Shown here piece by piece: positions 1 through 64,000 of a stretch of 64,000 nucleotides of DNA. Location of the stretch: positions 4,217 to 68,216 of the IMG/VR virus record IMGVR_UViG_3300033146_004475; one strand, 5' to 3'. The DNA comes from a virus. Within the stretch, counting starts at the first letter, position 1; the number at the start of each line of letters is the position of its first letter. A model generated the notes under the pieces. That model ran no database searches. It was not told the DNA's origin and saw only the letters and a program-made list of their open reading frames with translations. Made by a program: the position numbers and the translations under genes.

Positions 1-87
1 ACTGAAGGTCCTACAGGATATGGATTACCTGATGTTTTGGGAATGAGTTTAGTTTTAGATTTAGTTTACAATGACGATGTGATGTAA
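1..87 (+). CDS. 3' end of upstream gene, probably tail completion/terminator protein (partial)
   Basis: Open frame TEGPTGYGLPDVLGMSLVLDLVYNDDVM* directly before the tail tube gene; function from position only. Confidence 0.4.
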   Translation, partial: TEGPTGYGLPDVLGMSLVLDLVYNDDVM

Positions 88-140
88 TCAAGCTTTATAG
101 AGAAAGATAAATAAACATAAACTTTTAGGAGGACTTAAAA

Positions 141-926
141 ATGGCAATTTCACCAAACACAGACAATTATACTTTAGGAAAAGGCGTAGTTTTTTTTGAT
201 CAGCTTGTTGACGGTGTTTTTCAAGGAGAACGTGATCTTGGTAATGCTCCAGCATTTACTTTTAACATTGCACTTGAAACATTGGAACACTTTAGTTCCC
301 GTGGTGGTTTGAAGGCAAAAGATAAGGAAATAATTTCTCAGATTACTCCTGGTCTTGCTTTTACCCTTGATGAAGTGAATAAAGAGAATTTAGCTTTGCT
401 TACTTTGGGTGATACCACTTTGGTAACACAAACTTCTGGTAGTGCCGTAGCAGAAGAAGTTGTAGCACATCTTGACCTTAGATCTGATCTTGCTTATAGA
501 GGTGTGTCAAATGTTGTTGTAAAAGACGAGACCGATACAACTACGTATGTTCTCGATACTGATTATAAGATTGATACAACCTTAAGTGATGACAAGATTG
601 GTAGAATTTTTATTATGTCTTCTGGATCAATTACAGAAGGGGATACTCTTCATATTGATTATGATTATGCAGGTTTGACATATACAAATATTTCAGCATT
701 TGCAAATACTCAAATTACTGGAAAGTTGAGATTTGTTTCAGACAATCCTGCCGGACAACAGCAAGAACTTGAAGTCTGGACAGTTTCTCTTGTACCAGCA
801 GGGGACACTGCATTGATTGGAGATGATTGGTCTACTTTAGGTTTCACAGGTGAAATTCTGAAGGATGAGACGAACCATCCCTTGTCCCCCTATATGAATA
901 TTATAATGGACCAAGTAGCGACTTAA
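141..926 (+). CDS. Major tail tube protein
   Basis: NYTLGKGVVFF...RDLGNAPAF...ETLEHFSSRGGLKAKD motif typical of siphovirus tail tube proteins; AGGAGG RBS; precedes chaperone and tape measure. Confidence 0.8.
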   Translation: MAISPNTDNYTLGKGVVFFDQLVDGVFQGERDLGNAPAFTFNIALETLEHFSSRGGLKAKDKEIISQITPGLAFTLDEVNKENLALLTLGDTTLVTQTSGSAVAEEVVAHLDLRSDLAYRGVSNVVVKDETDTTTYVLDTDYKIDTTLSDDKIGRIFIMSSGSITEGDTLHIDYDYAGLTYTNISAFANTQITGKLRFVSDNPAGQQQELEVWTVSLVPAGDTALIGDDWSTLGFTGEILKDETNHPLSPYMNIIMDQVAT

Positions 927-947
927 TTTATTGATTTTAAAATTACC

Positions 948-993
948 AAAGTCCAGTGAATGATTGAACAAAGAAAAAAGTTCACTGGACTTT
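948..993 (+). terminator. Inverted repeat after tail tube gene (terminator/stabilising hairpin)
   Basis: AAAGTCCAGTGAA ... TTCACTGGACTTT, 13-bp perfect arms. Confidence 0.6.
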
Positions 994-1021
994 AATCAAT
1001 ATTAAAAAGAAGGAAAGAAAA

Positions 1022-1453
1022 ATGAAAAGACAAACCCTATCTCTCGATATTGAAGCTCTGTTTCCAGGTTCTACTATAAAAATTGGAAACCAAGCAATAA
1101 TTATTCGTCCTTTAAATATCACTCAAATTGCAGAAATTTCAAAAAAGTTAACAGGAGTAGGAATGATTCTGAGTAATAAAGATATTACTTGGGAAAATTT
1201 TAATCTTCCGAAAAATCTGTTTAGTATTACTACTCTTATTTTAGAGAATGTTCCTGAAGTATTAGAAGAAGCTTCTAATATAGCCTTAAGTGATTTACAA
1301 CAATTACCACTTGAAATGATTGTTGTTATTGTTAATGCAGTTATAGAAGAAAATTTAAAGTCAAAGGAAGTATTGGAAAAAAACTTCAAGAGCTTGACCG
1401 AGAAATTTCTTCCGGAACAACCAAAAAAGAAGAAAACCAAGGGAAAGAAGTAA
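1022..1453 (+). CDS. Tail assembly chaperone (gpG-like)
   Basis: Lies between tail tube and tape measure; ends at slippery G GGA AAG. Confidence 0.8.
   Translation: MKRQTLSLDIEALFPGSTIKIGNQAIIIRPLNITQIAEISKKLTGVGMILSNKDITWENFNLPKNLFSITTLILENVPEVLEEASNIALSDLQQLPLEMIVVIVNAVIEENLKSKEVLEKNFKSLTEKFLPEQPKKKKTKGKK
1423..1447 (+). other. Programmed -1 ribosomal frameshift site(s)
   Basis: A AAA AAG (1423-1429) and G GGA AAG (1441-1447, same as the lambda G-T site), both in register; -1 frame open to 1755. Confidence 0.85.
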
Positions 1454-1755
1454 ATTCAGATATTGCTTTTGCTGTCCAAACTTTAATAAGCAGTGGGCAT
1501 GCTTGGTCAAGCATTAAAAAATATACTTTATCGGAAATAGGAGCTTTTTTTAAAACGGTTATTGTGATAGAAAGAGATAAAAAGGCGCAAAATCTTTCAG
1601 ATATGTGGCAAGGGAATAACTTAACGTTTGAAGGATTAAAACAAGTTTTACAAGGGTTAGGAGTAAAAACAGAAGATAGAGGTAAATTATCAGTAGAAGA
1701 AGTAAATAAAGATTGGAGTAAATTAGCAAACTTTATGGCTAAGCATCAAGGATAA
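1441..1755 (+). CDS. Tail chaperone frameshift extension (gpT-like part of G-T fusion)
   Basis: -1 frame GKEVNSDIAFAVQTLISSGHAWSSIKKYTL... runs without a stop into ORF 1564..1755. Confidence 0.8.
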   Translation, partial: GKEVNSDIAFAVQTLISSGHAWSSIKKYTLSEIGAFFKTVIVIERDKKAQNLSDMWQGNNLTFEGLKQVLQGLGVKTEDRGKLSVEEVNKDWSKLANFMAKHQG

Positions 1756-1773
1756 TAAGCAAAGGAAAAAATA

Positions 1774-4700
1774 ATGGCTTCAGATGTCAAAAAAACAGTA
1801 GAAATTGCTTTAAAAATTGTTGGTGTTGATTTAGATAAATTAAAAACAATATCTACTGCTTTTGAAAATATTCAAAAGGCTGCGGATAATGCTACTAAGT
1901 CTTTAAAGAAGTTCAATGATGAATTTAAGAAAATAAAGACTCCTATTGGATTAGGAAAAGTCATAACTTCTTTAACGGAATTAAGTAAGTTAAAGATGCC
2001 TAATTTAAACAATATAGCTATTGGATTTAAAAAATTAGGAGAAATGAAATCAGTTCCTGATTTAAGTAAGTTTGTTCCAGAGCTTAAAAAATTAGAAGGC
2101 ATAGATATTCCAAAAGTAAATTCTCTTGCTACAGGCTTGAAGAATTTAATGGCTATAAATTTTAGTGGATTTTCTAAGAAGATTGCAACAATTGAAAAAG
2201 GGCTAAGGAAATTAGCTGATATAAATTTAGATAAACTTACGGAAACTTTAAAACACCTTAATACTTTAAATTTAAAAAAAGCTGCTGCTGAATTACGAAG
2301 TTTAAACGAAGCAATGAAGAAAACAGGCACCACTGCCCAAACTACAGGGTTACGTTTAAGGACTTTTTCTGATAAAGTTAAGACTGTTTTAGAGTTTAGA
2401 CTTATATCAGATGCCTTGGTTGCTTTAAAAAGATTAATTATTAATGGAATTGGTGCAATAATTGATTATAGTCAATCTTTAAAAGATCTACAAGCTATTA
2501 CGGGGGCAACCACTCTTGAAGTTGCCCAAATGGGAAGTAAGATACTTGAGGTTGCTTCCACAACAAAGTTCTCTGCTTCTGAAGTTGCTCAAGGAATGCG
2601 AGTTATTGGACAGGCTGGTTTTACTGCAACAGAAGCAGTTGAAACAATGCAATCAGTAGCCAACCTTGCTACTGGAACTCTGTCTTCAATGGCAACTACA
2701 GTTGATCTTGTTACAACAGCAATGAGAGTTTTCCAAATAGATGCTTCTCGATCAACTGAAGTTTCTGATGTTTTCGCTAATGCAGTAAATAGATCAAAAC
2801 TCACCATTGATAAATTAAGAACAGCAATGAATTATGTTGGTCCTATTGCAAGAGATTCTGGTGTTTCTTTTAAGGAACTTGCAGCTTCAATGGGAACATT
2901 AGCTAATTCAGGTTTAAGGGCCAGTACAATTGGTACAGGACTTAGAAGAGTTTTTGCTGAACTTGTTGATCCATCTAAAAAATTAAAAGCAGCAATAAAA
3001 GATTCAGGAGTAGCAATTGAAGAACTTGACCCCAGGGCAAATAGTTTATCTTCTGTATTAAGTAATTTAAGTATTGTGGTAGATGATGCTGCAATTGCTT
3101 TTGATGTTTTTGGAAAAAGAGGGGCATCTGCTGTTTTAGCTCTTACCAATGAACAATCAGGATTTGATTCTATGTTAGCAACTGTTTCCGAATCAGGAAC
3201 AGCAGCGTGGCAAGCATCAATACAAATGGAAGGTCTTGGTGTTTCTTTTAAGAATATGCGAGATAAGGCTGGAATTTTAGCTATTGCGATTGGAGAATCA
3301 GGGCTAAATAAGGCAATGAAATTATTTGTTGACACTGTCCGGTTGATGATTGATGGCCTTACCTATTTTGTAAATACAACAGTAGGGCAAGTTGTAACAG
3401 GATTTGGATTAATAACAGCAGCAGTATTACCTTTAGTTGGAGCTTTTGTGAAATTAAAAATAGCTGCTGTATTTTCCAGTATTGTTGCTAGTGTACAATT
3501 GATGGCAGCCGAATTTGCATCATTTGCTATTTTAGCAGAAACCACAATAGTAGGGTTAGCTGCAACTATCGGGGCAGTTTTGGCTCCAATTGCAGCAGTT
3601 ATAGCTGGAATTTCATTACTGGTTTGGTGGTTAGGTAAAGCTAAAAAAGCAGCCGAAGAAACTGCAAAACTATCTGATCAATATCAATCTCTATCAAAAT
3701 CTATGCAGGATTACTCTGTAAAGGTAGCTTCAATAGCAAAAAATACAAAAGAGTTCACAGACGCAAATAAAGCACTTAGAACAAGTCTTTTGCAGACGGC
3801 TGATGCTTATTCTGATGTTTCTACTGAAGCTTTGGCAGCAGCTTTAAGTATTGACCCTTTAACCGGAAAAATTAAAGAGGGAAGTACAGCAATTGATCTA
3901 TACAATAAAAAATTAGAGGAAGTTGCTAAAAATAAATTGGTAATGGCTGCAAATGCAGCAAATGATAGTTTTGATCAATTACGATTGCCACTGGCAGAGT
4001 TAGATGAATTTGGAGTAGCTGCTGATTCAGTTGGTGCACAATTTAAATTAATGAAAACTTACGTAGCCCATTTGGATGAAAAACTCGGGAATTTAAGTAG
4101 GAATGATCAAAAAATTATTTTAGAATTTCATGCAATGGAAGAAATGGCAGGAAAAGTTCTTGTAAACATGCAAAAACTTGGGAAAGTTAATCTTGATGAT
4201 ACTGTACAAAATTTTACAAGACTTGCAAAAGCAGAAGGGTATTCTGGAGAAGTATTAGGAGCTATTATTGATCAGTTTAAGGAGTTAAAAGAGATAAATA
4301 GCAAAACACCTAAAAATTTAATTGAAAAATGGTCAGAAGATGGGACTGATTCTTTATCTGAATTATTTAAAGAATATGAAAATTTGTCTAATGAGTTTGG
4401 TGAAGGAAAAGGAATATTTGGAGTCGATGAACAAGGAGTAAGTGAAAAATCAATAATTATACAAACAGAAGCAGCTAAGAAAAGTTTAAAAATAAAATAT
4501 GATGCTTTGAATGCTGAAACAGCAGCGTTAATTGCTAATGGAAAAGATGAGGAAGCTATGTGGAGAAGGCATCAAGAAAAAATGAACATTCTTGATGCAG
4601 AAGCAGCCGATATTCGTATTACATTATCAAAAAATGTAGCATATCAGAATTTAGTTATTTTGGCTTCTGAAAAAGAAAAATTGAAAAAGAAATTAGATGA

Positions 4701-6930
4701 AAATGCTATTTTATATAAAAATAATGCAAAAGAACGGGTTAGGATAGAAGATGAAGCAAATGCCGCTTTTGCTCGTTCAAGAGAACAACTTAGAGTTGGA
4801 TCTCCAATAGATATTGATGCCCAAGAATCACAGTATAAGTCTTTGTTGGATTCAATGAAAGTTGATTTACAAAAACATTTACATGAAGTTGCATTAGCTG
4901 AAGCTCAAGGAGTAATAACATCTGAGCAAGCACAAGCTCAAAAAGCCCAAATTGAATTAAAATATTATAAAGATAGGGAAGTAAGTGCTAAGGAGTATTT
5001 TAATCTTATTGCTAATGTTGAAAAAGCAGGGGAAGAAAATTACGATAAACGGTTGAAATTAGTCAAAGATGCAGAAGCAAAAAATTATAAAGAGAGAGCA
5101 GACAATCTTGTGGAGTTTAATAAGGCAATTACTTCTGCCAATGATGATTTATCAAAATTAGATAAAGATTATGCAAATGAAAAACAAAAACATGCTCAAA
5201 AACTGGAAGAAATTGAAAATAAAACAACAAAAAAGTTAGAAAAAATAAATTTTGATTATTCTATAAAACGAACAAATATTGAGAAAAAATTACAAGATAA
5301 ATTAGAGGCTTTACGTAAAAATAGATTACAAAATGAAAAAGATGATATTCAAACTCGTTATGATTTAGAAAAAAGTTCCGAAGATGCTATTCGTGGTATA
5401 CGAGAAAAGGGCATGTCAGAAGAAGCTGCACAAGCTTCTAAACAGGCAGCAGCACTTCAGAAACTAACAGAAGGAAGAAGATTATTAAATGAATACTATT
5501 TGTGGGGGGATCCAGCAGATTTAGCAAATGGAAAGAAATTATTAGACCAGTCTTTAGGAATGGTGGATGCTTTTAATGATCAAACTTCTGCAATTAAATT
5601 AGTAAATGATGCCACTGAATTACTAAAAAAAGCTTCAGGGTATGATAAAGAATTAAAAGATTTAGAAGTTCTTAAAAAAGAAAAAGAAGCACAAGCAAAA
5701 GCAGATAATGAACGAATTGCAGCTAAAAAATTATATGATGAAAAATTAAAAAATGCAGTAACTGTAATAAATGAAATAGCCAAAAAGGAAGATATTAGAC
5801 ATAAAAAAGAAATGCAAAATCAGTTGGATGAATTACAGCTTTACAAATTGAAAGTTGCTGAAGCTGAAAAATTAGTAAGGTTGTCTGGAGGAACAGTTTC
5901 CTCGTCTACTTCCTCCTCTAATTTATTACAAGCTGAAAAAGAAGAAACAGTCTTGTTACTTAAAAAATTATCATTATTAGGCAAGATTAAAAATGTAAAA
6001 GAGGAAACAGATAAGATAGATAGAACTATTGTTGAAAGTGAAGATGTAAATGGAGTAAAAACATTTACTGAAACATTACTAAGAGCTAATAAAGAAACAG
6101 AGGATAGTTATACTAAATTAAAAGAAAGTGGAGTGGATGCATTTGTTCAAATTTCACAAGAAGTTTCTAAAACAGCAGATTCAATAGATGAAAGTTTAGA
6201 TGAAAATAATGTTAAAACCTTTACTGATTTGGGCAAGAAAGTGGCGGAATCTTTTGAACAAATAGAAGAGCCATTGACTAATTTACAAGAAGTAACTAAT
6301 TTAACTTTTCAAGAAATGAGTAATTCTATACGTGGAACTTCTGATGCTTTGTTGGAATTAGCTCAGGTTAATGATACAGATTTATCTGGATATGAAAAAG
6401 TAATAAATAAAATTAGTAAATTAAAAGATGAATTATTGTCTATAATTGCAATTAATAAAATATTTGATATAGTTGCCAAAGTGATTGGATATGAGGATGT
6501 TGTTGATTTACAAAAGGCTATTGATAAATTGAAAGATAAAACTATTACCATCACAACCAGATATACATCACAAGGTAGCAGTCCATCTGGATATGCAAGT
6601 GGAGGTAGACTTCCTGGATTTGGTGGAGGAGATAGAAGACCGATTCTTGCAGAAGATGGTGAATGGATAATTAATAAATTTGCTGTTAGAAAATTTGGAG
6701 ATAGTTTTCTTTCCAGTATAAATAATATGACTTTGCCTAAATTTCAAAATGGTGGAAAAGTAGCATTGTCAAATGTAGCAACAACTGGAACATCTATTTT
6801 GAATAGTTTAGCTAATTTTGGTACTGTTAGTTTAGACACAGGAACAGCACAAATACCGGCAATTGTTCAAAGGGATGTTATTACAGAATTAACAACACAT
6901 CTTCAAACTTTAAGAAGGTTTCAAACATAA
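1774..6930 (+). CDS. Tail tape measure protein (TP901-type core)
   Basis: 1718 aa helical protein; TTKFSASEVAQGM, YVGPIA, GTGLRRV motifs; C-terminal GYASGG...GGGDRRPILAEDGEWII. Confidence 0.92.
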   Translation: MASDVKKTVEIALKIVGVDLDKLKTISTAFENIQKAADNATKSLKKFNDEFKKIKTPIGLGKVITSLTELSKLKMPNLNNIAIGFKKLGEMKSVPDLSKFVPELKKLEGIDIPKVNSLATGLKNLMAINFSGFSKKIATIEKGLRKLADINLDKLTETLKHLNTLNLKKAAAELRSLNEAMKKTGTTAQTTGLRLRTFSDKVKTVLEFRLISDALVALKRLIINGIGAIIDYSQSLKDLQAITGATTLEVAQMGSKILEVASTTKFSASEVAQGMRVIGQAGFTATEAVETMQSVANLATGTLSSMATTVDLVTTAMRVFQIDASRSTEVSDVFANAVNRSKLTIDKLRTAMNYVGPIARDSGVSFKELAASMGTLANSGLRASTIGTGLRRVFAELVDPSKKLKAAIKDSGVAIEELDPRANSLSSVLSNLSIVVDDAAIAFDVFGKRGASAVLALTNEQSGFDSMLATVSESGTAAWQASIQMEGLGVSFKNMRDKAGILAIAIGESGLNKAMKLFVDTVRLMIDGLTYFVNTTVGQVVTGFGLITAAVLPLVGAFVKLKIAAVFSSIVASVQLMAAEFASFAILAETTIVGLAATIGAVLAPIAAVIAGISLLVWWLGKAKKAAEETAKLSDQYQSLSKSMQDYSVKVASIAKNTKEFTDANKALRTSLLQTADAYSDVSTEALAAALSIDPLTGKIKEGSTAIDLYNKKLEEVAKNKLVMAANAANDSFDQLRLPLAELDEFGVAADSVGAQFKLMKTYVAHLDEKLGNLSRNDQKIILEFHAMEEMAGKVLVNMQKLGKVNLDDTVQNFTRLAKAEGYSGEVLGAIIDQFKELKEINSKTPKNLIEKWSEDGTDSLSELFKEYENLSNEFGEGKGIFGVDEQGVSEKSIIIQTEAAKKSLKIKYDALNAETAALIANGKDEEAMWRRHQEKMNILDAEAADIRITLSKNVAYQNLVILASEKEKLKKKLDENAILYKNNAKERVRIEDEANAAFARSREQLRVGSPIDIDAQESQYKSLLDSMKVDLQKHLHEVALAEAQGVITSEQAQAQKAQIELKYYKDREVSAKEYFNLIANVEKAGEENYDKRLKLVKDAEAKNYKERADNLVEFNKAITSANDDLSKLDKDYANEKQKHAQKLEEIENKTTKKLEKINFDYSIKRTNIEKKLQDKLEALRKNRLQNEKDDIQTRYDLEKSSEDAIRGIREKGMSEEAAQASKQAAALQKLTEGRRLLNEYYLWGDPADLANGKKLLDQSLGMVDAFNDQTSAIKLVNDATELLKKASGYDKELKDLEVLKKEKEAQAKADNERIAAKKLYDEKLKNAVTVINEIAKKEDIRHKKEMQNQLDELQLYKLKVAEAEKLVRLSGGTVSSSTSSSNLLQAEKEETVLLLKKLSLLGKIKNVKEETDKIDRTIVESEDVNGVKTFTETLLRANKETEDSYTKLKESGVDAFVQISQEVSKTADSIDESLDENNVKTFTDLGKKVAESFEQIEEPLTNLQEVTNLTFQEMSNSIRGTSDALLELAQVNDTDLSGYEKVINKISKLKDELLSIIAINKIFDIVAKVIGYEDVVDLQKAIDKLKDKTITITTRYTSQGSSPSGYASGGRLPGFGGGDRRPILAEDGEWIINKFAVRKFGDSFLSSINNMTLPKFQNGGKVALSNVATTGTSILNSLANFGTVSLDTGTAQIPAIVQRDVITELTTHLQTLRRFQT

Positions 6931-6979
6931 ACATGAAAAATTTAACACACGAGGGATTGTTTAGACAAGAGGTACTGAT

Positions 6980-7360
6980 ATGATTTCATTAAATGGTGTT
7001 ACATTAAGTGAAGATTTGATTTGGGAAAATGAATTTGATAATCCAGCTATTTCTCAAAATATACAAAGAACTTTATTAGGATCTTTGGTAATTCAATCAA
7101 TGCCCTTGGTAAACGGCAGGTCTATAAATTTAGTGGCTGTATCTGATGGAACATCTTATTTTGGGTTTTTTACAAGAGAGCAGGTTATTGAATTTAAAAG
7201 AATTGAACAAAGTGGATCAACAGTTGTGTTTCATTATGAAGGAACTAATTATAATGTAAAAATTAGATCCAGTGGTGTTCAAGTTTCACCTTTAATTGCT
7301 CGTCCAAATCAAGTTGATTCAGATTTATACATAGGAACTTTAAATCTTATAGAAGTGTAA
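6980..7360 (+). CDS. Distal tail/tail-tip protein
   Basis: Directly after tape measure; LIWENEFD...QRTLLGSLVIQ...GRSINL motif. Confidence 0.6.
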   Translation: MISLNGVTLSEDLIWENEFDNPAISQNIQRTLLGSLVIQSMPLVNGRSINLVAVSDGTSYFGFFTREQVIEFKRIEQSGSTVVFHYEGTNYNVKIRSSGVQVSPLIARPNQVDSDLYIGTLNLIEV

Positions 7361-7383
7361 TTTTTAGATAAAGGAGAACTAAA

Positions 7384-8421
7384 ATGACAATCGTGGATAG
7401 TGAATTAGTAATGTTAAAAAGTAAAGAGGTTAGTGACGATTCCACTAATGGTGGATTAATGGATAACAATGCAGTCGTAACTTCTGGAGTTGTCAATAAT
7501 GTTTGGCCTTCTGTTTTTAAAGCGGAAAGATTATCTGGTTCCACTAAATACAGAAAAACCTTTCTAAAAGTTGCCAATGATGCTGATGAAACATTGTTTA
7601 ATACTCAGGTATGGATGGATATAATTACTCCTGCTGATGATTGGGTGACTTTGTTTGCAGGAACACAAACTGATGTTCAAAGTGGAATAGGTGGATCTGA
7701 AGAACATTACGGTTGTGGCACTTTAAAAAGTGATGTTGTATCCGGTGCAGCTTCTTTTGTTGTTACGGTTGAAGATGTTTCTTTAGTAACAGGAGGAGCA
7801 GATGAGATTTTCAGAGATGGGGACACAATTAGGATAACCAATAAAGATACTCCTTCTTCTGGAACTGGCACCGAAGAAATTCAAGTAATTAGTGGAACTC
7901 CTACTGTTGCTGGAAATGATGTAACTATTACTATTGTGGGAACATTGAATAATGATTATAATGTTTTAGACAATACATATGGAACAAGAGTTATGTCAGT
8001 TTTTGAACCCGGAGATATTTCTGGATCATTTGATAATTTTGTAGAAGCAGTTGCAGGAGATGGAACTTATGATGAATCTACATATCCTGTATTACTTGAT
8101 AATATTGGAACAATTGACCAAACTGTGACATTGACATTCACTGATGCAACTAATTTTACAGCAGCCTCTAATGTTTCAGGAGTTACATTATCAGGAGGGT
8201 CAACTGGAGCTGATTATTTACCTTCTAATCCTGATGTTTCAAAACCATATTTTACTCTTGAATCTGCTGGTTTTGCAGGAACATGGGCATCTGGAGATAC
8301 AATTGTATTTGATACTATTCCCGCCTCAAAAGCAATATGGCAGAAAAGAGTTGTTCCAGCGGGAGCAGCTTCTTTAACAGGTAACAAAGCAATAGTTGTT
8401 TTTTCAGGGGAATCTAATTAA
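7384..8421 (+). CDS. Virion tail structural protein
   Basis: NGGLM...NNVWPSV...ERLSGSTKYRKTF N-terminus and IWQKRVVPAGA C-terminus; beta-rich. Confidence 0.65.
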   Translation: MTIVDSELVMLKSKEVSDDSTNGGLMDNNAVVTSGVVNNVWPSVFKAERLSGSTKYRKTFLKVANDADETLFNTQVWMDIITPADDWVTLFAGTQTDVQSGIGGSEEHYGCGTLKSDVVSGAASFVVTVEDVSLVTGGADEIFRDGDTIRITNKDTPSSGTGTEEIQVISGTPTVAGNDVTITIVGTLNNDYNVLDNTYGTRVMSVFEPGDISGSFDNFVEAVAGDGTYDESTYPVLLDNIGTIDQTVTLTFTDATNFTAASNVSGVTLSGGSTGADYLPSNPDVSKPYFTLESAGFAGTWASGDTIVFDTIPASKAIWQKRVVPAGAASLTGNKAIVVFSGESN

Positions 8422-8429
8422 TAGATGAG

Positions 8430-9266
8430 TTGTTAAATATAATTAGGAAAGATTTTAAAATGAATACAATTTTTACAGTCAATTTTGGAGATGAAGTCAT
8501 ATCTAATTTGAGAAATTTACTTACTATTTCTCAAGAAGAATGGGTAAATACTATTGGACGTGTGAAAATGTCAGATTTTTATAATTTTTCTTATAATGTT
8601 TTATCAAGTGGAAACGTAAATAGTAGTATTGATTGTGGATTAAGTTCAAATGGGTCTTGTAAATCTATTATTTACGCATTTCCAGCTATACCCGATTTAT
8701 TATATCAATTACACACCAGTTATGGGAGTCTTTCAAGTAGATCCTCTGCAAATTTTGTTCATTCTGAGTTATTATTATTTAATATGAGTAAATCAAATAC
8801 TTTGACTTATTTTCCAATAGGAAATGTGAGTTATGAATGGATAGGATCAGTTTATGATTTACAGGGAAATGTAAGAAGTAATAGTGCAGTTGATATAAAT
8901 GAAGAAGGAGAAATTTTATTACCTGAAAAAGTATATGGCACTCTAAAAGTGAAATATGAAGTAGTCAGGCATAAATACATTCTTGAAGTTTTTCCCAGAG
9001 AAGAGGAAACTGAAGATCTATTTGGGGCAGTTGTTTATGGAATATATGATGAGGGTATTGCTTGGGTTGAATTAAATAATCCTCCTAATTTAGATGATAT
9101 TGCTTCTGGTTCAGTTTCATGTGGGGGATTATCTTCTACAAGTTCTGATAATACAGATGATACAGAAGATGGAAGAACTCCTACAACAGCTCCAAAAGTT
9201 AATAGGAAAATTATTACTGATTACTGTACTCAGGAAGTTTTAAGTGATACAACCACATATGTGTAA
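8430..9266 (+). CDS. Tail-tip protein (paralogue 1; likely start 8460)
   Basis: Tail module position; N-terminal VNF and late Cys motif shared with the next two ORFs. Confidence 0.5.
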   Translation: MLNIIRKDFKMNTIFTVNFGDEVISNLRNLLTISQEEWVNTIGRVKMSDFYNFSYNVLSSGNVNSSIDCGLSSNGSCKSIIYAFPAIPDLLYQLHTSYGSLSSRSSANFVHSELLLFNMSKSNTLTYFPIGNVSYEWIGSVYDLQGNVRSNSAVDINEEGEILLPEKVYGTLKVKYEVVRHKYILEVFPREEETEDLFGAVVYGIYDEGIAWVELNNPPNLDDIASGSVSCGGLSSTSSDNTDDTEDGRTPTTAPKVNRKIITDYCTQEVLSDTTTYV

Positions 9267-9356
9267 AATAAAGCGTTTATTTGTTTATCTAGGGCATAGT
9301 ATGTAAATTTGTTAAAAATGCTCAAAATAGACTAAAAAGAAGGGTAGAAAGCTAAT

Positions 9357-10250
9357 ATGAGTTTATCACAAACACATAAAGTTAATTTTTCAGAAGATTC
9401 TCTTGATTTAGATTCTGTTTGGATAAATATGGAACAAGAATATATTTCAGAAACATCTCAAGATGCAAATCTTTTTGATATTTTTCAGATGATGGGTAGA
9501 TCAGCATCCGGATTGACTTCTTTTTCATATGAGCCAACGGAATTGAGCTTTTTATCTTTTTCAAGCACATCAATTAAATTAAATTTAGATTTTTGGGTCT
9601 TTCCTTCAAATTTAGATTTAGCTTATTCTTTACGAATAAATACAGGAAGTATACATTCCAAAGTATATGAAGAAGTTCCAAGAGTAGGTAATATTGTAAT
9701 TCCATTACAAAATCAAATAAAGTTACCTTATTTAATTGATCAAAGTTTATCAACTTTTACATGGGAAACTCCAATTTATAATTCTGTTGGCCAATTATTA
9801 AATTCTCAGACAATTAATATTGAAGGTCCTTATCTTTACTTCAATGAAGAAATATTTGGAGTAATAAGAGCAAATGCAGTAGCAAAGGGGCATAGACACA
9901 CAGCAACACTTACTTTTCCAAAAAGTACAATAGGAAGGCAAGAAATAGCAGGATTAGTTTCTAACCAACTTAATTTTAATTCAATTACGAATACTAAATG
10001 TAGTGTTATATGTACTTATATAGATTTGAAGGGAGATGTTCAAGAGGAAATTCTTGAATTAAAAATCCCAAAATCTGTTGTTGATTTATTAGCTGAATGT
10101 CCAAATGGGAGATTACGTAGTAATCCAAGGTGTGATGCCTCCGAATCAGCATATACATCAAGATTGACTATTTATTATTCTACTTGTACAGGAGAAATTT
10201 TAAATCGTGTACGTTCTGATGTAGGAGGGAATTCCTGTGACAACGAATAG
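9357..10250 (+). CDS. Tail-tip protein (paralogue 2)
   Basis: VNFS N-terminus, YYSTCTGEIL C-terminus. Confidence 0.5.
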   Translation: MSLSQTHKVNFSEDSLDLDSVWINMEQEYISETSQDANLFDIFQMMGRSASGLTSFSYEPTELSFLSFSSTSIKLNLDFWVFPSNLDLAYSLRINTGSIHSKVYEEVPRVGNIVIPLQNQIKLPYLIDQSLSTFTWETPIYNSVGQLLNSQTINIEGPYLYFNEEIFGVIRANAVAKGHRHTATLTFPKSTIGRQEIAGLVSNQLNFNSITNTKCSVICTYIDLKGDVQEEILELKIPKSVVDLLAECPNGRLRSNPRCDASESAYTSRLTIYYSTCTGEILNRVRSDVGGNSCDNE

Positions 10251-12138
10251 TAAATTACTTGTAAATTTTAATTCAGCTTTACTCAATATGAAGTTTTGGG
10301 CAAGAATTACTCTTGAACCTTATGAGGATGATTTTGTATCTCTCTCTGAAGCAGCCACTGTAATTGATGCTATTTATGATATAGATCCTTGTAACAGTGA
10401 TTCAGCTTTGATTGGAGGAGAACCAGCTATAGAAATTGAACAAGAGTATATTAGCCCTCTTTTGATAAGTTCATTTAGTCAGATTCAATACGATCCATGT
10501 AGATATGAACGAAATTCATTCAGTTATCAAGCTGTTGTCTATATTTATAGATCACATTTAAGGTTTCCGTATAAATTAGTAATAAATGATGGGGTTATAT
10601 TAAGAACAGAACGAATAAGCAAGAGAATTACCACGATTGTTAAATCAGATAATAAAATTATAGAAGTTGATTATCCAATAGTTGGAAATATAGAATTTTC
10701 AGAAACAATTGTTGAAATAAATGGAACACAATTGTTATTAGAACAAGATGTTTTGTTTACTTCTATTTCATATGATACTGAATATGATAAAGTTACATTA
10801 CAAATTAATGGTTCTCAAACTGAAGCAATTGAGGGAACTTGTATTTTATTTTATAAAGGATTAGCTTATTTACAATCTATCAGTATTCCTACAGAAGATA
10901 CAGCAGCTATTGGTATTTTAGGCTGTACATCTTCTTCCTCTTCTTCAGATGATAATATTCAAGATGAAAGAGAAACTGGACCATGTTATCAAAGATATAT
11001 TTTTAATCAAATTTGTAATTGTTCTGGTACAGTAAAAGATACGTATAGCACTGTCGTTGAAGTTACTTGTCCAGATTCTCCAGCTACTCCACATTCAGAT
11101 ACAGAAGCAGGAGCTTCTAACTTTTGGTGGGAAGCACGACATATTAATAGATATGTTAATTGTCCAGAAGATGAAATTTGGGATGGGCATGATAGTGAAT
11201 TTTATTTAGACAAATGTTGTACAATACCTTCTTTTTCATTACCTTCATGTCAACACAGGACAGCTTCATGGCCAGGGGGAAGAGGGATAATAAATGGATC
11301 CGATTATTACTATAATAATGCTTTACATGGGGAACAAGTAGTATTAGTTCCAGTAGGTCCTGAAGATGGAATATGTGGAGTTATAGAACGTATTCAGGAA
11401 GTAAATCAAAGAAATTGTTGTGATGATCTTGATTATATTGATATTGTTTATGATGATGAAAATAGTGCAGAAGTAATATCAGATAATTCTATCGGTAGTG
11501 TTTTTTGGACTGGAGGGAAAGTTCCATTTACAGTAAAACTAAATGGAAGTGGTTTTTATTTAGACAGTCACCACACAAAAACAACAATGGAAATTTTTAC
11601 AAATTCAGCAAGAATATATACGGAAGATGCTTGTGGTAGTTGTTCTATACATATAGAAGATGGATGTTCAGTTGGGTCTGGTGTTGTTAGGTCTACGGAA
11701 GGAAATTGGGTATATAATACAATTTATGATATGTTAATTGAACCAGATGCAGTACAAATTCAACAGGGAGAATATTTTAGCAACAATGGAGTTGTAGCTT
11801 ATCCTGATGGTGGAACACGATTGCATCAAGGAATTTACACCTATTCACACGCATATTCAGTTCTTGGTTCATGTGGACCTGAATGTTCACAAAATTATAA
11901 TAATTATAATTTTAATGTGCATCCATGTGAACGAGGTAATGATTTCGCATGGAATATTTCAGGTCGAATATCATATCATAATCCTTATGCATTATCGTAT
12001 GAAGATGATTGTGCATATACTCTTTCAGCTACTTGTTTAGGTGTTACTCCTGAGTGTAATCCTGAGTGTGTTTGTGGTGTGAGAGTTCAATTTAAAAACT
12101 ATAGTAATAAAATTTATGAATATAAATGGAGATGTTAG
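10237..12138 (+). CDS. Cys-rich tail-tip protein
   Basis: 633 aa, about 27 Cys including CC, CxC and CxxC motifs; overlaps previous gene. Confidence 0.5.
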   Translation: MTTNSKLLVNFNSALLNMKFWARITLEPYEDDFVSLSEAATVIDAIYDIDPCNSDSALIGGEPAIEIEQEYISPLLISSFSQIQYDPCRYERNSFSYQAVVYIYRSHLRFPYKLVINDGVILRTERISKRITTIVKSDNKIIEVDYPIVGNIEFSETIVEINGTQLLLEQDVLFTSISYDTEYDKVTLQINGSQTEAIEGTCILFYKGLAYLQSISIPTEDTAAIGILGCTSSSSSSDDNIQDERETGPCYQRYIFNQICNCSGTVKDTYSTVVEVTCPDSPATPHSDTEAGASNFWWEARHINRYVNCPEDEIWDGHDSEFYLDKCCTIPSFSLPSCQHRTASWPGGRGIINGSDYYYNNALHGEQVVLVPVGPEDGICGVIERIQEVNQRNCCDDLDYIDIVYDDENSAEVISDNSIGSVFWTGGKVPFTVKLNGSGFYLDSHHTKTTMEIFTNSARIYTEDACGSCSIHIEDGCSVGSGVVRSTEGNWVYNTIYDMLIEPDAVQIQQGEYFSNNGVVAYPDGGTRLHQGIYTYSHAYSVLGSCGPECSQNYNNYNFNVHPCERGNDFAWNISGRISYHNPYALSYEDDCAYTLSATCLGVTPECNPECVCGVRVQFKNYSNKIYEYKWRC

Positions 12139-12448
12139 TGTTATGAATTTTGAGACTTTTTCATTATCTAATTTACAAACTTTTAAAGCATTATTAGAAG
12201 TATATTTAAATAATGATTTTAAAAGTGTTGTGGATATAAAAAATAATTTAGATACAGTTATTAAAAAAAGAAGTTCTAATTTAAATTTTCAAAAACCAAA
12301 TTCTATAATAAAAGAGGAAAAGAACAGGTTATGTCCGTATTGTGCTAAAGTTTTATTAAGGGTTGTTGTAAATCCTGATGGACTTAAGATATTAGGTTGT
12401 CCAAAATGTAGATATAGTGAAATAAGGGAGGATAAAGATGGCAAATAG
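12116..12448 (+). CDS. Small zinc-ribbon protein
   Basis: CPYC...GCPKC at C-terminus. Confidence 0.55.
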   Translation: MNINGDVSVMNFETFSLSNLQTFKALLEVYLNNDFKSVVDIKNNLDTVIKKRSSNLNFQKPNSIIKEEKNRLCPYCAKVLLRVVVNPDGLKILGCPKCRYSEIREDKDGK

Positions 12449-12551
12449 ATATTGGGCAGATAGGGACAAAATTTACAAAAGTGTTGGTGTGTCGGTGTGT
12501 CGGTGTGTATTTTGTATGGTGAAATTTCCGATACTACTTATAATGCAATGA
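12438..12551 (+). pseudogene. Probable gene remnant (MANRYW... start)
   Basis: Strong GGAGG RBS and MANRYW start, then GGTGTGTC repeats and three TGA stops after 37 codons. Confidence 0.35.
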
Positions 12552-12597
12552 TGATGAAGAAATTTTAGTTTTACTTTAAATTTTAAAAGGTGCAAAC

Positions 12598-15069
12598 ATG
12601 ACGACTCCTGCATGGGATCCATTAAAAACCAGCAGCACTTATACATTGTCTAATAATAATTTGACAATGGAAGTTGATGTATCTGGAACAACAGCGAGTA
12701 CCATTTCTGATTGGTCAAAAACAAAAGGGAAATGGTATTTTGAAATTAAATTTGATGCCAGAATTACTAGTAGTGCATACCAAAGTTTTGGTGTATGTAA
12801 TAGTTCTTTTGGGTCTTCTGATAGAGCAGCATTAAAAATAAATTCAGTAGGTCCTATGGCATCAGGCAGAGTTTATGATGATGTAGCTGATTCCGGCTAC
12901 TATTCTACATCTTCTGCTAATTTTTCTATTGGAGATATTATTGGGTGTGCTTTTGATGTTGATTCAGGAGAAGTTTGGTTTTCTGTTAATGGTGTTTGGA
13001 TAAAGGACCGTTCAGCAAATGCAGGACAGCCATCAGATGGGTTGTACCCTTCTACTACAGATGGACCAACTGGAGAAGTTTTTGCTTGCTTATCTGGTAG
13101 ATATGATGGAGATGTATTTACTGCTCGATTTGCTGAAGTAGATTTAACATATTCGATTCCTACTGGTTTTTCTGCAATTGATTCTGTTTCGATTGCTGTA
13201 ACAAGTTTAAACACATTTGAAGAACCTTATAATATAAAGTATTCAGTTTTACAAGCTATGGAAGAATTATATGTATTCAGTAATCTTGTAAAAATAGTTG
13301 AAGAACCTTATGCATTACAGGATTCTTTAATAAAATTAATAGAAGAGTCTTATGTATTTTCTGATCCATTAGTAAAATTATTTGAAGAAAAATATAATAT
13401 TTTATTTGAGGTTGTAAATTCCATTGAAGAACTTTATCCTTTAATGGCCATTGTGATAAATGTAATTGAAGAAATATTTGGGTTAAAAATTAGTTTAACT
13501 TTAACTCAATGGTATGGAGATATTTCAACACCAACTAAAATTATAAACGAATATTATGATGATTCCCAAGGCCCCTTAAATAACTTTTCTTTAAGATATG
13601 ATGATGTCTTACTCCCAAATGTTCAAATAGTTGAAAAATATGACAACGTTCCATTGTTAATAAAATATTTAATTTTGCCCTATACTGATAAAAAAGAAGC
13701 AATAAATTCAATTTATTTGCCTTATAATGATGGATATGTAGCGGTTAAAAATATAATAGAGTCATATTCAGATTGTATTAAAGCATTAAAAGTTAATACA
13801 GAATTATATGATTTAGGGAAAGAAGCAGTATTAGTTATGAATGAAAATTGGAGTATTTCTGAAATAGCTTTATCAATTTCTATTCAAGAATCTTATACTT
13901 TAACTGCATTAAATCCACTTGTCTCTACTTTTGAACAAACATACTATATGGTTCCAGAATTATCAATTGAACCTTCAATTTTAGTATCTATTACTATAAA
14001 TGGAATTGATATTGACTTTCTTTCTATTGATATTGATGCAGGAATGGATAAGTATTCAATGATAGGAACAATTGAATTAGCTTCTGAAAGAGATTATGTA
14101 AATTCCCCATTATTAGGCAATGCAATTTGTACTATAAATGGAACTGATTTTATTTTGTTTATTGAAACACGAAATAAAAAAAGAACAAATAGTGGAGCAT
14201 CTTGGACAATTGGATTAGTTAGTCCTACAGCTAAACTTGATTTGCCATATTCAAAAACAATGGTAATGAGTTTTGCAAATAATATTTATGCTTCTGAGTT
14301 AGTGCAACAAATGGCTGATCTTCAAAATATTACAGTTGATTGGCAAACAGTTGATTGGCAAATCCCAAGTTATGCTATTTCAGCAAATGATGAAACTCCT
14401 ATTTCAGTAATTAGAAAAGTTGTAAATTCAGTTGGGAGTATTATTCAAACTAAACCAAATGGAGATATGTTAATTATAAGTAAATATCCATTATCTCCTA
14501 CAGTATGGGAAAGTACAGTTCCTTCTATTGTTTTTAGTTCAGAATCCGATATTATTGAGATTGATGAAAACATAGTAATTAATGAAGGGAAAAATGCGTT
14601 TTTAATTACTGATCAGGGTAGTTCAACGGCTGATATTACATTAATGGAAATAAATGAAAATGATACCACTAAAACAATAAGAGGATTTAGGATTCCTTTT
14701 GAAGATGGTCCTTTTGAATTATTAACTTCAGGAGGTACTGATATTTCAATTGTTAAAGATGTAAATCCAATTGAAGCAAATATTCCAGTTGATTTTAGTC
14801 CAAATGAAGAATGGGAATATGTTGAATTTATAGATTGGGTTGGCACTACACAGTATCCTATATATGAAATTATTGATTGGGAATGGGTATCAGATGATAT
14901 GGGAGCTTTTCAAATTTCAGAGAATGGCACATTGACTGTTATTGCTCAATCTGATACATTGAAGGAGTCTTTATTAAGGATTAAATATAAAACCAAATAT
15001 TGGAAGTGGACTGTTAGAGGCCCAAGTAATTCACACGCTCAAGTTTTTGTTCCTGAATTAGTAGAATAA
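12598..15069 (+). CDS. Tail protein with N-terminal SPRY/B30.2-like domain
   Basis: LSNNNLT...GKWYFEI...GDIIGCAFDVDSGEVWFSVNG...YSIPTGF SPRY signature; repetitive EExY middle; hub-like C-terminus. Confidence 0.7.
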   Translation: MTTPAWDPLKTSSTYTLSNNNLTMEVDVSGTTASTISDWSKTKGKWYFEIKFDARITSSAYQSFGVCNSSFGSSDRAALKINSVGPMASGRVYDDVADSGYYSTSSANFSIGDIIGCAFDVDSGEVWFSVNGVWIKDRSANAGQPSDGLYPSTTDGPTGEVFACLSGRYDGDVFTARFAEVDLTYSIPTGFSAIDSVSIAVTSLNTFEEPYNIKYSVLQAMEELYVFSNLVKIVEEPYALQDSLIKLIEESYVFSDPLVKLFEEKYNILFEVVNSIEELYPLMAIVINVIEEIFGLKISLTLTQWYGDISTPTKIINEYYDDSQGPLNNFSLRYDDVLLPNVQIVEKYDNVPLLIKYLILPYTDKKEAINSIYLPYNDGYVAVKNIIESYSDCIKALKVNTELYDLGKEAVLVMNENWSISEIALSISIQESYTLTALNPLVSTFEQTYYMVPELSIEPSILVSITINGIDIDFLSIDIDAGMDKYSMIGTIELASERDYVNSPLLGNAICTINGTDFILFIETRNKKRTNSGASWTIGLVSPTAKLDLPYSKTMVMSFANNIYASELVQQMADLQNITVDWQTVDWQIPSYAISANDETPISVIRKVVNSVGSIIQTKPNGDMLIISKYPLSPTVWESTVPSIVFSSESDIIEIDENIVINEGKNAFLITDQGSSTADITLMEINENDTTKTIRGFRIPFEDGPFELLTSGGTDISIVKDVNPIEANIPVDFSPNEEWEYVEFIDWVGTTQYPIYEIIDWEWVSDDMGAFQISENGTLTVIAQSDTLKESLLRIKYKTKYWKWTVRGPSNSHAQVFVPELVE

Positions 15070-15085
15070 AAAAGGAGAAATTAAA

Positions 15086-15616
15086 ATGGCTGTTGAAGCA
15101 AGTATTGTAATATCATTCGGGGATGACTCTTTATCTAATGAAACAGTAATAGTTGAGTTTGATCCGGAACATTCAAATAATTTAGATTCTGATGGGAATG
15201 TAAAAAGTACATTTGATTCAAATGCACCGGATCAGCCTGTTTTTTTATTACATTATTCCAATTCTTTACGTGTGGAAGCTATTGTGCAAACTGACGGAAC
15301 AGTTGGAGAAATAGGCGGTCCAATATCTCAACAAAGAAAAAAAGATGTTATTTTTAGTAGAATTGGAGATACTTCTAATGTTTCTTATCTTTATACTTCT
15401 TTAGTTTCACAGCCAGCATGGATAGGAGTTTTATCTGGAGTTGTTGAGGTTGATGGAAGTGCTTTAAAATTAGTTAGTGGTGGTCCATGCACAGGAGAAG
15501 CTACAATTAATGTATTATTTCAAAAACAGTATATGCTTACCCCACCTGGAAATATGGTATTAGATGAAGATGGGAATTACCAAATTACAATTTTTATTTT
15601 CATGGAGGCTGCATAA
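15086..15616 (+). CDS. Hypothetical tail protein
   Basis: AAGGAG RBS; tail module. Confidence 0.5.
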   Translation: MAVEASIVISFGDDSLSNETVIVEFDPEHSNNLDSDGNVKSTFDSNAPDQPVFLLHYSNSLRVEAIVQTDGTVGEIGGPISQQRKKDVIFSRIGDTSNVSYLYTSLVSQPAWIGVLSGVVEVDGSALKLVSGGPCTGEATINVLFQKQYMLTPPGNMVLDEDGNYQITIFIFMEAA

Positions 15617-15957
15617 TGATAGGAATTAAAGTATGCAGAGGCGGGTCTTTTCCAGGAGAATGTAGTGAATTAGATCCTAATTTAAATTGGGGGGATGACA
15701 TTTCAGATGTTCTTTTGATTAATGAGGGAATAGCCTTGGAACGTGGTAGAGTTGAAATTGACAAAGGATATACTAATCGTATTGATTCTTCTGTTTCTAT
15801 TGCCCCTTTAACTTTCATATCTCCTGGTGATTTAGTTGGGGTAGATGAAAATGGAAGTCTTAAATCTGGAATGTTAAAAAATATTAAATTATCTTTGAAA
15901 AAAACAGCAGATAGTTTTTCAACATCCGCTGTTTTAGTTATTGAAAGGAATGTCTAA
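15616..15957 (+). CDS. Hypothetical tail-tip protein
   Basis: TAATG coupling to previous gene. Confidence 0.5.
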   Translation: MIGIKVCRGGSFPGECSELDPNLNWGDDISDVLLINEGIALERGRVEIDKGYTNRIDSSVSIAPLTFISPGDLVGVDENGSLKSGMLKNIKLSLKKTADSFSTSAVLVIERNV

Positions 15958-16188
15958 ATGGAATCATTATCAGATTTACTATCAGTAGAACGAGAAACAT
16001 CGTCTAAGATAGTGACGATAAAAGCCCAAGTAAGTAGTACAGCTTATTCTGTTGTTGATAAAAAGAATAGACAGTACATTGTAGAATCAGCAATAATATA
16101 TTTACCTGGAACTTTAGTAGTTATTAAAAATGGTGTTATAATTGGGAAAACCAAAAGTTCTCAAAATTATAAGGAATACAGTCTATGA
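15958..16188 (+). CDS. Hypothetical small tail protein
   Basis: Abuts neighbouring genes. Confidence 0.45.
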   Translation: MESLSDLLSVERETSSKIVTIKAQVSSTAYSVVDKKNRQYIVESAIIYLPGTLVVIKNGVIIGKTKSSQNYKEYSL

Positions 16189-16622
16189 AAGTTTTAAGAA
16201 ACATTGACATCCTACATCCATTATTGATTAAAAGTGTTAAAATAATCCAATCAGAAATTATTGATAAACACAATTTTCCTATTAGATTATTTGAAACAGG
16301 CAGAAATCATGATAGGCATGAGTTATTAATTAAAAAAGGAAAAACAAAAGATCCAATTTCAGGTCATTTATATAATTTAGTCCACATTCCGCCTTTGTAT
16401 CCAACTGCTGTTGATTATGTATATTACGATTCTAAATGGTCATGGAATTTAAGAGATTCTACAATAAAATCCTGGTATAATTTGTTTGGTAATTTAGTTT
16501 TGGATTTGTGTCCGGAACTTCAATGGAGTGGTGAAAATAGAAAAGCAGTTAATCTTTGTCATTTTGCACTTAAAAGGGATTCAATTATTGCACATTTAGA
16601 TTATATTCCTTGTGTAGTGTAA
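16185..16622 (+). CDS. M15C-like (L-Ala-D-Glu) peptidase homologue
   Basis: FETGR...SGHL...AVD...LQWSG...CHF pattern resembles M15 endolysins. Confidence 0.55.
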   Translation: MKVLRNIDILHPLLIKSVKIIQSEIIDKHNFPIRLFETGRNHDRHELLIKKGKTKDPISGHLYNLVHIPPLYPTAVDYVYYDSKWSWNLRDSTIKSWYNLFGNLVLDLCPELQWSGENRKAVNLCHFALKRDSIIAHLDYIPCVV

Positions 16623-16637
16623 ATAAAGGGGAATGTT

Positions 16638-16985
16638 ATGAAAGAGATGGTTAAGAGAACAGGTGATTTGTTTAGAGATGGTCTATCAGGTGGGTATACT
16701 TATAGGGAAGATATTGCTGATGGAGAAATATCTGAAGAAATTTTAATACTTCCTACAGGAAGAGGAACATCAAATGGAACTATTGTTTTAATTTGTGGGG
16801 CTGGAACTGGAAAGGTTCAAACTTCTATTGATACAATGGAAGATATTAATTCTGGTGATGTTACTTGGATTGATTGGGACAAAGGAGATGTTACCGATAC
16901 TGTTATGGGAGTTTTTGTTGGGCCTGTTACTGCAATTAGAGCAGTCAGTATTTCAGGTGCAATCACTTTTAAACTTTTGATGTAG
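16638..16985 (+). CDS. Hypothetical virion protein
   Basis: Beta-rich, VTWIDW...TAIRAV. Confidence 0.5.
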   Translation: MKEMVKRTGDLFRDGLSGGYTYREDIADGEISEEILILPTGRGTSNGTIVLICGAGTGKVQTSIDTMEDINSGDVTWIDWDKGDVTDTVMGVFVGPVTAIRAVSISGAITFKLLM

Positions 16986-17015
16986 TCATACTATATATCA
17001 AAAAAGGATAAATTC

Positions 17016-17189
17016 ATGCTTATTTCAAATTTAATTACTAATTGGGTAGGGCCATGGATGACAACTTGGGCAAAACCTTCATCATATACTCCCTCTTGTG
17101 CTGCTCCTGTTGATTTTACTTGTTTGATAGATGGAGTAGAAAATGAGATAACAGACGATAATGGCATATTCATTGTTGTTCCAGAATAG
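17016..17189 (+). CDS. Small hypothetical protein (57 aa, absent from ORF track)
   Basis: AAGGA RBS; MLISNLITNWVGPWMTTW...IVVPE*; fills the gap before the LamG gene. Confidence 0.55.
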   Translation: MLISNLITNWVGPWMTTWAKPSSYTPSCAAPVDFTCLIDGVENEITDDNGIFIVVPE

Positions 17190-17198
17190 GAGGACAAA

Positions 17199-18539
17199 AT
17201 GACAAGGATTCTTTCGGACGTATTAAAAGATGATATGGATATTGATACTACTGACAGTGAGGTATTGAAATTTGGTGGTGTGGATGATCATGTTGAAATT
17301 AATAAATCAACTGGACATTTCAAATTAAAAGGAGATGCTGCTGTTTTTGATGATATGAGAACAAGCCCTCTGAGTGCAGCAAACACAGGAGCAAGAAGTC
17401 CTGCTCTTGAAACAGTAGCTAATGATGGATCAGTTGGAGAAGATTACTGTGTTGATTTTACAGGAGGTCATGGATTAATATCATCATACACTAATTTAAA
17501 TAGCACGGATGAATACACAGTAGAGTTTTGGCTTAATCCAGATAGTGTACAAAATGCAGTATTATTCTGGAGAGATGCGTTTATTGAAATCAGTGTTGCT
17601 TATAAGGATGTTGTAGTTTCAATAGATAATAGCTGGAATGTAAGAAGTAATGATGGTTTAGTTGCAGGACAAACACAGCACATAGTTGTTACAATAGATT
17701 ATGATGGGTCTAGCACAAATATTTATATTTATGTAAACGGGCAAGAAATACATAATGATTCTGTTTGGGGCAAACAGTTAGCTGCCAGTACAAGTGATGT
17801 TTATATTGGGTCAAGACCAAATGGAAATAAGGCTTTAGATGGTAGAATAGATAATCTTATATGTTATAACAAAGCATTAACTCAAGCACAAGTCACGGAA
17901 AGATACAATAATGGGGGAGGCACTACAGTAGTTCCTACTGGGATTGTAGAATCAACTGATGTTGTGATGAGATTTGACTTTGATGAGGGTTCAGGTTCAA
18001 CCGTTGATAATGGCTGTACTCTTGGAGCAGGAGAAGATATGACTTTGAGTAATTCTTACGATTGGGTTGAAGGATTACTTGGTACTACAACCGGATCACT
18101 TGGTGTCATGGCTTTAGCTTTTGTCCCAAGTGTTATAACAGAGATATTTGGGTCAGTACAATTTAGTCATAAATATAAAGAAGGCACAATTATATATCCC
18201 CATGTTCATTGGGCAAGTCCTGATCTTCTTGTAGGGGATATTGTATGGAAACTTGAGTATTTATGGGTAAATGTAGGAGGTATACTGCAAGCAAATACTA
18301 GCATGGTTTCCAGAACAGTTGCTAATAATACTGTTACTGCTGGATTGCATAGAATGACAAATATTCCATTAGCTGGAATAGCTGGAACAGGTATGAAAAT
18401 TTCAAGTGTTTTGCAGTACAGATTATACAGAGATGGTGCAGATGCTGCCGATACTTATACAGGAAAAGTTTATTTAAGTGAATTTGATATTCATTTTGAA
18501 GTTGATACTATCGGGTCTAATACTGTTGGTGTCAAATAA
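17199..18539 (+). CDS. Receptor-binding/fibre protein with LamG (concanavalin A-like) domain
   Basis: YTVEFWLNP...QHIVVT...IYVNG...LDGRIDNLICYNKALTQAQV...FDFDEGSG LamG_3 pattern. Confidence 0.75.
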   Translation: MTRILSDVLKDDMDIDTTDSEVLKFGGVDDHVEINKSTGHFKLKGDAAVFDDMRTSPLSAANTGARSPALETVANDGSVGEDYCVDFTGGHGLISSYTNLNSTDEYTVEFWLNPDSVQNAVLFWRDAFIEISVAYKDVVVSIDNSWNVRSNDGLVAGQTQHIVVTIDYDGSSTNIYIYVNGQEIHNDSVWGKQLAASTSDVYIGSRPNGNKALDGRIDNLICYNKALTQAQVTERYNNGGGTTVVPTGIVESTDVVMRFDFDEGSGSTVDNGCTLGAGEDMTLSNSYDWVEGLLGTTTGSLGVMALAFVPSVITEIFGSVQFSHKYKEGTIIYPHVHWASPDLLVGDIVWKLEYLWVNVGGILQANTSMVSRTVANNTVTAGLHRMTNIPLAGIAGTGMKISSVLQYRLYRDGADAADTYTGKVYLSEFDIHFEVDTIGSNTVGVK

Positions 18540-18543
18540 GAGT

Positions 18544-18681
18544 AACCACCCTGTAATTTTTATCTCTCCCCTTGAGTCGGCCAAGGAAAAATTACAGGAA
18601 TCCAGACAGCAAGAAGTAGACTTCTTGGTATTTTGAGATTTGGCTTCTCAAAATCACTTCTTGTACTGTCTGGTGGTTTTT
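18544..18681 (+). ncRNA. Multi-stem structured intergenic element (ncRNA or attenuator/terminator)
   Basis: AACCAC/GTGGTT closing stem, CCTGTAATTTTT/AAAAATTACAGG, CCAGACAG/CTGTCTGG, CAAGAAGT/ACTTCTTG, ATTTTGAGA/TCTCAAAAT; ends in T run. Confidence 0.55.
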
Positions 18682-18787
18682 AGTTTAATGAAATTCTTGC
18701 TTTTACTTTCGTTAAATGATAGATTTCAAAATAAAGTAGGACGTTGTTTTATAATTGATGATGTAACTTTAGATTGGACTATTTACA

Positions 18788-19054
18788 ATGGATGATAAAA
18801 TAATTGATCGGGTATTTTCTGAATTAGATAACCATTCCAGTAGATTAGTAGATTTATCTGAAATTGTCCATGCAAATGCTGCAATTTTAGGAATGGTATC
18901 AAAACTTGTTGTAGCTATAATTTTATTTATAGTTATTACAAGTTTAGGTACTTTTTATAATTACTTTACTAAAGGTCCTGTACTATATCATAGACAAATT
19001 ATACCAATTGAAAAAGGTGTTGTCCCAGGGGACCAATCAAGGGGAGGTTCCTAA
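18788..19054 (+). CDS. Single-TM holin-like membrane protein
   Basis: Coiled N-terminus plus one hydrophobic segment LVVAIILFIVITSLG; first gene of lysis-like cassette. Confidence 0.5.
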   Translation: MDDKIIDRVFSELDNHSSRLVDLSEIVHANAAILGMVSKLVVAIILFIVITSLGTFYNYFTKGPVLYHRQIIPIEKGVVPGDQSRGGS

Positions 19055-19055
19055 A

Positions 19056-19790
19056 ATGTCACTTACTTCCGTTCGTAATTTTTTAATTTCTTTTTTTAAT
19101 CCTGATATAGCTGCAAGTATTTTAGTAGACGAGATAAAAGAGCAAAGAAACCGAATCAAAAACTTGAAAGAAGAGTACAAATCATTATCAAAATGGAATC
19201 ATCAATATGTATCTACTTTAAGTTTATTAACTGAAGCAATGGAAGCTTTAATATGGAAAAAAGATAAAAATCATAAATATATTTTAGCTAATCCTTTGCA
19301 TTGTAAAACTTTTTTTGGGTATGATAAAGCATATGATTGTTTAGATTCTATTGTAGGCAAGACAGATAACGAATTAATTGAATTAAATTTTGAACAGTTA
19401 GGCATACAAAATACATTCGGTAAAGTTTGTTTAATTTCAGATACATTTACAATGTTGAATAAAGGAGCATCTCATTTTTTAGAAGCAGGAATGGTTGATG
19501 GAAAAGAATTTTTATTTTACTCCGTAAAAACTTCACAGTTTACAAGTAAAAATGAGTTTGTTGGATCAATAGGAATGGCTTGGGATTTGACAAATCAATC
19601 TGATTTTTTAATAAGTCAACTAAATAGATGGATATATGCAAAAAAAGTAACTAAACTATTCCATAAAAAAGATGTATTTTGTTATGCAATAACGCCTGAA
19701 ATTAGAAAATGTAGTGTATTTCACCATCTTTGTCCAGATCCAGAAAGAGGAAAAGTATGTGATGATAATTGTAGTTCTTATTTTGACTAA
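19056..19790 (+). CDS. PAS/PAC-domain protein with Cys-rich C-terminus
   Basis: IWKKDKNHKYILAN...IVGKTDNEL...VKTSQFTSKNEFVGSIGMAWDLT matches PAS_4/PAC pattern; GGAGG RBS before ATG 19056. Confidence 0.7.
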   Translation: MSLTSVRNFLISFFNPDIAASILVDEIKEQRNRIKNLKEEYKSLSKWNHQYVSTLSLLTEAMEALIWKKDKNHKYILANPLHCKTFFGYDKAYDCLDSIVGKTDNELIELNFEQLGIQNTFGKVCLISDTFTMLNKGASHFLEAGMVDGKEFLFYSVKTSQFTSKNEFVGSIGMAWDLTNQSDFLISQLNRWIYAKKVTKLFHKKDVFCYAITPEIRKCSVFHHLCPDPERGKVCDDNCSSYFD

Positions 19791-19801
19791 AAGAGGTTAA
19801 A

Positions 19802-20332
19802 ATGATTAATTGGGATTATGTATATAAATTAAAAGCTGCTGAATTTTCTGAAGATCCAAATAAATATGCTGAACCAGAATTAATTTATTCTTTAGGAAAA
19901 TTTAGAAAATTAAATAAATCATGTATGTATCCTTCCCCTGTACGAGGAGCCTTGGCTCGTTTTTCCGGAAGTAAAACATCTCAACATTTTGTAGGAAGTG
20001 CCATAGTTAGAAAATCAACTGCAAGTGATATTTTTATAGAAAATAGTGCTTTTAAAAATTATACTAATATTCTTAGTTCTGGTCTTTTTAATGGCATTGG
20101 TATTTATTTAGATACAGTAGGACCTGATGGTCTTCCTTGGATTTTATTTCATCTTGATATCAGGCCCAATACATCAAAAACCCCAACCCCATTAATTTGG
20201 ATAGTTATTAAAGAATATAGTGAAGTAAGAAAAAAAGTAGTGAACCGATATCTATATCCACAAACTAATTTTAAATACTGGAGTTTACTTAATGATTCAA
20301 GATTCCATTTTAACAAAAAGTTCGGTTCTTGA
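19802..20332 (+). CDS. Peptidase M15A-like endolysin
   Basis: SQH...ASDI...GIGIY...FHLDIR zinc peptidase motifs. Confidence 0.7.
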   Translation: MINWDYVYKLKAAEFSEDPNKYAEPELIYSLGKFRKLNKSCMYPSPVRGALARFSGSKTSQHFVGSAIVRKSTASDIFIENSAFKNYTNILSSGLFNGIGIYLDTVGPDGLPWILFHLDIRPNTSKTPTPLIWIVIKEYSEVRKKVVNRYLYPQTNFKYWSLLNDSRFHFNKKFGS

Positions 20333-20475
20333 GGGACATAAAAAGTTAGTTAAATTGATATCTGAGGAGTCAACATTGCTGGAAAAAACAACATCCCCTG
20401 CAATAATTAAAAGACACACCAGAATATTAGATTTTTTACTTGAATTACAAATACACACATCAAGGGGGTTAATAC

Positions 20476-21009
20476 ATGAAGAGAATCAATCTTAATTCTT
20501 GCTCTAATGAACTTCATTTTCCAATTACACAAGCATTGCCAACTGAAATTGTTACTGGATTTTTTAAAAGAGTTTGGAATTTTTCAACTTATAAAAGAAA
20601 ATTTAAAGTAAGAAAAGATTATTGTTTATATGTTCCTTCTATTTCAAAATGGATATTTATTCCCAAATATTTTGTTTTTGATGGAGCAAGTGTTCCAAAA
20701 TTCCTTAATTGGTTATATAATCCTACTGGAATGTTATTATTAGGTGCAACTCCACACGACTTTGGATATAGATACAAAGGATTAATTCATATTGACCACA
20801 AAGGAAAATTAAATTTTGTTTCTTATACCAAAAAGGAACTTGATAAGATATTTGGTAATTTATGTTCTTATGAAAGTGGAATGCCTACTGCATCTAATGT
20901 AGCAACTAAAACTTTGGGATTTGTAGGGTTTATTGGGTGGAAACAAAATAGAAAAATAAACCATGTTTTAGAAAAAGATTTTCCTGAATTGTTCGTGCCA
21001 AATAATTAA
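20476..21009 (+). CDS. DUF1353-like protein
   Basis: IPKYFVFDGASVP...HDFGY...ELDKIF motif. Confidence 0.7.
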   Translation: MKRINLNSCSNELHFPITQALPTEIVTGFFKRVWNFSTYKRKFKVRKDYCLYVPSISKWIFIPKYFVFDGASVPKFLNWLYNPTGMLLLGATPHDFGYRYKGLIHIDHKGKLNFVSYTKKELDKIFGNLCSYESGMPTASNVATKTLGFVGFIGWKQNRKINHVLEKDFPELFVPNN

Positions 21010-21115
21010 ATGATAGTTATCAGAAACATAAAAAATGATAGAAGAAAGTTTCTTTACACGGCTTATTTTCCAGAAAGAAGAAAAAAAGAAAGAAGAAAAA
21101 AAGAAAGGAGAAAAA

Positions 21116-21367
21116 ATGGAAGAGTTAATTAATCTCATAATATCAGGGCATTATTCTGATTGGTTTTTTGATACATTTTTAACACAATTTACCATAGCAA
21201 TAAAAAATAATTTAGCGTTTCTTTTATTATTTGCTATGGTTTTCAAAAAATTATCCAAACTTACAACGAACAACTTAGATGATAAAATCATAGATTGGAT
21301 AATTGTTAAATTAATAGGATTTAAAAATCCAACAAAAGAAGGAGAAAAACATGAACTTGAAAAGTAA
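21116..21367 (+). CDS. Holin-like membrane protein
   Basis: AAGGAG RBS before ATG 21116; hydrophobic helix followed by LTTNNLDDKI. Confidence 0.55.
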   Translation: MEELINLIISGHYSDWFFDTFLTQFTIAIKNNLAFLLLFAMVFKKLSKLTTNNLDDKIIDWIIVKLIGFKNPTKEGEKHELEK

Positions 21368-21719
21368 AGCGGTCTTGTATTATCTATTGATTATTTGTTT
21401 GATGGTGGTGCAGGGATGTGTTATGTCGAATAAGAAAAATATAACAACTGCATACAGTGTGTATAATTCTCAATATGCAATGTACATGACTGACACAGGG
21501 CATGTATTGACTGAGAGAGGGGATTGGGAAAAAGTCACTAACCCTGTTTTATCTACGGAGAAAAAAGAGTTACTTAGGAAAAAGAAAAATATTCTAAGTC
21601 AAATTTATCCATTAATAAAAGTATATGATTCTATGTTAATTGGGACAACTCCTTTTTCTGAAAAAACTGAACGTGATTTATTTAATTTAATTGACCAATT
21701 AATTTTATTGACTAATTAA
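21351..21719 (+). CDS. Lipoprotein (possible spanin-type lysis protein)
   Basis: Signal peptide ending VVQGC lipobox. Confidence 0.55.
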   Translation: MNLKSKAVLYYLLIICLMVVQGCVMSNKKNITTAYSVYNSQYAMYMTDTGHVLTERGDWEKVTNPVLSTEKKELLRKKKNILSQIYPLIKVYDSMLIGTTPFSEKTERDLFNLIDQLILLTN

Positions 21720-21745
21720 TTTTATTGGCCAATTAAGGAGGAAGT

Positions 21746-21904
21746 ATGGGACCAGCAATTGTAGAACTTTTGAAAATGTCCATTGGGGTTTATTTTTCTT
21801 TGGCTAAGTTGCATGGTGCTTCGGAAGCTGAATTAGATGCAATTTATCAAACAGAGAAAGATAAATTCGAGAACAATGATCCAAGTAAATTAGAAGATGT
21901 ATAA
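21746..21904 (+). CDS. Small hypothetical protein (52 aa, absent from ORF track)
   Basis: AAGGAGG RBS; MGPAIVELLKMSIGVYFSLAKLHG...LEDV*. Confidence 0.65.
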   Translation: MGPAIVELLKMSIGVYFSLAKLHGASEAELDAIYQTEKDKFENNDPSKLEDV

Positions 21905-21946
21905 CGCTTTTAAAGCACTTTTATAGAAAACTGATACTAACATACT

Positions 21947-21994
21947 AAAACACGCTCAATCTCTTTAAAAACATAACAGAATTGAGCGTGTTTT
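21947..21994. terminator. Bidirectional terminator between convergent arms
   Basis: AAAACACGCTCAAT ... ATTGAGCGTGTTTT, 14-bp arms at the strand switch. Confidence 0.75.
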
Positions 21995-22010
21995 GTTATT
22001 TTGAACTATT

Positions 22011-22397
22011 TTAAAATTTCTTTTCTACATTTAACTTCTCTTTTGCATTTTCAAACAATTTAAAAGGACGATCATCTAATTCATCAGGATTTACTTTTAG
22101 AGAATTATACATGGATAAAATACAAAATATTGCAGCACCTAAATGATGCTTTTTTATATTGTGTTTAGTTAATGTCTCCTCATCATAATCTTCCCCATGA
22201 AAATAAAAAGCTGTCATGTGTCGATCTAAAGCATCTTTCATATCAGAGAGTTTGAATCCTATTCTCCAAGATTCTCTGAAATACTTTATAAGACCTTCAC
22301 GATAAGCAGGTTCCAATATTTCAATAAGCAAATCCATTGGCAAAAGACTTGGCTGTGGTTTCCCTTCTTCTATATTATTTTTGGGGGCTGTTATCAT
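22011..22397 (-). CDS. dATP/dGTP diphosphohydrolase-domain (DUF5664-like) protein
   Basis: KPQPSLLP...GLIKY...SWRIG...DALDRH...GEDYDEE...HHLGAA pattern. Confidence 0.7.
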   Translation of the reverse strand: MITAPKNNIEEGKPQPSLLPMDLLIEILEPAYREGLIKYFRESWRIGFKLSDMKDALDRHMTAFYFHGEDYDEETLTKHNIKKHHLGAAIFCILSMYNSLKVNPDELDDRPFKLFENAKEKLNVEKKF

Positions 22398-22822
22398 TTT
22401 TTGATCCTTTTTTTCTTGGCTTCCCTATCAAACTTAGCAAAGACTTTATGAGGGATAAGAAGTTTATCTTCTTTATCTACAAAAACATAACATCCATCAG
22501 CAATAGTATCAGTTTTTGTAAGTTTCCTTTTGAACTTTAAAATGATCTTCTTAGGACTTATGCTCTGCATTTCAAAAACATGCCTTTTAAGAACAATAAA
22601 CTCATGCAATTTATCAAATTTGGGTAAAGCACTGAATTTAAGGTTTATGTCTTTTTTATTTTTTTGTTTTTTAATAATTTCATCGGCCATAACTTCAACA
22701 TCTTTAAGAATCGAATCATCAATTGGATTATAAAATTCACAATGAATACTACAGTGTTCTTCTGTGATAAAATTTATACAGTCTCCATCAAATTTACATG
22801 GTACAGGAGTTTGGTCTGACAT
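22394..22822 (-). CDS. Hypothetical protein with N-terminal Cys cluster
   Basis: CKFDGDC...HCSIHC. Confidence 0.5.
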   Translation of the reverse strand: MSDQTPVPCKFDGDCINFITEEHCSIHCEFYNPIDDSILKDVEVMADEIIKKQKNKKDINLKFSALPKFDKLHEFIVLKRHVFEMQSISPKKIILKFKRKLTKTDTIADGCYVFVDKEDKLLIPHKVFAKFDREAKKKRIKK

Positions 22823-22824
22823 TT

Positions 22825-23259
22825 TTATTCCCCTTTATTTAAAAAATTAAGTGCAACTAAATATTTGTCATTTCTGATTAAATCTCTTTTGGATATTTCT
22901 TTTAGTCGGGATAAATCCATATTGTCTTTAAGATCTGCTATTTTTACTTGTTTTGCGATATTATGGTTTTTTAGATTTTTTATATATTCCATATAATCAA
23001 CATTTGGATTCTTTGTTAGTAATATTACCGCATCAATTATTTCAGTGCAAAATCTTTCACTTATTAAATCTTTCACTTCCCAATTTGAATCTTCTAACAC
23101 ATCATGCAACAAAGCTGTTATTTTTTCATTTACACCTTTGACATTGTTCATAACAGATATAGGATGAAAACAATAAGGCATTCCACCTTTGTCACACTGG
23201 TGTTTGTGTGCATCAACACAAATACGCAAAGCCTGGACTAATTCATTGTTTTTATTCAT
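22825..23259 (-). CDS. HD-domain small alarmone hydrolase-like (RelA/SpoT HD) protein
   Basis: AHKHQ.DK.G.PY..HP...ALLHDVLED...VKIADLKDN. Confidence 0.75.
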   Translation of the reverse strand: MNKNNELVQALRICVDAHKHQCDKGGMPYCFHPISVMNNVKGVNEKITALLHDVLEDSNWEVKDLISERFCTEIIDAVILLTKNPNVDYMEYIKNLKNHNIAKQVKIADLKDNMDLSRLKEISKRDLIRNDKYLVALNFLNKGE

Positions 23260-23262
23260 TGT

Positions 23263-23736
23263 TTAGATTTCCTTTTTAATAAAATCATTAGTGGTAAATA
23301 CTCTTGCTAAAGAAGTCATTGACCCTAATTTGTGTAATTCTTCCGGCACACTTTCCAATTCAACCAGTCCAAGCACAATTTTATCAATTAATCTTTTTCC
23401 TTCAAGAGTTACTTCCTGCATAAGCTCTTCTGTTTTGTTTTTAATACGATCATTATAGGTTATTTTTTCAACCTGTGTTGTTGTTTTGGGATATTTAAAA
23501 CACATAAGCAATGCTTCAAAACAGTTATTATATGCGTATTTAGATATACCTAGTAATTCGTGTTCTGATAAAATTGTTGCTTTCCCTTCACAAATTAAAT
23601 TATATTTTTTAGTATTAGTTAACCCTGTTCCTTTTTGGAGACGATTTAATTTTGTAGCAATTTCTCCATTAGTGCATTTAACTATGTTCTCAACTCTGTT
23701 TTTGATATGCTCTAATTCCCCTTTGTTTAATTTCAT
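23263..23736 (-). CDS. Hypothetical protein
   Basis: AAGGAG RBS; 157 aa. Confidence 0.55.
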   Translation of the reverse strand: MKLNKGELEHIKNRVENIVKCTNGEIATKLNRLQKGTGLTNTKKYNLICEGKATILSEHELLGISKYAYNNCFEALLMCFKYPKTTTQVEKITYNDRIKNKTEELMQEVTLEGKRLIDKIVLGLVELESVPEELHKLGSMTSLARVFTTNDFIKKEI

Positions 23737-23753
23737 TTTTTAATCTCCTTTAA

Positions 23754-23963
23754 TTAGTTAAGTTCAAGCCATCCTCGCCATCTGATTTGGATAGGAATTT
23801 GTAATTTATAAAAACCAACTTTTCCATTAGCACCTAATTTCCATCCTTTCTTTTTATAAAATCCTACTTGATCAGCACATTCTCCACAAAGTCTATCATT
23901 TCCATATAATCGAATGGGGTTTATTTTCCCGCAATTGTCACATTTTCTTATCCATTTTTTCAT
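23754..23963 (-). CDS. Small zinc-finger protein
   Basis: CDNC...CGEC. Confidence 0.5.
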   Translation of the reverse strand: MKKWIRKCDNCGKINPIRLYGNDRLCGECADQVGFYKKKGWKLGANGKVGFYKLQIPIQIRWRGWLELN

Positions 23964-23965
23964 TT

Positions 23966-24121
23966 TTATCCCCCTATTCTTAATTTGGCCAATTCTTCAA
24001 CATAACCATAAATATGGAGTCCTTTGCTACTTGCACAAATTGGACCAGATTTGACTCCTATTTCGTCAGCCATCGTTTTTTGAAGAACAGCAATTCCCGC
24101 CAAGTTTGCAGGAAAACCATT
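23966..24121 (-). pseudogene. C-terminal remnant of ThyA-type thymidylate synthase
   Basis: Start-less frame NGFPANLAGIAVLQKTMADEIGVKSGPICASSKGLHIYGYVEELAKLRIGG* beginning at the thyX stop. Confidence 0.7.
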
Positions 24122-24746
24122 AGGATAAATCATCAAACACCACCGGCAATTGTTGTTTTAATTTTATAAGTAAAGGCTCCATTAGTTTTCTTATTTGAGG
24201 ATGAGCAGCTTTTGAGGTTCTGAGTTTGAAAATGTGCCTCCATTCTCTAATGTTAGCCTTAACAACTATTTCAGTTTTAAGTGAATTAGGTAAAACTTCT
24301 CGTGCTTGTTCTGGTCTCCATCCTTTATTTATAAGATTAATATAATGACGTTCTGCTGATTCCATAGCATGAATCCATTCTAATTCAGGAGATTCTATCT
24401 GTGGAGTAGTGTTGATTTCGTCGGTAAAATTGCCCCAAACAGGCTTGATAAATTCAACTCCCTTTTTATAATTTACATAACGAGTAGATTCTTGTCCGAA
24501 ACTGCATAATCTATGACGGACAAGTTCATGTGTAACTCCTCTATTGGTGATAAATTTAACTATTATATCCCCAAATTCTATCATTGCATGATGCCCTCTA
24601 TTTATTAACATTTGGGTAAATTTTGAGGATGAGTTTGTTGTTATCTTATTTTCGGATTTGTAACAAGTTCTTCCAACGATTTCAATGGTTTCTAATACAT
24701 CATTAGGTAAACTAATAATTTTATGGCTTTGATTGATTATTTTCAT
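24120..24746 (-). CDS. thyX: FAD-dependent thymidylate synthase
   Basis: THELVRHRLCSFGQESTRY signature; AREVLPNSLKTE. Confidence 0.95.
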   Translation of the reverse strand: MKIINQSHKIISLPNDVLETIEIVGRTCYKSENKITTNSSSKFTQMLINRGHHAMIEFGDIIVKFITNRGVTHELVRHRLCSFGQESTRYVNYKKGVEFIKPVWGNFTDEINTTPQIESPELEWIHAMESAERHYINLINKGWRPEQAREVLPNSLKTEIVVKANIREWRHIFKLRTSKAAHPQIRKLMEPLLIKLKQQLPVVFDDLS

Positions 24747-24798
24747 TTTTTTCTCCTTTAAATGTGTTTCTGTATATTTCTATGAATAATGTAACACT

Positions 24799-25017
24799 TT
24801 ATTCCAAAAACGCTTCATCTCCTAACTCCTTTCTGATTGTTTCCCGGTTAAATTTACGCCTTTTCTGTTTTACTTTTTTTCCTGATTTAACTCCTTTTAT
24901 TTTAAATGTTTTTTTCCAATTATGTTTACTTTCTTCATATGAACCCCAAGTTGGATGTTTGCCTTTTTTAGAAGCAAATGTTGGATTCATTTTTTCCCTA
25001 TTTTGGTTTTTATTCAT
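24799..25017 (-). CDS. Basic hypothetical protein
   Basis: 72 aa ORF in operon orientation. Confidence 0.4.
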   Translation of the reverse strand: MNKNQNREKMNPTFASKKGKHPTWGSYEESKHNWKKTFKIKGVKSGKKVKQKRRKFNRETIRKELGDEAFLE

Positions 25018-25028
25018 AATCTTCGTTC

Positions 25029-25376
25029 CTATTTAAGCATAAAAAATATCAATCCTAATAATCCGAAAAACATTAAAAGTAAACAAGAAACTACGATTTT
25101 ATTAGTTAAATGAATAACTTGTCTATTTCTCATACGAGTATTCCAGTCATTCATTTGTGATTCTTGTGTAAATTTCTTCTGAAATTCTTTTAATTCTCGA
25201 ACAAAAACTAATGATTCATTGCTAAAAGCAGAATAAACAACTACTTGATTATATCCTCTGTGATTTATTGCATCATAAGCAATAATGATTATTTTATAAT
25301 TCATGTTATTTTTTTTATTTTTCCAGATGGTGTCCTTGTATTTTATATTTAGTGTCCTGATACTTTGATGATTCAT
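25029..25376 (-). CDS. DUF1653-like protein with C-terminal TM helix
   Basis: YKIIIIA...VVVYSA...VFVRELKEFQKKF; AAGGAG RBS before ATG 25376. Confidence 0.5.
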   Translation of the reverse strand: MNHQSIRTLNIKYKDTIWKNKKNNMNYKIIIIAYDAINHRGYNQVVVYSAFSNESLVFVRELKEFQKKFTQESQMNDWNTRMRNRQVIHLTNKIVVSCLLLMFFGLLGLIFFMLK

Positions 25377-25386
25377 TTTTAACTCC

Positions 25387-25800
25387 TTAAAAAATATATT
25401 GTATCTTTTCTTTATCACAAAACATGATTGCTTCTCTTTGTGTTTTAAAGGAATTAAGCCAAAATCCATCAAAATCAGATACAGAATATTGCCATATACC
25501 TGTTTCATTATTATGATAAATTTCAACATTTTGATTAGTGGATCTAATTCTTTTAATTCTTTCCTCTATTTCAAACTCTAAAGAGTATCCTTGTATATCT
25601 TCATAATCTTTATTGGTTGTATCAAATGAGCAATAGTTAAGGTCAATGAGAGTTAAAATAACATTTTCTAAATGTTCCTGGCCAATGGTTCCAAATTCTT
25701 GAGTAGCAGCACATTTTTTCTGTATCATTTCTAATTCAGAATAATCCACTTGCCATTCTTTTTTATTTCCAAATGTGTCCGCTTTTTTAAATTTTTTCAT
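25387..25800 (-). CDS. Hypothetical protein
   Basis: ORF in operon orientation. Confidence 0.5.
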   Translation of the reverse strand: MKKFKKADTFGNKKEWQVDYSELEMIQKKCAATQEFGTIGQEHLENVILTLIDLNYCSFDTTNKDYEDIQGYSLEFEIEERIKRIRSTNQNVEIYHNNETGIWQYSVSDFDGFWLNSFKTQREAIMFCDKEKIQYIF

Positions 25801-26125
25801 CGTTTTTCCTTTTTGATTCTTTGAATCGTTTAATTAGTTCAGGTACATAAAATCTCCAAATAGCATCATTATAGCTTTTTGCTATTTCATATTTTCCAAG
25901 TTTGTGTTTCCCAATTTGATTTAATGAATACTCCATACATTTGAGAAAAGCATCATCATCCAATAATTCTTGCAAAAGGCGTTGTTCATAGCTATTTATC
26001 CTAAGTAAACTATATTCTGAATCAGTCATAGGGTGCCCCTTTTCAACTCTTTCTATTACCCAGGAACGAACATGCTTCATAAATTCAGTTTTTCGTTTTT
26101 CTTGTAATTTTTTTAAAAAATTCAT
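25787..26125 (-). CDS. Hypothetical protein
   Basis: AAGGAG RBS. Confidence 0.5.
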   Translation of the reverse strand: MNFLKKLQEKRKTEFMKHVRSWVIERVEKGHPMTDSEYSLLRINSYEQRLLQELLDDDAFLKCMEYSLNQIGKHKLGKYEIAKSYNDAIWRFYVPELIKRFKESKRKNDEKI

Positions 26126-26349
26126 TTTTCCTCCTTAAAATAATAACATGAAAAATTAGCAGTAAAATGTAAATAATGTATTTTGTTTTTGGTTGTTCTT
26201 ATATAGTTTATGTATTTTACACACTCTCCTTTTAAAGGGGAGCTTACATAAGGAGATAAGTACAAATTGTTTTTAAGTTTTTGTTTTTGGACTTCTTTTT
26301 TATCCCCTAACCAATATTGGCAATTTAAACAAATCTTAGGTTTTCTCAT
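26122..26349 (-). CDS. Small Cys-containing protein
   Basis: CLNCQYW...GEC...FSC pattern. Confidence 0.5.
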   Translation of the reverse strand: MRKPKICLNCQYWLGDKKEVQKQKLKNNLYLSPYVSSPLKGECVKYINYIRTTKNKIHYLHFTANFSCYYFKEEK

Positions 26350-26605
26350 ATATTCTTCTTTGTCCTCGTTTAAAACCAGAATTAGCTATTGGTTGTTTGA
26401 TATGATATTTACTGGTTACTTTCTTATTTATTTTCTTTATTGTTGTTTTTTTGATAGTGTCCATTTTTGGGAAATCTATTTCGTTTTTAAAAAATAACCA
26501 TTTAATGTTGAAATTGTTGTATGAAGGGCAATACATATTTCCATCTCCTGGTGTAGCAGTATCAGATTTAGGTGGATAATTGGTCATTGTTGATGAAGAA
26601 TCCAT
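26336..26605 (-). CDS. Hypothetical protein
   Basis: Coupled ORF. Confidence 0.45.
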   Translation of the reverse strand: MDSSSTMTNYPPKSDTATPGDGNMYCPSYNNFNIKWLFFKNEIDFPKMDTIKKTTIKKINKKVTSKYHIKQPIANSGFKRGQRRIYEKT

Positions 26606-26607
26606 AA

Positions 26608-26952
26608 TTAGGTTTGTCTATCAGAAGTAATCAAAGCTTTTGCTATCCACTCAATTGCTTGTTCCCTACAAATATGAAAAACTCCTTCAGCATCTCTTGG
26701 ATCTATTGCCCATAATCGAATGTGGATTAATTCATGGACTAAATCTAATTCTGGATCATTCTCTGCCGAATCCGATTTTTGTCGATCATTTAAAGCTTTT
26801 ATTCTGATATCTGCCATCTGAACTTGATTTTGTAAATATGTACTTCCTAAATTATCATTCATATTTCTTGCAGTGTCGAATTTAATAGTAATATTCCAAT
26901 CAGAAAGTCCCAATCTTGATTGCCATTTTTTTAACATTTTTTCAAGATCCAT
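26608..26952 (-). CDS. HExxH metallopeptidase-like protein
   Basis: WQSRLGLSDW...LVHELIH. Confidence 0.6.
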   Translation of the reverse strand: MDLEKMLKKWQSRLGLSDWNITIKFDTARNMNDNLGSTYLQNQVQMADIRIKALNDRQKSDSAENDPELDLVHELIHIRLWAIDPRDAEGVFHICREQAIEWIAKALITSDRQT

Positions 26953-27171
26953 TTATTTGTCCTTTTTAATAGATGTAACGGTTTTTGAAATTTCGTTTGA
27001 AATCATCATCTGTAAAGAAAGAATATTCCCTGCAATTATAGTTTTTCGGTTTAAAACCTCATTATACTCTTTCCTTTTTTGTTTTTTTATTTCAAGTAAT
27101 TCTTCTTCTGTTTTCAAAAGCAAATCTTGATAAGTGTAAATTATTGGAGCATTAACTGATTTTATCGACAC
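26953..27171 (-). CDS. Small coiled-coil protein
   Basis: 72 aa, overlaps gp46 C-half end. Confidence 0.45.
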   Translation of the reverse strand: MSIKSVNAPIIYTYQDLLLKTEEELLEIKKQKRKEYNEVLNRKTIIAGNILSLQMMISNEISKTVTSIKKDK

Positions 27172-27757
27172 GACTAATTCCTCCTTGTTTTGTTACTTTA
27201 AATTTTTTATCAGCATACATTGCCATATTTACAGAATGAGTTACAATTAAAAATTGAATGCCCTTTCCAACTTTACTTAACTCTTTAATCATCATGGAAG
27301 CTCTTTCGTGTTTTGCAAGGGACAAGGCACGGGTTGGTTCATCCAAAATAAGTACATTTCTTGAATCACTCTCCATTTTCCAGTAAGCAACTCTTAAAGC
27401 TAATGAAGTTATATCAGCTACTCCGTATCCACAAGAGTTTAAAGGTGATAGTTTATTGCCATTTTTTTCAAAAAAAAGATCACATTCAGTTGAATTTCTC
27501 CTTTGTACAAAATCAACTACAAATTTATAAGGATCATCAAAAACAGCAGCTAAAGCACTGGAAACAATTGATTCTACTTTATTTGATAATTGGGATTGTG
27601 TTACTTGTGCTGCCTTTTGCACAATAACACGAGCTTCTTCCAAGTTTTCAAGTTCTGAAAGGTTTTTTTCTAATTCATTTGTGGTCTTTTTGATCATTTT
27701 AGAAATTACTTTCCTATCTTGAATACACTCATTAAGTTTTTCTAATAAATTTTTCAT
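27152..27757 (-). CDS. Rad50/SbcC/gp46-like ATPase, C-terminal half
   Basis: Degenerate signature SCGYG...SLALR; Walker B LILDEP; H-loop IVTH. Confidence 0.85.
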   Translation of the reverse strand: MKNLLEKLNECIQDRKVISKMIKKTTNELEKNLSELENLEEARVIVQKAAQVTQSQLSNKVESIVSSALAAVFDDPYKFVVDFVQRRNSTECDLFFEKNGNKLSPLNSCGYGVADITSLALRVAYWKMESDSRNVLILDEPTRALSLAKHERASMMIKELSKVGKGIQFLIVTHSVNMAMYADKKFKVTKQGGISRVDKIS

Positions 27758-27930
27758 ATTGGAAGATATATATACATATAATTATACATTGTTTTAGCTG
27801 CTTTTTTCCTTTTATATTTTTGAACATATTCTTCCATAGCAGCATCGAATATTTGTCTTTCTTTTTTTGTGAGTAAAACACCTACATCATGTTTTCCTCC
27901 ATTTGGACAAGTTAATTCAATTATTTTCAT
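27754..27930 (-). CDS. Small hypothetical protein (58 aa, absent from ORF track)
   Basis: GAGG RBS; MKIIELTCPNGGKHDVG...; ATGA overlap with next gene. Confidence 0.5.
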   Translation of the reverse strand: MKIIELTCPNGGKHDVGVLLTKKERQIFDAAMEEYVQKYKRKKAAKTMYNYMYIYLPI

Positions 27931-27941
27931 AAATCACCTCT

Positions 27942-28169
27942 TTAAAGTAAATGTTCATATTGTTTTTTAAATTTATCAACTCCTGCATCGTAGTATTTTT
28001 CCATTTTCTGCAATTTTAATTTCATTTTCTTTTTTTCTTTTTTAGCAGCTTCAAGAGAATTAAAACCTAACTTTTTAAGACTCTCAACAAGCATAGATTT
28101 TTGGCCTAATAATTGGTTATACTCTTGTTCTGCATCTTGAATTTTCTGTTTAATTTGAATTAAATTCAT
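27942..28169 (-). CDS. Small coiled-coil protein
   Basis: Heptad-rich; ATGA coupled to nuclease gene. Confidence 0.55.
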   Translation of the reverse strand: MNLIQIKQKIQDAEQEYNQLLGQKSMLVESLKKLGFNSLEAAKKEKKKMKLKLQKMEKYYDAGVDKFKKQYEHLL

Positions 28170-29080
28170 TTACTTATCCTTTCCATTGTTTGGTTAATTA
28201 GTTCTTTAACTGCTTTAGATGGATCTGCTTGTTCTATCACACTGGATAAAATTCGTTTAAAATTAGGTCGTTCTTGATCAGTTTTTGGCAAAGAGTTAAT
28301 AAATTTTGATATTTTTGCTTCTGCTTCTTTTTTAGCTTCTTTCTTCATTTCTTCAATGGTAATTTTTGAAAAGTCGAAAACATCATCAGGATCTTCAATA
28401 TGTAAATGTATTCTGTCAAATTTCCAACCCTTTGTATCTATCAAATAAACTCCCGGTTTAAAATCTATTTGATCTTTGCTGGATCTCATCATACTTCCAC
28501 AATTTATTTGATATCTGCCTTCTCCTGTTACGATATGAGGCAAGTGGTTATCTCCACTCACTATTACTTTTGCCCAAGGGTACTTTCTCATTATTGCAGC
28601 AGCAGTGGAGAAATCTTTTTGACCTGGCCATAGTTCTCCTTTATACGTTATCATCCTATGAGTTATCAAAATATCAGCTTCTTCTTGTGGTTCATCATTC
28701 CACCCTGATCCAATAAATGAAATTCCATAATACTTTGTTTTCATTGTACTGGATAAAATTTTTATAACTCCAGCAGCTTGTAAAATTCCTAATGGAGTAT
28801 TGTCTAATCCTCCTACATGGAATAACAAATCGTGCTGCCCTGGAACAACATAGATATCAACATCATACTTTTTAATAATTTCAATTATCTTTTTTACAAC
28901 ATAATAAGGAGCTTTTGCTGAATCAAAAAAGTCTCCAGCAACAAATAATAATCCGCTGTTATTTTCTGTTATCTGCAAAATTTCTCTAAACTTAGTTAAT
29001 ACTTGAGAAAAATAATCACCTTTTCTACTTATTGGATTTTTTGATCGTATATGTAAATCTGCTGCAACAATGATTTTCAT
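28166..29080 (-). CDS. Mre11/SbcD/gp47-like metallophosphoesterase nuclease
   Basis: ADLH, AGDFFD, PGQHD, ITH, SGDNH motifs. Confidence 0.9.
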   Translation of the reverse strand: MKIIVAADLHIRSKNPISRKGDYFSQVLTKFREILQITENNSGLLFVAGDFFDSAKAPYYVVKKIIEIIKKYDVDIYVVPGQHDLLFHVGGLDNTPLGILQAAGVIKILSSTMKTKYYGISFIGSGWNDEPQEEADILITHRMITYKGELWPGQKDFSTAAAIMRKYPWAKVIVSGDNHLPHIVTGEGRYQINCGSMMRSSKDQIDFKPGVYLIDTKGWKFDRIHLHIEDPDDVFDFSKITIEEMKKEAKKEAEAKISKFINSLPKTDQERPNFKRILSSVIEQADPSKAVKELINQTMERISK

Positions 29081-29082
29081 TT

Positions 29083-30162
29083 TTATCCTTTGTGTCCACA
29101 CACAGGGCATCCTTGTGTTTTCAATACTGTTTTGTATTTTGAGTTTAATTTATTAATTACCTCTTTTTGAGTTTTTATTTTATCATCAATGGTCTGAATT
29201 GAATCAATCTTGTTATTACAAGTTATAATAAACTTCTCAGTCTCTTTGATTTCATCTCTAAGCTTTATTAGCTCATTTAAAGCTGTTTTAGCTTTTTTTG
29301 AATACCCACTATTAGTTAACATCAAATCAAGCTGTATGAGATCATTAATAATGTTTTTGAGTTGATTTAACTTATTTTTCTTTTGTTTTATTTTGTTTTG
29401 TTCAGTATCTAAACTTTTTAGGTTCTCTTTTGCTTTTTTAATGCCTACAAAAGTATCTAATCTGGCTTGAATCAAAGTTGCACTTTGTATATGGTCTTTT
29501 AATTCAAGAAATATTGATACTTGGCTTTTAATTTTTGATTGAAATTCAGTTAATTTTTTGGCAAATTTTTCAGCTTTCAAAACCCATTTACTGTCTTTTA
29601 ATTCAGTTTCTTTTTCCTTTATGTCACGTTGAGCATTTTTTATTGTATTACTACAGAATCTTACTTGTTGATTAATATCAGCAATGGCTTTATCCATTAT
29701 CACCAAGCCAGCTACTTTATTAAACTCTTTTGCTACTTGTCCAGGTTTATCAGCTAAAAGAAAATACTGTTGTGTTGGATGTTGCCCTTGGATATTGACA
29801 GATTTTATTTTTGTAATATTTTGTACTTCTTCAGGTACATCTGTTCTTAACGCTTTTAATGGTTCATTAGTATTTATTTGATAATGGTTTATTTTACTAT
29901 TTCTTGCCCTGGTAACTATTTGATTATCATAATTAACTGATACTTGGGTTTTCTTTAATTTATCTTTTTTGTTTTTAGGATCTAATTGATTATTTCTATA
30001 ACTATCTCCTTGTGGTCTGTTTTTTGTATTCCATTCTAAAGCCCTAACAACACTTGACTTTCCAGAATCAGATTCACCTAAGAGTACATTAACTCCAGGG
30101 TGTAAATCAATTTTGGTACAAATGTGTGTTTCAAAATTTTTAATTTCAATTGAATTAATCAT
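29083..30162 (-). CDS. Rad50/SbcC/gp46-like ATPase, N-terminal half ending in zinc hook
   Basis: IEIKNFETH, Walker A GESDSGKS, coiled coil, terminal CPVCG. Confidence 0.88.
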   Translation of the reverse strand: MINSIEIKNFETHICTKIDLHPGVNVLLGESDSGKSSVVRALEWNTKNRPQGDSYRNNQLDPKNKKDKLKKTQVSVNYDNQIVTRARNSKINHYQINTNEPLKALRTDVPEEVQNITKIKSVNIQGQHPTQQYFLLADKPGQVAKEFNKVAGLVIMDKAIADINQQVRFCSNTIKNAQRDIKEKETELKDSKWVLKAEKFAKKLTEFQSKIKSQVSIFLELKDHIQSATLIQARLDTFVGIKKAKENLKSLDTEQNKIKQKKNKLNQLKNIINDLIQLDLMLTNSGYSKKAKTALNELIKLRDEIKETEKFIITCNNKIDSIQTIDDKIKTQKEVINKLNSKYKTVLKTQGCPVCGHKG

Positions 30163-30347
30163 TAGAAGTCAAATAGCCCTTTTGGTTTTTGTCTGCCTGG
30201 GTAAGAAGAAGGATCTCCAACTAAATCACCGAACTCATCCCAAAGACCTGATTCTATTTTATCTTCCAAAGAAGAATCCCTTAATTTTTCATACAAGTCC
30301 CATTCTATTTCTGCTCTTTCTAATGCTTGGTCTGCTGCATCTCCCAT
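30162..30347 (-). CDS. Hypothetical protein (MGDAAD family)
   Basis: AAGGAG RBS; common phage MGDxAD start. Confidence 0.55.
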   Translation of the reverse strand: MGDAADQALERAEIEWDLYEKLRDSSLEDKIESGLWDEFGDLVGDPSSYPGRQKPKGLFDF

Positions 30348-30358
30348 TTTATTTCTCC

Positions 30359-31039
30359 TTAATTTGTTATTTTTTCTCTTAATATCATGTAAAAAACATT
30401 TCTTGCTAAAGCCCCAAGATCAATGAAATCGGGTTCTAGTTTATTAAGAGCCATTATTTCAGGTATTTTTTCAAAATTATCATCAGATATAAGATTACTT
30501 AATTCCACGTATGTAAATTTCTGTGGTAAAATTATATTTTCAAAGGAGGGGCGGATGAAGTCTCCGAATGCTTTCAATACAGGAGCTAAATCAATCAACT
30601 CTTTATTTGGGTTTTGAGCCGTTACCCAATAAGCCATAGCCCCCAAAAAATAAGAAAAACTAAAATAAAAAGAAGCAAGTTGGTATTTATCTGATATGTC
30701 TTTATTTGTTAATTTAGGTGGTGTCGTGACTGTTGCTGTTTTGGCTTCTATTTTTTCGCCTTCACAATTTTTGCACTTTTTATGAAAACCAAAATCAGAA
30801 TCCGAATCCAGTACATATTTTGTTCCTTTACAGCAAGGGCAGCGATCTTTTTCTATATCTCCATCGTACACAAATCTAATTCTATTTGTTGCTAATTGTC
30901 CAAATAATTCAGCTACCGTCATTTTTTCTAATTTTGAAAAAGGCTGGAAACTACTTCCGATTCCGCCAGCATCATTTACTGCTTTAAAAAGAGAATCATA
31001 CATTGCAATGCCATTTTTAATTACGGTTTTGAAATCCAT
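30359..31039 (-). CDS. Hypothetical protein with zinc-finger insert
   Basis: CPCCKG...CKNCEG. Confidence 0.55.
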   Translation of the reverse strand: MDFKTVIKNGIAMYDSLFKAVNDAGGIGSSFQPFSKLEKMTVAELFGQLATNRIRFVYDGDIEKDRCPCCKGTKYVLDSDSDFGFHKKCKNCEGEKIEAKTATVTTPPKLTNKDISDKYQLASFYFSFSYFLGAMAYWVTAQNPNKELIDLAPVLKAFGDFIRPSFENIILPQKFTYVELSNLISDDNFEKIPEIMALNKLEPDFIDLGALARNVFYMILREKITN

Positions 31040-31238
31040 TATTTTTCTCCTGAATAAAAACTTTAACTACATTAGTGGGTTTTTTTGTGCCTACCCCAAT
31101 TCCCTCAAAATCAATCTTGACTCTTGTTTCGGTAAAACCAACAACCTTTCCTATTTTTAATTTGATTCCATGAACATTATCTGCCGATGCGACTCTTGTT
31201 CCTGTATAAATTTTGTTTCCTTCAATATCCAATACCAT
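31017..31238 (-). CDS. Small SH3/KOW-like hypothetical protein
   Basis: DIEGNKIYTGTRV...GKVVGFTETRVKI. Confidence 0.5.
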   Translation of the reverse strand: MVLDIEGNKIYTGTRVASADNVHGIKLKIGKVVGFTETRVKIDFEGIGVGTKKPTNVVKVFIQEKNNGFQNRN

Positions 31239-31256
31239 TTTAACTCTCCTTTTTAT

Positions 31257-31463
31257 TTACCATGAATCTTCTAAATTACAAATTTCACAAATATAATGAT
31301 CCTTGTGTGAATCATGTCCATTATTTTTCCAATCATGTTCACAAATGTCCTGCAATGATTCAATGGCTTTTTCTATTTTTTTTATTTTACTAAGCAAGAT
31401 AATTTTTTCATCTAACAAAGGGGGAATAATCCTTTTTATATCTTCATTTATTTCAGTTTGCAT
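31257..31463 (-). CDS. Small zinc-binding protein
   Basis: CEHDW...CEIC. Confidence 0.5.
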   Translation of the reverse strand: MQTEINEDIKRIIPPLLDEKIILLSKIKKIEKAIESLQDICEHDWKNNGHDSHKDHYICEICNLEDSW

Positions 31464-31950
31464 TTAAAACCCCCCAATGATGTATTTTTTGATCATTGAA
31501 TTTATGTAACATTATTCCATATTCTAATACTTCACTCAATAAGTTAAAGGAAGCTTCATCAGGATAATCATGTAAGTAAAAAATCCCACTTGGTTGAATA
31601 CTAATTAACTTTCTGGAACAAAGTATACAAGGTTGATGAGTGCAGTAGATTTCACATCCGTGTAAACTGACTCCATGTATTGCAGCTTGAATAATTAAAT
31701 TCTCTTCTGCATGGATTGCCCTGCAAACTTCATGCTGTGTTCCTGATTTAATTTTTAATTGCTCTCTTAAACAACCTCCCCTGTCAATACAATGATCTAT
31801 TCCAGTAGGTGCTCCATTATAGCCAGTGGCAATTATCCTTTTATCTTTTACTGCAATGGCCCCTATTTGCCTTCGTAAACAAGAACTTCTTTGGGAAACT
31901 ATTTCAGTTAATGTAAAAAAATAATCAGTCCAACTTAATCTTCTAAACAT
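31453..31950 (-). CDS. dCMP deaminase
   Basis: RSSCLRRQIGA, TGYNG, HAEEN, PCILC motifs. Confidence 0.92.
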   Translation of the reverse strand: MFRRLSWTDYFFTLTEIVSQRSSCLRRQIGAIAVKDKRIIATGYNGAPTGIDHCIDRGGCLREQLKIKSGTQHEVCRAIHAEENLIIQAAIHGVSLHGCEIYCTHQPCILCSRKLISIQPSGIFYLHDYPDEASFNLLSEVLEYGIMLHKFNDQKIHHWGVLNAN

Positions 31951-31959
31951 TTGTTCTCC

Positions 31960-32346
31960 TTATTTTTTAGGCATTATTACTTCAATAACCATATCAGGAG
32001 CATTTGAAATTAATTTTCCTGGAAGCATAAAAAAAGCTTTATACTCTAAATCTTTTGGATAATGTACTAATAATGTTGCTCCTTTGGGAATTTCAATTTT
32101 TCCTTTACCAACAAGATTTATTTTGTCGGGTAACATTCCAGGAAAAGCTTTTAATTGAATTAATTCGTCAATATCATCATTGTCTAATTCAGAAGGAATT
32201 AAATATTCAGCATAATCATCTCCTCTGCCAGCAGAAGTTAAAAACCAATCTATATCATCAATTTCATCTTCCGATACCCAAGAACCATCAGGCCAAACAA
32301 GTATTTTAGTTTTATCAGGAGTTTTCATTTTTAACCTCATTATCAA
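31960..32346 (-). CDS. Hypothetical protein
   Basis: ILVWPDGSW...GDDY. Confidence 0.5.
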   Translation of the reverse strand: MIMRLKMKTPDKTKILVWPDGSWVSEDEIDDIDWFLTSAGRGDDYAEYLIPSELDNDDIDELIQLKAFPGMLPDKINLVGKGKIEIPKGATLLVHYPKDLEYKAFFMLPGKLISNAPDMVIEVIMPKK

Positions 32347-32536
32347 AAACTTCTTGAATCAATCCTGATTGTTTTAAAGTTTTGAAAAGTAAATCAGCAT
32401 TTGTTTGATTTCGTAAACTGTTACGAAAATTCTCATTTTGGCTGGTAAGCACTTTTAATCTATATTCCAAAACTTCTATTTTATCAGTAAAATACTTAAG
32501 AGTTTCTTTATTTAATCCTTTGTTAAAAAGCATCAT
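32315..32536 (-). CDS. Hypothetical protein
   Basis: Coupled ORF. Confidence 0.45.
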   Translation of the reverse strand: MMLFNKGLNKETLKYFTDKIEVLEYRLKVLTSQNENFRNSLRNQTNADLLFKTLKQSGLIQEVFDNEVKNENS

Positions 32537-32712
32537 ATAAATCCTTTTGTTTTAGCTAACCATTTAGGTATTAAAAACTTTATCTCTTTTTTAACTTCTG
32601 GTTCATCAATGTAATCAGCTTCCGAATCAGGAACCCATCCCGTGAGTCCATCAACACAAATTAAACAGGCATTTTTGCCTACAACTTTAACTTCCCCAAC
32701 AAACTCTAACAT
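32533..32712 (-). CDS. Small hypothetical protein (59 aa, absent from ORF track)
   Basis: MLEFVGEV...WVPDS...IPKWLAKTKGFI*; WxPxS/IPxWLA phage family pattern. Confidence 0.6.
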   Translation of the reverse strand: MLEFVGEVKVVGKNACLICVDGLTGWVPDSEADYIDEPEVKKEIKFLIPKWLAKTKGFI

Positions 32713-33185
32713 TCTGTTCCCCTTTTATTCTTACTATAATTTTTATGGACAGCATTCCATTCATCATAAAATTTAGTGCCTGTCCAAAGATCAGAGTAGT
32801 TTAAATTTCCTACTCTTTCATAGTAATCTAAAATTTCTTTAAGATTATGTAGCAATTTTGATGAATATTTTGATGGGGTGTCTTCAATAAAAGAAAGACA
32901 AAAAGCAACTATTGAAGCTATATGGATATCCTCTTTGTTTTTTGTAATGTTTAGAATAAAATCAAATGTTTTAAGGTATTCTGTTAATTGTGGTTTATTT
33001 TGAAGGAAAAAATCAGGATTGCTTTTTAAAATAGAAGCTAATTCTGAATCAACCAGTAAAGAAACATTCATAAAAAGCCTTTTCAATCTTCCTGGTTTTA
33101 AAGGTTCTGCTAAGAAAGATTCCATACTTCTTAATATTCCTAATTCAGAAGCTTTAATTAACATTTTATGGTTTGAATAAATCAT
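32706..33185 (-). CDS. Hypothetical protein
   Basis: 159 aa ORF. Confidence 0.5.
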   Translation of the reverse strand: MIYSNHKMLIKASELGILRSMESFLAEPLKPGRLKRLFMNVSLLVDSELASILKSNPDFFLQNKPQLTEYLKTFDFILNITKNKEDIHIASIVAFCLSFIEDTPSKYSSKLLHNLKEILDYYERVGNLNYSDLWTGTKFYDEWNAVHKNYSKNKRGTEC

Positions 33186-33196
33186 TTTTAATTTCC

Positions 33197-33688
33197 TTAT
33201 AGATTTGATTTTGTTGTGTAAAGAGCATCGTGATCCCCATTTCCTATTTGATAATCTTTACAATTTTTACAAGGGAGAGCTTCATAAGAAATATATTTTT
33301 TAAAGCATTCATTTCTATTTTTACAATTCCACCTATTTGGATCAGCTAAATGTTTGTTTTTTGTTTTATCGGGTTCTTTTATAATGGCAAATTTTTCTTT
33401 ATACTCTTTAGAACAATATTTACAAAATTTACTTGCTGATACAGCATTTCCAATTTGTTCAGCACCGCATCCACATTTTTTATACCTTGCTACTAAATGA
33501 GATTGGTCACATTTAAAACAAGTCCTTTTGCTCATATTGTCTTTTTGGAAATATGTTATTTTTAATGGATCTTCATCAGAGGAAAAAATGTGGCCACATT
33601 CATAAATGGTATACAGTAATCCAGACTTTATTTCTATTTTACTTTTGTTTATTATTTTTTGTACTTCTTCTAATGATAAAAGTTTCAT
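33197..33688 (-). CDS. Cys-rich metal-binding protein
   Basis: Multiple CxxC/CxC motifs. Confidence 0.55.
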   Translation of the reverse strand: MKLLSLEEVQKIINKSKIEIKSGLLYTIYECGHIFSSDEDPLKITYFQKDNMSKRTCFKCDQSHLVARYKKCGCGAEQIGNAVSASKFCKYCSKEYKEKFAIIKEPDKTKNKHLADPNRWNCKNRNECFKKYISYEALPCKNCKDYQIGNGDHDALYTTKSNL

Positions 33689-33690
33689 AG

Positions 33691-34008
33691 TTATATCTCT
33701 TCAGAGGCGAGTTCAGTGCCTATATTTTTCACATTGCCAATTTTTATACTTACTTCTTTTACTTCATTTAAAACTGTCAAATATTGTTTTTGAAAAGTAG
33801 CACAAGTTTCGATTTCATCTTGTTTCAGAATATCAAATAATAATCTATGGATAAGATAATCAAATATTTGATCTAAAGTTGGAAAATATCTATATTCAGC
33901 AAAAACCTTAGACCCTTTATTTTTTCCTTTCTGAACTATGTTTTGAGTCATAACAATGAATTGCCTATTATCTGCCGTTAAATAAAAATCTTTACAGAGA
34001 TGTAACAT
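33691..34008 (-). CDS. Hypothetical protein
   Basis: FYLTADNRQFIV...RYFPTLDQ phage family pattern. Confidence 0.5.
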   Translation of the reverse strand: MLHLCKDFYLTADNRQFIVMTQNIVQKGKNKGSKVFAEYRYFPTLDQIFDYLIHRLLFDILKQDEIETCATFQKQYLTVLNEVKEVSIKIGNVKNIGTELASEEI

Positions 34009-34183
34009 TTTTTAATTCCTTTTTTAATAAAGGTCTACATTTTACTTTATGTATTCCTTTTCCTAAAGAACAAGTTATGATTTTTTTGCACCCATCAGAT
34101 TGGTGAGGAACACCATGGAAGCATTTGGTAAGACAGTGATTACTTTTTCTTTTATTGTTACAAATGTACAATTGTTGTTTCAT
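33992..34183 (-). CDS. Small Cys/His-rich protein
   Basis: C...C...CFH..PH...C...C...C. Confidence 0.5.
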   Translation of the reverse strand: MKQQLYICNNKRKSNHCLTKCFHGVPHQSDGCKKIITCSLGKGIHKVKCRPLLKKELKNVTSL

Positions 34184-34215
34184 TTATTTCTCTCTATTTA
34201 AGTTGTAGTACAATA

Positions 34216-34245
34216 ATAATACACTAAAAAATAATAAGAAGTCAA
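34216..34245 (-). promoter_or_regulatory. Putative sigma70-type promoter
   Basis: TTGACT-N18-TATTAT on minus strand upstream of 34183. Confidence 0.45.
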
Positions 34246-34276
34246 TGATTAATTGAAGATTTTAAAGATTTTTTAA

Positions 34277-34314
34277 TATTTCACGGCATCATATCAAAAT
34301 AATACCGTGAAATA
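34277..34314 (-). terminator. Hairpin after HU gene
   Basis: TATTTCACGG ... CCGTGAAATA inverted repeat. Confidence 0.55.
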
Positions 34315-34329
34315 ATTTTGATTTACTTT

Positions 34330-34602
34330 TTAGGAATTAACAAAATTTTTAAAATCTTTGGCTGGTTTAAACCTCACTTGAGTGGAAGCTGCAATTTTTA
34401 GTGCTTCTCCTGTTGTAGGGTTTCTCCCTATTCTGGCTTTTCTCTCTGAAGTAAAAAACCTACCAAAGTTAAAGAAAGTTACACTTTCCTTTACTGCAAG
34501 GGTGTCTTTTATCTCTTCCAGAAAAAGAGCAATCACTTCTTTTGTTTTTGCCTGAGAAATTCCTGCTCCATCTGCAACATTAGCAATAAGTTCCTTACTC
34601 AT
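34330..34602 (-). CDS. hup: HU-family DNA-binding protein
   Basis: MSKELIA...FGRF...RKARIGRNPTTGE...VRFKPAK. Confidence 0.93.
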   Translation of the reverse strand: MSKELIANVADGAGISQAKTKEVIALFLEEIKDTLAVKESVTFFNFGRFFTSERKARIGRNPTTGEALKIAASTQVRFKPAKDFKNFVNS

Positions 34603-34646
34603 AATTTACTTCTCCTTATAATTATGATACATTATTGTATCAGTTA

Positions 34647-35969
34647 CTACCTATTTTTAATTTCTTTGTATGTATCTGCTGTATCTCTGTCTGGTCTTAA
34701 TTCTAAATTTCTTGGAAGATAAAGAGAATATTTTCCGGGTTTGCTTTTGTCAGTAATAATACTTTCAAATTCAATAGTGGCAATTTTTCCAATGTGATTA
34801 TTCCAATTATCTTCATGTTCTTCATCAGTAAATCCACTTACAGATACATTGATTAATTTATCTTCAGATTCAAGTTGAACAGAACCCATCTTATGTTCCC
34901 ATTTTGTATCTTTTTTACCTTTTCTCCATGATACTATTCTAAGTTCAGCATCTTCTACATTCTTCATTTTAACGGAGTCTGGACTAGTATTATTTTTCCA
35001 AATACCAAAAGGATTTTTAATTATTGCCCCTTCCTTTTCTTCGTTTCTTAATTGTTTATAAAAAACTTGGGCTTCTTTTAAAGAATACAGAACTGTAGAA
35101 GGTAATACATCAATAAAACTGTGTCCTATTGCTTGAGTAAGTTTTTTTACCCTGGAAAATCTATATTTATATCTAATACCCGAGTAACCAGCATAAAAAT
35201 CTTTAAGTGGTACAGCATCCCATAATTTCATTATTACATGCTTTGCCATATCGTGATCCGCTGCATTTTGCAAACAAGAATTTAATATTCCGTTTCCTGT
35301 TTTTCTTGGGAGAATTTTACCTTTTACTAAAACAAGAAGTTCTCCCATATAAACTGTTTTTCTGTAATTTTTTGGTGCTTTCTTGAATAATTTAGTCAAA
35401 TGATTTAATTGATGGAATACTTTGCCGTTTCGTGATCTAAAAACAACATCTCCATTTTTCTGAATTATTACATTAACAAAAGCTCCATCAGCTTTTTCTT
35501 GCCCCATTGCACCATTTTCAAAATCTATGTTTCCTATTTTACTTTTTTCCGTGCTGCACCTCATGTAAGGCATAAGAAATACTAAACCTGGCATTGCCTT
35601 GTTTATTGTTTTTCCACTGAATCCAGCTTTGGCATCTTTATTAATTATCCTTGTCACAACTTCATAAGTTTCTTTATCAGTGGAAGCTAATTTTGTTAAG
35701 TGCAATTTATCAGAATTATTTGTTCCTGCTTGTTTTGCTAAAATTTCTAAAAATTCAAAAAGATCCATATTGCTGTGATTTTGACCAGGTATGAATTTAC
35801 TGAGTCGATTTACTTTGAAGTGCTTTGTGCTATCATACATTAAAGTAATCACACGCTTGAATACAGCATCTTTTTCGAGCATTTCAGATAAAAGAGATAT
35901 CTTATCATTAGTGCCTGGGGTATCACGTATCAGTTGCAAATAAGAGTGTATTTTTTTAAGCGACATCAA
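34647..35969 (-). CDS. ATP-dependent DNA ligase (T4 gp30-like)
   Basis: QEKADG active-site motif, GEL, EGAIIKN, VKMK, LYLPR. Confidence 0.9.
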   Translation of the reverse strand: MMSLKKIHSYLQLIRDTPGTNDKISLLSEMLEKDAVFKRVITLMYDSTKHFKVNRLSKFIPGQNHSNMDLFEFLEILAKQAGTNNSDKLHLTKLASTDKETYEVVTRIINKDAKAGFSGKTINKAMPGLVFLMPYMRCSTEKSKIGNIDFENGAMGQEKADGAFVNVIIQKNGDVVFRSRNGKVFHQLNHLTKLFKKAPKNYRKTVYMGELLVLVKGKILPRKTGNGILNSCLQNAADHDMAKHVIMKLWDAVPLKDFYAGYSGIRYKYRFSRVKKLTQAIGHSFIDVLPSTVLYSLKEAQVFYKQLRNEEKEGAIIKNPFGIWKNNTSPDSVKMKNVEDAELRIVSWRKGKKDTKWEHKMGSVQLESEDKLINVSVSGFTDEEHEDNWNNHIGKIATIEFESIITDKSKPGKYSLYLPRNLELRPDRDTADTYKEIKNR

Positions 35970-36306
35970 ATTCTCCTTTATAACTTTGTTTAATGTATTT
36001 TAATAAAAGTTTTTTCATGGCTTCTTCATCCAAATTATATCGAACATTCCTTTTATGTGTATATTTTTTAATAATAGGATCTAAAGTAACTCTGTAAGTT
36101 TCTCCTTTAATTTTCCAATAAAAATTGTAACTGTAAAATTTAACAGTTTGTGAATCAGAGTACAAACCAAACATACTGTATTGTACTTCAGTTTTTGTTA
36201 TTGTTGGGGCATCTAAAGAATAAGATACCCAAAAATCATCAACTCCAAAAAATTCACAATATTCATTTTTTATTCTTTGTGCATAGCTTTCAGTATTCCA
36301 AGTCAT
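35956..36306 (-). CDS. Hypothetical protein
   Basis: Coupled ORF. Confidence 0.5.
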   Translation of the reverse strand: MTWNTESYAQRIKNEYCEFFGVDDFWVSYSLDAPTITKTEVQYSMFGLYSDSQTVKFYSYNFYWKIKGETYRVTLDPIIKKYTHKRNVRYNLDEEAMKKLLLKYIKQSYKGEFDVA

Positions 36307-36310
36307 GATA

Positions 36311-36622
36311 TTATCCTATTCTTATGTACACTTTATCTCCTAATCTTTTGAAATGACAGGACTGAATTTTTAGGACTTTTAACAATTCCTTTATTCTATT
36401 CAGTATTTCTTTTTTGCCGTATTCATTATGATCAAAAATAGGTATCCATTCATGTGAATGTATGGCATGCTGAATAAAAGCTAATGCCAATAAAGTGGTT
36501 CTTCCTGATCTTATATTTCCTGGGTTAGTAAGCCATAAGATAGCTTCATAGTAGGAAACTTGCTGAAATGGCATATTTGAAATAAAGTCTTTTAACTTTT
36601 TATTTTCTGTTAAATTTTCCAT
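36311..36622 (-). CDS. Hypothetical protein with degenerate P-loop
   Basis: RSGRTTLLA. Confidence 0.45.
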   Translation of the reverse strand: MENLTENKKLKDFISNMPFQQVSYYEAILWLTNPGNIRSGRTTLLALAFIQHAIHSHEWIPIFDHNEYGKKEILNRIKELLKVLKIQSCHFKRLGDKVYIRIG

Positions 36623-36623
36623 T

Positions 36624-37196
36624 TTATTCCTCTCTTAATTTTGGAAACTGTAAACAATCAGCAGTTGATAACATATCCAAAAAATGAGTAAACATAACAA
36701 TTGGAGGGTAGTCAGCAAAATCAAAAGAGTGCATATTTGGAACACTTTTACTCCATCTTCCACTATGATATCTTACTCCATCAATAACAGTTTGTGCTTC
36801 TTCTTCTGAAAAATGAGACAAAAGGACTTTCTTGTTTTTTTCAAGAAGATCTGCCATTGATTTATCATGGAAATTGTTTGTATGGGGCATATTCCCTTTT
36901 GGACCGTACTTTTGAGCATCGTGAAGAATAATACTCATAAGTATAGCATCATTTTGGGTTGATTTTAATTTTCCCCCAAACATTCTAATTATTTTACACG
37001 CTCCATACAGCATCTCCAAACTATGGTGTGAGATAGAAGGAACTTCACCATTTGCTTTTTTATGATATTTTCCGGTTGATGAGGATGGTTTATCCCAAAT
37101 ATCAGGCAACCGTGAATTTATTTTTAAAAGTAAACCAAATCCTTTTTCAGTCATGTTCTTCTCTGCTAATTCAAACATAGCTTTAGTGTAATCCAT
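36624..37196 (-). CDS. HD-domain phosphohydrolase
   Basis: PSSSTGKYH...H...ILHDAQKYG...H...HSGRW...HFLD. Confidence 0.8.
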   Translation of the reverse strand: MDYTKAMFELAEKNMTEKGFGLLLKINSRLPDIWDKPSSSTGKYHKKANGEVPSISHHSLEMLYGACKIIRMFGGKLKSTQNDAILMSIILHDAQKYGPKGNMPHTNNFHDKSMADLLEKNKKVLLSHFSEEEAQTVIDGVRYHSGRWSKSVPNMHSFDFADYPPIVMFTHFLDMLSTADCLQFPKLREE

Positions 37197-37356
37197 TTTC
37201 TCTCCTCTTTTGAATATTTTCTTTTACATACTGATAGGCAGGACTATTTGAATCACATCCTGATCAATCTACACATTGTTCTCCCGCCAATCTTGCACAA
37301 ACAGCATTATCAAAATCAAGAATTTTTAATAATTTTTTATGAGTTAATTTTGGCAT
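37183..37356 (-). CDS. Small Cys-rich protein with in-frame TGA (selenoprotein candidate or nonsense allele)
   Basis: AAGGAG RBS; MPKLTHKKLLKILDFDNAVCARLAGEQCVD-TGA-SGCDSNSPAYQYVKENIQKRRENGLH*; final TAA overlaps next gene start. Confidence 0.45.
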
Positions 37357-37565
37357 TTAAATCTCCTTTTCAAAAAAAGAGCAAGTAGGAACTCTTTGTA
37401 TTGTTACAAAATCTGTTTTTATGCTTTCGTCCATTTCTAATTTTAAAACATAATCCTTCCACCACCAATTAAATGTTTGTGATACAACCATAATGGAGGA
37501 TTATTATCAGTAAAATATATTGGTGGTGTTTTAAAAAAATTGTGTGTCATACGGAAAGATTTCAT
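37357..37565 (-). pseudogene. Frameshifted small phage gene
   Basis: MKSFRMTHNFFKTPPIYF... continues in another frame as WWWKDYVLKLEMDESIKTDFVTIQRV; span 209 nt. Confidence 0.45.
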
Positions 37566-38131
37566 ACAACCAACCTAAGATTTGCTTTTAATTGTGAATT
37601 TTGCATAACTTCTATCTCTTGTCGCTTTATTAAATCTTTTCTTATTTGCTTCTGTTTTGGTTCTTGTTTGCTTAGTGCCATATTTAAAATATCTTCCATA
37701 CTTGCCTGTTTCAGAAAAATCTCATTACTTGGTTTTTCAATTTTTCTAAAATGAGCTAAATCATCCAATGATATATTTTGATAAATCCTTTTATTAATTG
37801 GTCGAGCATCAATAGGATTAAACAAATCATAATCTACAGGGGACTGGATTTGTAATGTGATATTATTGGCTAATTGACATCTTAATGTAGGCATGTGTAC
37901 AGGATAATTTTGTGATACAACATTTTGATAATAATCCCAATCCACATAATCAGAAATTCCTCTCATGTTTGATTCTTTATGTCTGAATGAGATTGCCATT
38001 TTTCTATATTCAACGGATTCTGCTGCTGAAATTTCCCAACCATATTCCTGTAATCTGTAGGTATTGCTTTCCCATCCATTCCAAAATAATTTTACAGGAT
38101 GGGAAAGCATACTATTATTCTTCCAGGTCAT
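37562..38131 (-). CDS. Conserved-looking phage hypothetical protein
   Basis: WNGWESNTYRLQEYGWEISA motif. Confidence 0.6.
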   Translation of the reverse strand: MTWKNNSMLSHPVKLFWNGWESNTYRLQEYGWEISAAESVEYRKMAISFRHKESNMRGISDYVDWDYYQNVVSQNYPVHMPTLRCQLANNITLQIQSPVDYDLFNPIDARPINKRIYQNISLDDLAHFRKIEKPSNEIFLKQASMEDILNMALSKQEPKQKQIRKDLIKRQEIEVMQNSQLKANLRLVV

Positions 38132-38321
38132 GACCTATTTCCAATTTAATTTCCAGTATTTCTCTGTCAATATTTTTGAGCAGTCTTGTTACTTTGGCCT
38201 TTTCTCTTAATATATTTTTTAGTTTTGCTTTGGCAGTTTTAACAATTTCTTCATAAATTTCTTTTTCTGCTTCTTTGATAACATTGTTAACAAGTTTGTT
38301 CGTGGGTGAAATTTTGTCCAT
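38115..38321 (-). CDS. Small coiled-coil protein
   Basis: AAGGAG RBS. Confidence 0.55.
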   Translation of the reverse strand: MDKISPTNKLVNNVIKEAEKEIYEEIVKTAKAKLKNILREKAKVTRLLKNIDREILEIKLEIGHDLEE

Positions 38322-38348
38322 TTTACTTCTCCTTTTAAGGGTTGTTGG

Positions 38349-38888
38349 TTACTTTCTAAATTCTGGTTTTAAATTAAATTCGGCAAACAATCTCTCTAAC
38401 TGTTTACCAAGCTTCATGCCTTTTCCTTTTTTCCTCTCTTTGTAAATTGCATATTTAGGATATATTTTATTTGGGTACTTTATCCTAAATAATTTTAATA
38501 GTTTTTTAACACTGTTCTTTTTTAATTTTTTTGGTTTTGCTTTTTCTGATGGATGAACATATTCTAAGTAAGTCATTGGTGGATTTTCAATAAAATCAGC
38601 TAAAGAGCGTAAAAAATCAGGCAAAGTAATGTCAAATTTATGAAGTCCACAACGAATAAAAGAATTAGTTATTTTCCCTTCCATAGTGTTGGCTTGTCTG
38701 TGAATAATCCCACGAATCAAGCCAGATTCTTCTGACTTACCTAAATTCTTTGCATTACTGGAGTGAGCATGATCACATACCATATCTTCTGCATTGAATT
38801 TCATTTTCAAAATAGGACAAATACACCTTTGTTTTCTATGAAAATGTTTTCTGATTTTTTTCAAATCTTTTTGATTTATTTGTTTCAT
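38349..38888 (-). CDS. Recombination endonuclease VII-like Holliday junction resolvase
   Basis: CPIL...VCDHAH...GLIRGII...NTMEGK...HP motifs. Confidence 0.8.
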   Translation of the reverse strand: MKQINQKDLKKIRKHFHRKQRCICPILKMKFNAEDMVCDHAHSSNAKNLGKSEESGLIRGIIHRQANTMEGKITNSFIRCGLHKFDITLPDFLRSLADFIENPPMTYLEYVHPSEKAKPKKLKKNSVKKLLKLFRIKYPNKIYPKYAIYKERKKGKGMKLGKQLERLFAEFNLKPEFRK

Positions 38889-39244
38889 TGTTCTGTCAAA
38901 TCATCTATAATGACTAAATTTTGTTCAGTGGTTGTTAAGTCAGCTAATGCCATTCCTAATATAGAAAACATAGTTTTTCTATCTTGCATTTTATAGGCAT
39001 TTGAGAATTTTATCCTTACTTCTTCTGGAAATATTTTTACATCAGAACAACAACTAAAATCCGGGCAACATTCGTTTCTAATTGGATTATGAATTGATCT
39101 TCCCTTTACCCATTGTTCCAGTTGATAATTAATGCTTTGATTAGTAGTCATTCCTTTAAATTCAATATCAGTTTTACTTTTTACAATAACTTCTTGCAAT
39201 GAATGTTTTTTCATTTTTAATATCCTTTTAAAGTTAAATACCAA
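38885..39244 (-). CDS. Hypothetical protein
   Basis: WVKG.SIHN...ECCPDFSCC motif. Confidence 0.55.
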   Translation of the reverse strand: MVFNFKRILKMKKHSLQEVIVKSKTDIEFKGMTTNQSINYQLEQWVKGRSIHNPIRNECCPDFSCCSDVKIFPEEVRIKFSNAYKMQDRKTMFSILGMALADLTTTEQNLVIIDDLTEQ

Positions 39245-40083
39245 TCATCTAAATCAGAACATATTGATGGAAAATTATATTTTTTGGCCATATTATTTAT
39301 TTTAATTTTGCTTATTCGATCTTCTGTTATTTTATAATTAGGAGTACCTCTAAAAGGAAGAATAACAAGTGATTTATTTCTATTTATGATGTCTTTACCT
39401 TCCCTGCTTGTTAAAGATTCATATGTTTTGTAATGAGTAGGTAATTCATTTTTTAGAAATTTTAAAGCTGTTTTTTCACCTACCCCTGAAACTCCTTTAA
39501 CTTCATCCGAAGTACAACCAGCCATGCTTTTTATACGTTTCCACATCTTTGGCTCAATCCCATATTCTTTTATGAATTTTGCTTTAGTATAATATGTGTT
39601 TGTTGATGGTTTTAAAATACAAACAGTATCAGTTAATAATTGATACATATCTTGATCAGAAGTAACAATAACTATTTCATTGTTACGATAAGTTTTACAT
39701 ATCTTGCCGATGATATCATCAGCTTCAAAGCCCTTAGTATTAAAAATGTTTGAATAGCCCATAGAGGGCAATATATCTTGCTCAACAAGATCAAATTGAG
39801 GCCAGGCCATAGCATCAAGTTTCAATTCTTTTTCAGTTTTTTCTTTAGTGTTTCGTTTTAATTTATAATTAGGATATATTTTTTTTCGTAAAGAATCTTC
39901 TGGCATACTATCTGTTGCAAAAACACAAATATTAGCTTTTGTTTTACGCATAAGTAACTGGAGTTTTAATAGGAAACCAAAAATGATATATGTTGATTGG
40001 TCCTTCTTTTTAATATTTTTATTTCCATGTTTTATGATATGGAGAACACTGGAAGTATCAAGTAGTAATATGCGTTTTTTCAT
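39217..40083 (-). CDS. 5'-3' exonuclease / flap endonuclease (T4 RNase H, PolA N-terminal like)
   Basis: RKKIYPNYK, FEADDII, TSDQDMYQL, SDEVKGVSGVGEKTA. Confidence 0.9.
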   Translation of the reverse strand: MKKRILLLDTSSVLHIIKHGNKNIKKKDQSTYIIFGFLLKLQLLMRKTKANICVFATDSMPEDSLRKKIYPNYKLKRNTKEKTEKELKLDAMAWPQFDLVEQDILPSMGYSNIFNTKGFEADDIIGKICKTYRNNEIVIVTSDQDMYQLLTDTVCILKPSTNTYYTKAKFIKEYGIEPKMWKRIKSMAGCTSDEVKGVSGVGEKTALKFLKNELPTHYKTYESLTSREGKDIINRNKSLVILPFRGTPNYKITEDRISKIKINNMAKKYNFPSICSDLDDWYLTLKGY

Positions 40084-40099
40084 TGTTTCCTCGTTTGAA

Positions 40100-40133
40100 A
40101 AACACGGGACCCTTTATTTTGAGTCCCGTGTTT
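40100..40133 (-). terminator. Intrinsic terminator after acidic protein gene
   Basis: AAACACGGGAC ... GTCCCGTGTTT; T run follows on minus strand. Confidence 0.7.
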
Positions 40134-40167
40134 ACTATGTTGAAAAAATTAATTTACGGGGTATTAT

Positions 40168-41013
40168 TTAATCATCTTCCCATTCACCATCTTCCCATTC
40201 ACCATCTTCCCATTCATCATTATCTTCTTTGTCGTCCTCATCTTCATCTTCATCTTCAAATAAAGCTTCAATAACAAGAGTTCTTAATTTTTTTACTGGT
40301 TTTGATGTATCAACATCAAGATCCTCCTCGTCACAAAGTTGTTTCAATTCCTTTTTACTCATGGCGTTAATGGTTTCTTCTGATAGTTCATCCTCATCTT
40401 CATCCTCATCAGAATCTTCATCAGAATCTTCATCAGAATCTTCATCAGAATCTTCATCAGAATCTTCATCAGAATCTTCATCAGAATCTTCATCAGAATC
40501 TTCATCAGAATCTTCATCAGAATCTTCAAATAATGCTTCAATGACAAGCTCTCTTAGTTTTTTTACTGTTTTTGATGTATCAACATCAAGATCCTCATCA
40601 TCACAAAGTTGTTTCAATTCCTTTTTACTCATTGTATTGATAGTTTCTTCTGATATTTCATCCTCATCTTCATCCTCATCTTCATCCTCATCTTCATCCT
40701 CATCAGAATCTTCATCTTCATCAGAATCTTCATCAGAATCTTCATCCTCATCAGAATCTTCATCTTCATCAGAATCATCATCAAAATCATCACCAAAAAT
40801 TTCTTTAAACTTATCAAAGAGTAGTTCAGATAATTCTTCTGTGGTTGTTTCAATAAATTTAAGTTTGTCAACATCATCTCCTATTGTTTCAGTAAGTCCA
40901 AACTCAATCTTTCCTTTACTGAACTCAAGGGCTTTACTCACATTTACGGTAATTCTACGATCTGCAACAATGAGTACGTCCATTTTCTTTTTCTTAGCCA
41001 TGAAATCCTCCAT
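40168..41013 (-). CDS. Highly acidic repeat protein with two helix-extension-helix (Rho-N/SAP-like) units
   Basis: (DEDS)n tracts alternate with duplicated SEETINxMSKKELKQLCDxEDLDVDTSKxVKKLRxLVIEALF; ends EWEDGEWEDGEWEDD. Confidence 0.7.
   Translation of the reverse strand: MEDFMAKKKKMDVLIVADRRITVNVSKALEFSKGKIEFGLTETIGDDVDKLKFIETTTEELSELLFDKFKEIFGDDFDDDSDEDEDSDEDEDSDEDSDEDEDSDEDEDEDEDEDEDEDEISEETINTMSKKELKQLCDDEDLDVDTSKTVKKLRELVIEALFEDSDEDSDEDSDEDSDEDSDEDSDEDSDEDSDEDSDEDSDEDEDEDELSEETINAMSKKELKQLCDEEDLDVDTSKPVKKLRTLVIEALFEDEDEDEDDKEDNDEWEDGEWEDGEWEDD
40408..40527. repeat. 12-bp tandem repeat (TCAGAATCTTCA)n
   Basis: About ten perfect units encoding DEDS; degenerate second array near 40660-40780. 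Confidence 0.9.
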
Positions 41014-42107
41014 TATGATTTATATTTTCTTTTTCGTTTTGGTTTTAATTTAGCCAAAACAGCGTTATAGGTTTCTTGACAAAGTTGAAATAATTCATCC
41101 TCTCTGTCATTTTTCTCAATGTTATCAATGATTCCTTTTATTGATGTTTTTTCTGCAATAAATCCTTTTGTATTTATTGCTTTTGATGTTCCTGTCCAAT
41201 TTCCTTCATCAATCAAGAAATTAATACAAGATTTTAAATTATCAACGCCATAATCATTTAGAATTGGAAAGTAAACTTCTCCATGATTGCCTGTTAATTT
41301 GTTTTTGGTTATTTTGGCCTGAACATTTGTGATAACTGTCCTTTTGCCCTTTTTTTCTTTTTTCTGACAAGCTAACCAAATTTCATGAAAGGAGTAAAAC
41401 TTCAATGCCCTTCCACCTGATCTTGTTTTAGGTGTAAACATAGCTCCAAATCCTATATTGTCTCTTGTTTGAGAAATAATAATTATAGCTGATTTGTTAT
41501 CACTTAAATCTTGTATTCTTTGAGAACAAAATTTAGCAAATGCTTTTGGTTTTCCATCACCATAATCCCCTTTAATTTTACCTCCTTTTTCTCTTGCCTT
41601 TCGGTTTTCTTTATCTTTTTCAATTGCAGCTTCAGAAGTTAAAGCATCAAATGAATCCAATATATTTATAAAAGGACGATCATCTTCCAGGTATCTAGCA
41701 ACATTATCATTATACTCCTCAATGGTTTTGCTTCTGACTAATTCAATTCTATCAGCACAATCTTTTCCAAATAGATAAACTAAATCAAATTCATTAGCTG
41801 CTTCCACATCGTCATAAATGAATCGGTATTTGTCAAACCTGGGTTGTAATGCACATTCAGCAAATACTGTAAAGCCAAATATTGTTTTTCCAGAATGAGA
41901 ATCACCTATTAAATTTACCATCTTGCCAAGTTTAAATGCTCCTTCAATTCTTCCAGAACATTCAAGATTAAAAGTAGTTGACCCAGTAGGAATTAAGGAA
42001 TTAGGATCAAGTCGAGAAGGTTCTTTTTTAACTTCCTTGACCTTTTTTTGAAAGTCTTTTGCAATTTTATCCAAAGGACTTTTTTTTATTTTAATTCGCT
42101 TTGCCAT
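41013..42107 (-). CDS. RecA/UvsX-like recombinase
   Basis: IPTGS, GDSHSGKT, ILDSFDAL, ISQTRDNIG, SGGRALKFY, KNK motifs. Confidence 0.9.
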   Translation of the reverse strand: MAKRIKIKKSPLDKIAKDFQKKVKEVKKEPSRLDPNSLIPTGSTTFNLECSGRIEGAFKLGKMVNLIGDSHSGKTIFGFTVFAECALQPRFDKYRFIYDDVEAANEFDLVYLFGKDCADRIELVRSKTIEEYNDNVARYLEDDRPFINILDSFDALTSEAAIEKDKENRKAREKGGKIKGDYGDGKPKAFAKFCSQRIQDLSDNKSAIIIISQTRDNIGFGAMFTPKTRSGGRALKFYSFHEIWLACQKKEKKGKRTVITNVQAKITKNKLTGNHGEVYFPILNDYGVDNLKSCINFLIDEGNWTGTSKAINTKGFIAEKTSIKGIIDNIEKNDREDELFQLCQETYNAVLAKLKPKRKRKYKS

Positions 42108-42113
42108 AATCCC

Positions 42114-43016
42114 TTACTTCCTTGTCCGAATTTTTCTCTTTCTCTTCTTTGGTTTTGGACTTTCTTCTCCTTTTAGTTTTTTCTTTTTCTTTTTCTTTTT
42201 GGATTTAAAGGAAGAATCGTCAATGTCCTTTTCATCAGTATCAAATGGAGCATCATCATTATCAGGTTTATTGTCATCCTTAAATGCTTTAGCAATGGCT
42301 TCATATGATGGGTGCATGTTGATTACCTGATCAAGAGAAAAAGTAGCATCGAGTATTTTGTCAGGAATTGGAGATTCCCTGTCAACAAATCTATGTCCAA
42401 GATATGATGTATTTTCACGGCCTGATCCTTTTCTTGTCCAACAGACACTTTTGCCTGTATCTGGATCAGAGAAAACAACGTATCCACCCCCTCTTGGAAG
42501 TTTAGCAATCTCCTCAATTTTCTCTTCCATAAAGAAATGAGCAGCATCAAAAATTTGAATGCCCTTTTTTTCTTCAGTTGGATTTGTTCTGTTCCAGATA
42601 AGATAAATAGAACGTCTTTTAGGTCTAATTTTTGACCACTCTGCTTTTTCCAATCTTTTTGATTTCATATATTCACAGATTGGGCAGGGCTTGTTGAAAT
42701 TTTCATACGGACAAACATAAGGTTGATTCATTTTTCCAACATTTTGATGAACAAACAAATCTAAAACATAATCAAAATCTCCTTTCTCTGTAACAGGTTG
42801 ATTCTGATCATCAAACGGCATATCTTTTCCAGCTTCCCAGGGAAGAATATCAACAATATGTTGTGCTTCCGTGCATCTAAAAAATCCAACCCCTTCTGGT
42901 ATGTCATTTTTGTTAAAAACAGTTGGAAATCTACCCCCTGTTTGTCGTGGTGCTTGATTGTGTCTTTTCTTTAGTCCACCTCTTTTTTTCCTCATTCTTG
43001 ATCTAAAACTACCCAT
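42114..43016 (-). CDS. gp32-like single-stranded DNA-binding protein
   Basis: VHQNVG...YVCP...PCPICE zinc motif; DPDTGK; between UvsX and UvsY. Confidence 0.75.
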   Translation of the reverse strand: MGSFRSRMRKKRGGLKKRHNQAPRQTGGRFPTVFNKNDIPEGVGFFRCTEAQHIVDILPWEAGKDMPFDDQNQPVTEKGDFDYVLDLFVHQNVGKMNQPYVCPYENFNKPCPICEYMKSKRLEKAEWSKIRPKRRSIYLIWNRTNPTEEKKGIQIFDAAHFFMEEKIEEIAKLPRGGGYVVFSDPDTGKSVCWTRKGSGRENTSYLGHRFVDRESPIPDKILDATFSLDQVINMHPSYEAIAKAFKDDNKPDNDDAPFDTDEKDIDDSSFKSKKKKKKKKLKGEESPKPKKRKRKIRTRK

Positions 43017-43076
43017 AACTTCTACTCCTTACATTTTACATTAAATGAAATACGGGACTATGCCCTGAGTTCTATT

Positions 43077-43586
43077 CTACTTTTTCTTTTTCCTCCTTTT
43101 TAGACTTTCGTTTAATTCTCTCTTGTGCTGAGAATGGTTAGTTGCTGATATATGTTTTTGCAAATCTCTTACTTTATTCCTGGGTTCAGCATAAAATCCA
43201 GATATTTGCAATGACACCAAGTTACTCAGAGCATGCTTTTTGTGATCAAATGCGTTTTTAATGCCCTGTAATGAATTAACTCTTTTAACACATTTGTTAT
43301 ATTTCTTCATGCTATTTAAATATTTTTTATTAGTTTTGATGATGTTTTTTATGGCAGCTTCAGTTGGCTTTGTTGGAAGTTTATATTTTGTTTCCCATTT
43401 TTGTCTGATATCTAAATCAATTTGTGCTTCTACCCATTCTAATTTTAATTTAGCATCATCTCTTTTATAAACAGAATCAGCAAAAGCTTCGGTATAATAT
43501 GCATAAATTGATGGATGTGTAAGCCATTCTCCTTCTAAATCTTCCTCATTTATTTCTATATCTAAAGCATAATTACGAATTTCCAT
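43077..43586 (-). CDS. UvsY-like recombination mediator
   Basis: Helical; KPTEAAIKN...AFDHKKHALSNLVSL...GFY. Confidence 0.7.
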   Translation of the reverse strand: MEIRNYALDIEINEEDLEGEWLTHPSIYAYYTEAFADSVYKRDDAKLKLEWVEAQIDLDIRQKWETKYKLPTKPTEAAIKNIIKTNKKYLNSMKKYNKCVKRVNSLQGIKNAFDHKKHALSNLVSLQISGFYAEPRNKVRDLQKHISATNHSQHKRELNESLKRRKKKK

Positions 43587-43589
43587 AAT

Positions 43590-44528
43590 TTATTCCTCTT
43601 CAATGAAACAAGCTTTGTAACAAGCTAAGGTCAAACCAGATGATCCACTATCATAAAAATTATTCTTAAATTCATCCATAACCATAGCCACTTCCATACC
43701 TCCGTTGTTTAATAGAACTTTGTTCAAATAACCGAGAATAGGCCGTCTTGCTGATTCTCCATCAGTGTTCATTTTTTTTAAAAGGCTTTTTACTCTTGCC
43801 CAACGAGAATTTTCATTTATATTAAAATTGATTAAAGCTTGGCAGATTAGTCTCATATCCTCTTCAGTTGTTCCAGCAGCTTTTAAAGTGGACAATGCTG
43901 ATTTCTCATCATCCATCATATCAATGACCATATCAAGATATTTTAAAGCAATTCCAGCAGATCCACCAGATAATTCAACTATTTTGTCAAAAACTTTGAT
44001 TGAATGTTTCTTTACTTGCTCTTTCTTGAGTATTGACTTCATTAATTTGATCATTTCAGAACTTGTTAATAGCTGTACCTCATAAATGTGACATCTACGC
44101 TTAAATGTTGTCCTAAGAGCTTCAGGATTAGTTGTACATATAATAAAATGTACATGAGAAGGGGGTTCTTCTAAAGCTTTGAGTAAAGCCTCCTGTGGTG
44201 GTTTGAGGAGCATATGAGCCTCATCCAAAAGGATAACTTTTTTGTTTCCTTTTAGTGGTGCATATTTCATAGAAGAAATTATACTACGAATAGCTGGCAA
44301 TGTTCGGTCATTAGCTGTATTTAATTCTTTGAAATCAGATTTAGCACATTTTAATCCTCTTGCAATGATTCTTGCCAAAGTGGTCTTGCCAGCGCCGGAG
44401 GGACCGATAATCATAAAAGAAGAAGGAGGATTATCTCTTTTTAACATTGCTGTTATTGATTTTTTGATTTCTTCATTGCCAGAGAAATCTTTAAATGTAG
44501 ATGGCCTGTAATCTGTTTGCAAGCTCAC
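43590..44528 (-). CDS. Clamp loader AAA+ subunit (DnaX-like)
   Basis: YRPSTF, GPSGAGKTTLARI, LLDEAH, ALLKALEEPP, FIICTT. Confidence 0.9.
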   Translation of the reverse strand: MSLQTDYRPSTFKDFSGNEEIKKSITAMLKRDNPPSSFMIIGPSGAGKTTLARIIARGLKCAKSDFKELNTANDRTLPAIRSIISSMKYAPLKGNKKVILLDEAHMLLKPPQEALLKALEEPPSHVHFIICTTNPEALRTTFKRRCHIYEVQLLTSSEMIKLMKSILKKEQVKKHSIKVFDKIVELSGGSAGIALKYLDMVIDMMDDEKSALSTLKAAGTTEEDMRLICQALINFNINENSRWARVKSLLKKMNTDGESARRPILGYLNKVLLNNGGMEVAMVMDEFKNNFYDSGSSGLTLACYKACFIEEE

Positions 44529-44699
44529 TTAATTACCCTCTGGTTGTTTTATATTTGCATTTTCTTTTACTCTGTCAGCTTGCCATTGCAAAAGAATATT
44601 TCCAATGAATCTTGATCTTGACATTCCAATATCTTTGGCAGCTTCGGCAAGATCAATTTCCAATGGTACTGGAATTGTGATACTAATTGTTTTTCCCAT
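44529..44699 (-). CDS. Ribbon-helix-helix protein (56 aa, absent from ORF track)
   Basis: MGKTISITIPVPLEIDLAEAAKDIGMSRSRFIGNIL RHH pattern; GAGG RBS. Confidence 0.7.
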   Translation of the reverse strand: MGKTISITIPVPLEIDLAEAAKDIGMSRSRFIGNILLQWQADRVKENANIKQPEGN

Positions 44700-44700
44700 T

Positions 44701-44886
44701 TTAATTTACCTCTTTATCTATAAACTCACGAATTTTGTCTAACTCCTTTTTAGTGCCTACTATATTAATTGAATCCTGCATCACGCCAAGATCTACTTTG
44801 ATTTCTTTGCCGTTGACAAAAGTCAAAATAGAACTAATTTTCTTTTGAAAATTATTCCTGTGTAATATTTGTTGATTCACATCCAT
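44701..44886 (-). CDS. Hypothetical protein
   Basis: AAGGAG RBS; first gene after promoter. Confidence 0.55.
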   Translation of the reverse strand: MDVNQQILHRNNFQKKISSILTFVNGKEIKVDLGVMQDSINIVGTKKELDKIREFIDKEVN

Positions 44887-44919
44887 AATATTCTCCTTAA
44901 ATTATTTTTATTTTTAATA

Positions 44920-44948
44920 ATCATAAATCATTGCAATTAAAAAGTCAA
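44920..44948 (-). promoter_or_regulatory. Sigma70-type promoter
   Basis: TTGACT-N17-TATGAT. Confidence 0.65.
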
Positions 44949-44988
44949 GACTTTTTTAAGTCTTTTCTAATACTTTTTTAATAAGTTC

Positions 44989-47682
44989 CTACGATTCTTT
45001 AGGATTACAAATAAAATCTAAATATTTCTTATTGTTTATATCCTTCATTGAAAATTCTCGCATATCAGAAAAATTCCCATTAACCTCTTTAAGTCTTGAT
45101 AATTCTATTTCTACTTCCATTGGAATAATTAACCATTTGAACTTTTTTTGTAAGCCCTGAACAATTTTAGTTACCCCACGTGTATAAATTTGAATCTCAT
45201 TTTTTGGAATACTGGAAATCAAACTATCATGTATTTGTCCAATTAGTTTAGTTTTTAATTTATTTTTATCAATAAATTTTTGAACTTCTATCAGGGTGTA
45301 AAGTAATAAATGAAAAGAACAGGATTGAATCGGAAAATTAGTACATTGATTTTTTGACATATAACCTGTGAATCTAAAACCAAAATGATTTTCAATAAAT
45401 CCTGTTTCTTGATAATCTTGCACTACTTGTTTTTTCCAAGCAGTGTAAACTGGAAATCTTTCATTCCACATCTTATCTTCAACTTTTGCACAATGTTCCA
45501 TGAAACTAAAAGGAGTAGGGCCATTTCTTGTCATTTCACCAAGTTCATAAATTCCTTTTGTTTCTAACCATTTTCTACAAGTCATTCCATTTGGCAATTT
45601 TAACCCTGCTTCAATAACATTTTCCCAGAATGTTGGAGCGCATGAACCAAACCAATCCCCATAAAACTGAGCAAAAGTCCAATTATTTTTTGCAAAAAAT
45701 CTTAGTTTCTTGACTAATTTCTTTTGTTTTAAATTATAATTTGGATTTTCTAACATATCATGTGGTAATTGCAGCAGGTCAGAGCATGAGTCACGATGCA
45801 TGTCCGTTGTTGGGTCAAGAAGATAGTTTATGAATGTTGGATCTTTGTGTTCCGTTGCTGAAACAATAACTTCCGCACCCGAAAAATCAATTTCCGATAA
45901 AACGCTGTTAGTACCAGGAATTATTCCTTTTCGTATAAGAGTTTTAATTTCTTCATCCCGTTTTGGCAAATTTTGCCAGTTGGGACGGGAACTACTTGAA
46001 CGGAAAGAAACAGGTATATTCAGATCAAAAAATGGGTATAATTTATTTCGATATATCTCTCTTGCAAACTGACCTAAATAAGTTCCTTTTGCTTTTTCAT
46101 ACTTCTTCATTTCAAGCAACTTCTTAACAAAAGGTAAATTTAATCCTTCAAGAGTTGCCTTGTCTGTTTTATACTGACCTTTGTCAGTATATATTGGATC
46201 TTTCCCGAGAACTTCATAAAACAATTTTCCAAGATCTTGGTTTGATGTAATTTTAATTGGTCTTTTGTACTTTTTTTGAAACTTTCTTGCTTCTCTTCCA
46301 CTTTCTAAATACTTTTTCCTTTTGTTTATTTTCTTTTCTAATTGTTTTTCAGCTTTTTGGTAATACTTGCTATTCATATTAATTCCATTTAATTGCAAAG
46401 TAGCCATTTGTTTATTGCCTCTTTGGAAAAACATATAAGCTTTAAACAATTTTCTTCTTTTTAGAAAAAATGGATATTGTATCTTAAATAACATATAAGT
46501 AAAGATACAATCTAATCCATTGTATAAAAGCAAATCCTTGAAGGGTGCTTTTTCAACTGTATTAAACTCTCCATCTTTTGATTGTAAAAAAGGCTTGATA
46601 TGTTCATCATAAGGACGAACACCAAAATTTACAAAAGTTTGAAATTTCAATCCAGTTGATGCAGAGCGATTATCCATAATATGCGCTCCCATCATGGTAT
46701 CCCATATACAATCTGGTCTGCTGTTGAACATAACTGTTGACCAAACTTCCTCATATTTTTGATTAGCAGTTATTTTTTTAATATCATTATCTTTTAAAAT
46801 TATTTTCCATAATTTTTTAATTTCAAGAAATTCAACTTTAGTCCAGTATTGTTTCCATTGATATGGGAATGTAAATGCCTTTTTTGGAGAAATAGCAACT
46901 CCAATTGTTACAATTTTGTGACCTTTTCTGAAAGGCTTTAAACCAGTAGTTTCATAATCATAAGCAATTGTGGGTTTTCTTTTTATGATGCGTTTTAAGA
47001 ATGTTTTTACACGCTTAAAATCTAAAAGAGTAGTAACACGCCCTTCGTAGTCTTTTCGCTTCACAAAAGGCTTATTTAGGCATTTAATGGCATGTTTTAA
47101 ATCTCTGTCGAATGTTGATTCTAAATTTTTATCTTTATTGTATTTATTGACATATTTAATATCAAATAATGGAACAATATTGCAGCCATAAACTTCATCA
47201 GGTATACAATAAGTTCTCCATCTGGCCACTTTTCTGTTTGAAAAAGTGTCCCCAAATAAAGAGTTAATAGCAATATTGCCCATTAATAAGATTAATTTTG
47301 GTTTTAGAGTCAATATGAGTTTTTTTAAATGTGGATGACAACTGTGGATTTGTGTTTGTGATGGTACTTTTCCATCAGGTACTTTACATCTCACAGCATT
47401 TATTTTCCAACAATCTTTATTTAAACTGATATTTTGAAATTTCAATTTAGTTTGTAAAATACTGCCAGATTCTCCACTAAAAGCTGTTCCATACATATCT
47501 TCAGTTTCACTTGAAAATTCTCCAATTATTAATATCTTTTTTCTTCCTTCTCCTGAGATATCAATTTTTGGATGGTCTGACTTTTTATATAATCCACATT
47601 TAGTACATTGCGATTCTAATTGATTAATATCCACTATAATTTGGGCTTGTTTGTTTAACTCTGAAGTAGTAAAAAATCCCAT
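44989..47682 (-). CDS. Family A DNA polymerase with N-terminal uracil-DNA glycosylase-like domain (SPO1-type)
   Basis: CTKC...ILIIGE...NAVRC UDG-like; DYETTG exonuclease; PNWQNLP, IDFSGAE, RFFAKN, IHDS polymerase motifs. Confidence 0.92.
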   Translation of the reverse strand: MGFFTTSELNKQAQIIVDINQLESQCTKCGLYKKSDHPKIDISGEGRKKILIIGEFSSETEDMYGTAFSGESGSILQTKLKFQNISLNKDCWKINAVRCKVPDGKVPSQTQIHSCHPHLKKLILTLKPKLILLMGNIAINSLFGDTFSNRKVARWRTYCIPDEVYGCNIVPLFDIKYVNKYNKDKNLESTFDRDLKHAIKCLNKPFVKRKDYEGRVTTLLDFKRVKTFLKRIIKRKPTIAYDYETTGLKPFRKGHKIVTIGVAISPKKAFTFPYQWKQYWTKVEFLEIKKLWKIILKDNDIKKITANQKYEEVWSTVMFNSRPDCIWDTMMGAHIMDNRSASTGLKFQTFVNFGVRPYDEHIKPFLQSKDGEFNTVEKAPFKDLLLYNGLDCIFTYMLFKIQYPFFLKRRKLFKAYMFFQRGNKQMATLQLNGINMNSKYYQKAEKQLEKKINKRKKYLESGREARKFQKKYKRPIKITSNQDLGKLFYEVLGKDPIYTDKGQYKTDKATLEGLNLPFVKKLLEMKKYEKAKGTYLGQFAREIYRNKLYPFFDLNIPVSFRSSSSRPNWQNLPKRDEEIKTLIRKGIIPGTNSVLSEIDFSGAEVIVSATEHKDPTFINYLLDPTTDMHRDSCSDLLQLPHDMLENPNYNLKQKKLVKKLRFFAKNNWTFAQFYGDWFGSCAPTFWENVIEAGLKLPNGMTCRKWLETKGIYELGEMTRNGPTPFSFMEHCAKVEDKMWNERFPVYTAWKKQVVQDYQETGFIENHFGFRFTGYMSKNQCTNFPIQSCSFHLLLYTLIEVQKFIDKNKLKTKLIGQIHDSLISSIPKNEIQIYTRGVTKIVQGLQKKFKWLIIPMEVEIELSRLKEVNGNFSDMREFSMKDINNKKYLDFICNPKES

Positions 47683-47691
47683 ACTTACTCC

Positions 47692-48363
47692 TTACTTAAT
47701 GATATTTTCAATAAACCCAGGAGAATCCAAAAACAATGCGCTGGAAATTGCTTTAATTGTTTTTTCATATTTATACAAAGTAGTTCCATTTTTCCACTTA
47801 GCATCTAATTTGGCCCAATTTATTCCTTTCGTATATAACATTTCATGCATGTCTGCTATTTTTTTGTTTTGTAATTCTTTATGGGAAAAGTGCGCTCTGG
47901 CTAACATCTGTACTGAATTTTTAGCCCAATCTTGTTGTCTCCATAAGAAATAATTATTCACTTCTTCTTTAGGAAGGTTAAATGCTCTGGCATCAAATAT
48001 TCCTATTTCGGACCAAAGAATAGAAAAATTAGCAGAGGCCATTCCAGCAGAAACAGAACATATTTTTTGAATATTGTTATCAAACCAAGCTTCAGTATTA
48101 AAAGTTGCATAATCAGTCAACAACAAGGATATTTCATCGGATTGCACGTAAGCTAATTTACAACCCTGGACTTCTTGTATTAAATACAAAGCAGTATATT
48201 CCATGACTTGTTGAAAAGAAGTATCAAAGGGTTTTTGACAGTTTTTAGTTAATGTATGAAAAGACTTTCCATCTAACCGTATAATTACAGGCATTCTACG
48301 TATTAGTTTTGTTCTTGCTCGGTATTCATAATTTTCTTTTATTCGTTGGCCTAATGATTGCAT
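47692..48363 (-). CDS. Thg1-like (tRNA-His guanylyltransferase family) 3'-5' nucleotidyltransferase
   Basis: IRLDGKSFH, YVQSDEISL, FDARAF, YFLWRQQD. Confidence 0.9.
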   Translation of the reverse strand: MQSLGQRIKENYEYRARTKLIRRMPVIIRLDGKSFHTLTKNCQKPFDTSFQQVMEYTALYLIQEVQGCKLAYVQSDEISLLLTDYATFNTEAWFDNNIQKICSVSAGMASANFSILWSEIGIFDARAFNLPKEEVNNYFLWRQQDWAKNSVQMLARAHFSHKELQNKKIADMHEMLYTKGINWAKLDAKWKNGTTLYKYEKTIKAISSALFLDSPGFIENIIK

Positions 48364-48365
48364 TT

Positions 48366-49397
48366 TTACTCCTCTAATATAGCTAAGGCAGTTATTAAAG
48401 TAAATTTATCAGTATGTAACTTTGCCATTTTTTCATTAACGGTAAGTTTTGTGGAATAGCCTAACATCTCTTTCAAAAAATCAGGATTCATTAGGAATTG
48501 TATTTTTGTTCCTTTATAATCTATTTTTGTTTTGAATTTCAAGGTTCCTGATTCTGTTGATATAGAGACAAGACAAATTTTATTTTTTATTGTTATTTCC
48601 ACGGCTCGTTGATCTTCTGTTACAAAAATAGAAGCTAAATCAGTTCCTTCTACTATATTTTTGGGCATTTTTATGGAATTGCCTTTAAATTTCAAGAAAT
48701 TTGAAAAATCAGGAAACTCTCCCTGTACTTTTCGTATTGAAAATACACATCCTTCTTTATTTTTAAAATGCAACCATGATTTGGAAACATAGTATTTTGT
48801 TGGATTTATTAAGGCCAGGTTTCCAACCTCTGATGATTTAAGAAACATATCATCCATTTCAGAATCTAATTCCGCATGAGCAATTCTTTTATTGTCCGAT
48901 GCTACACAATAATCTTTGTTTACATGAATGCAAGACAGGGTTAATTCCTCTTCATTTTTTGAGGAGGCAAAAGAACACAAAGAAACACATTCCAAAAAAT
49001 TATCAGGCAAACTTTTCCATTTGGCTTTTTTAATATATTTGGAAACTGTGTGTATTCTACTTACTATTTCATCATCCGAAATTGTATTCAAACTGGCTTT
49101 CATTGATTTGGAATTAATGTGTAAACTTTTTTTATCCGTTTGAATACTTATTTTTTTGGCAGTGACTTTACTTATGATGGTAAACAAATCCTTAGCTTTT
49201 ACAAATAATGAAAAATCGGTTTTAAATGGGTACTGAATGGATACAGTATTATTATAAGTGACTATGTAGTTTTTTGAAAAAAAGAAATAAGCCATACTTT
49301 CAATAGAGTTTTGAGTACCTATTCCAACTTTTACTTGTTTTAAGATGTCCAGAAATTCTGTCTTGTTAATGATTTGTTTTTTACTTTCTTTGCTCAT
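48366..49397 (-). CDS. DNA sliding clamp (beta-clamp-like)
   Basis: CVASDNKRI, GEFPD, FLMNPDFL; three-domain length; in replication module. Confidence 0.75.
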   Translation of the reverse strand: MSKESKKQIINKTEFLDILKQVKVGIGTQNSIESMAYFFFSKNYIVTYNNTVSIQYPFKTDFSLFVKAKDLFTIISKVTAKKISIQTDKKSLHINSKSMKASLNTISDDEIVSRIHTVSKYIKKAKWKSLPDNFLECVSLCSFASSKNEEELTLSCIHVNKDYCVASDNKRIAHAELDSEMDDMFLKSSEVGNLALINPTKYYVSKSWLHFKNKEGCVFSIRKVQGEFPDFSNFLKFKGNSIKMPKNIVEGTDLASIFVTEDQRAVEITIKNKICLVSISTESGTLKFKTKIDYKGTKIQFLMNPDFLKEMLGYSTKLTVNEKMAKLHTDKFTLITALAILEE

Positions 49398-49989
49398 TTT
49401 TTTATTCTCCTGTTGTCCCACATTTTAATATCTTCTTTTGTTAAATAATGTCTTTCTTTTCCTTCTTTTGATTTCAAATAATCATCCAATGACATTTTTG
49501 AGTTAATTCCGTGCATAAGCCAAAAGTCCAATGAGTTGATTTGTCAAGAGTATCTAATGGACGATAATATTGTGGATAAGGCCGTATTCCTACACATTCT
49601 CTTGTCCTGTAAGTAAAATTAAAACGAACATATGCCATGATTGCATTGTCCAGAAATTCTGTCTTGTTAATGATTTGTTTTTTACTTTCTTTACTCATTT
49701 TTTTATTCTTCCATTGTTGTCCCACATTTTAATATCTTCTTTTGTTAAATAATGTCTTTCTTTTCCTTCTTTTGATTTCAAATAATCATCCAATGACATT
49801 TTTGAGTTAATTCCGTGCATAAGCCAAACAATGTTTACCAATCCATTGAGTTGATTTGTCAAGAGTATCTAATGGACGATAATATTGTGGATAAGGCCGT
49901 ATTCCTAAATTAGCACATTCTCTTGTCCTGTAATCAGCATCTTGTGGCCTGTCAGTAAAATTAAAAAGAACATATGCCATGATTGCATT
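49347..49989. repeat. Imperfect tandem duplication (about 300 and 340 bp copies) of radical SAM 3' end plus clamp 5' end
   Basis: GTCCAGAAATTCTG...CATGATTGCATT occurs twice; copies differ by short deletions. Confidence 0.9.
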
Positions 49990-50796
49990 AGCCGGAATAC
50001 CTGCTTTTTTTAACATTTTTACTGCTTTTTGGAATATTCCATCTTCTTCAATTCGGTCAAATGCCAACCTCATTCCACTTCTTACATATTTAACTCTTGC
50101 TAATTGTTCTGCCATTTCTTCAGTAATATATTTGCAATCAAATCCATTATCAAAAAGAACTTTCTTTTTTGATTTAACAACAAAGTTAATGACCTCTGTT
50201 ATGTGTTCAAAAGTAACTGCGGATAAATTATTATCAGAAATCATTATATTTGGACGATTATGGTCAATGTGGTCTTTCCATTTATCATTTATCCATCTTT
50301 CTTTCTCGATACGCCAAACACTGCAATATTTACAACGATTAACACACCCCCTGGAAGTAAATACATACGAGAAAGTGTCCCATGGGTCGTCTACCGTGTT
50401 CATCAAATCCTTATGTGGTATGCACTGATCCAGTATTTTTGAATACCCTTTAAAAACATAAACATTTTTAAACTTTTTAAATTGCTCAGGCATTAATGAA
50501 GCGAACACGCCACCTACTAAAATTTTAGTGTTTTGATTAAACAAACCTCTATCATTCAGAACATCAAAAACATGCTTAGAATAGTAGGTAAACAGCGATG
50601 TAACACATATTAAATCAAAAGTATCAGGTATAACACTTCTGGCATAATAATTTTTAATATTTCGTTGTTCCAAGAATGTTTTTATTTTTGCTAATCCTAA
50701 AGGTGGATACTTTCTTAGATATTTAGGTTCGACCAACAATACTTTTGTAGAATTTTCCAACATTTGCAACATCTTAGTTTCATTTACCATTATCAT
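49807..50796 (-). CDS. Radical SAM protein (C-terminus apparently frameshifted)
   Basis: SRGCVNRCKYC CxxxCxxC; YPPLGL and VTSLFTY N-terminal domain. Confidence 0.88.
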   Translation of the reverse strand: MIMVNETKMLQMLENSTKVLLVEPKYLRKYPPLGLAKIKTFLEQRNIKNYYARSVIPDTFDLICVTSLFTYYSKHVFDVLNDRGLFNQNTKILVGGVFASLMPEQFKKFKNVYVFKGYSKILDQCIPHKDLMNTVDDPWDTFSYVFTSRGCVNRCKYCSVWRIEKERWINDKWKDHIDHNRPNIMISDNNLSAVTFEHITEVINFVVKSKKKVLFDNGFDCKYITEEMAEQLARVKYVRSGMRLAFDRIEEDGIFQKAVKMLKKAGIPANAIMAYVLFNFTDRPQDADYRTRECANLGIRPYPQYYRPLDTLDKSTQWIGKHCLAYARN

Positions 50797-50799
50797 GCT

Positions 50800-51558
50800 T
50801 TATTCCTTTAAATAAAGTTTTAATATTGCATAAACACACAAAGGAACTTGACCATTTCCAATTGCATGTATTCTTGCTTTTTGGTTTTTGACTTTTTTTC
50901 TCGGTTTTATCTTTTTTAAATTATGTAAATTCCATTTTGGAATAATTATTTTTTTCAATGGTTTTAAAGATGTCCAGTTCAGAGGCCATCCCATCATAAA
51001 TTCAAACAAAACTGGATTTGTTTTTAAACCGTTAGTGATCATTTTTTTGGCTAATTCTTCTCCGTAAACTTTTGACAATTGTTTTGTAGTAATAGCCCCA
51101 CCAGTTCTAAATCCACCTGCTGCACTAATTGTTGGCAGAATTATTCTTTTGTCCAAATATCCAGACTCTATCCCTTTTATGGATGGCTCCAATATCTTTT
51201 GCTGGTAACACAGTCCATCTTGCATTATACCCGATTTGGGCCAGATCCCCGAATATTTCTTGGATGTAGGGAAAAGTGAGTAATGTTGATACGTTTTCAA
51301 GAAAGAGAAATTTGGGTTGTATGATCCGAATGGTTTCTTTTGTTGTAGGCCACATATTTCTTTCATCTTCTTGAGCTTTACGTAATCCCGAATTGGCATA
51401 GGGTTGGCAGGGCCAGCCCCCTGTGATGATATCAACCATTCCCTTATATGCTTCGGCGTAACCTTCGGATACGAAAGATTTAATATCTCCAAAGATTGGG
51501 CATTTATGCATGAGTCCGTCTTTTTGTCTTTGGATAAGGATTTTTTGACAATCTTCAT
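50800..51558 (-). CDS. C5 cytosine methyltransferase second polypeptide (motifs IX/X) in overlapping frame; true start uncertain
   Basis: NPVLFEFMMGWPLNWT (IX) and RIHAIGNGQVP (X); WPKSGIMQDG in overlap. Confidence 0.7.
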   Translation of the reverse strand: MKIVKKSLSKDKKTDSCINAQSLEILNLSYPKVTPKHIREWLISSQGAGPANPMPIRDYVKLKKMKEICGLQQKKPFGSYNPNFSFLKTYQHYSLFPTSKKYSGIWPKSGIMQDGLCYQQKILEPSIKGIESGYLDKRIILPTISAAGGFRTGGAITTKQLSKVYGEELAKKMITNGLKTNPVLFEFMMGWPLNWTSLKPLKKIIIPKWNLHNLKKIKPRKKVKNQKARIHAIGNGQVPLCVYAILKLYLKE

Positions 51559-51688
51559 TAAATTCCACCATTCCTACTGTTTGAATTTGCATGAATAAGG
51601 CAGTAGCAATAAGACCACCCCCTCCTCCACTAAACAAAGATAATTCTTTTAAGGTTTTCCAATACTCTCTTTGTCTGTTTGATTTCAT
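51125..51688 (-). CDS. C5 cytosine DNA methyltransferase catalytic polypeptide (motifs I-VIII)
   Basis: LSLFSGGGG, GGWPCQ, FLENV, HKRDRVWI. Confidence 0.88.
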   Translation of the reverse strand: MKSNRQREYWKTLKELSLFSGGGGGLIATALFMQIQTVGMVEFNEDCQKILIQRQKDGLMHKCPIFGDIKSFVSEGYAEAYKGMVDIITGGWPCQPYANSGLRKAQEDERNMWPTTKETIRIIQPKFLFLENVSTLLTFPYIQEIFGDLAQIGYNARWTVLPAKDIGAIHKRDRVWIFGQKNNSANN

Positions 51689-51702
51689 GTGTTTCCTTAA
51701 TA

Positions 51703-51735
51703 AATATGGGAATGAGCAATACCCATTCCCATATT
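51703..51735 (-). terminator. Hairpin between genes
   Basis: AATATGGGAATG ... CATTCCCATATT, 12-bp arms. Confidence 0.6.
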
Positions 51736-51762
51736 ATGTATTATAGCTTACTTATTTTGTTT

Positions 51763-52351
51763 CTACTTTAAAGGTTTAATCCGATCTTTGATGGGATTGA
51801 GAACACAGGTTACATTTGAAATTGTACTTTTTGAACAAGTGATACCATACTCCTTCTGAACCCAATCAACAATTTCTGAAGGTTTGGTAATACCCTGGTC
51901 AATAAAAGCTTCAATAATGTGATGGACCACCCCTAGTTTCCTTGGTGTTTTTTCTTTCTTGTCTTTCTTGTCTTTCTTGTCTTTCTTGTCTTTCTTGTCT
52001 TTCTTGTCTTTCTTGTCTTTCTTGTCTTTCTTGTCTTTCTTTCTTTGTTTTTTTGGTAGGTTTTACTTCTTCCTCAGTCTCTTCTTCCTCAGTCTCTTCT
52101 TCCTGGTCATCTTCATCAATAAGATAATCATTGTAAAATGAAACAACTGTATTTGGAAGTTTGTCTTCTTTGTTTAATTCTGTTACCGAAATGATAGCAT
52201 CCACGAAACTTTCCACAACCACTGCTTTTTTGATTCCTACATATTTGATCTTGTCAATGCCACCATCAACAAGAAATTCATTCAGTGCAATGATTGCTTC
52301 TTTCATTTCTTTTCCGGGAATTGCTTGTACTACTTCTTTACTAATGTTCAT
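51763..52351 (-). CDS. Probable DNA-binding protein interrupted by a frameshift at a tandem repeat
   Basis: MNISKEVV... acidic linker; +1 frame reads (KKD)n then GVVHHIIEAFIDQGITKPSEIVDWVQKEYGITCSKSTISNV (HTH-like). Confidence 0.55.
51953..52046. repeat. 9-bp tandem repeat (TCTTTCTTG)n
   Basis: About nine units followed by a short (CTTT)n run. Confidence 0.9.
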
Positions 52352-52405
52352 CTTTTTCTCCTTCTTTAGGGTTAACTTCTTTGTGTTTTTGCAACAATAA
52401 TTGAC

Positions 52406-52434
52406 ACTATAATTGAATTGCATTGAGAAGTCAA
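52406..52434 (-). promoter_or_regulatory. Sigma70-type promoter
   Basis: TTGACT-N17-TATAGT upstream of ATG 52351. Confidence 0.65.
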
Positions 52435-52704
52435 GAGTTTTTTAATAAATTTTTATTAAAATATTATTTTTATTTGTAATGATAACAATATGTTATGGAC
52501 TTTGATATCTTTTAATGGTTTTAAAATAAAGGACCTGTTTTAGTTCCTGGTGCTTTGCCACCAAATATTATATTAGATACTTTTATACGTGTCTTCATAA
52601 ATTGTTCTTGTTTGCTTCGTTTCATAACTTCATATACTCTCTTTAAATTAGCTTGCGTTCACTTACGAGCGTTTTTAGTAATTATGAGTGCTGTGTATTG
52701 TCTT

Positions 52705-53085
52705 TTATTTAAAACTCTTTGTATTGTGAATTAAAGTGAATATGTTTTCAGGTAATATTTTTAATTCTTTCCCCGTTGGTGTAACTTTCACTTTTACGTA
52801 TTTAACCATTTTTTGTTTTTTAAAGAACTTACTTTCAGTATATAGTTTACCATCATAACAAAATCCAAAGCCTGTAATCCAGCCATTTCTTTTATGCTTT
52901 GACTTAATACCATAGCAATCTTCCCATTTATAATCTATTGCTTTTTCATGTGTACTAAGGGATATATCACTAAAGAAGGCTGTTTCTAATGTTTCAATTT
53001 TATTAACTCGTTCTAAGCCATTTCCTATAAATACACACTTCATTCCAATATAAGTAGCCATGTCTTTTTGTTTTGGGTATTTCAT
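52705..53085 (-). CDS. Hypothetical protein
   Basis: AAGGAG RBS. Confidence 0.55.
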   Translation of the reverse strand: MKYPKQKDMATYIGMKCVFIGNGLERVNKIETLETAFFSDISLSTHEKAIDYKWEDCYGIKSKHKRNGWITGFGFCYDGKLYTESKFFKKQKMVKYVKVKVTPTGKELKILPENIFTLIHNTKSFK

Positions 53086-53096
53086 TTAATCTCCTT

Positions 53097-54632
53097 TTAA
53101 AAATAAGGATAATATGAATCAAGATAAGCTTGCCCTGTTTTAAAATCCTGTAAAACAGAACATACTTGCCCAGGAATATATTCAATGTTTCTTGCTTCTG
53201 TTATTCCAAAATTCATAATTCCTTCTTTTTTATCTTTTGGTTCTTGATTAAGTCCTACCATTAAATTCACATGCCGATTCTTACCATAAAAACCTCCTTG
53301 GTGTTCTGCTGTAAGAGTTTTTGCGGAATGTCCGGCCTTATTTGCCTGGGTTGCTGTAATAACCAAAGTATCCAATTTTCCTGCTATTTTTGCAAGTAGT
53401 TTCCATTTTTCATCATCTTGCCTATAATCATCAAAACGAGAACCTATTTCCAAAATATCAATGTAATCAATTATGATTATATCTGGATGCCAGTCCTCTC
53501 TTTTTTCTAAGGTGTCAACATCTCTCATCATCATATCGTAAGTTAACGAATATTTAGGATGTGTAATTGTTCTACCATATTGATTCCACATTTTTTTGTA
53601 TTTTTTGTGTAATTTTCGGACAGCAAAAATATCATCTTTTTCCCTGTTAATTGAACTTTTGTAAGTAGTTTGTTTGTACTTTTTCCTTACTTCTATATTT
53701 TTATGTCCTTTGCATTTAGTACAAACTACATGACTTGGATCTTTTTCTATTTCTACATCATCGTCATCATCGTCACTTTCCCTAACACAAACATTAGATA
53801 ATCTATCTGCACAATTTCCACTTTGATTATGTATACAATCAAATTCTGGAAAATCATACATGCCACTTTCCATATCAGTCATAGGATAAAAAGCTTTGTT
53901 CAGCCTTGGCAACACTTCCGTATCAGTCATTTCAATGGACCAGAAAAGAGTTCTTTTTTTACTTAACACTCCATGTTTGTAATTGTTAATTAAAGTCCAT
54001 GATTTCCCCCGTTTTGCTGGACCATAATAACTTACAACATCTCCTCTTTTTTGATTCCCAAGATATCTGCCCAAATCTCCAGGCAATTTAAAAAAATTCT
54101 TTTCTTCTTCATCCCTTTTTTTATAAATCCTTTCTACTGTTTCAATATCCCCCATGTTGATAATGTGTTGTGAATTTATATCCAAAGAAACTTTTTGAAA
54201 TTTTTCAATTTCTTTTTCAGCAGCTTCTAAATCGCCTTTTTCACTTAAAACAGAAATATTGTTCACTGTAATTTCTAATTCCCGTTTTCTGAAATACTTT
54301 TCAGTCATATCTACATAATACATTCCATCATACATACCATCGTAATAATCTTCTCCAAGTTTGCCTAAAATATCTTCAAGAAATTCTCTTTCTGTATCAT
54401 TCATTTTTATTGTTTTGCTGGTTAAAATATCATCTATTGCCTTATTAGGTGCTTTTTTAAAAGCTTCAAAGTAATTATAACACCAATTGGCAATTACTTT
54501 TAAATGCGTACTACAAAAATAATCAGGATTAAATATGTATCTGATATTTTCTATGAATTTTGCACTTGTAATCATTCCAGTTACAATTCGTTTTTCTTCT
54601 GTGACACGTATTTCTACTCTTGTTAAGGTCAT
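53097..54632 (-). CDS. DnaB/gp41-like replicative helicase with Cys-rich insert
   Basis: GPAKRGKS, SIEM, IIIDYIDIL, TATQAN. Confidence 0.88.
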   Translation of the reverse strand: MTLTRVEIRVTEEKRIVTGMITSAKFIENIRYIFNPDYFCSTHLKVIANWCYNYFEAFKKAPNKAIDDILTSKTIKMNDTEREFLEDILGKLGEDYYDGMYDGMYYVDMTEKYFRKRELEITVNNISVLSEKGDLEAAEKEIEKFQKVSLDINSQHIINMGDIETVERIYKKRDEEEKNFFKLPGDLGRYLGNQKRGDVVSYYGPAKRGKSWTLINNYKHGVLSKKRTLFWSIEMTDTEVLPRLNKAFYPMTDMESGMYDFPEFDCIHNQSGNCADRLSNVCVRESDDDDDDVEIEKDPSHVVCTKCKGHKNIEVRKKYKQTTYKSSINREKDDIFAVRKLHKKYKKMWNQYGRTITHPKYSLTYDMMMRDVDTLEKREDWHPDIIIIDYIDILEIGSRFDDYRQDDEKWKLLAKIAGKLDTLVITATQANKAGHSAKTLTAEHQGGFYGKNRHVNLMVGLNQEPKDKKEGIMNFGITEARNIEYIPGQVCSVLQDFKTGQAYLDSYYPYF

Positions 54633-54657
54633 AAATGTGTCCTTTAATGTTTATTAT

Positions 54658-56085
54658 TCAATCTGCTTCATTTACCTGATTGTTTTTTACCCAAGCCTCC
54701 TTTTCTTTTATGGTTCTTCTTTTCAACAACATTTCTTTTACTTGTGTTTTGATAAATTCATCAAGTCTTGGATCAAGGTGCATGTATTTTAAAGCATCTT
54801 CTTTTCCTTCTCTTTCTATTTTTTCATTAATATACATTGTAAATTTGTTTTTGATCGAATTACTTCTCCGGCCTATGCTTTTATAATCCATATCTTTCTG
54901 TTCTAAGAATCTTCCTATTTTAGCAATAGGACCTTTAAATATTTCTTGATTGTATTTTTTCTTGAAATATGGACCGACATTATATTTTTTTGATTCTTTA
55001 GGAGGGAGATTTTCGTAAGTATTTGCAAGAATTGATAAGTCTTTTTTGTTGTAACCATTTTGACCTTTAAAATCCATAACAACAAAACGGTTAAAATACA
55101 TTTTTGAAATATCATTGTTTAAACCCTTTATACCTGCAAACTGTTCAATGCAATCACAGATTTCTTGAACTGTCCATTGTTTTGTTCGTATTGGGCAATC
55201 TTCATCAACAAGCTTTATGTAAGGATTGCTACCAGGCATTAATAATTCTTCAATCATGTTATTGATTAGTCTTGGACCTTTTGTTGCATTAGCTCTTTTG
55301 TGGGCGTTGCCCCCAAATGATTTCCAAACTTCAATGATCTTGAATGCCTCTTTTGTGTAATTGAATGGGTTTGGCAAATCATTTTTCTTTTTGCAAGATT
55401 CTTTGATCTTGGTTTTTGTCTTGATCTTTTTCTTTTTGCGTAATTTTCTTTTTTTAATTCCCTCAACACCACCATGTCCATTAATGCAAGATGTTCCACT
55501 TGGTGTGTCGAATTGTTCTTGTCCACAAATCTTGCAAACAAGACCGTTAAGATGTTTTTTTAAGGGTTTTTTTGGAAAACCCTCTTTTACGCTAGTAAAA
55601 GTATTTAAACTTGTACTCTTTCTTAATGTACTCTTTCTATATAAAGAACGAGTTAAATTCACTGAACCAGTATCGTGAATTTCACTATACTGTAGATCAT
55701 TGGTTTTTTCAGTATCGTGAATTTCACTATTCTTGTTCTGTAACTCAAGAAAATCGTTAATAAATGATATTGTTTTTGTCCAACTTATTTCATAACAAGT
55801 CCTTCTTGGGAGTCCTTCTTGTGTAACAATTATAAAAGGCAAATCTCGTATTTTGGGTTTTGCTCCTCTTAATTCATTTTCTGTTACTCCAGTTTCTTTC
55901 ATTATATCTTTATCTGTTTTCCAGAATTTGTCATATTTAGAACCCCAATACATTAATTGAGATAAAATTACTCCTGCAACTGTTGATCCTGTAATATCTT
56001 TATATATTCTACGATAAGAAATACTCCTCTTGTGCAATGTTTTAAAAGCCAGAACACCTTTTTGATTTTCTTTAGATATTTCCAT
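54658..56085 (-). CDS. Replication initiator-like protein (N-terminal winged helix)
   Basis: AGVILSQLMYW...FWKTDKDIMKETG...GLPRRTCY; internal direct repeats; upstream of DnaB. Confidence 0.7.
   Translation of the reverse strand: MEISKENQKGVLAFKTLHKRSISYRRIYKDITGSTVAGVILSQLMYWGSKYDKFWKTDKDIMKETGVTENELRGAKPKIRDLPFIIVTQEGLPRRTCYEISWTKTISFINDFLELQNKNSEIHDTEKTNDLQYSEIHDTGSVNLTRSLYRKSTLRKSTSLNTFTSVKEGFPKKPLKKHLNGLVCKICGQEQFDTPSGTSCINGHGGVEGIKKRKLRKKKKIKTKTKIKESCKKKNDLPNPFNYTKEAFKIIEVWKSFGGNAHKRANATKGPRLINNMIEELLMPGSNPYIKLVDEDCPIRTKQWTVQEICDCIEQFAGIKGLNNDISKMYFNRFVVMDFKGQNGYNKKDLSILANTYENLPPKESKKYNVGPYFKKKYNQEIFKGPIAKIGRFLEQKDMDYKSIGRRSNSIKNKFTMYINEKIEREGKEDALKYMHLDPRLDEFIKTQVKEMLLKRRTIKEKEAWVKNNQVNEAD
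55668..55730. repeat. Iteron-like 21-bp direct repeats (putative origin)
   Basis: CAGTATCGTGAATTTCACTAT at 55668-55688 and 55710-55730, each with GTGAA-T-TTCAC palindrome. Confidence 0.6.
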
Positions 56086-56086
56086 T

Positions 56087-56431
56087 TTATTTCTCCTTGT
56101 ACTTATTACAAAATAGATGTAAAGGCTGTGTACTAAAAGAATAACAAATTACTTTATTGAATTTGGATTTTGTGTTTTTATGTTTAGTGATTACTTTTTT
56201 GTCTATTAAGAGTTTAATAGATTTAGAAATTTTATCTTTTTTATACAGATTTAAGATGCCTTCTATAATTTTATCCATTATATATGGTTGAATTGTTTGA
56301 GTTTGATACTTCCCAAAAAATGAAATTAAGGCAGCAGCGCAAATATCTCCATCACAAAAGGCGATTTGCCATTTTCGAATAGTTATGAATCTGTCTTTGG
56401 GGACTTGTGGTAAGCATGTAGTTCTTGACAT
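56087..56431 (-). CDS. Winged-helix initiator-N-like protein
   Basis: FCDGDICAAALISFF...KISKSIKLLIDK. Confidence 0.5.
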   Translation of the reverse strand: MSRTTCLPQVPKDRFITIRKWQIAFCDGDICAAALISFFGKYQTQTIQPYIMDKIIEGILNLYKKDKISKSIKLLIDKKVITKHKNTKSKFNKVICYSFSTQPLHLFCNKYKEK

Positions 56432-56433
56432 GA

Positions 56434-56790
56434 CTATTTCTCCTTAAACAGACTATCTGTATTGTTAAGTAGTTGTTTTTTATTATTTGGAAAATCATTA
56501 TTTTGAAGAAAATCAGCACATATTTTTAAGTGTTTTTTAAATTTAGGAGTGATAGCTGTGTGTGTTATTGGATCACCACAAAACTTTTTGATTTTTGTTT
56601 TTATTAATCCAAGACTTTCTGCTTTTGCTTTTACTCCATTTTTTCCTCTAACTTCATCATAAGTTATAAAACATTCAGAAAACCATTCTCGGTCGGATTT
56701 TGCAATCCAGAATTTAGTTGAATAGGAAGTGTACTCATAGATTTTTTTTAGATATGTAGAAAATAACTGGTTAGGAGATTCATTGGGCAA
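56434..56790 (-). CDS. Winged-helix initiator-N-like protein
   Basis: WIAKSDREWFSECFIT...LGLIKTKIKKFCGDPITH. Confidence 0.5.
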   Translation of the reverse strand: MPNESPNQLFSTYLKKIYEYTSYSTKFWIAKSDREWFSECFITYDEVRGKNGVKAKAESLGLIKTKIKKFCGDPITHTAITPKFKKHLKICADFLQNNDFPNNKKQLLNNTDSLFKEK

Positions 56791-56870
56791 TCAAGACCAT
56801 TAGTAAAAGAGTCTTTTAGTACCTTTCAATTAACCCTATTTTAGTATTGCTCAGTAAGTAACCAACTTAC

Positions 56871-56921
56871 ATCAAAGCTAATATCAAAATATATAATATA
56901 ATATTAGCTTTGATATGTCAA
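56871..56921 (-). promoter_or_regulatory. Promoter overlapped by a 14-bp inverted repeat (operator or terminator)
   Basis: TTGACA-N17-TATTAT (56921-56893); ATCAAAGCTAATAT...ATATTAGCTTTGAT. Confidence 0.7.
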
Positions 56922-56930
56922 TAAAAAGTT

Positions 56931-57215
56931 TCACAAACGAATAATACTGGCAAAAGACCCAACTCCAAGAATAAAACCAAAGTCATACCACCCACCTGTG
57001 TTATATACAGCATATATTGAAACACTATTATTAAATAAGGAACAGAACCAAGATATAACAATTATATATCCATGCCAAAGACCGTGTAAAAATCCTACTG
57101 GTTCTATGAATTGATTAACAGTGTAATAAACTGTATCTGCACACCCACTTAATGCCATTGATAATGCTACTAAAAATAAAACAAAGAATAATTTTTTCAT
57201 ATTTCCCCTTTTCAT
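56931..57215 (-). CDS. Membrane lipoprotein
   Basis: LSGC lipobox; GFLHGLWHG...IYAVYNTGGWYDFGF family motif. Confidence 0.75.
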   Translation of the reverse strand: MKRGNMKKLFFVLFLVALSMALSGCADTVYYTVNQFIEPVGFLHGLWHGYIIVISWFCSLFNNSVSIYAVYNTGGWYDFGFILGVGSFASIIRL

Positions 57216-57299
57216 ATATTTAAGTTATTATTTCGAGTTCCAAGTTTTTCCATTACTTATTTTTTATTTCCTCCTCTAATTCTTCCTCTATTATGCGTT

Positions 57300-57433
57300 C
57301 TATTTCACTACACCTTGATATTGATCAATATGAATACTTCTTATGTAGGAAGTATATGCCGAATCAACATCAATTTGCACTTTATGGTCCTGTGGCATTT
57401 TTCCAGTCTTTCAATCAGTTCCTTTACTGTCAT
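57300..57433 (-). pseudogene. MTVKELIE-family small gene with 1-nt frameshift
   Basis: MTVKELIERLEK|MPQDHKVQID...; an A5 run where A6 restores the frame. Confidence 0.5.
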
Positions 57434-57590
57434 GATTTTCTCCTTTTTGTTTTATAGGTTTCACAAAAGCAGTTAAAACTTCTTTGATAATACCTACATC
57501 ACAAGTTCCATTCAATCGAAGATTATTTAATATTCCTATGTGTCCTTCAAACATGCCTGATACAATTTCAACTTTTTCTCCAACTTTCAT
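57411..57590 (-). CDS. KOW-motif small protein
   Basis: MKVGEKVEIVSGMFEGHIG KOW pattern. Confidence 0.6.
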   Translation of the reverse strand: MKVGEKVEIVSGMFEGHIGILNNLRLNGTCDVGIIKEVLTAFVKPIKQKGENHDSKGTD

Positions 57591-57605
57591 ATTTTTCCTT
57601 TCTTG

Positions 57606-57679
57606 TGGTAGCCCAATAAGGATTCGAACCTTAATTTCCAGGATCAAAACCTGGAGTCCTGCCGTTGGACGATTGGGCT
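57606..57679 (-). tRNA. tRNA-Gln (UUG) with encoded CCA
   Basis: Cloverleaf: AGCCCAA/TTGGGCT, GTCC/GGAC, CCAGG-TTTTGAT-CCTGG, TAAGG-TTCGAAT-CCTTA, ACCA. Confidence 0.93.
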
Positions 57680-57687
57680 ATTTTATT

Positions 57688-58251
57688 TTAACTTACTCCT
57701 TTATTAAAATCTATTGCCATTTGTTTTGCATCTTTCATAGTTTTAGCAGTCCATTCTCCGTTACCTGTTGGAGTTATGTGATGACGAACTCCTGAAATAG
57801 TGTTTCGGAGTTTTTTGTTTGGTATCTTATCATCATATTCCCATATTATATCAAAAAATTTATCACTGCCTTCTTCTACTATTCCATTACAGCGAACATT
57901 TAGATGCCCTGGATCAGACCAAAATAATATAGCAGCTTCTTCCTGTTCTTTTAATGTTGATCCAATATAATGACAATCTCCTTTTTTACATATTGATCCT
58001 ATAGAAAAACCAAAAATTGCCCTATGACTCCAGCCATACCATTTTTCATCTTTTGGACTATACCCAACTCCATGTGTTAACTCTCCTGTAATATCTCTAT
58101 CCGCCAGGAATTTTATATCGTTTTCCATTCCTACATGAGTGATATAACTGTCGTCAAATTTGCTTTTGTAGATTTTGGTTAAAGATCCATCATCCATAAT
58201 ATCCATTTCTGTAATGTAAGCTACCTTGTCTAAATAATCTTTTACGTTCAT
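57688..58251 (-). CDS. Conserved-looking phage hypothetical protein
   Basis: KWYGWSHRAIFGF...GEWTAKT..DAKQMAIDF..GVS; AAGGAG RBS before ATG 58251. Confidence 0.65.
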   Translation of the reverse strand: MNVKDYLDKVAYITEMDIMDDGSLTKIYKSKFDDSYITHVGMENDIKFLADRDITGELTHGVGYSPKDEKWYGWSHRAIFGFSIGSICKKGDCHYIGSTLKEQEEAAILFWSDPGHLNVRCNGIVEEGSDKFFDIIWEYDDKIPNKKLRNTISGVRHHITPTGNGEWTAKTMKDAKQMAIDFNKGVS

Positions 58252-58271
58252 GGTTTCTCCTTTTATAAATA

Positions 58272-58353
58272 TTAGGAGAGCAGGAGCCAATTATATGAAT
58301 AATTTAAAAACTTAAGAGTTAGTTGCTCCACGCCCTATGCGCTGCCCTCCTAA
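58272..58353 (-). ncRNA. Structured intergenic element
   Basis: TTAGGAGGGCAG/CTGCTCTCCTAA outer stem, CGC-ATAGG-GCG hairpin, GGAGCAACTA/TAATTGGCTCC inner stem. Confidence 0.45.
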
Positions 58354-58357
58354 ACTG

Positions 58358-59308
58358 TTACCATCTTGTTTTAACCATCTGTTTTAATTCCAAAATATCA
58401 TCTTTTAGTAAACTGTCAGGATCAAGTCCTTCGTCTAAGACAATTAACTCAGTTTCCGTAAAAGCTGATATATCATTTGCTAATTTTTTTCCTGCAATTC
58501 TGCCAGCTTTATCTCCATCAAAAACAATTATTACTTTTGAAAATTTTATCATCATTCTTTTTTGTTCTGGTGTTACGATAGTTCCAAAAGTACATACGGC
58601 CCCTGGCCCTATTCTTAACTTATCAAAATAGCCTTCAACAACTATTAATACGTTGCTTGTGCATTGCTCTATGCCGTATAGATGATTTTTGCAGTGTATG
58701 ATACTCTTTTCTTTTGAAAGATGCTTATAACGCAAATAAGAGCTTTCTGCGACATCTACACTAGTAAAAGTAATTAGTTTATTGTGTTTATATATTGGAA
58801 CAATAATTCTATTTGCCCATTCTCCATAATCTCCACAATAATGTAAGTCATACATTACATCTAATTTTTTAGGATTAAAGCCTCTATTTTTTAAGTAATT
58901 AATGTGTCTTTTTTTGGGTTTTTTAGAGGCTTCTTCTGGAAGATTTACATACAGAACTGAATTAGATTCCTTTTGTATTTGATTTAATTTCAATTCTCTT
59001 GGAGTATGTTTTTGAATAATTTCAATTGCTTTATTCCAACTTCCAAGTTCTGCTGCTAAATACGTTAAATAGTTTCCTTTAGCCCCACAATTATAACAAG
59101 AAACAACAGGAGAACTTAAATGTAGTCCCATATGGTTAGATTGATCTCCACATCCAGGCATAGGACACAAAACACCAATCCAACCATTTGAAACATTTTT
59201 CCCTGATTCTGAATAAGGCACATTGATCTCTTCCAAAACAGCTTTGATATCACAAAATTCCAGATTAACTTGATTCTGTTTTTTTTTCCTTTTATTAACT
59301 TGTCTCAT
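58358..59308 (-). CDS. DNA primase (zinc finger + TOPRIM)
   Basis: CPMPGC...CYNCG; RIIVP; VVEGYFD; FDGDKAG. Confidence 0.9.
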   Translation of the reverse strand: MRQVNKRKKKQNQVNLEFCDIKAVLEEINVPYSESGKNVSNGWIGVLCPMPGCGDQSNHMGLHLSSPVVSCYNCGAKGNYLTYLAAELGSWNKAIEIIQKHTPRELKLNQIQKESNSVLYVNLPEEASKKPKKRHINYLKNRGFNPKKLDVMYDLHYCGDYGEWANRIIVPIYKHNKLITFTSVDVAESSYLRYKHLSKEKSIIHCKNHLYGIEQCTSNVLIVVEGYFDKLRIGPGAVCTFGTIVTPEQKRMMIKFSKVIIVFDGDKAGRIAGKKLANDISAFTETELIVLDEGLDPDSLLKDDILELKQMVKTRW

Positions 59309-59309
59309 T

Positions 59310-59624
59310 TTAAAAGTCTTTGATTATTTTTTGTAGTTTTTTTATCATTTCTTTGGCTTTTTTTATTTGTTCTTTTACAGCATCATTAGGATTAGAGAAG
59401 TAACTGCACACATCCCAAAAATCATCATCCAGTGTTTGTTTTACAGGTCCACTATCTAAATTAACGTAATAAAATCCAGAGTTTAGTTTATATATTGTCA
59501 TGTTTTTTTTAGATATTGAAAAACACCAAACATGTCCATTATGCCATATATTAACTTTCCATCCAGGTGTGTCCATTAATGATAATAATTTGTTGCCTTT
59601 TTCTTCAGCTTCTTGGCGGGTCAT
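59310..59624 (-). CDS. Hypothetical protein
   Basis: ORF in operon orientation. Confidence 0.5.
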   Translation of the reverse strand: MTRQEAEEKGNKLLSLMDTPGWKVNIWHNGHVWCFSISKKNMTIYKLNSGFYYVNLDSGPVKQTLDDDFWDVCSYFSNPNDAVKEQIKKAKEMIKKLQKIIKDF

Positions 59625-59629
59625 ACTAT

Positions 59630-61141
59630 TTACCTATGAAAAGAATTTCTTGCATTATAAAGAGTTTCATCGTGTAATGCTACACATTTCGAAACATCTA
59701 AAGTGGTTAAAGCTCTGGTTAATGATACATAAAGTAAATTAATTTCTCCTTGGCTTAACTTTCTTTCTTTTGAAGCAACAGGAAAATCAGAGTATAATTG
59801 AACTTTTTCCCATTCAAGTCCCTTTGATCGGTGTCCTGTGGTTAAAGTTAATTCTGCTCTATTGGAATACGGTTCAATTTGGTGCAAAGCATCCAGTAAT
59901 TTTGGAATTCCATGTTGTTTTATGATTTGAACAAAAGCTTTCAAATCTTGTCCTGATTCAGTTTCAGAGCATTCTACAACTTCTTGCCAATTATTAAATA
60001 AGGCCAAATCAGGACAATAAGTTTTCTTACCATTTTGTAAATCTTCTGCTCCTTTTAACATAAGAATTGTACTTTGAACTCCACCTTGAACATATATCTT
60101 TGTTCCCAGTTCTAAGTATTTGAATACATTAGTAATTACTCCTGCATTAGTTCTGCAAATAACAACGTCAGGATCAGGAATTGATTTATAAACAACTTCC
60201 CCTGGTTTGTCACTTACTCCTTTTATTAACGGTGGGGCTTTGTCTGGATGTATATAACTCTGCAATACTCTATTTGCCATATCAGCAATAGCATCTCCAA
60301 ATCTAAATGATTGTGTAATATATGTGCTATGTTTTGTATCTACTAATTCCATAGCATTTTGTGCGCCTCGCCAGCTATAGATTTGCTGGAATTTATCTCC
60401 TACGAATACTTTTTGGCAATCTTGCTGTTTGATGATATCAAGAAAAACAGGATTTGCATCTTGAGCTTCATCTAGTAAAATGAAATCTTTCCTAATTTTC
60501 GGATTACTCAAATGCCAAAGTTTCACATAAGTATCATGTGTTATCGGAAGTTTGCCTTTTAAATTAATTTGATCTTCCCAAACTCTATTAGCATAAGGAA
60601 TAATATCTTCTCTCATTGCAAGAATATGTTCTTCTTTATATGGCCCTTTTATTATTGGAACATGCTTTGTTTGAATAAAGGTATCTGAAGAAAAACAGAA
60701 TCGTCTTACTGTATCAAGAATGATATATCCTTTAGAAGCCTTGGTATTATACATTTCTGTATTTCCAATATCTATTTGATTTGCAATCAATGTTCCTGTT
60801 ATTTTACTTAGACGATCCTTATAAGGCCAGGCGACTTGTCCAAAAGCAACACTATGTCCTGTTCTACAATCAACATTTTTGCTAAATTTATCCTTGGCTG
60901 AATCTGCAATAGCTTTATTAAATGCAAGATAAATTCCTTTTCTTCTTTTCATTTTTTCAGCAGCAGCTTCTAATGTAAATGTTTTTCCACTTCCGGAAGG
61001 AGCTTGAACTTTTGTATCCTCATTACTTTGAATACATTTAATTACTTCATTTTGTTCTTTGGTTAGGGGTAATCCTTGAAATGTGTTTGTTACTTGTTTG
61101 GTTCTGATTTTCTTCTTTTTTAGCTTGTCTCTCATCCCCAT
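59630..61141 (-). CDS. UvrD/Rep-like SF1 helicase
   Basis: APSGSGKT, LAFN, LDEAQD, VGDKFQQIYSWRGA, SFRFG, HRSKGLEW, LYVSLTRA. Confidence 0.92.
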   Translation of the reverse strand: MGMRDKLKKKKIRTKQVTNTFQGLPLTKEQNEVIKCIQSNEDTKVQAPSGSGKTFTLEAAAEKMKRRKGIYLAFNKAIADSAKDKFSKNVDCRTGHSVAFGQVAWPYKDRLSKITGTLIANQIDIGNTEMYNTKASKGYIILDTVRRFCFSSDTFIQTKHVPIIKGPYKEEHILAMREDIIPYANRVWEDQINLKGKLPITHDTYVKLWHLSNPKIRKDFILLDEAQDANPVFLDIIKQQDCQKVFVGDKFQQIYSWRGAQNAMELVDTKHSTYITQSFRFGDAIADMANRVLQSYIHPDKAPPLIKGVSDKPGEVVYKSIPDPDVVICRTNAGVITNVFKYLELGTKIYVQGGVQSTILMLKGAEDLQNGKKTYCPDLALFNNWQEVVECSETESGQDLKAFVQIIKQHGIPKLLDALHQIEPYSNRAELTLTTGHRSKGLEWEKVQLYSDFPVASKERKLSQGEINLLYVSLTRALTTLDVSKCVALHDETLYNARNSFHR

Positions 61142-61184
61142 ATTATTCTCCTTTTAAAATATTAACTCCTTCTTGATTATCAGT

Positions 61185-62537
61185 TTACATTTTTTTATAA
61201 ACTCTATCTCTGGCATACCCAGAATACTGTAAAACAGCAATATTATCATCCCTAATATCATAAACTCTTGGTACTTTTTTCTTATTTTTCCCTGGCCGGC
61301 GGATTCTTCCAACACATTGAACTAATCTACCTGGAAATTTTATTGGGGTACACAAAAATAAGGCTGTTAAATCAGGAAGATCAAATCCTTCACCAATCAA
61401 AGAAGTTGTGGCAAATAAGACTTTGCATTTTCCATTCCTTGCCTCTTTTACTATTATTTTTCTTTTAGTTGCATTTATCGAACCAGTCAATAAATGGCTT
61501 TTTATCTTATGGTTACTCAAAAGCCTTTCTTGCATGATTTTAAGATGTTTTTGTCGATCTGATACTATTAGTATGTTTTCTTTGTGAAAGCACAAATCTT
61601 GAGCTATCTCGTTCGTTATAAGAGTGTTTCTTTCTTCATTGTTTATTAAACTTGTGATCATTGTTGAATAGTCGTTGGTAAATAGATAAGAGAAATTAGA
61701 GTAAATTTTATAAATTTCAGGTAGTAAAACCAATCCTGTTTTTTGTAGTTCTTTTTTATCTATTTTGTGTTTTAGTGGCCCAATAGAAGCAAATATAGCA
61801 TGTCCCAATCCATCAGCACGATAAAGTGTAGCGGATAAGCCTAAATAATATTTGGCTCTAAATTCTTGTAATGTTTCCATCCATGAATTTGATGGGAGTT
61901 TATGTACTTCATCACAAATTATGTGTCCAAAGCATTTGTTTAAGTTTTGTAATTTATTTCTTACTGAATTAATTATCCCTATAGTTATTGGTTGGATGTC
62001 GAATTTACCATCCCCAACTAAGCCAGCATCTTCTCCTGTGAATTTTTTAATTTGATCTTTCCATTGATACAATAACTCTTTGCTATGAACAATAATCAAT
62101 GTCCTTTGTTGTCGTTGCACAATCATGTTTATTCCTATGACTGTTTTTCCTGCCCCTGTGGTAGCATCAAGAACACCACAAGGATAACTCATTAAATCAG
62201 GAATAACTTTTTGTTGTAATGACCTTAACTTTCCTTTAAATTTTAATTTTAATGGTTTAAGAACAAGGGTTTTATCCTTTATTTTATACTTAAGATGATT
62301 ATCTTTGAACCATTTTAACATCCAATAAATATATCCCCTTGGCACCCATGCTTTATCACCTTCAATATCAAATAGGAAAAGGTGTGACGGCATAGAAGGG
62401 GACATATATTTTCCAAATTTCTTTGCAGAAACATAATCAGGATTATTGAATGTTAAATCCTTTTTTATTTTTGTAATTAGTGCAATAGGTAACTTTTCTC
62501 CTATAACACCTTTTCCTATTGTGATAATTGATTTCAT
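61185..62537 (-). CDS. SF2 (DExH, UvsW/XPB-like) helicase
   Basis: TGAGKT, DEVH, GLSAT, EGFDLP, QCVGRIRR. Confidence 0.92.
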   Translation of the reverse strand: MKSIITIGKGVIGEKLPIALITKIKKDLTFNNPDYVSAKKFGKYMSPSMPSHLFLFDIEGDKAWVPRGYIYWMLKWFKDNHLKYKIKDKTLVLKPLKLKFKGKLRSLQQKVIPDLMSYPCGVLDATTGAGKTVIGINMIVQRQQRTLIIVHSKELLYQWKDQIKKFTGEDAGLVGDGKFDIQPITIGIINSVRNKLQNLNKCFGHIICDEVHKLPSNSWMETLQEFRAKYYLGLSATLYRADGLGHAIFASIGPLKHKIDKKELQKTGLVLLPEIYKIYSNFSYLFTNDYSTMITSLINNEERNTLITNEIAQDLCFHKENILIVSDRQKHLKIMQERLLSNHKIKSHLLTGSINATKRKIIVKEARNGKCKVLFATTSLIGEGFDLPDLTALFLCTPIKFPGRLVQCVGRIRRPGKNKKKVPRVYDIRDDNIAVLQYSGYARDRVYKKM

Positions 62538-62546
62538 TTTGTTCCT

Positions 62547-62765
62547 TTACCAATCAGGACCATTGTCATATTTTGAATTAATATATGGATCAGAGTTATC
62601 TTGTTTAGCTCCTAATCCACTTTCTGCAAATACAAAATAGCCCGTTTCTAAAGAGGTATCTCCTTGTTTTGTTTTTAAAGGTTTACGTGGCTTATTAATT
62701 CCTTCAGTTAAAAAAATCCAAATTTCAACAATTCCCAAAAATATGAAATTCAGAAAAACATCCAT
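62547..62765 (-). CDS. Small membrane-anchored hypothetical protein
   Basis: Hydrophobic N-terminus; TAATG coupling. Confidence 0.45.
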   Translation of the reverse strand: MDVFLNFIFLGIVEIWIFLTEGINKPRKPLKTKQGDTSLETGYFVFAESGLGAKQDNSDPYINSKYDNGPDW

Positions 62766-63151
62766 TATTTAAAACTCCATTTTAAAACAGGATTTAATTT
62801 TTCTCTGAGTTTTTCAATTGAAGTTTCAGGAATAAGTTTTTTCAATGGTGTAATTTGAACTTTTACAACTGTCCAGAACTTTTTCTTTTTCCTATTTTTC
62901 TCAAATCTTTTGTAAAGTTTTTCTGGATCAATTTCAGTAAAGGTATCAGAACTGGAAAGAACCAGAATATCTCCAGCTTTGTTGCTATACTCTCCTTTTT
63001 TGGTTAACTCGAACTCTTTTTTGATTTCCTTGATTCGTTTTTCAGCAGATTTCTTGAGCTTGTTGAGTTTACAAGCCTCTGCCAAAAGTATCCCTTTTTC
63101 TCCAGTTAATACGAATGGATTTTCTTTTGTTGACTTTTTGATTTTTTTCAT
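62765..63151 (-). CDS. Basic hypothetical protein
   Basis: AAGGAG RBS. Confidence 0.55.
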   Translation of the reverse strand: MKKIKKSTKENPFVLTGEKGILLAEACKLNKLKKSAEKRIKEIKKEFELTKKGEYSNKAGDILVLSSSDTFTEIDPEKLYKRFEKNRKKKKFWTVVKVQITPLKKLIPETSIEKLREKLNPVLKWSFK

Positions 63152-63322
63152 TTATTTTCTCCTTTTAAGTTTTTTTCTTTTTGTTTTTTTAAGTTTTTTT
63201 GTCAAGTGTTTATCTAAAATTCTTTGAACATATCCGGAAACTGTTCTCCCTTCTTCCTTTGCTTTATTTTTCAAAAACTCAATTTCTGATATGTCCAATG
63301 GCACTGCCATTCTTGCTGTCAT
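63152..63322 (-). CDS. Ribbon-helix-helix protein (56 aa, absent from ORF track)
   Basis: AGGAGGAG RBS; MTARMAVPLDISEIEFLKNKAKEEGRTVSGYVQRIL. Confidence 0.7.
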   Translation of the reverse strand: MTARMAVPLDISEIEFLKNKAKEEGRTVSGYVQRILDKHLTKKLKKTKRKKLKRRK

Positions 63323-63473
63323 TGCTCCTCCTTTTTATACGTTTGATTTCTTTTGTTAGGATTAGCCTTACGTATCCTAACAAACTGATTCCATAATTAT
63401 CAGCTAATTTTTGCAGTTTTTCTTTTATTTTATCAGGATAAGAAAAACTTATTCTTGTTCTTTCTTCTTTCAT
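63279..63473 (-). CDS. Ribbon-helix-helix protein
   Basis: RISFSYPDKIKEKLQKLADNYGISLLGYVRLIL. Confidence 0.7.
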   Translation of the reverse strand: MKEERTRISFSYPDKIKEKLQKLADNYGISLLGYVRLILTKEIKRIKRRSNDSKNGSAIGHIRN

Positions 63474-63563
63474 TGTAACCCCCTTTTAATTGTTTTATAA
63501 TAAAATAGCACATTTAAACATAAAAAACAATACTGTGTATGTATAATTATAAACTTTTGTGTG

Positions 63564-63872
63564 TTATTGTGAATTATTAATCGGTGCATCCATATCAGTT
63601 AAATCTTCTCCTTTAGAAATTGCTTCAATTATTTTAAACCAATCTCCTCTTTTCCATGAATACCAATTTGGATTTCTTTTACATTCAGGACAATCTGGAG
63701 TTTCTTTTGCAATTATCTTTTTTCCGTCTTTGAATAAGTGTTGAATTGGGGCTGCTTTATTTGTGCTACATTCAAGAGGAAAAGGCAATCTGCCTTCATA
63801 ATACCTTTTTAATTTTATCTTTATCTTAGGTTTTGGCCCTAAGTGTTTAAATTTCTTTTTAAGCCTTTTCAA
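63564..63872 (-). CDS. Hypothetical protein with basic N-terminus and CxxC
   Basis: CPEC; TTG start. Confidence 0.45.
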   Translation of the reverse strand: MKRLKKKFKHLGPKPKIKIKLKRYYEGRLPFPLECSTNKAAPIQHLFKDGKKIIAKETPDCPECKRNPNWYSWKRGDWFKIIEAISKGEDLTDMDAPINNSQ

Positions 63873-64000
63873 TTTTTTATACTCCAGTTACCATTGCATC
63901 TTTGTTATTATAAAATATTTGTCCTTTTCCATTTATTAATTGATGGTTTTTACTATTGTATAATTCATGAGGCCCAAACAAATGAGGCTTGCCATCTTTT

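What the first reader, a model, noticed from the sequence alone, without database searches (positions are those of the whole stretch)
18788..21904. PAS sensor protein embedded between holin-like gene and endolysin: candidate signal-gated lysis system
Seen: order is single-TM holin-like gene, a coupled 244-aa protein (coiled coil, PAS/PAC motif, C-terminal CSVFHHLC...VCDDNC), M15 endolysin, DUF1353, second holin-like gene, lipoprotein. The PAS protein has no kinase, GGDEF or HTH output domain. Established: PAS domains sense ligands, redox or oxygen. Inference: a stand-alone sensor acting on the holin or endolysin to time lysis with host redox or metabolic state. I know no described lysis cassette like this.
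Basis: partly seen in the sequence, partly recalled or inferred. Interest (0 to 1): 0.75.

Follow-up and report, generated by a model that had tools for sequence, protein, structure and literature searches.

The report
Membrane-paired PAS sensor in phage lysis cassette
An uncultured tailed phage encodes, right before its cell-wall-cutting enzyme, a sensor-type (PAS) protein with conserved cysteines and a small membrane partner; similar arrangements sit beside lysis genes in other, unrelated phages, so it probably ties host bursting to an internal signal, though nothing has been tested.

Summary
The ORFs lie at the stated coordinates on a 68-kb IMG/VR siphovirus contig. The 244-aa protein (19056-19790) has a PAS fold: AF2 pLDDT 79.5, Foldseek top hits VqmA at E 7e-7, VIA Z up to 11.1. 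Its family profile reaches Pfam-PAS proteins. It has no kinase, GGDEF or HTH domain.

It is not truly stand-alone. The upstream 88-aa one-TM protein is tightly coupled to it in 7 of 7 loci. One relative has the two fused, and distant relatives carry their own TM segments.

A wall hydrolase lies within 0-2.2 kb in every context examined, in four enzyme types: LAS-fold p176, M15_3, GH108 and GH19. This includes the cultured Cellulophaga phage phi14:2.

Cysteines C83, C95, C125 and C219 are conserved across the superfamily and suggest a metal or redox site.

My best reading (about 0.5) is a membrane-tethered cytoplasmic sensor that tunes holin triggering, working like T4 lysis inhibition but built from different parts. 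Function, ligand and partner binding are untested.

This scan has already noted the same family and similar PAS-lysis arrangements on other DNA (e1-5713244, e1-6190911, e1-6019345). Five full-text searches found no paper describing it.

The parts
18610..18636 (+). Terminator-like hairpin with a T run between the fibre gene (stop at 18539) and p88. It probably marks the upstream border of the cassette's transcription unit.
   Evidence: 7-pair stem, 3 GC pairs, T-rich tail. Three such sites were found in the region against 1.3 expected. This is a consensus match only.
18788..19054 (+). p88, an 88-aa single-pass membrane protein. It has a conserved N-terminal helix (res ~5-39), a TM core at 40-57 and a variable C-tail. 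It is the dedicated partner of the PAS protein and a candidate holin or membrane anchor.
   Evidence: Its family has 34 members, none named and none with a Pfam hit. It lies directly upstream of the PAS gene in 7 of 7 loci. It is fused to the PAS protein in P0025.
19040..19047 (+). Shine-Dalgarno-like AGGGGAGG, 8 nt before the p244 ATG and inside the end of p88.
   Evidence: sequence read directly.
19056..19790 (+). p244, the PAS protein. It has an N-terminal long helix, a PAS core, a C-terminal helix-hairpin extension and a Cys/His tail.
19101..19241 (+). p244 residues 16-62: a single long helix, coiled-coil-like, leading into the PAS core.
   Evidence: helix 16-62. Weak bZIP, geminin and myosin coiled-coil matches appear. 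In phi14:2 gp089, P0052 and P0056 the equivalent helix follows directly after TM segments.
19245..19586 (+). p244 residues 64-177: the PAS core, with superfamily-conserved C83, C95 and C125, plus H140.
19590..19787 (+). p244 residues 179-244: helix, beta-hairpin and Cys/His tail (C219, H224, C226, C235, C239). This is a candidate second metal site or a lid over the PAS pocket.
   Evidence: pLDDT below 50 for residues 215-244..
19802..20332 (+). p176, a divergent LAS-fold (M15-like) zinc-peptidase candidate and the probable endolysin.
   Evidence: No HMM hit.
20292..20495 (+). p67, a small overlapping ORF of unknown role with no hydrophobic segment. It is conserved in L002 and L003.
20476..21009 (+). 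p177, a DUF1353 protein with an H-D pair at residues 94-95. It is a candidate phospholipase A2-type lysis accessory.
   Evidence: 2.7e-8. Passages of PMC11525133.
21035..21367 (+). p110, a small protein with one hydrophobic segment (res 52-70). An internal ATG at 21116 would give 83 aa. It is a holin or spanin-type candidate and is not conserved in the four loci searched (L002-L005).
   Evidence: No family hit.
21351..21719 (+). p122, a putative lipoprotein (signal-like N-terminus ending ..QGC) and spanin-type candidate.
   Evidence: There is an orthologue in L002.
21746..21904 (+). p52, the last small ORF before the strand switch at about 22000. It is conserved in L002.

Best explanation
p88 and p244 form a two-piece, membrane-tethered cytoplasmic sensor that belongs to the phage's lysis cassette.

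p88 supplies one transmembrane helix. By charge bias and by the fused relatives its topology is probably N-out/C-in. p244 supplies a long coiled-coil-like helix, a PAS domain and a cysteine-rich C-terminal extension.

The PAS domain probably holds a metal or redox-active site built from conserved cysteines: C83, C95 and C125 in the pocket-forming helices, and C219 from the C-terminal extension. It would report an intracellular condition such as redox state, oxygen or metabolic state.

Through the long helix the signal would reach the membrane part. That part either is the hole-former itself or binds and restrains the real holin in the manner of an antiholin. This would advance or delay release of the LAS-fold endolysin p176. 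The DUF1353 phospholipase candidate and the lipoprotein would then finish envelope disruption.

Shown: the PAS fold, the absence of a classical output domain, the conserved pairing with a TM protein, the repeated adjacency to wall hydrolases of four different families, and the conserved cysteines.

Inferred: physical binding of p88 and p244, the topology, the cofactor, the signal, and any effect on lysis timing.
For: PAS fold. The AF2 model has mean pLDDT 79.5, with 10-residue block means of 81-94 over the core. Foldseek against the PDB gives 64 matches at E<=1e-3; the top 8 rows are VqmA chains at E 7e-7 to 2e-5, followed by PAS and LOV domains. VIA found 34 of 48,161 chains at Z>=8, best 7dwm_B at Z 11.1; nearly all rows shown are titled PAS, LOV or sensor domains. 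The family profile hits 2431 proteins at E<=1e-3. In 4 of 10 hits scanned the proteins carry Pfam PAS families, overlapping the matched stretch where compared (P0064). The nearest ESM Atlas clusters are viral PAS_4 proteins of 211-234 aa, with TM 0.64-0.67 over residues 11-215.

Pairing with the TM protein. A p88-like gene lies 10 nt or less upstream of, or overlaps, the PAS gene in 7 of 7 loci: the window, L002, L003, L004, L005, L006 and L009. Nine of the 19 rows in the PAS-family list share their longest-contig length with a row of the p88-family list, and one pair has adjacent NCBI locus tags. P0025 is a p88::PAS fusion (BLASTP 2e-8; hhalign probability 90%). P0052 and P0056 carry N-terminal hydrophobic segments, and phi14:2 gp089 has a TM at residues 7-27 before its coiled coil and PAS domain.

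Lysis linkage. In the window and in L002, L003, L005 and L006 the next gene is the LAS-fold p176 type, with a gap of 11 nt down to an overlap of 29 nt. In L004 a GH108+PG_binding_3 gene lies 315 nt upstream with only the TM gene between. In L009/L008 a Peptidase_M15_3 gene (Pfam 1.2e-10; phrog_894 endolysin 1.8e-13) lies 7 nt downstream, in a phage whose other neighbour is an RNA polymerase beta' fragment. In L010, a 287-kb contig, a GH108 gene lies 2.2 kb away and the ORF directly upstream matches phrog_199 holin at 5.1e-5. In phi14:2 a GH19 gene (1.6e-11) overlaps by 4 nt.

Cysteines. C83 is present in 33/34 family members and 38/44 distant short relatives, C95 in 33/34 and 22/44, C125 in 30/34 and 35/44, and C219 in 33/34 and 28/44.

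Defence models. PADLOC gives no hit for p88 or p244.
Against: No experiment exists. All functional inference rests on gene neighbourhood and architecture.

L002, L003, L005 and L006 are relatives of the window phage with the same gene order, so they are not independent. Independent contexts number four: L004, L009/L008, L010 and phi14:2. Two of them carry only distant PAS relatives. phi14:2 gp089 against the family profile gives hhalign E 0.0066 and probability 5.7%, and its Pfam PAS_4 score of 22.8 bits is just under the 23.1 cut-off.

p88 matches no holin family. In these searches it was seen only together with the PAS gene, so it may be an anchor rather than a hole-former.

The P0025 fusion is a singleton from one 4,950-nt contig and could be an assembly or frameshift artefact.

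The cysteines could be structural zinc ligands, or, if the domain were periplasmic, disulfides. Position 140 is His in this family but mostly Arg in distant relatives.

PAS domains can be plain interaction modules without a ligand.

The endolysin call for p176 rests on a fold match of Z 7.9, below the tool's own caution line of 8, with no HMM support.
Confidence: 0.5

Rival explanations
1. p244 is a gene-expression regulator. It would be a VqmA-like ligand receptor that lost the HTH and uses its Cys/His tail as a zinc-finger-type nucleic-acid-binding or polymerase-binding element to switch late or lysis gene expression, with p88 holding it at the membrane until a signal arrives.
For: The best structural matches are VqmA and phage VqmA. 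The tail has a conserved C-x4-H-x-C...C-x3-C pattern that could bind zinc. In L009 the cassette sits beside an RNA polymerase beta' fragment. Membrane-tethered transcription factors are known (my own knowledge).
Against: No HTH or other DNA-binding family was detected. The region after the PAS core is modelled as one helix, a hairpin and a disordered tail. The Cys tail beyond C219 is missing in the distant relatives, which still sit next to endolysins. The conserved neighbour is the endolysin itself, not a promoter region or a regulator target.
Confidence: 0.12
2. p244 acts on the endolysin rather than on the holin. It would be a chaperone, inhibitor or activator that keeps the cytoplasmic wall hydrolase inactive or delivers it to the membrane.
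For: The PAS gene directly abuts or overlaps the hydrolase gene in 7 of 9 contexts. A chaperone gene upstream of lysA is known in mycobacteriophage Ms6 (my own knowledge, not retrieved here).
Against: The adjacent hydrolases belong to four unrelated folds or families (LAS-like p176, M15_3, GH108, GH19), which argues against a specific protein-protein fit. In L004 the hydrolase is upstream and in L010 it lies 2.2 kb away on the other strand. The constant partner is the TM element.
Confidence: 0.1
3. The pair has nothing to do with lysis. It would be an accessory cargo at a module boundary, for example superinfection exclusion, host-signalling takeover or counter-defence, and it only tends to land near lysis genes.
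For: Module ends next to lysis genes are common sites for accessory genes (my own knowledge). p88 and p244 have no characterised relatives.
Against: The position is kept immediately beside the hydrolase in phages with quite different surrounding genes (tail fibre, RNA polymerase fragment, jumbo-phage membrane proteins, crAss-like structural block). Translational coupling into the hydrolase gene is seen in several. PADLOC gives no hit.
Confidence: 0.12
4. p244 is a structural or assembly factor of the tail-fibre module that merely has a PAS-like fold.
For: In the window it follows the Laminin_G_3 fibre gene. The neighbouring DUF1353 protein is labelled 'tail assembly chaperone' in PHROGs.
Against: A terminator-like hairpin separates it from the fibre gene. 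In L009 and L010 there are no tail genes nearby. The MS/MS-based 'structural protein' notes in the phi14:2 record do not include gp089. The DUF1353 founding member is a phospholipase A2 (PMC11525133, passages).
Confidence: 0.03

Closest known systems
Phage T4 lysis inhibition: holin T with antiholins RI (periplasmic) and RIII (cytoplasmic). ICP1 TeaA/ArrA is a second example.
   Same: Lysis timing is gated by a signal through small proteins that act on a single-TM holin and are encoded with or near the lysis genes. T has a small cytoplasmic N-domain, one TM helix and a periplasmic domain (abstract of PMC11413866). ICP1 has a holin/antiholin pair mediating lysis inhibition (abstract of PMC7182436). 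This is what the p88/p244 pair would work like.
   Different: There is no sequence or fold relation. The T4 signal is superinfection, sensed in the periplasm. Here the sensor is a cytoplasmic PAS domain with conserved cysteines, and neither holin activity of p88 nor binding has been shown. RIII's role is stated from my own knowledge.
VqmA quorum-sensing receptors (Vibrio cholerae VqmA, PDB 6ide/6ugl/6kju; vibriophage VP882 VqmA, PDB 7dwm)
   Same: These are the best structural matches to the PAS core (Foldseek E 7e-7 to 2e-5; VIA Z 11.1, rmsd 3.5 over 116 residues). One of them is a phage-encoded PAS receptor that decides when the host is lysed (abstract of PMC8284805).
   Different: VqmA is PAS plus a DNA-binding domain and acts on transcription in a temperate phage. 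p244 has no HTH, shares 15-21% identity, has a membrane partner, and sits inside the lysis cassette of what appears to be a lytic siphovirus.
Cellulophaga phage phi14:2 gp089 'PAS domain-containing protein' with gp088 glycoside hydrolase (GenBank KC821624)
   Same: It has the same architecture in one chain: a TM at residues 7-27, a coiled coil and then PAS_4. Its gene overlaps the endolysin gene (GH19) by 4 nt. This phage is cultured and so is a usable experimental model.
   Different: It is only a distant relative (hhalign E 0.0066 to the family profile). It lacks the C-terminal Cys/His tail and the pocket cysteines, its hydrolase family differs, and no function has been reported in the papers searched.
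Iron-sulfur PAS oxygen sensors such as staphylococcal NreB (recalled, not retrieved here)
   Same: Four cysteines associated with a cytoplasmic PAS domain could hold a redox- or oxygen-labile cluster.
   Different: NreB is a histidine kinase. The cysteine spacing differs, and no cofactor has been shown for p244.

Membership tests
PAS fold superfamily | Five-stranded antiparallel beta-sheet flanked by helices (the PAS fold) | tested here: met
   The AF2 model has strands 64-70, 75-78, 138-147, 150-162 and 168-177 with helices between them. Foldseek gives E 7e-7 to 1e-3 to PAS and LOV entries. VIA gives Z 8-11 to 34 chains.
PAS fold superfamily | Match to a Pfam PAS model above the gathering score | tested here: not met
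   No PAS family appears even at E<=1 for p244. However, the family profile hits proteins whose matched stretch overlaps Pfam PAS_4 (P0064, P0055, P0050), and the nearest Atlas clusters are 85-95% PAS_4.
VqmA-type receptors | C-terminal helix-turn-helix DNA-binding domain after the PAS domain | tested here: not met
   Pfam gives no HTH. Residues 179-244 are modelled as one helix, a hairpin and a low-confidence tail.
Holins (for p88) | Small protein with at least one TM segment, encoded in the lysis cassette | tested here: met
   One hydrophobic stretch with core at 40-57. A wall hydrolase lies within two genes in 7 of 7 loci.
Holins (for p88) | Membership of a described holin family, or demonstrated lethal hole formation | tested here: not met
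   No Pfam, PHROG or NCBIfam hit. Hole formation is not testable with these tools.
Antiholin-type regulators (for p88/p244) | Physical binding to the holin and a shift of lysis time | not testable with these tools
   This needs bench work. See Tried and rejected for the modelling attempt.
Peptidase M15 / LAS zinc peptidases (for p176) | LAS/hedgehog-type fold | tested here: inconclusive
   The model has pLDDT 95.7. LAS/hedgehog-fold entries fill the top 8 VIA rows and 10 of the top 12, but the best Z is 7.9 (1lbu, 108 residues aligned, rmsd 3.6), under the tool's caution line. The best Foldseek E is 0.14, to VldE.
Peptidase M15 / LAS zinc peptidases (for p176) | His, Asp, His zinc ligands | tested here: inconclusive
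   H62, D76, H117 and D119 are invariant in 33 sequences. A weak hhalign to the L009 M15_3 protein aligns the S-x-H and S-D-I-F stretches (E 0.022). Their equivalence to the ligands of solved enzymes was not checked residue by residue.
Peptidase M15 / LAS zinc peptidases (for p176) | Match to Pfam Peptidase_M15_3 or M15_4 | tested here: not met
   No hit.
DUF1353 / TtaP-type phospholipase A2 (for p177) | Pfam PF07087 above the cut-off | tested here: met
   33.8 bits against a cut-off of 22.5, E 2.7e-8.
DUF1353 / TtaP-type phospholipase A2 (for p177) | Catalytic His-Asp dyad (D85 in TtaP) | tested here: inconclusive
   An H-D pair at residues 94-95 lies inside the Pfam match (translation). It was not aligned to TtaP here. 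The paper's passages name D85 as part of the dyad.
Cysteine-ligated metal/Fe-S PAS sensors | Conserved set of Cys (or His) ligands and a bound cofactor | tested here: inconclusive
   The Cys columns are conserved. Whether they come together in space and bind anything could not be tested, because no model coordinates were available and the tail has low confidence.

The most novel reading that the evidence does not exclude
A widespread, undescribed class of phage lysis control. A cytoplasmic PAS domain holding a cysteine-ligated metal or Fe-S centre reads the host's redox, oxygen or energy state. Through one rigid helix it directly gates a dedicated single-pass hole-former, either split as p88+p244 or fused as in phi14:2 gp089, P0025 and P0056. 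Siphoviruses, crAss-like phages and jumbo phages would then choose the moment of bursting from a chemical signal inside the cell rather than from holin accumulation alone.
Probability: 0.25. Interest if true: 0.8.

Novelty: new variant of a known kind. Interest (0 to 1): 0.62.

Why it matters
Lysis timing sets burst size and phage fitness. The only well-studied signal-dependent lysis control is lysis inhibition in T-even phages and ICP1, which senses superinfection. If a PAS sensor wired into the lysis cassette works as proposed, phages would read the host's internal state to decide when to burst. The module recurs in very different phages, including a cultured crAss-like Cellulophaga phage, so the question can be tested directly at the bench. 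It could also supply a compact, ligand- or redox-switchable lysis module for synthetic biology. The neighbouring DUF1353 gene adds a candidate phospholipase step to Gram-negative lysis.

Tried and rejected
Complex modelling of p244 (alignment A1) with p88 (alignment A6) returned 'no answer': best score 0.24, under the mark of 0.32, and controls were not run. It is not used as evidence either way.

Context comes only from the loci the other tools could fetch.

tblastn of p244, P0045, P0048 and P0059 against GenBank phages found nothing, even at E<=5 for p244. blastn of window 17000-22000 also found nothing.

The genome-contig scan found no relative, so no prophage copy or host clue emerged. The metagenome scan added only a 2.7-kb contig (L006) and a second copy of the L002 contig. 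Viral scans with P0022, P0028, P0025, P0048 and P0040 found nothing.

No sequencing run was listed for window 18500-22000, and no RNA holder was listed.

PDB sequence searches were uninformative. The A1 profile gave only coiled-coil noise at E>=0.26, and p176, A2 and A5 gave nothing useful.

Foldseek against the PDB gave no match at E<=1e-3 for p176. The LAS reading comes from the VIA search.

PADLOC and NCBIfam gave no relevant hit for any cassette protein.

Searches of the phage's own record with PF08291, PF13539, PF00959 and PF05838 found nothing. The record is about 74% complete, so this does not show absence.

I first took H140 to swap with Cys in distant relatives. The wider alignment shows the Cys aligns with position 139 and that position 140 is mostly Arg there, so that argument was dropped.

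My notebook says at least 13 contig-length coincidences between the p88 and p244 lists. A recount gives 9 of 19 rows, and the report uses 9.

Table S1 of PMC11525133 (domain partners of DUF1353, said in the text to include a lysozyme domain) could not be seen.

Five full-text searches for a description of PAS proteins in lysis cassettes returned nothing relevant. The library lacks most subscription journals.

Full report
WHAT THE WINDOW IS. The window is bases 4217-68216 of a 68,216-base IMG/VR virus record estimated to be 74% complete, with GC of about 30%. The + strand from 141 to about 21900 carries a siphovirus tail module: a major tail protein (phrog_807, 9.4e-58), a 1718-aa tape measure protein, tail-tip proteins and a Laminin_G_3 fibre protein at 17199-18539. 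At about 22000 the coding strand switches. The finding therefore lies at the far end of the late operon, where siphoviruses usually keep their lysis genes (my own knowledge). A terminator-like hairpin at 18610-18627 with a T run separates it from the fibre gene.

CHECK OF THE OBSERVATION. p88 (18788-19054) has a single hydrophobic stretch. p244 starts at ATG 19056, one base after the p88 stop, behind AGGGGAGG. Homologues begin at the equivalent residue, so the 244-aa form is preferred over the 260-aa TTG alternative.

Pfam sees no PAS domain in p244 even at E<=1, but three lines of evidence establish the fold:
- An AlphaFold2 model built on 18 homologues has mean pLDDT 79.5, with 10-residue block means of 81-94 over the core. 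It shows a 47-residue helix (16-62), a five-stranded PAS core (64-177), a further helix (179-194), a hairpin (198-212) and a low-confidence tail.
- Foldseek against the PDB gives 64 matches at E<=1e-3. The eight best rows are VqmA chains (E 7e-7 to 2e-5), followed by PAS and LOV domains. An independent VIA search of 48,161 chains gives 34 with Z>=8, the best being phage VqmA 7dwm_B (Z 11.1, rmsd 3.5, 116 residues aligned).
- At sequence level, a profile of the family finds 2431 proteins at E<=1e-3 among 1.84 billion representatives. Of 10 hits scanned with Pfam, 4 carry PAS families and 2 carry GAF; for P0064 the matched stretch overlaps PAS_4. The nearest ESM Atlas clusters are viral PAS_4 proteins of 211-234 aa with the same overall shape (TM 0.64-0.67 over residues 11-215).

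No kinase, GGDEF, EAL or HTH domain is present.

The 'M15 endolysin' p176 has no HMM or PDB sequence match. A pLDDT 95.7 model has LAS/hedgehog-fold proteins in its top 8 VIA rows and in 10 of its top 12: Zn DD-peptidase 1lbu (Z 7.9), Sonic hedgehog N-domains, VldE, the endolysins Ply500 and LysB4, the T5 L-alanoyl-D-glutamate peptidase, MepA and VanY. H62, D76, H117 and D119 are invariant in 33 sequences. I read it as a divergent LAS-type peptidase. The Z value is under the tool's caution line, so this is probable rather than proven.

DUF1353 is confirmed for p177. p110 has one hydrophobic segment and p122 a signal-like N-terminus ending in Cys. Neither has a family match.

THE PAS PROTEIN HAS A MEMBRANE PARTNER. 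Related loci were fetched from viral and metagenome contigs. In the window and in L002, L003, L004, L005, L006 and L009, that is 7 of 7, a gene for an 80-117-aa protein of the p88 type lies immediately upstream of the PAS gene, with spacing from a 4-nt overlap to a 10-nt gap.

The p88 family shares a conserved N-terminal helix and one TM segment. The C-tail is variable and is missing in L009.

A profile search finds 34 members, none named. Nine of the 19 rows of the PAS-family list share their longest-contig length with a p88-family row, and one pair carries adjacent NCBI locus tags.

One representative, P0025 (347 aa), is a fusion. Its residues 8-58 match p88 (BLASTP 2e-8; hhalign probability 90%) and the remainder is the PAS protein. 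It is a singleton from one 4,950-nt contig, so an artefact cannot be excluded.

More distant relatives carry their own N-terminal hydrophobic segments. My reading is three in P0052 and three in P0056; the 19-residue hydropathy scan scores three regions in P0052 and two in P0056. There is one in P0050.

Charge bias in p88 (N-side net -3, C-side net +2) and the order TM-then-PAS in every fused form both fit an N-out/C-in topology with the PAS domain in the cytoplasm. This is inference.

THE PAIR TRAVELS WITH WALL HYDROLASES OF DIFFERENT KINDS. In the window-type phages (window, L002, L003, L005, L006) the next gene is the p176 type. These share ancestry and count as one observation. There are four independent contexts:
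- L004 has GH108+PG_binding_3 (9.4e-21) directly before the TM gene.
- L009/L008 (127-kb and 53-kb contigs) have the order RNA polymerase beta' fragment, a 151-aa protein, an 83-aa TM protein, the PAS protein, then Peptidase_M15_3 (Pfam 1.2e-10; phrog_894 'endolysin' 1.8e-13) 7 nt after the PAS gene.
- L010 is a 287-kb contig. The TM-fused PAS gene overlaps an upstream ORF that matches phrog_199 'holin' (5.1e-5), and a GH108 gene lies 2.2 kb away with only membrane proteins between.
- Cellulophaga phage phi14:2 is a cultured crAss-like phage. gp089 (TM at residues 7-27, coiled coil, PAS_4 at 1.1e-4) overlaps gp088 (GH19, 1.6e-11) by 4 nt.

The constant elements are the TM part, the long helix, the PAS domain and some wall hydrolase. 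The hydrolase family varies (four types), as does everything else around the genes. That pattern points to a role in the lysis process rather than a fit to one enzyme.

CONSERVED CYSTEINES. In an alignment of 34 family members and 44 short distant relatives the counts are:
- C83: 33/34 and 38/44
- C95: 33/34 and 22/44
- C125: 30/34 and 35/44
- C219: 33/34 and 28/44

The family proper adds H140 (30/34), H224 (29/34), C226 (31/34), C235 (28/34) and C239 (29/34). C83, C95 and C125 lie in helices between the second and third strands, the region that in PAS domains lines the ligand pocket (my own knowledge). C219 follows the C-terminal hairpin. A cysteine-ligated metal, Fe-S or redox-active site is a reasonable inference. 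I could not test whether the residues meet in space.

MECHANISM. The only element besides the PAS domain is the membrane part, joined through one long helix, so I take the membrane part to be the output. The pair would be either a PAS-gated hole-former or a PAS-controlled antiholin-like brake on another holin; p110 is a candidate in this phage. Either form would set the moment at which p176 reaches the wall. This works like T4 or ICP1 lysis inhibition (abstracts of PMC11413866 and PMC7182436) but with unrelated parts and an intracellular signal. Confidence is about 0.5. The rivals are a gene-expression regulator (0.12), an endolysin chaperone or regulator (0.10), non-lysis cargo (0.12) and a structural or assembly role (0.03).

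COMPARISON WITH WHAT IS KNOWN. p244 is not a VqmA family member, because the defining HTH is absent. It belongs to the PAS fold superfamily by structure and profile, though not by Pfam threshold. The arrangement exists unremarked in GenBank (phi14:2 gp089/gp088), and this scan has already noted the same family (e1-5713244, e1-6190911) and other PAS-lysis arrangements on other DNA. Five full-text searches found no paper that describes a PAS protein as part of a lysis cassette. The only phage PAS receptor discussed is VqmA of VP882 (PMC8284805, abstract).

SIDE OBSERVATION THAT STRENGTHENS THE CASSETTE READING. The founding DUF1353 protein, TtaP, has phospholipase A2 activity that depends on a predicted catalytic-dyad residue, D85. 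The authors expect other DUF1353 proteins to share the activity and note prophage DUF1353 relatives (PMC11525133, passages). p177 has an H-D pair inside its DUF1353 match, so a lipid-cutting lysis accessory is more plausible than the PHROG label 'tail assembly chaperone'.

VERDICT. The thing is a split, membrane-tethered PAS sensor module of phage lysis cassettes. It is a new variant of regulated lysis, untested at the bench, and a cultured phage is available to test it.

Noticed in passing
window 20476-21009: The DUF1353 protein p177 carries an H-D pair (res 94-95) inside the Pfam match. The DUF1353 founding member TtaP is a phospholipase A2 (PMC11525133). This suggests a lipid-cutting lysis accessory, and the PHROG label 'tail assembly chaperone' (phrog_1158) looks doubtful.
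   Followed up: partly
window 16185-16622: A 145-aa protein inside the tail module matches phrog_465 'endolysin' (1.5e-6) and is conserved in L002 and L003. It is probably a virion-associated wall hydrolase, a second one besides p176.
   Followed up: partly
window 20292-20495: A 67-aa ORF overlaps the end of p176 and the start of p177. It is conserved in L002 and L003 by tblastn (55-74% identity), has no hydrophobic segment and no family match.
   Followed up: partly
window 18610-18636: A terminator-like hairpin plus T run lies between the fibre gene and p88, inside the structured stretch that another first-stage note (e1-6180888) flagged as a multi-stem RNA.
   Followed up: partly
L004 3385-4419: A reverse transcriptase (phrog_1423, 5.2e-94) lies two genes upstream of the GH108 endolysin. 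It may belong to a diversity-generating retroelement.
   Followed up: no
L009 4284-6170: An RNA polymerase beta'-like fragment (PF04998, 2.1e-14; phrog_25354, 1e-34) sits next to the TM-PAS-M15_3 triad, and an RRXRR/HNH endonuclease lies at 2321-3676 on the other strand.
   Followed up: no
proteins P0030, P0050, P0064: Longer proteins end in the same PAS-plus-extension unit after GAF or other PAS domains, and P0050 also has an N-terminal TM. The unit is therefore also used as a terminal module of multi-sensor proteins.
   Followed up: no
L012 19230-19808 (phi14:2 gp087): The gene after the GH19 endolysin encodes a 192-aa protein with an N-terminal TM (res 1-28). It is a possible spanin-type component.
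   Followed up: no
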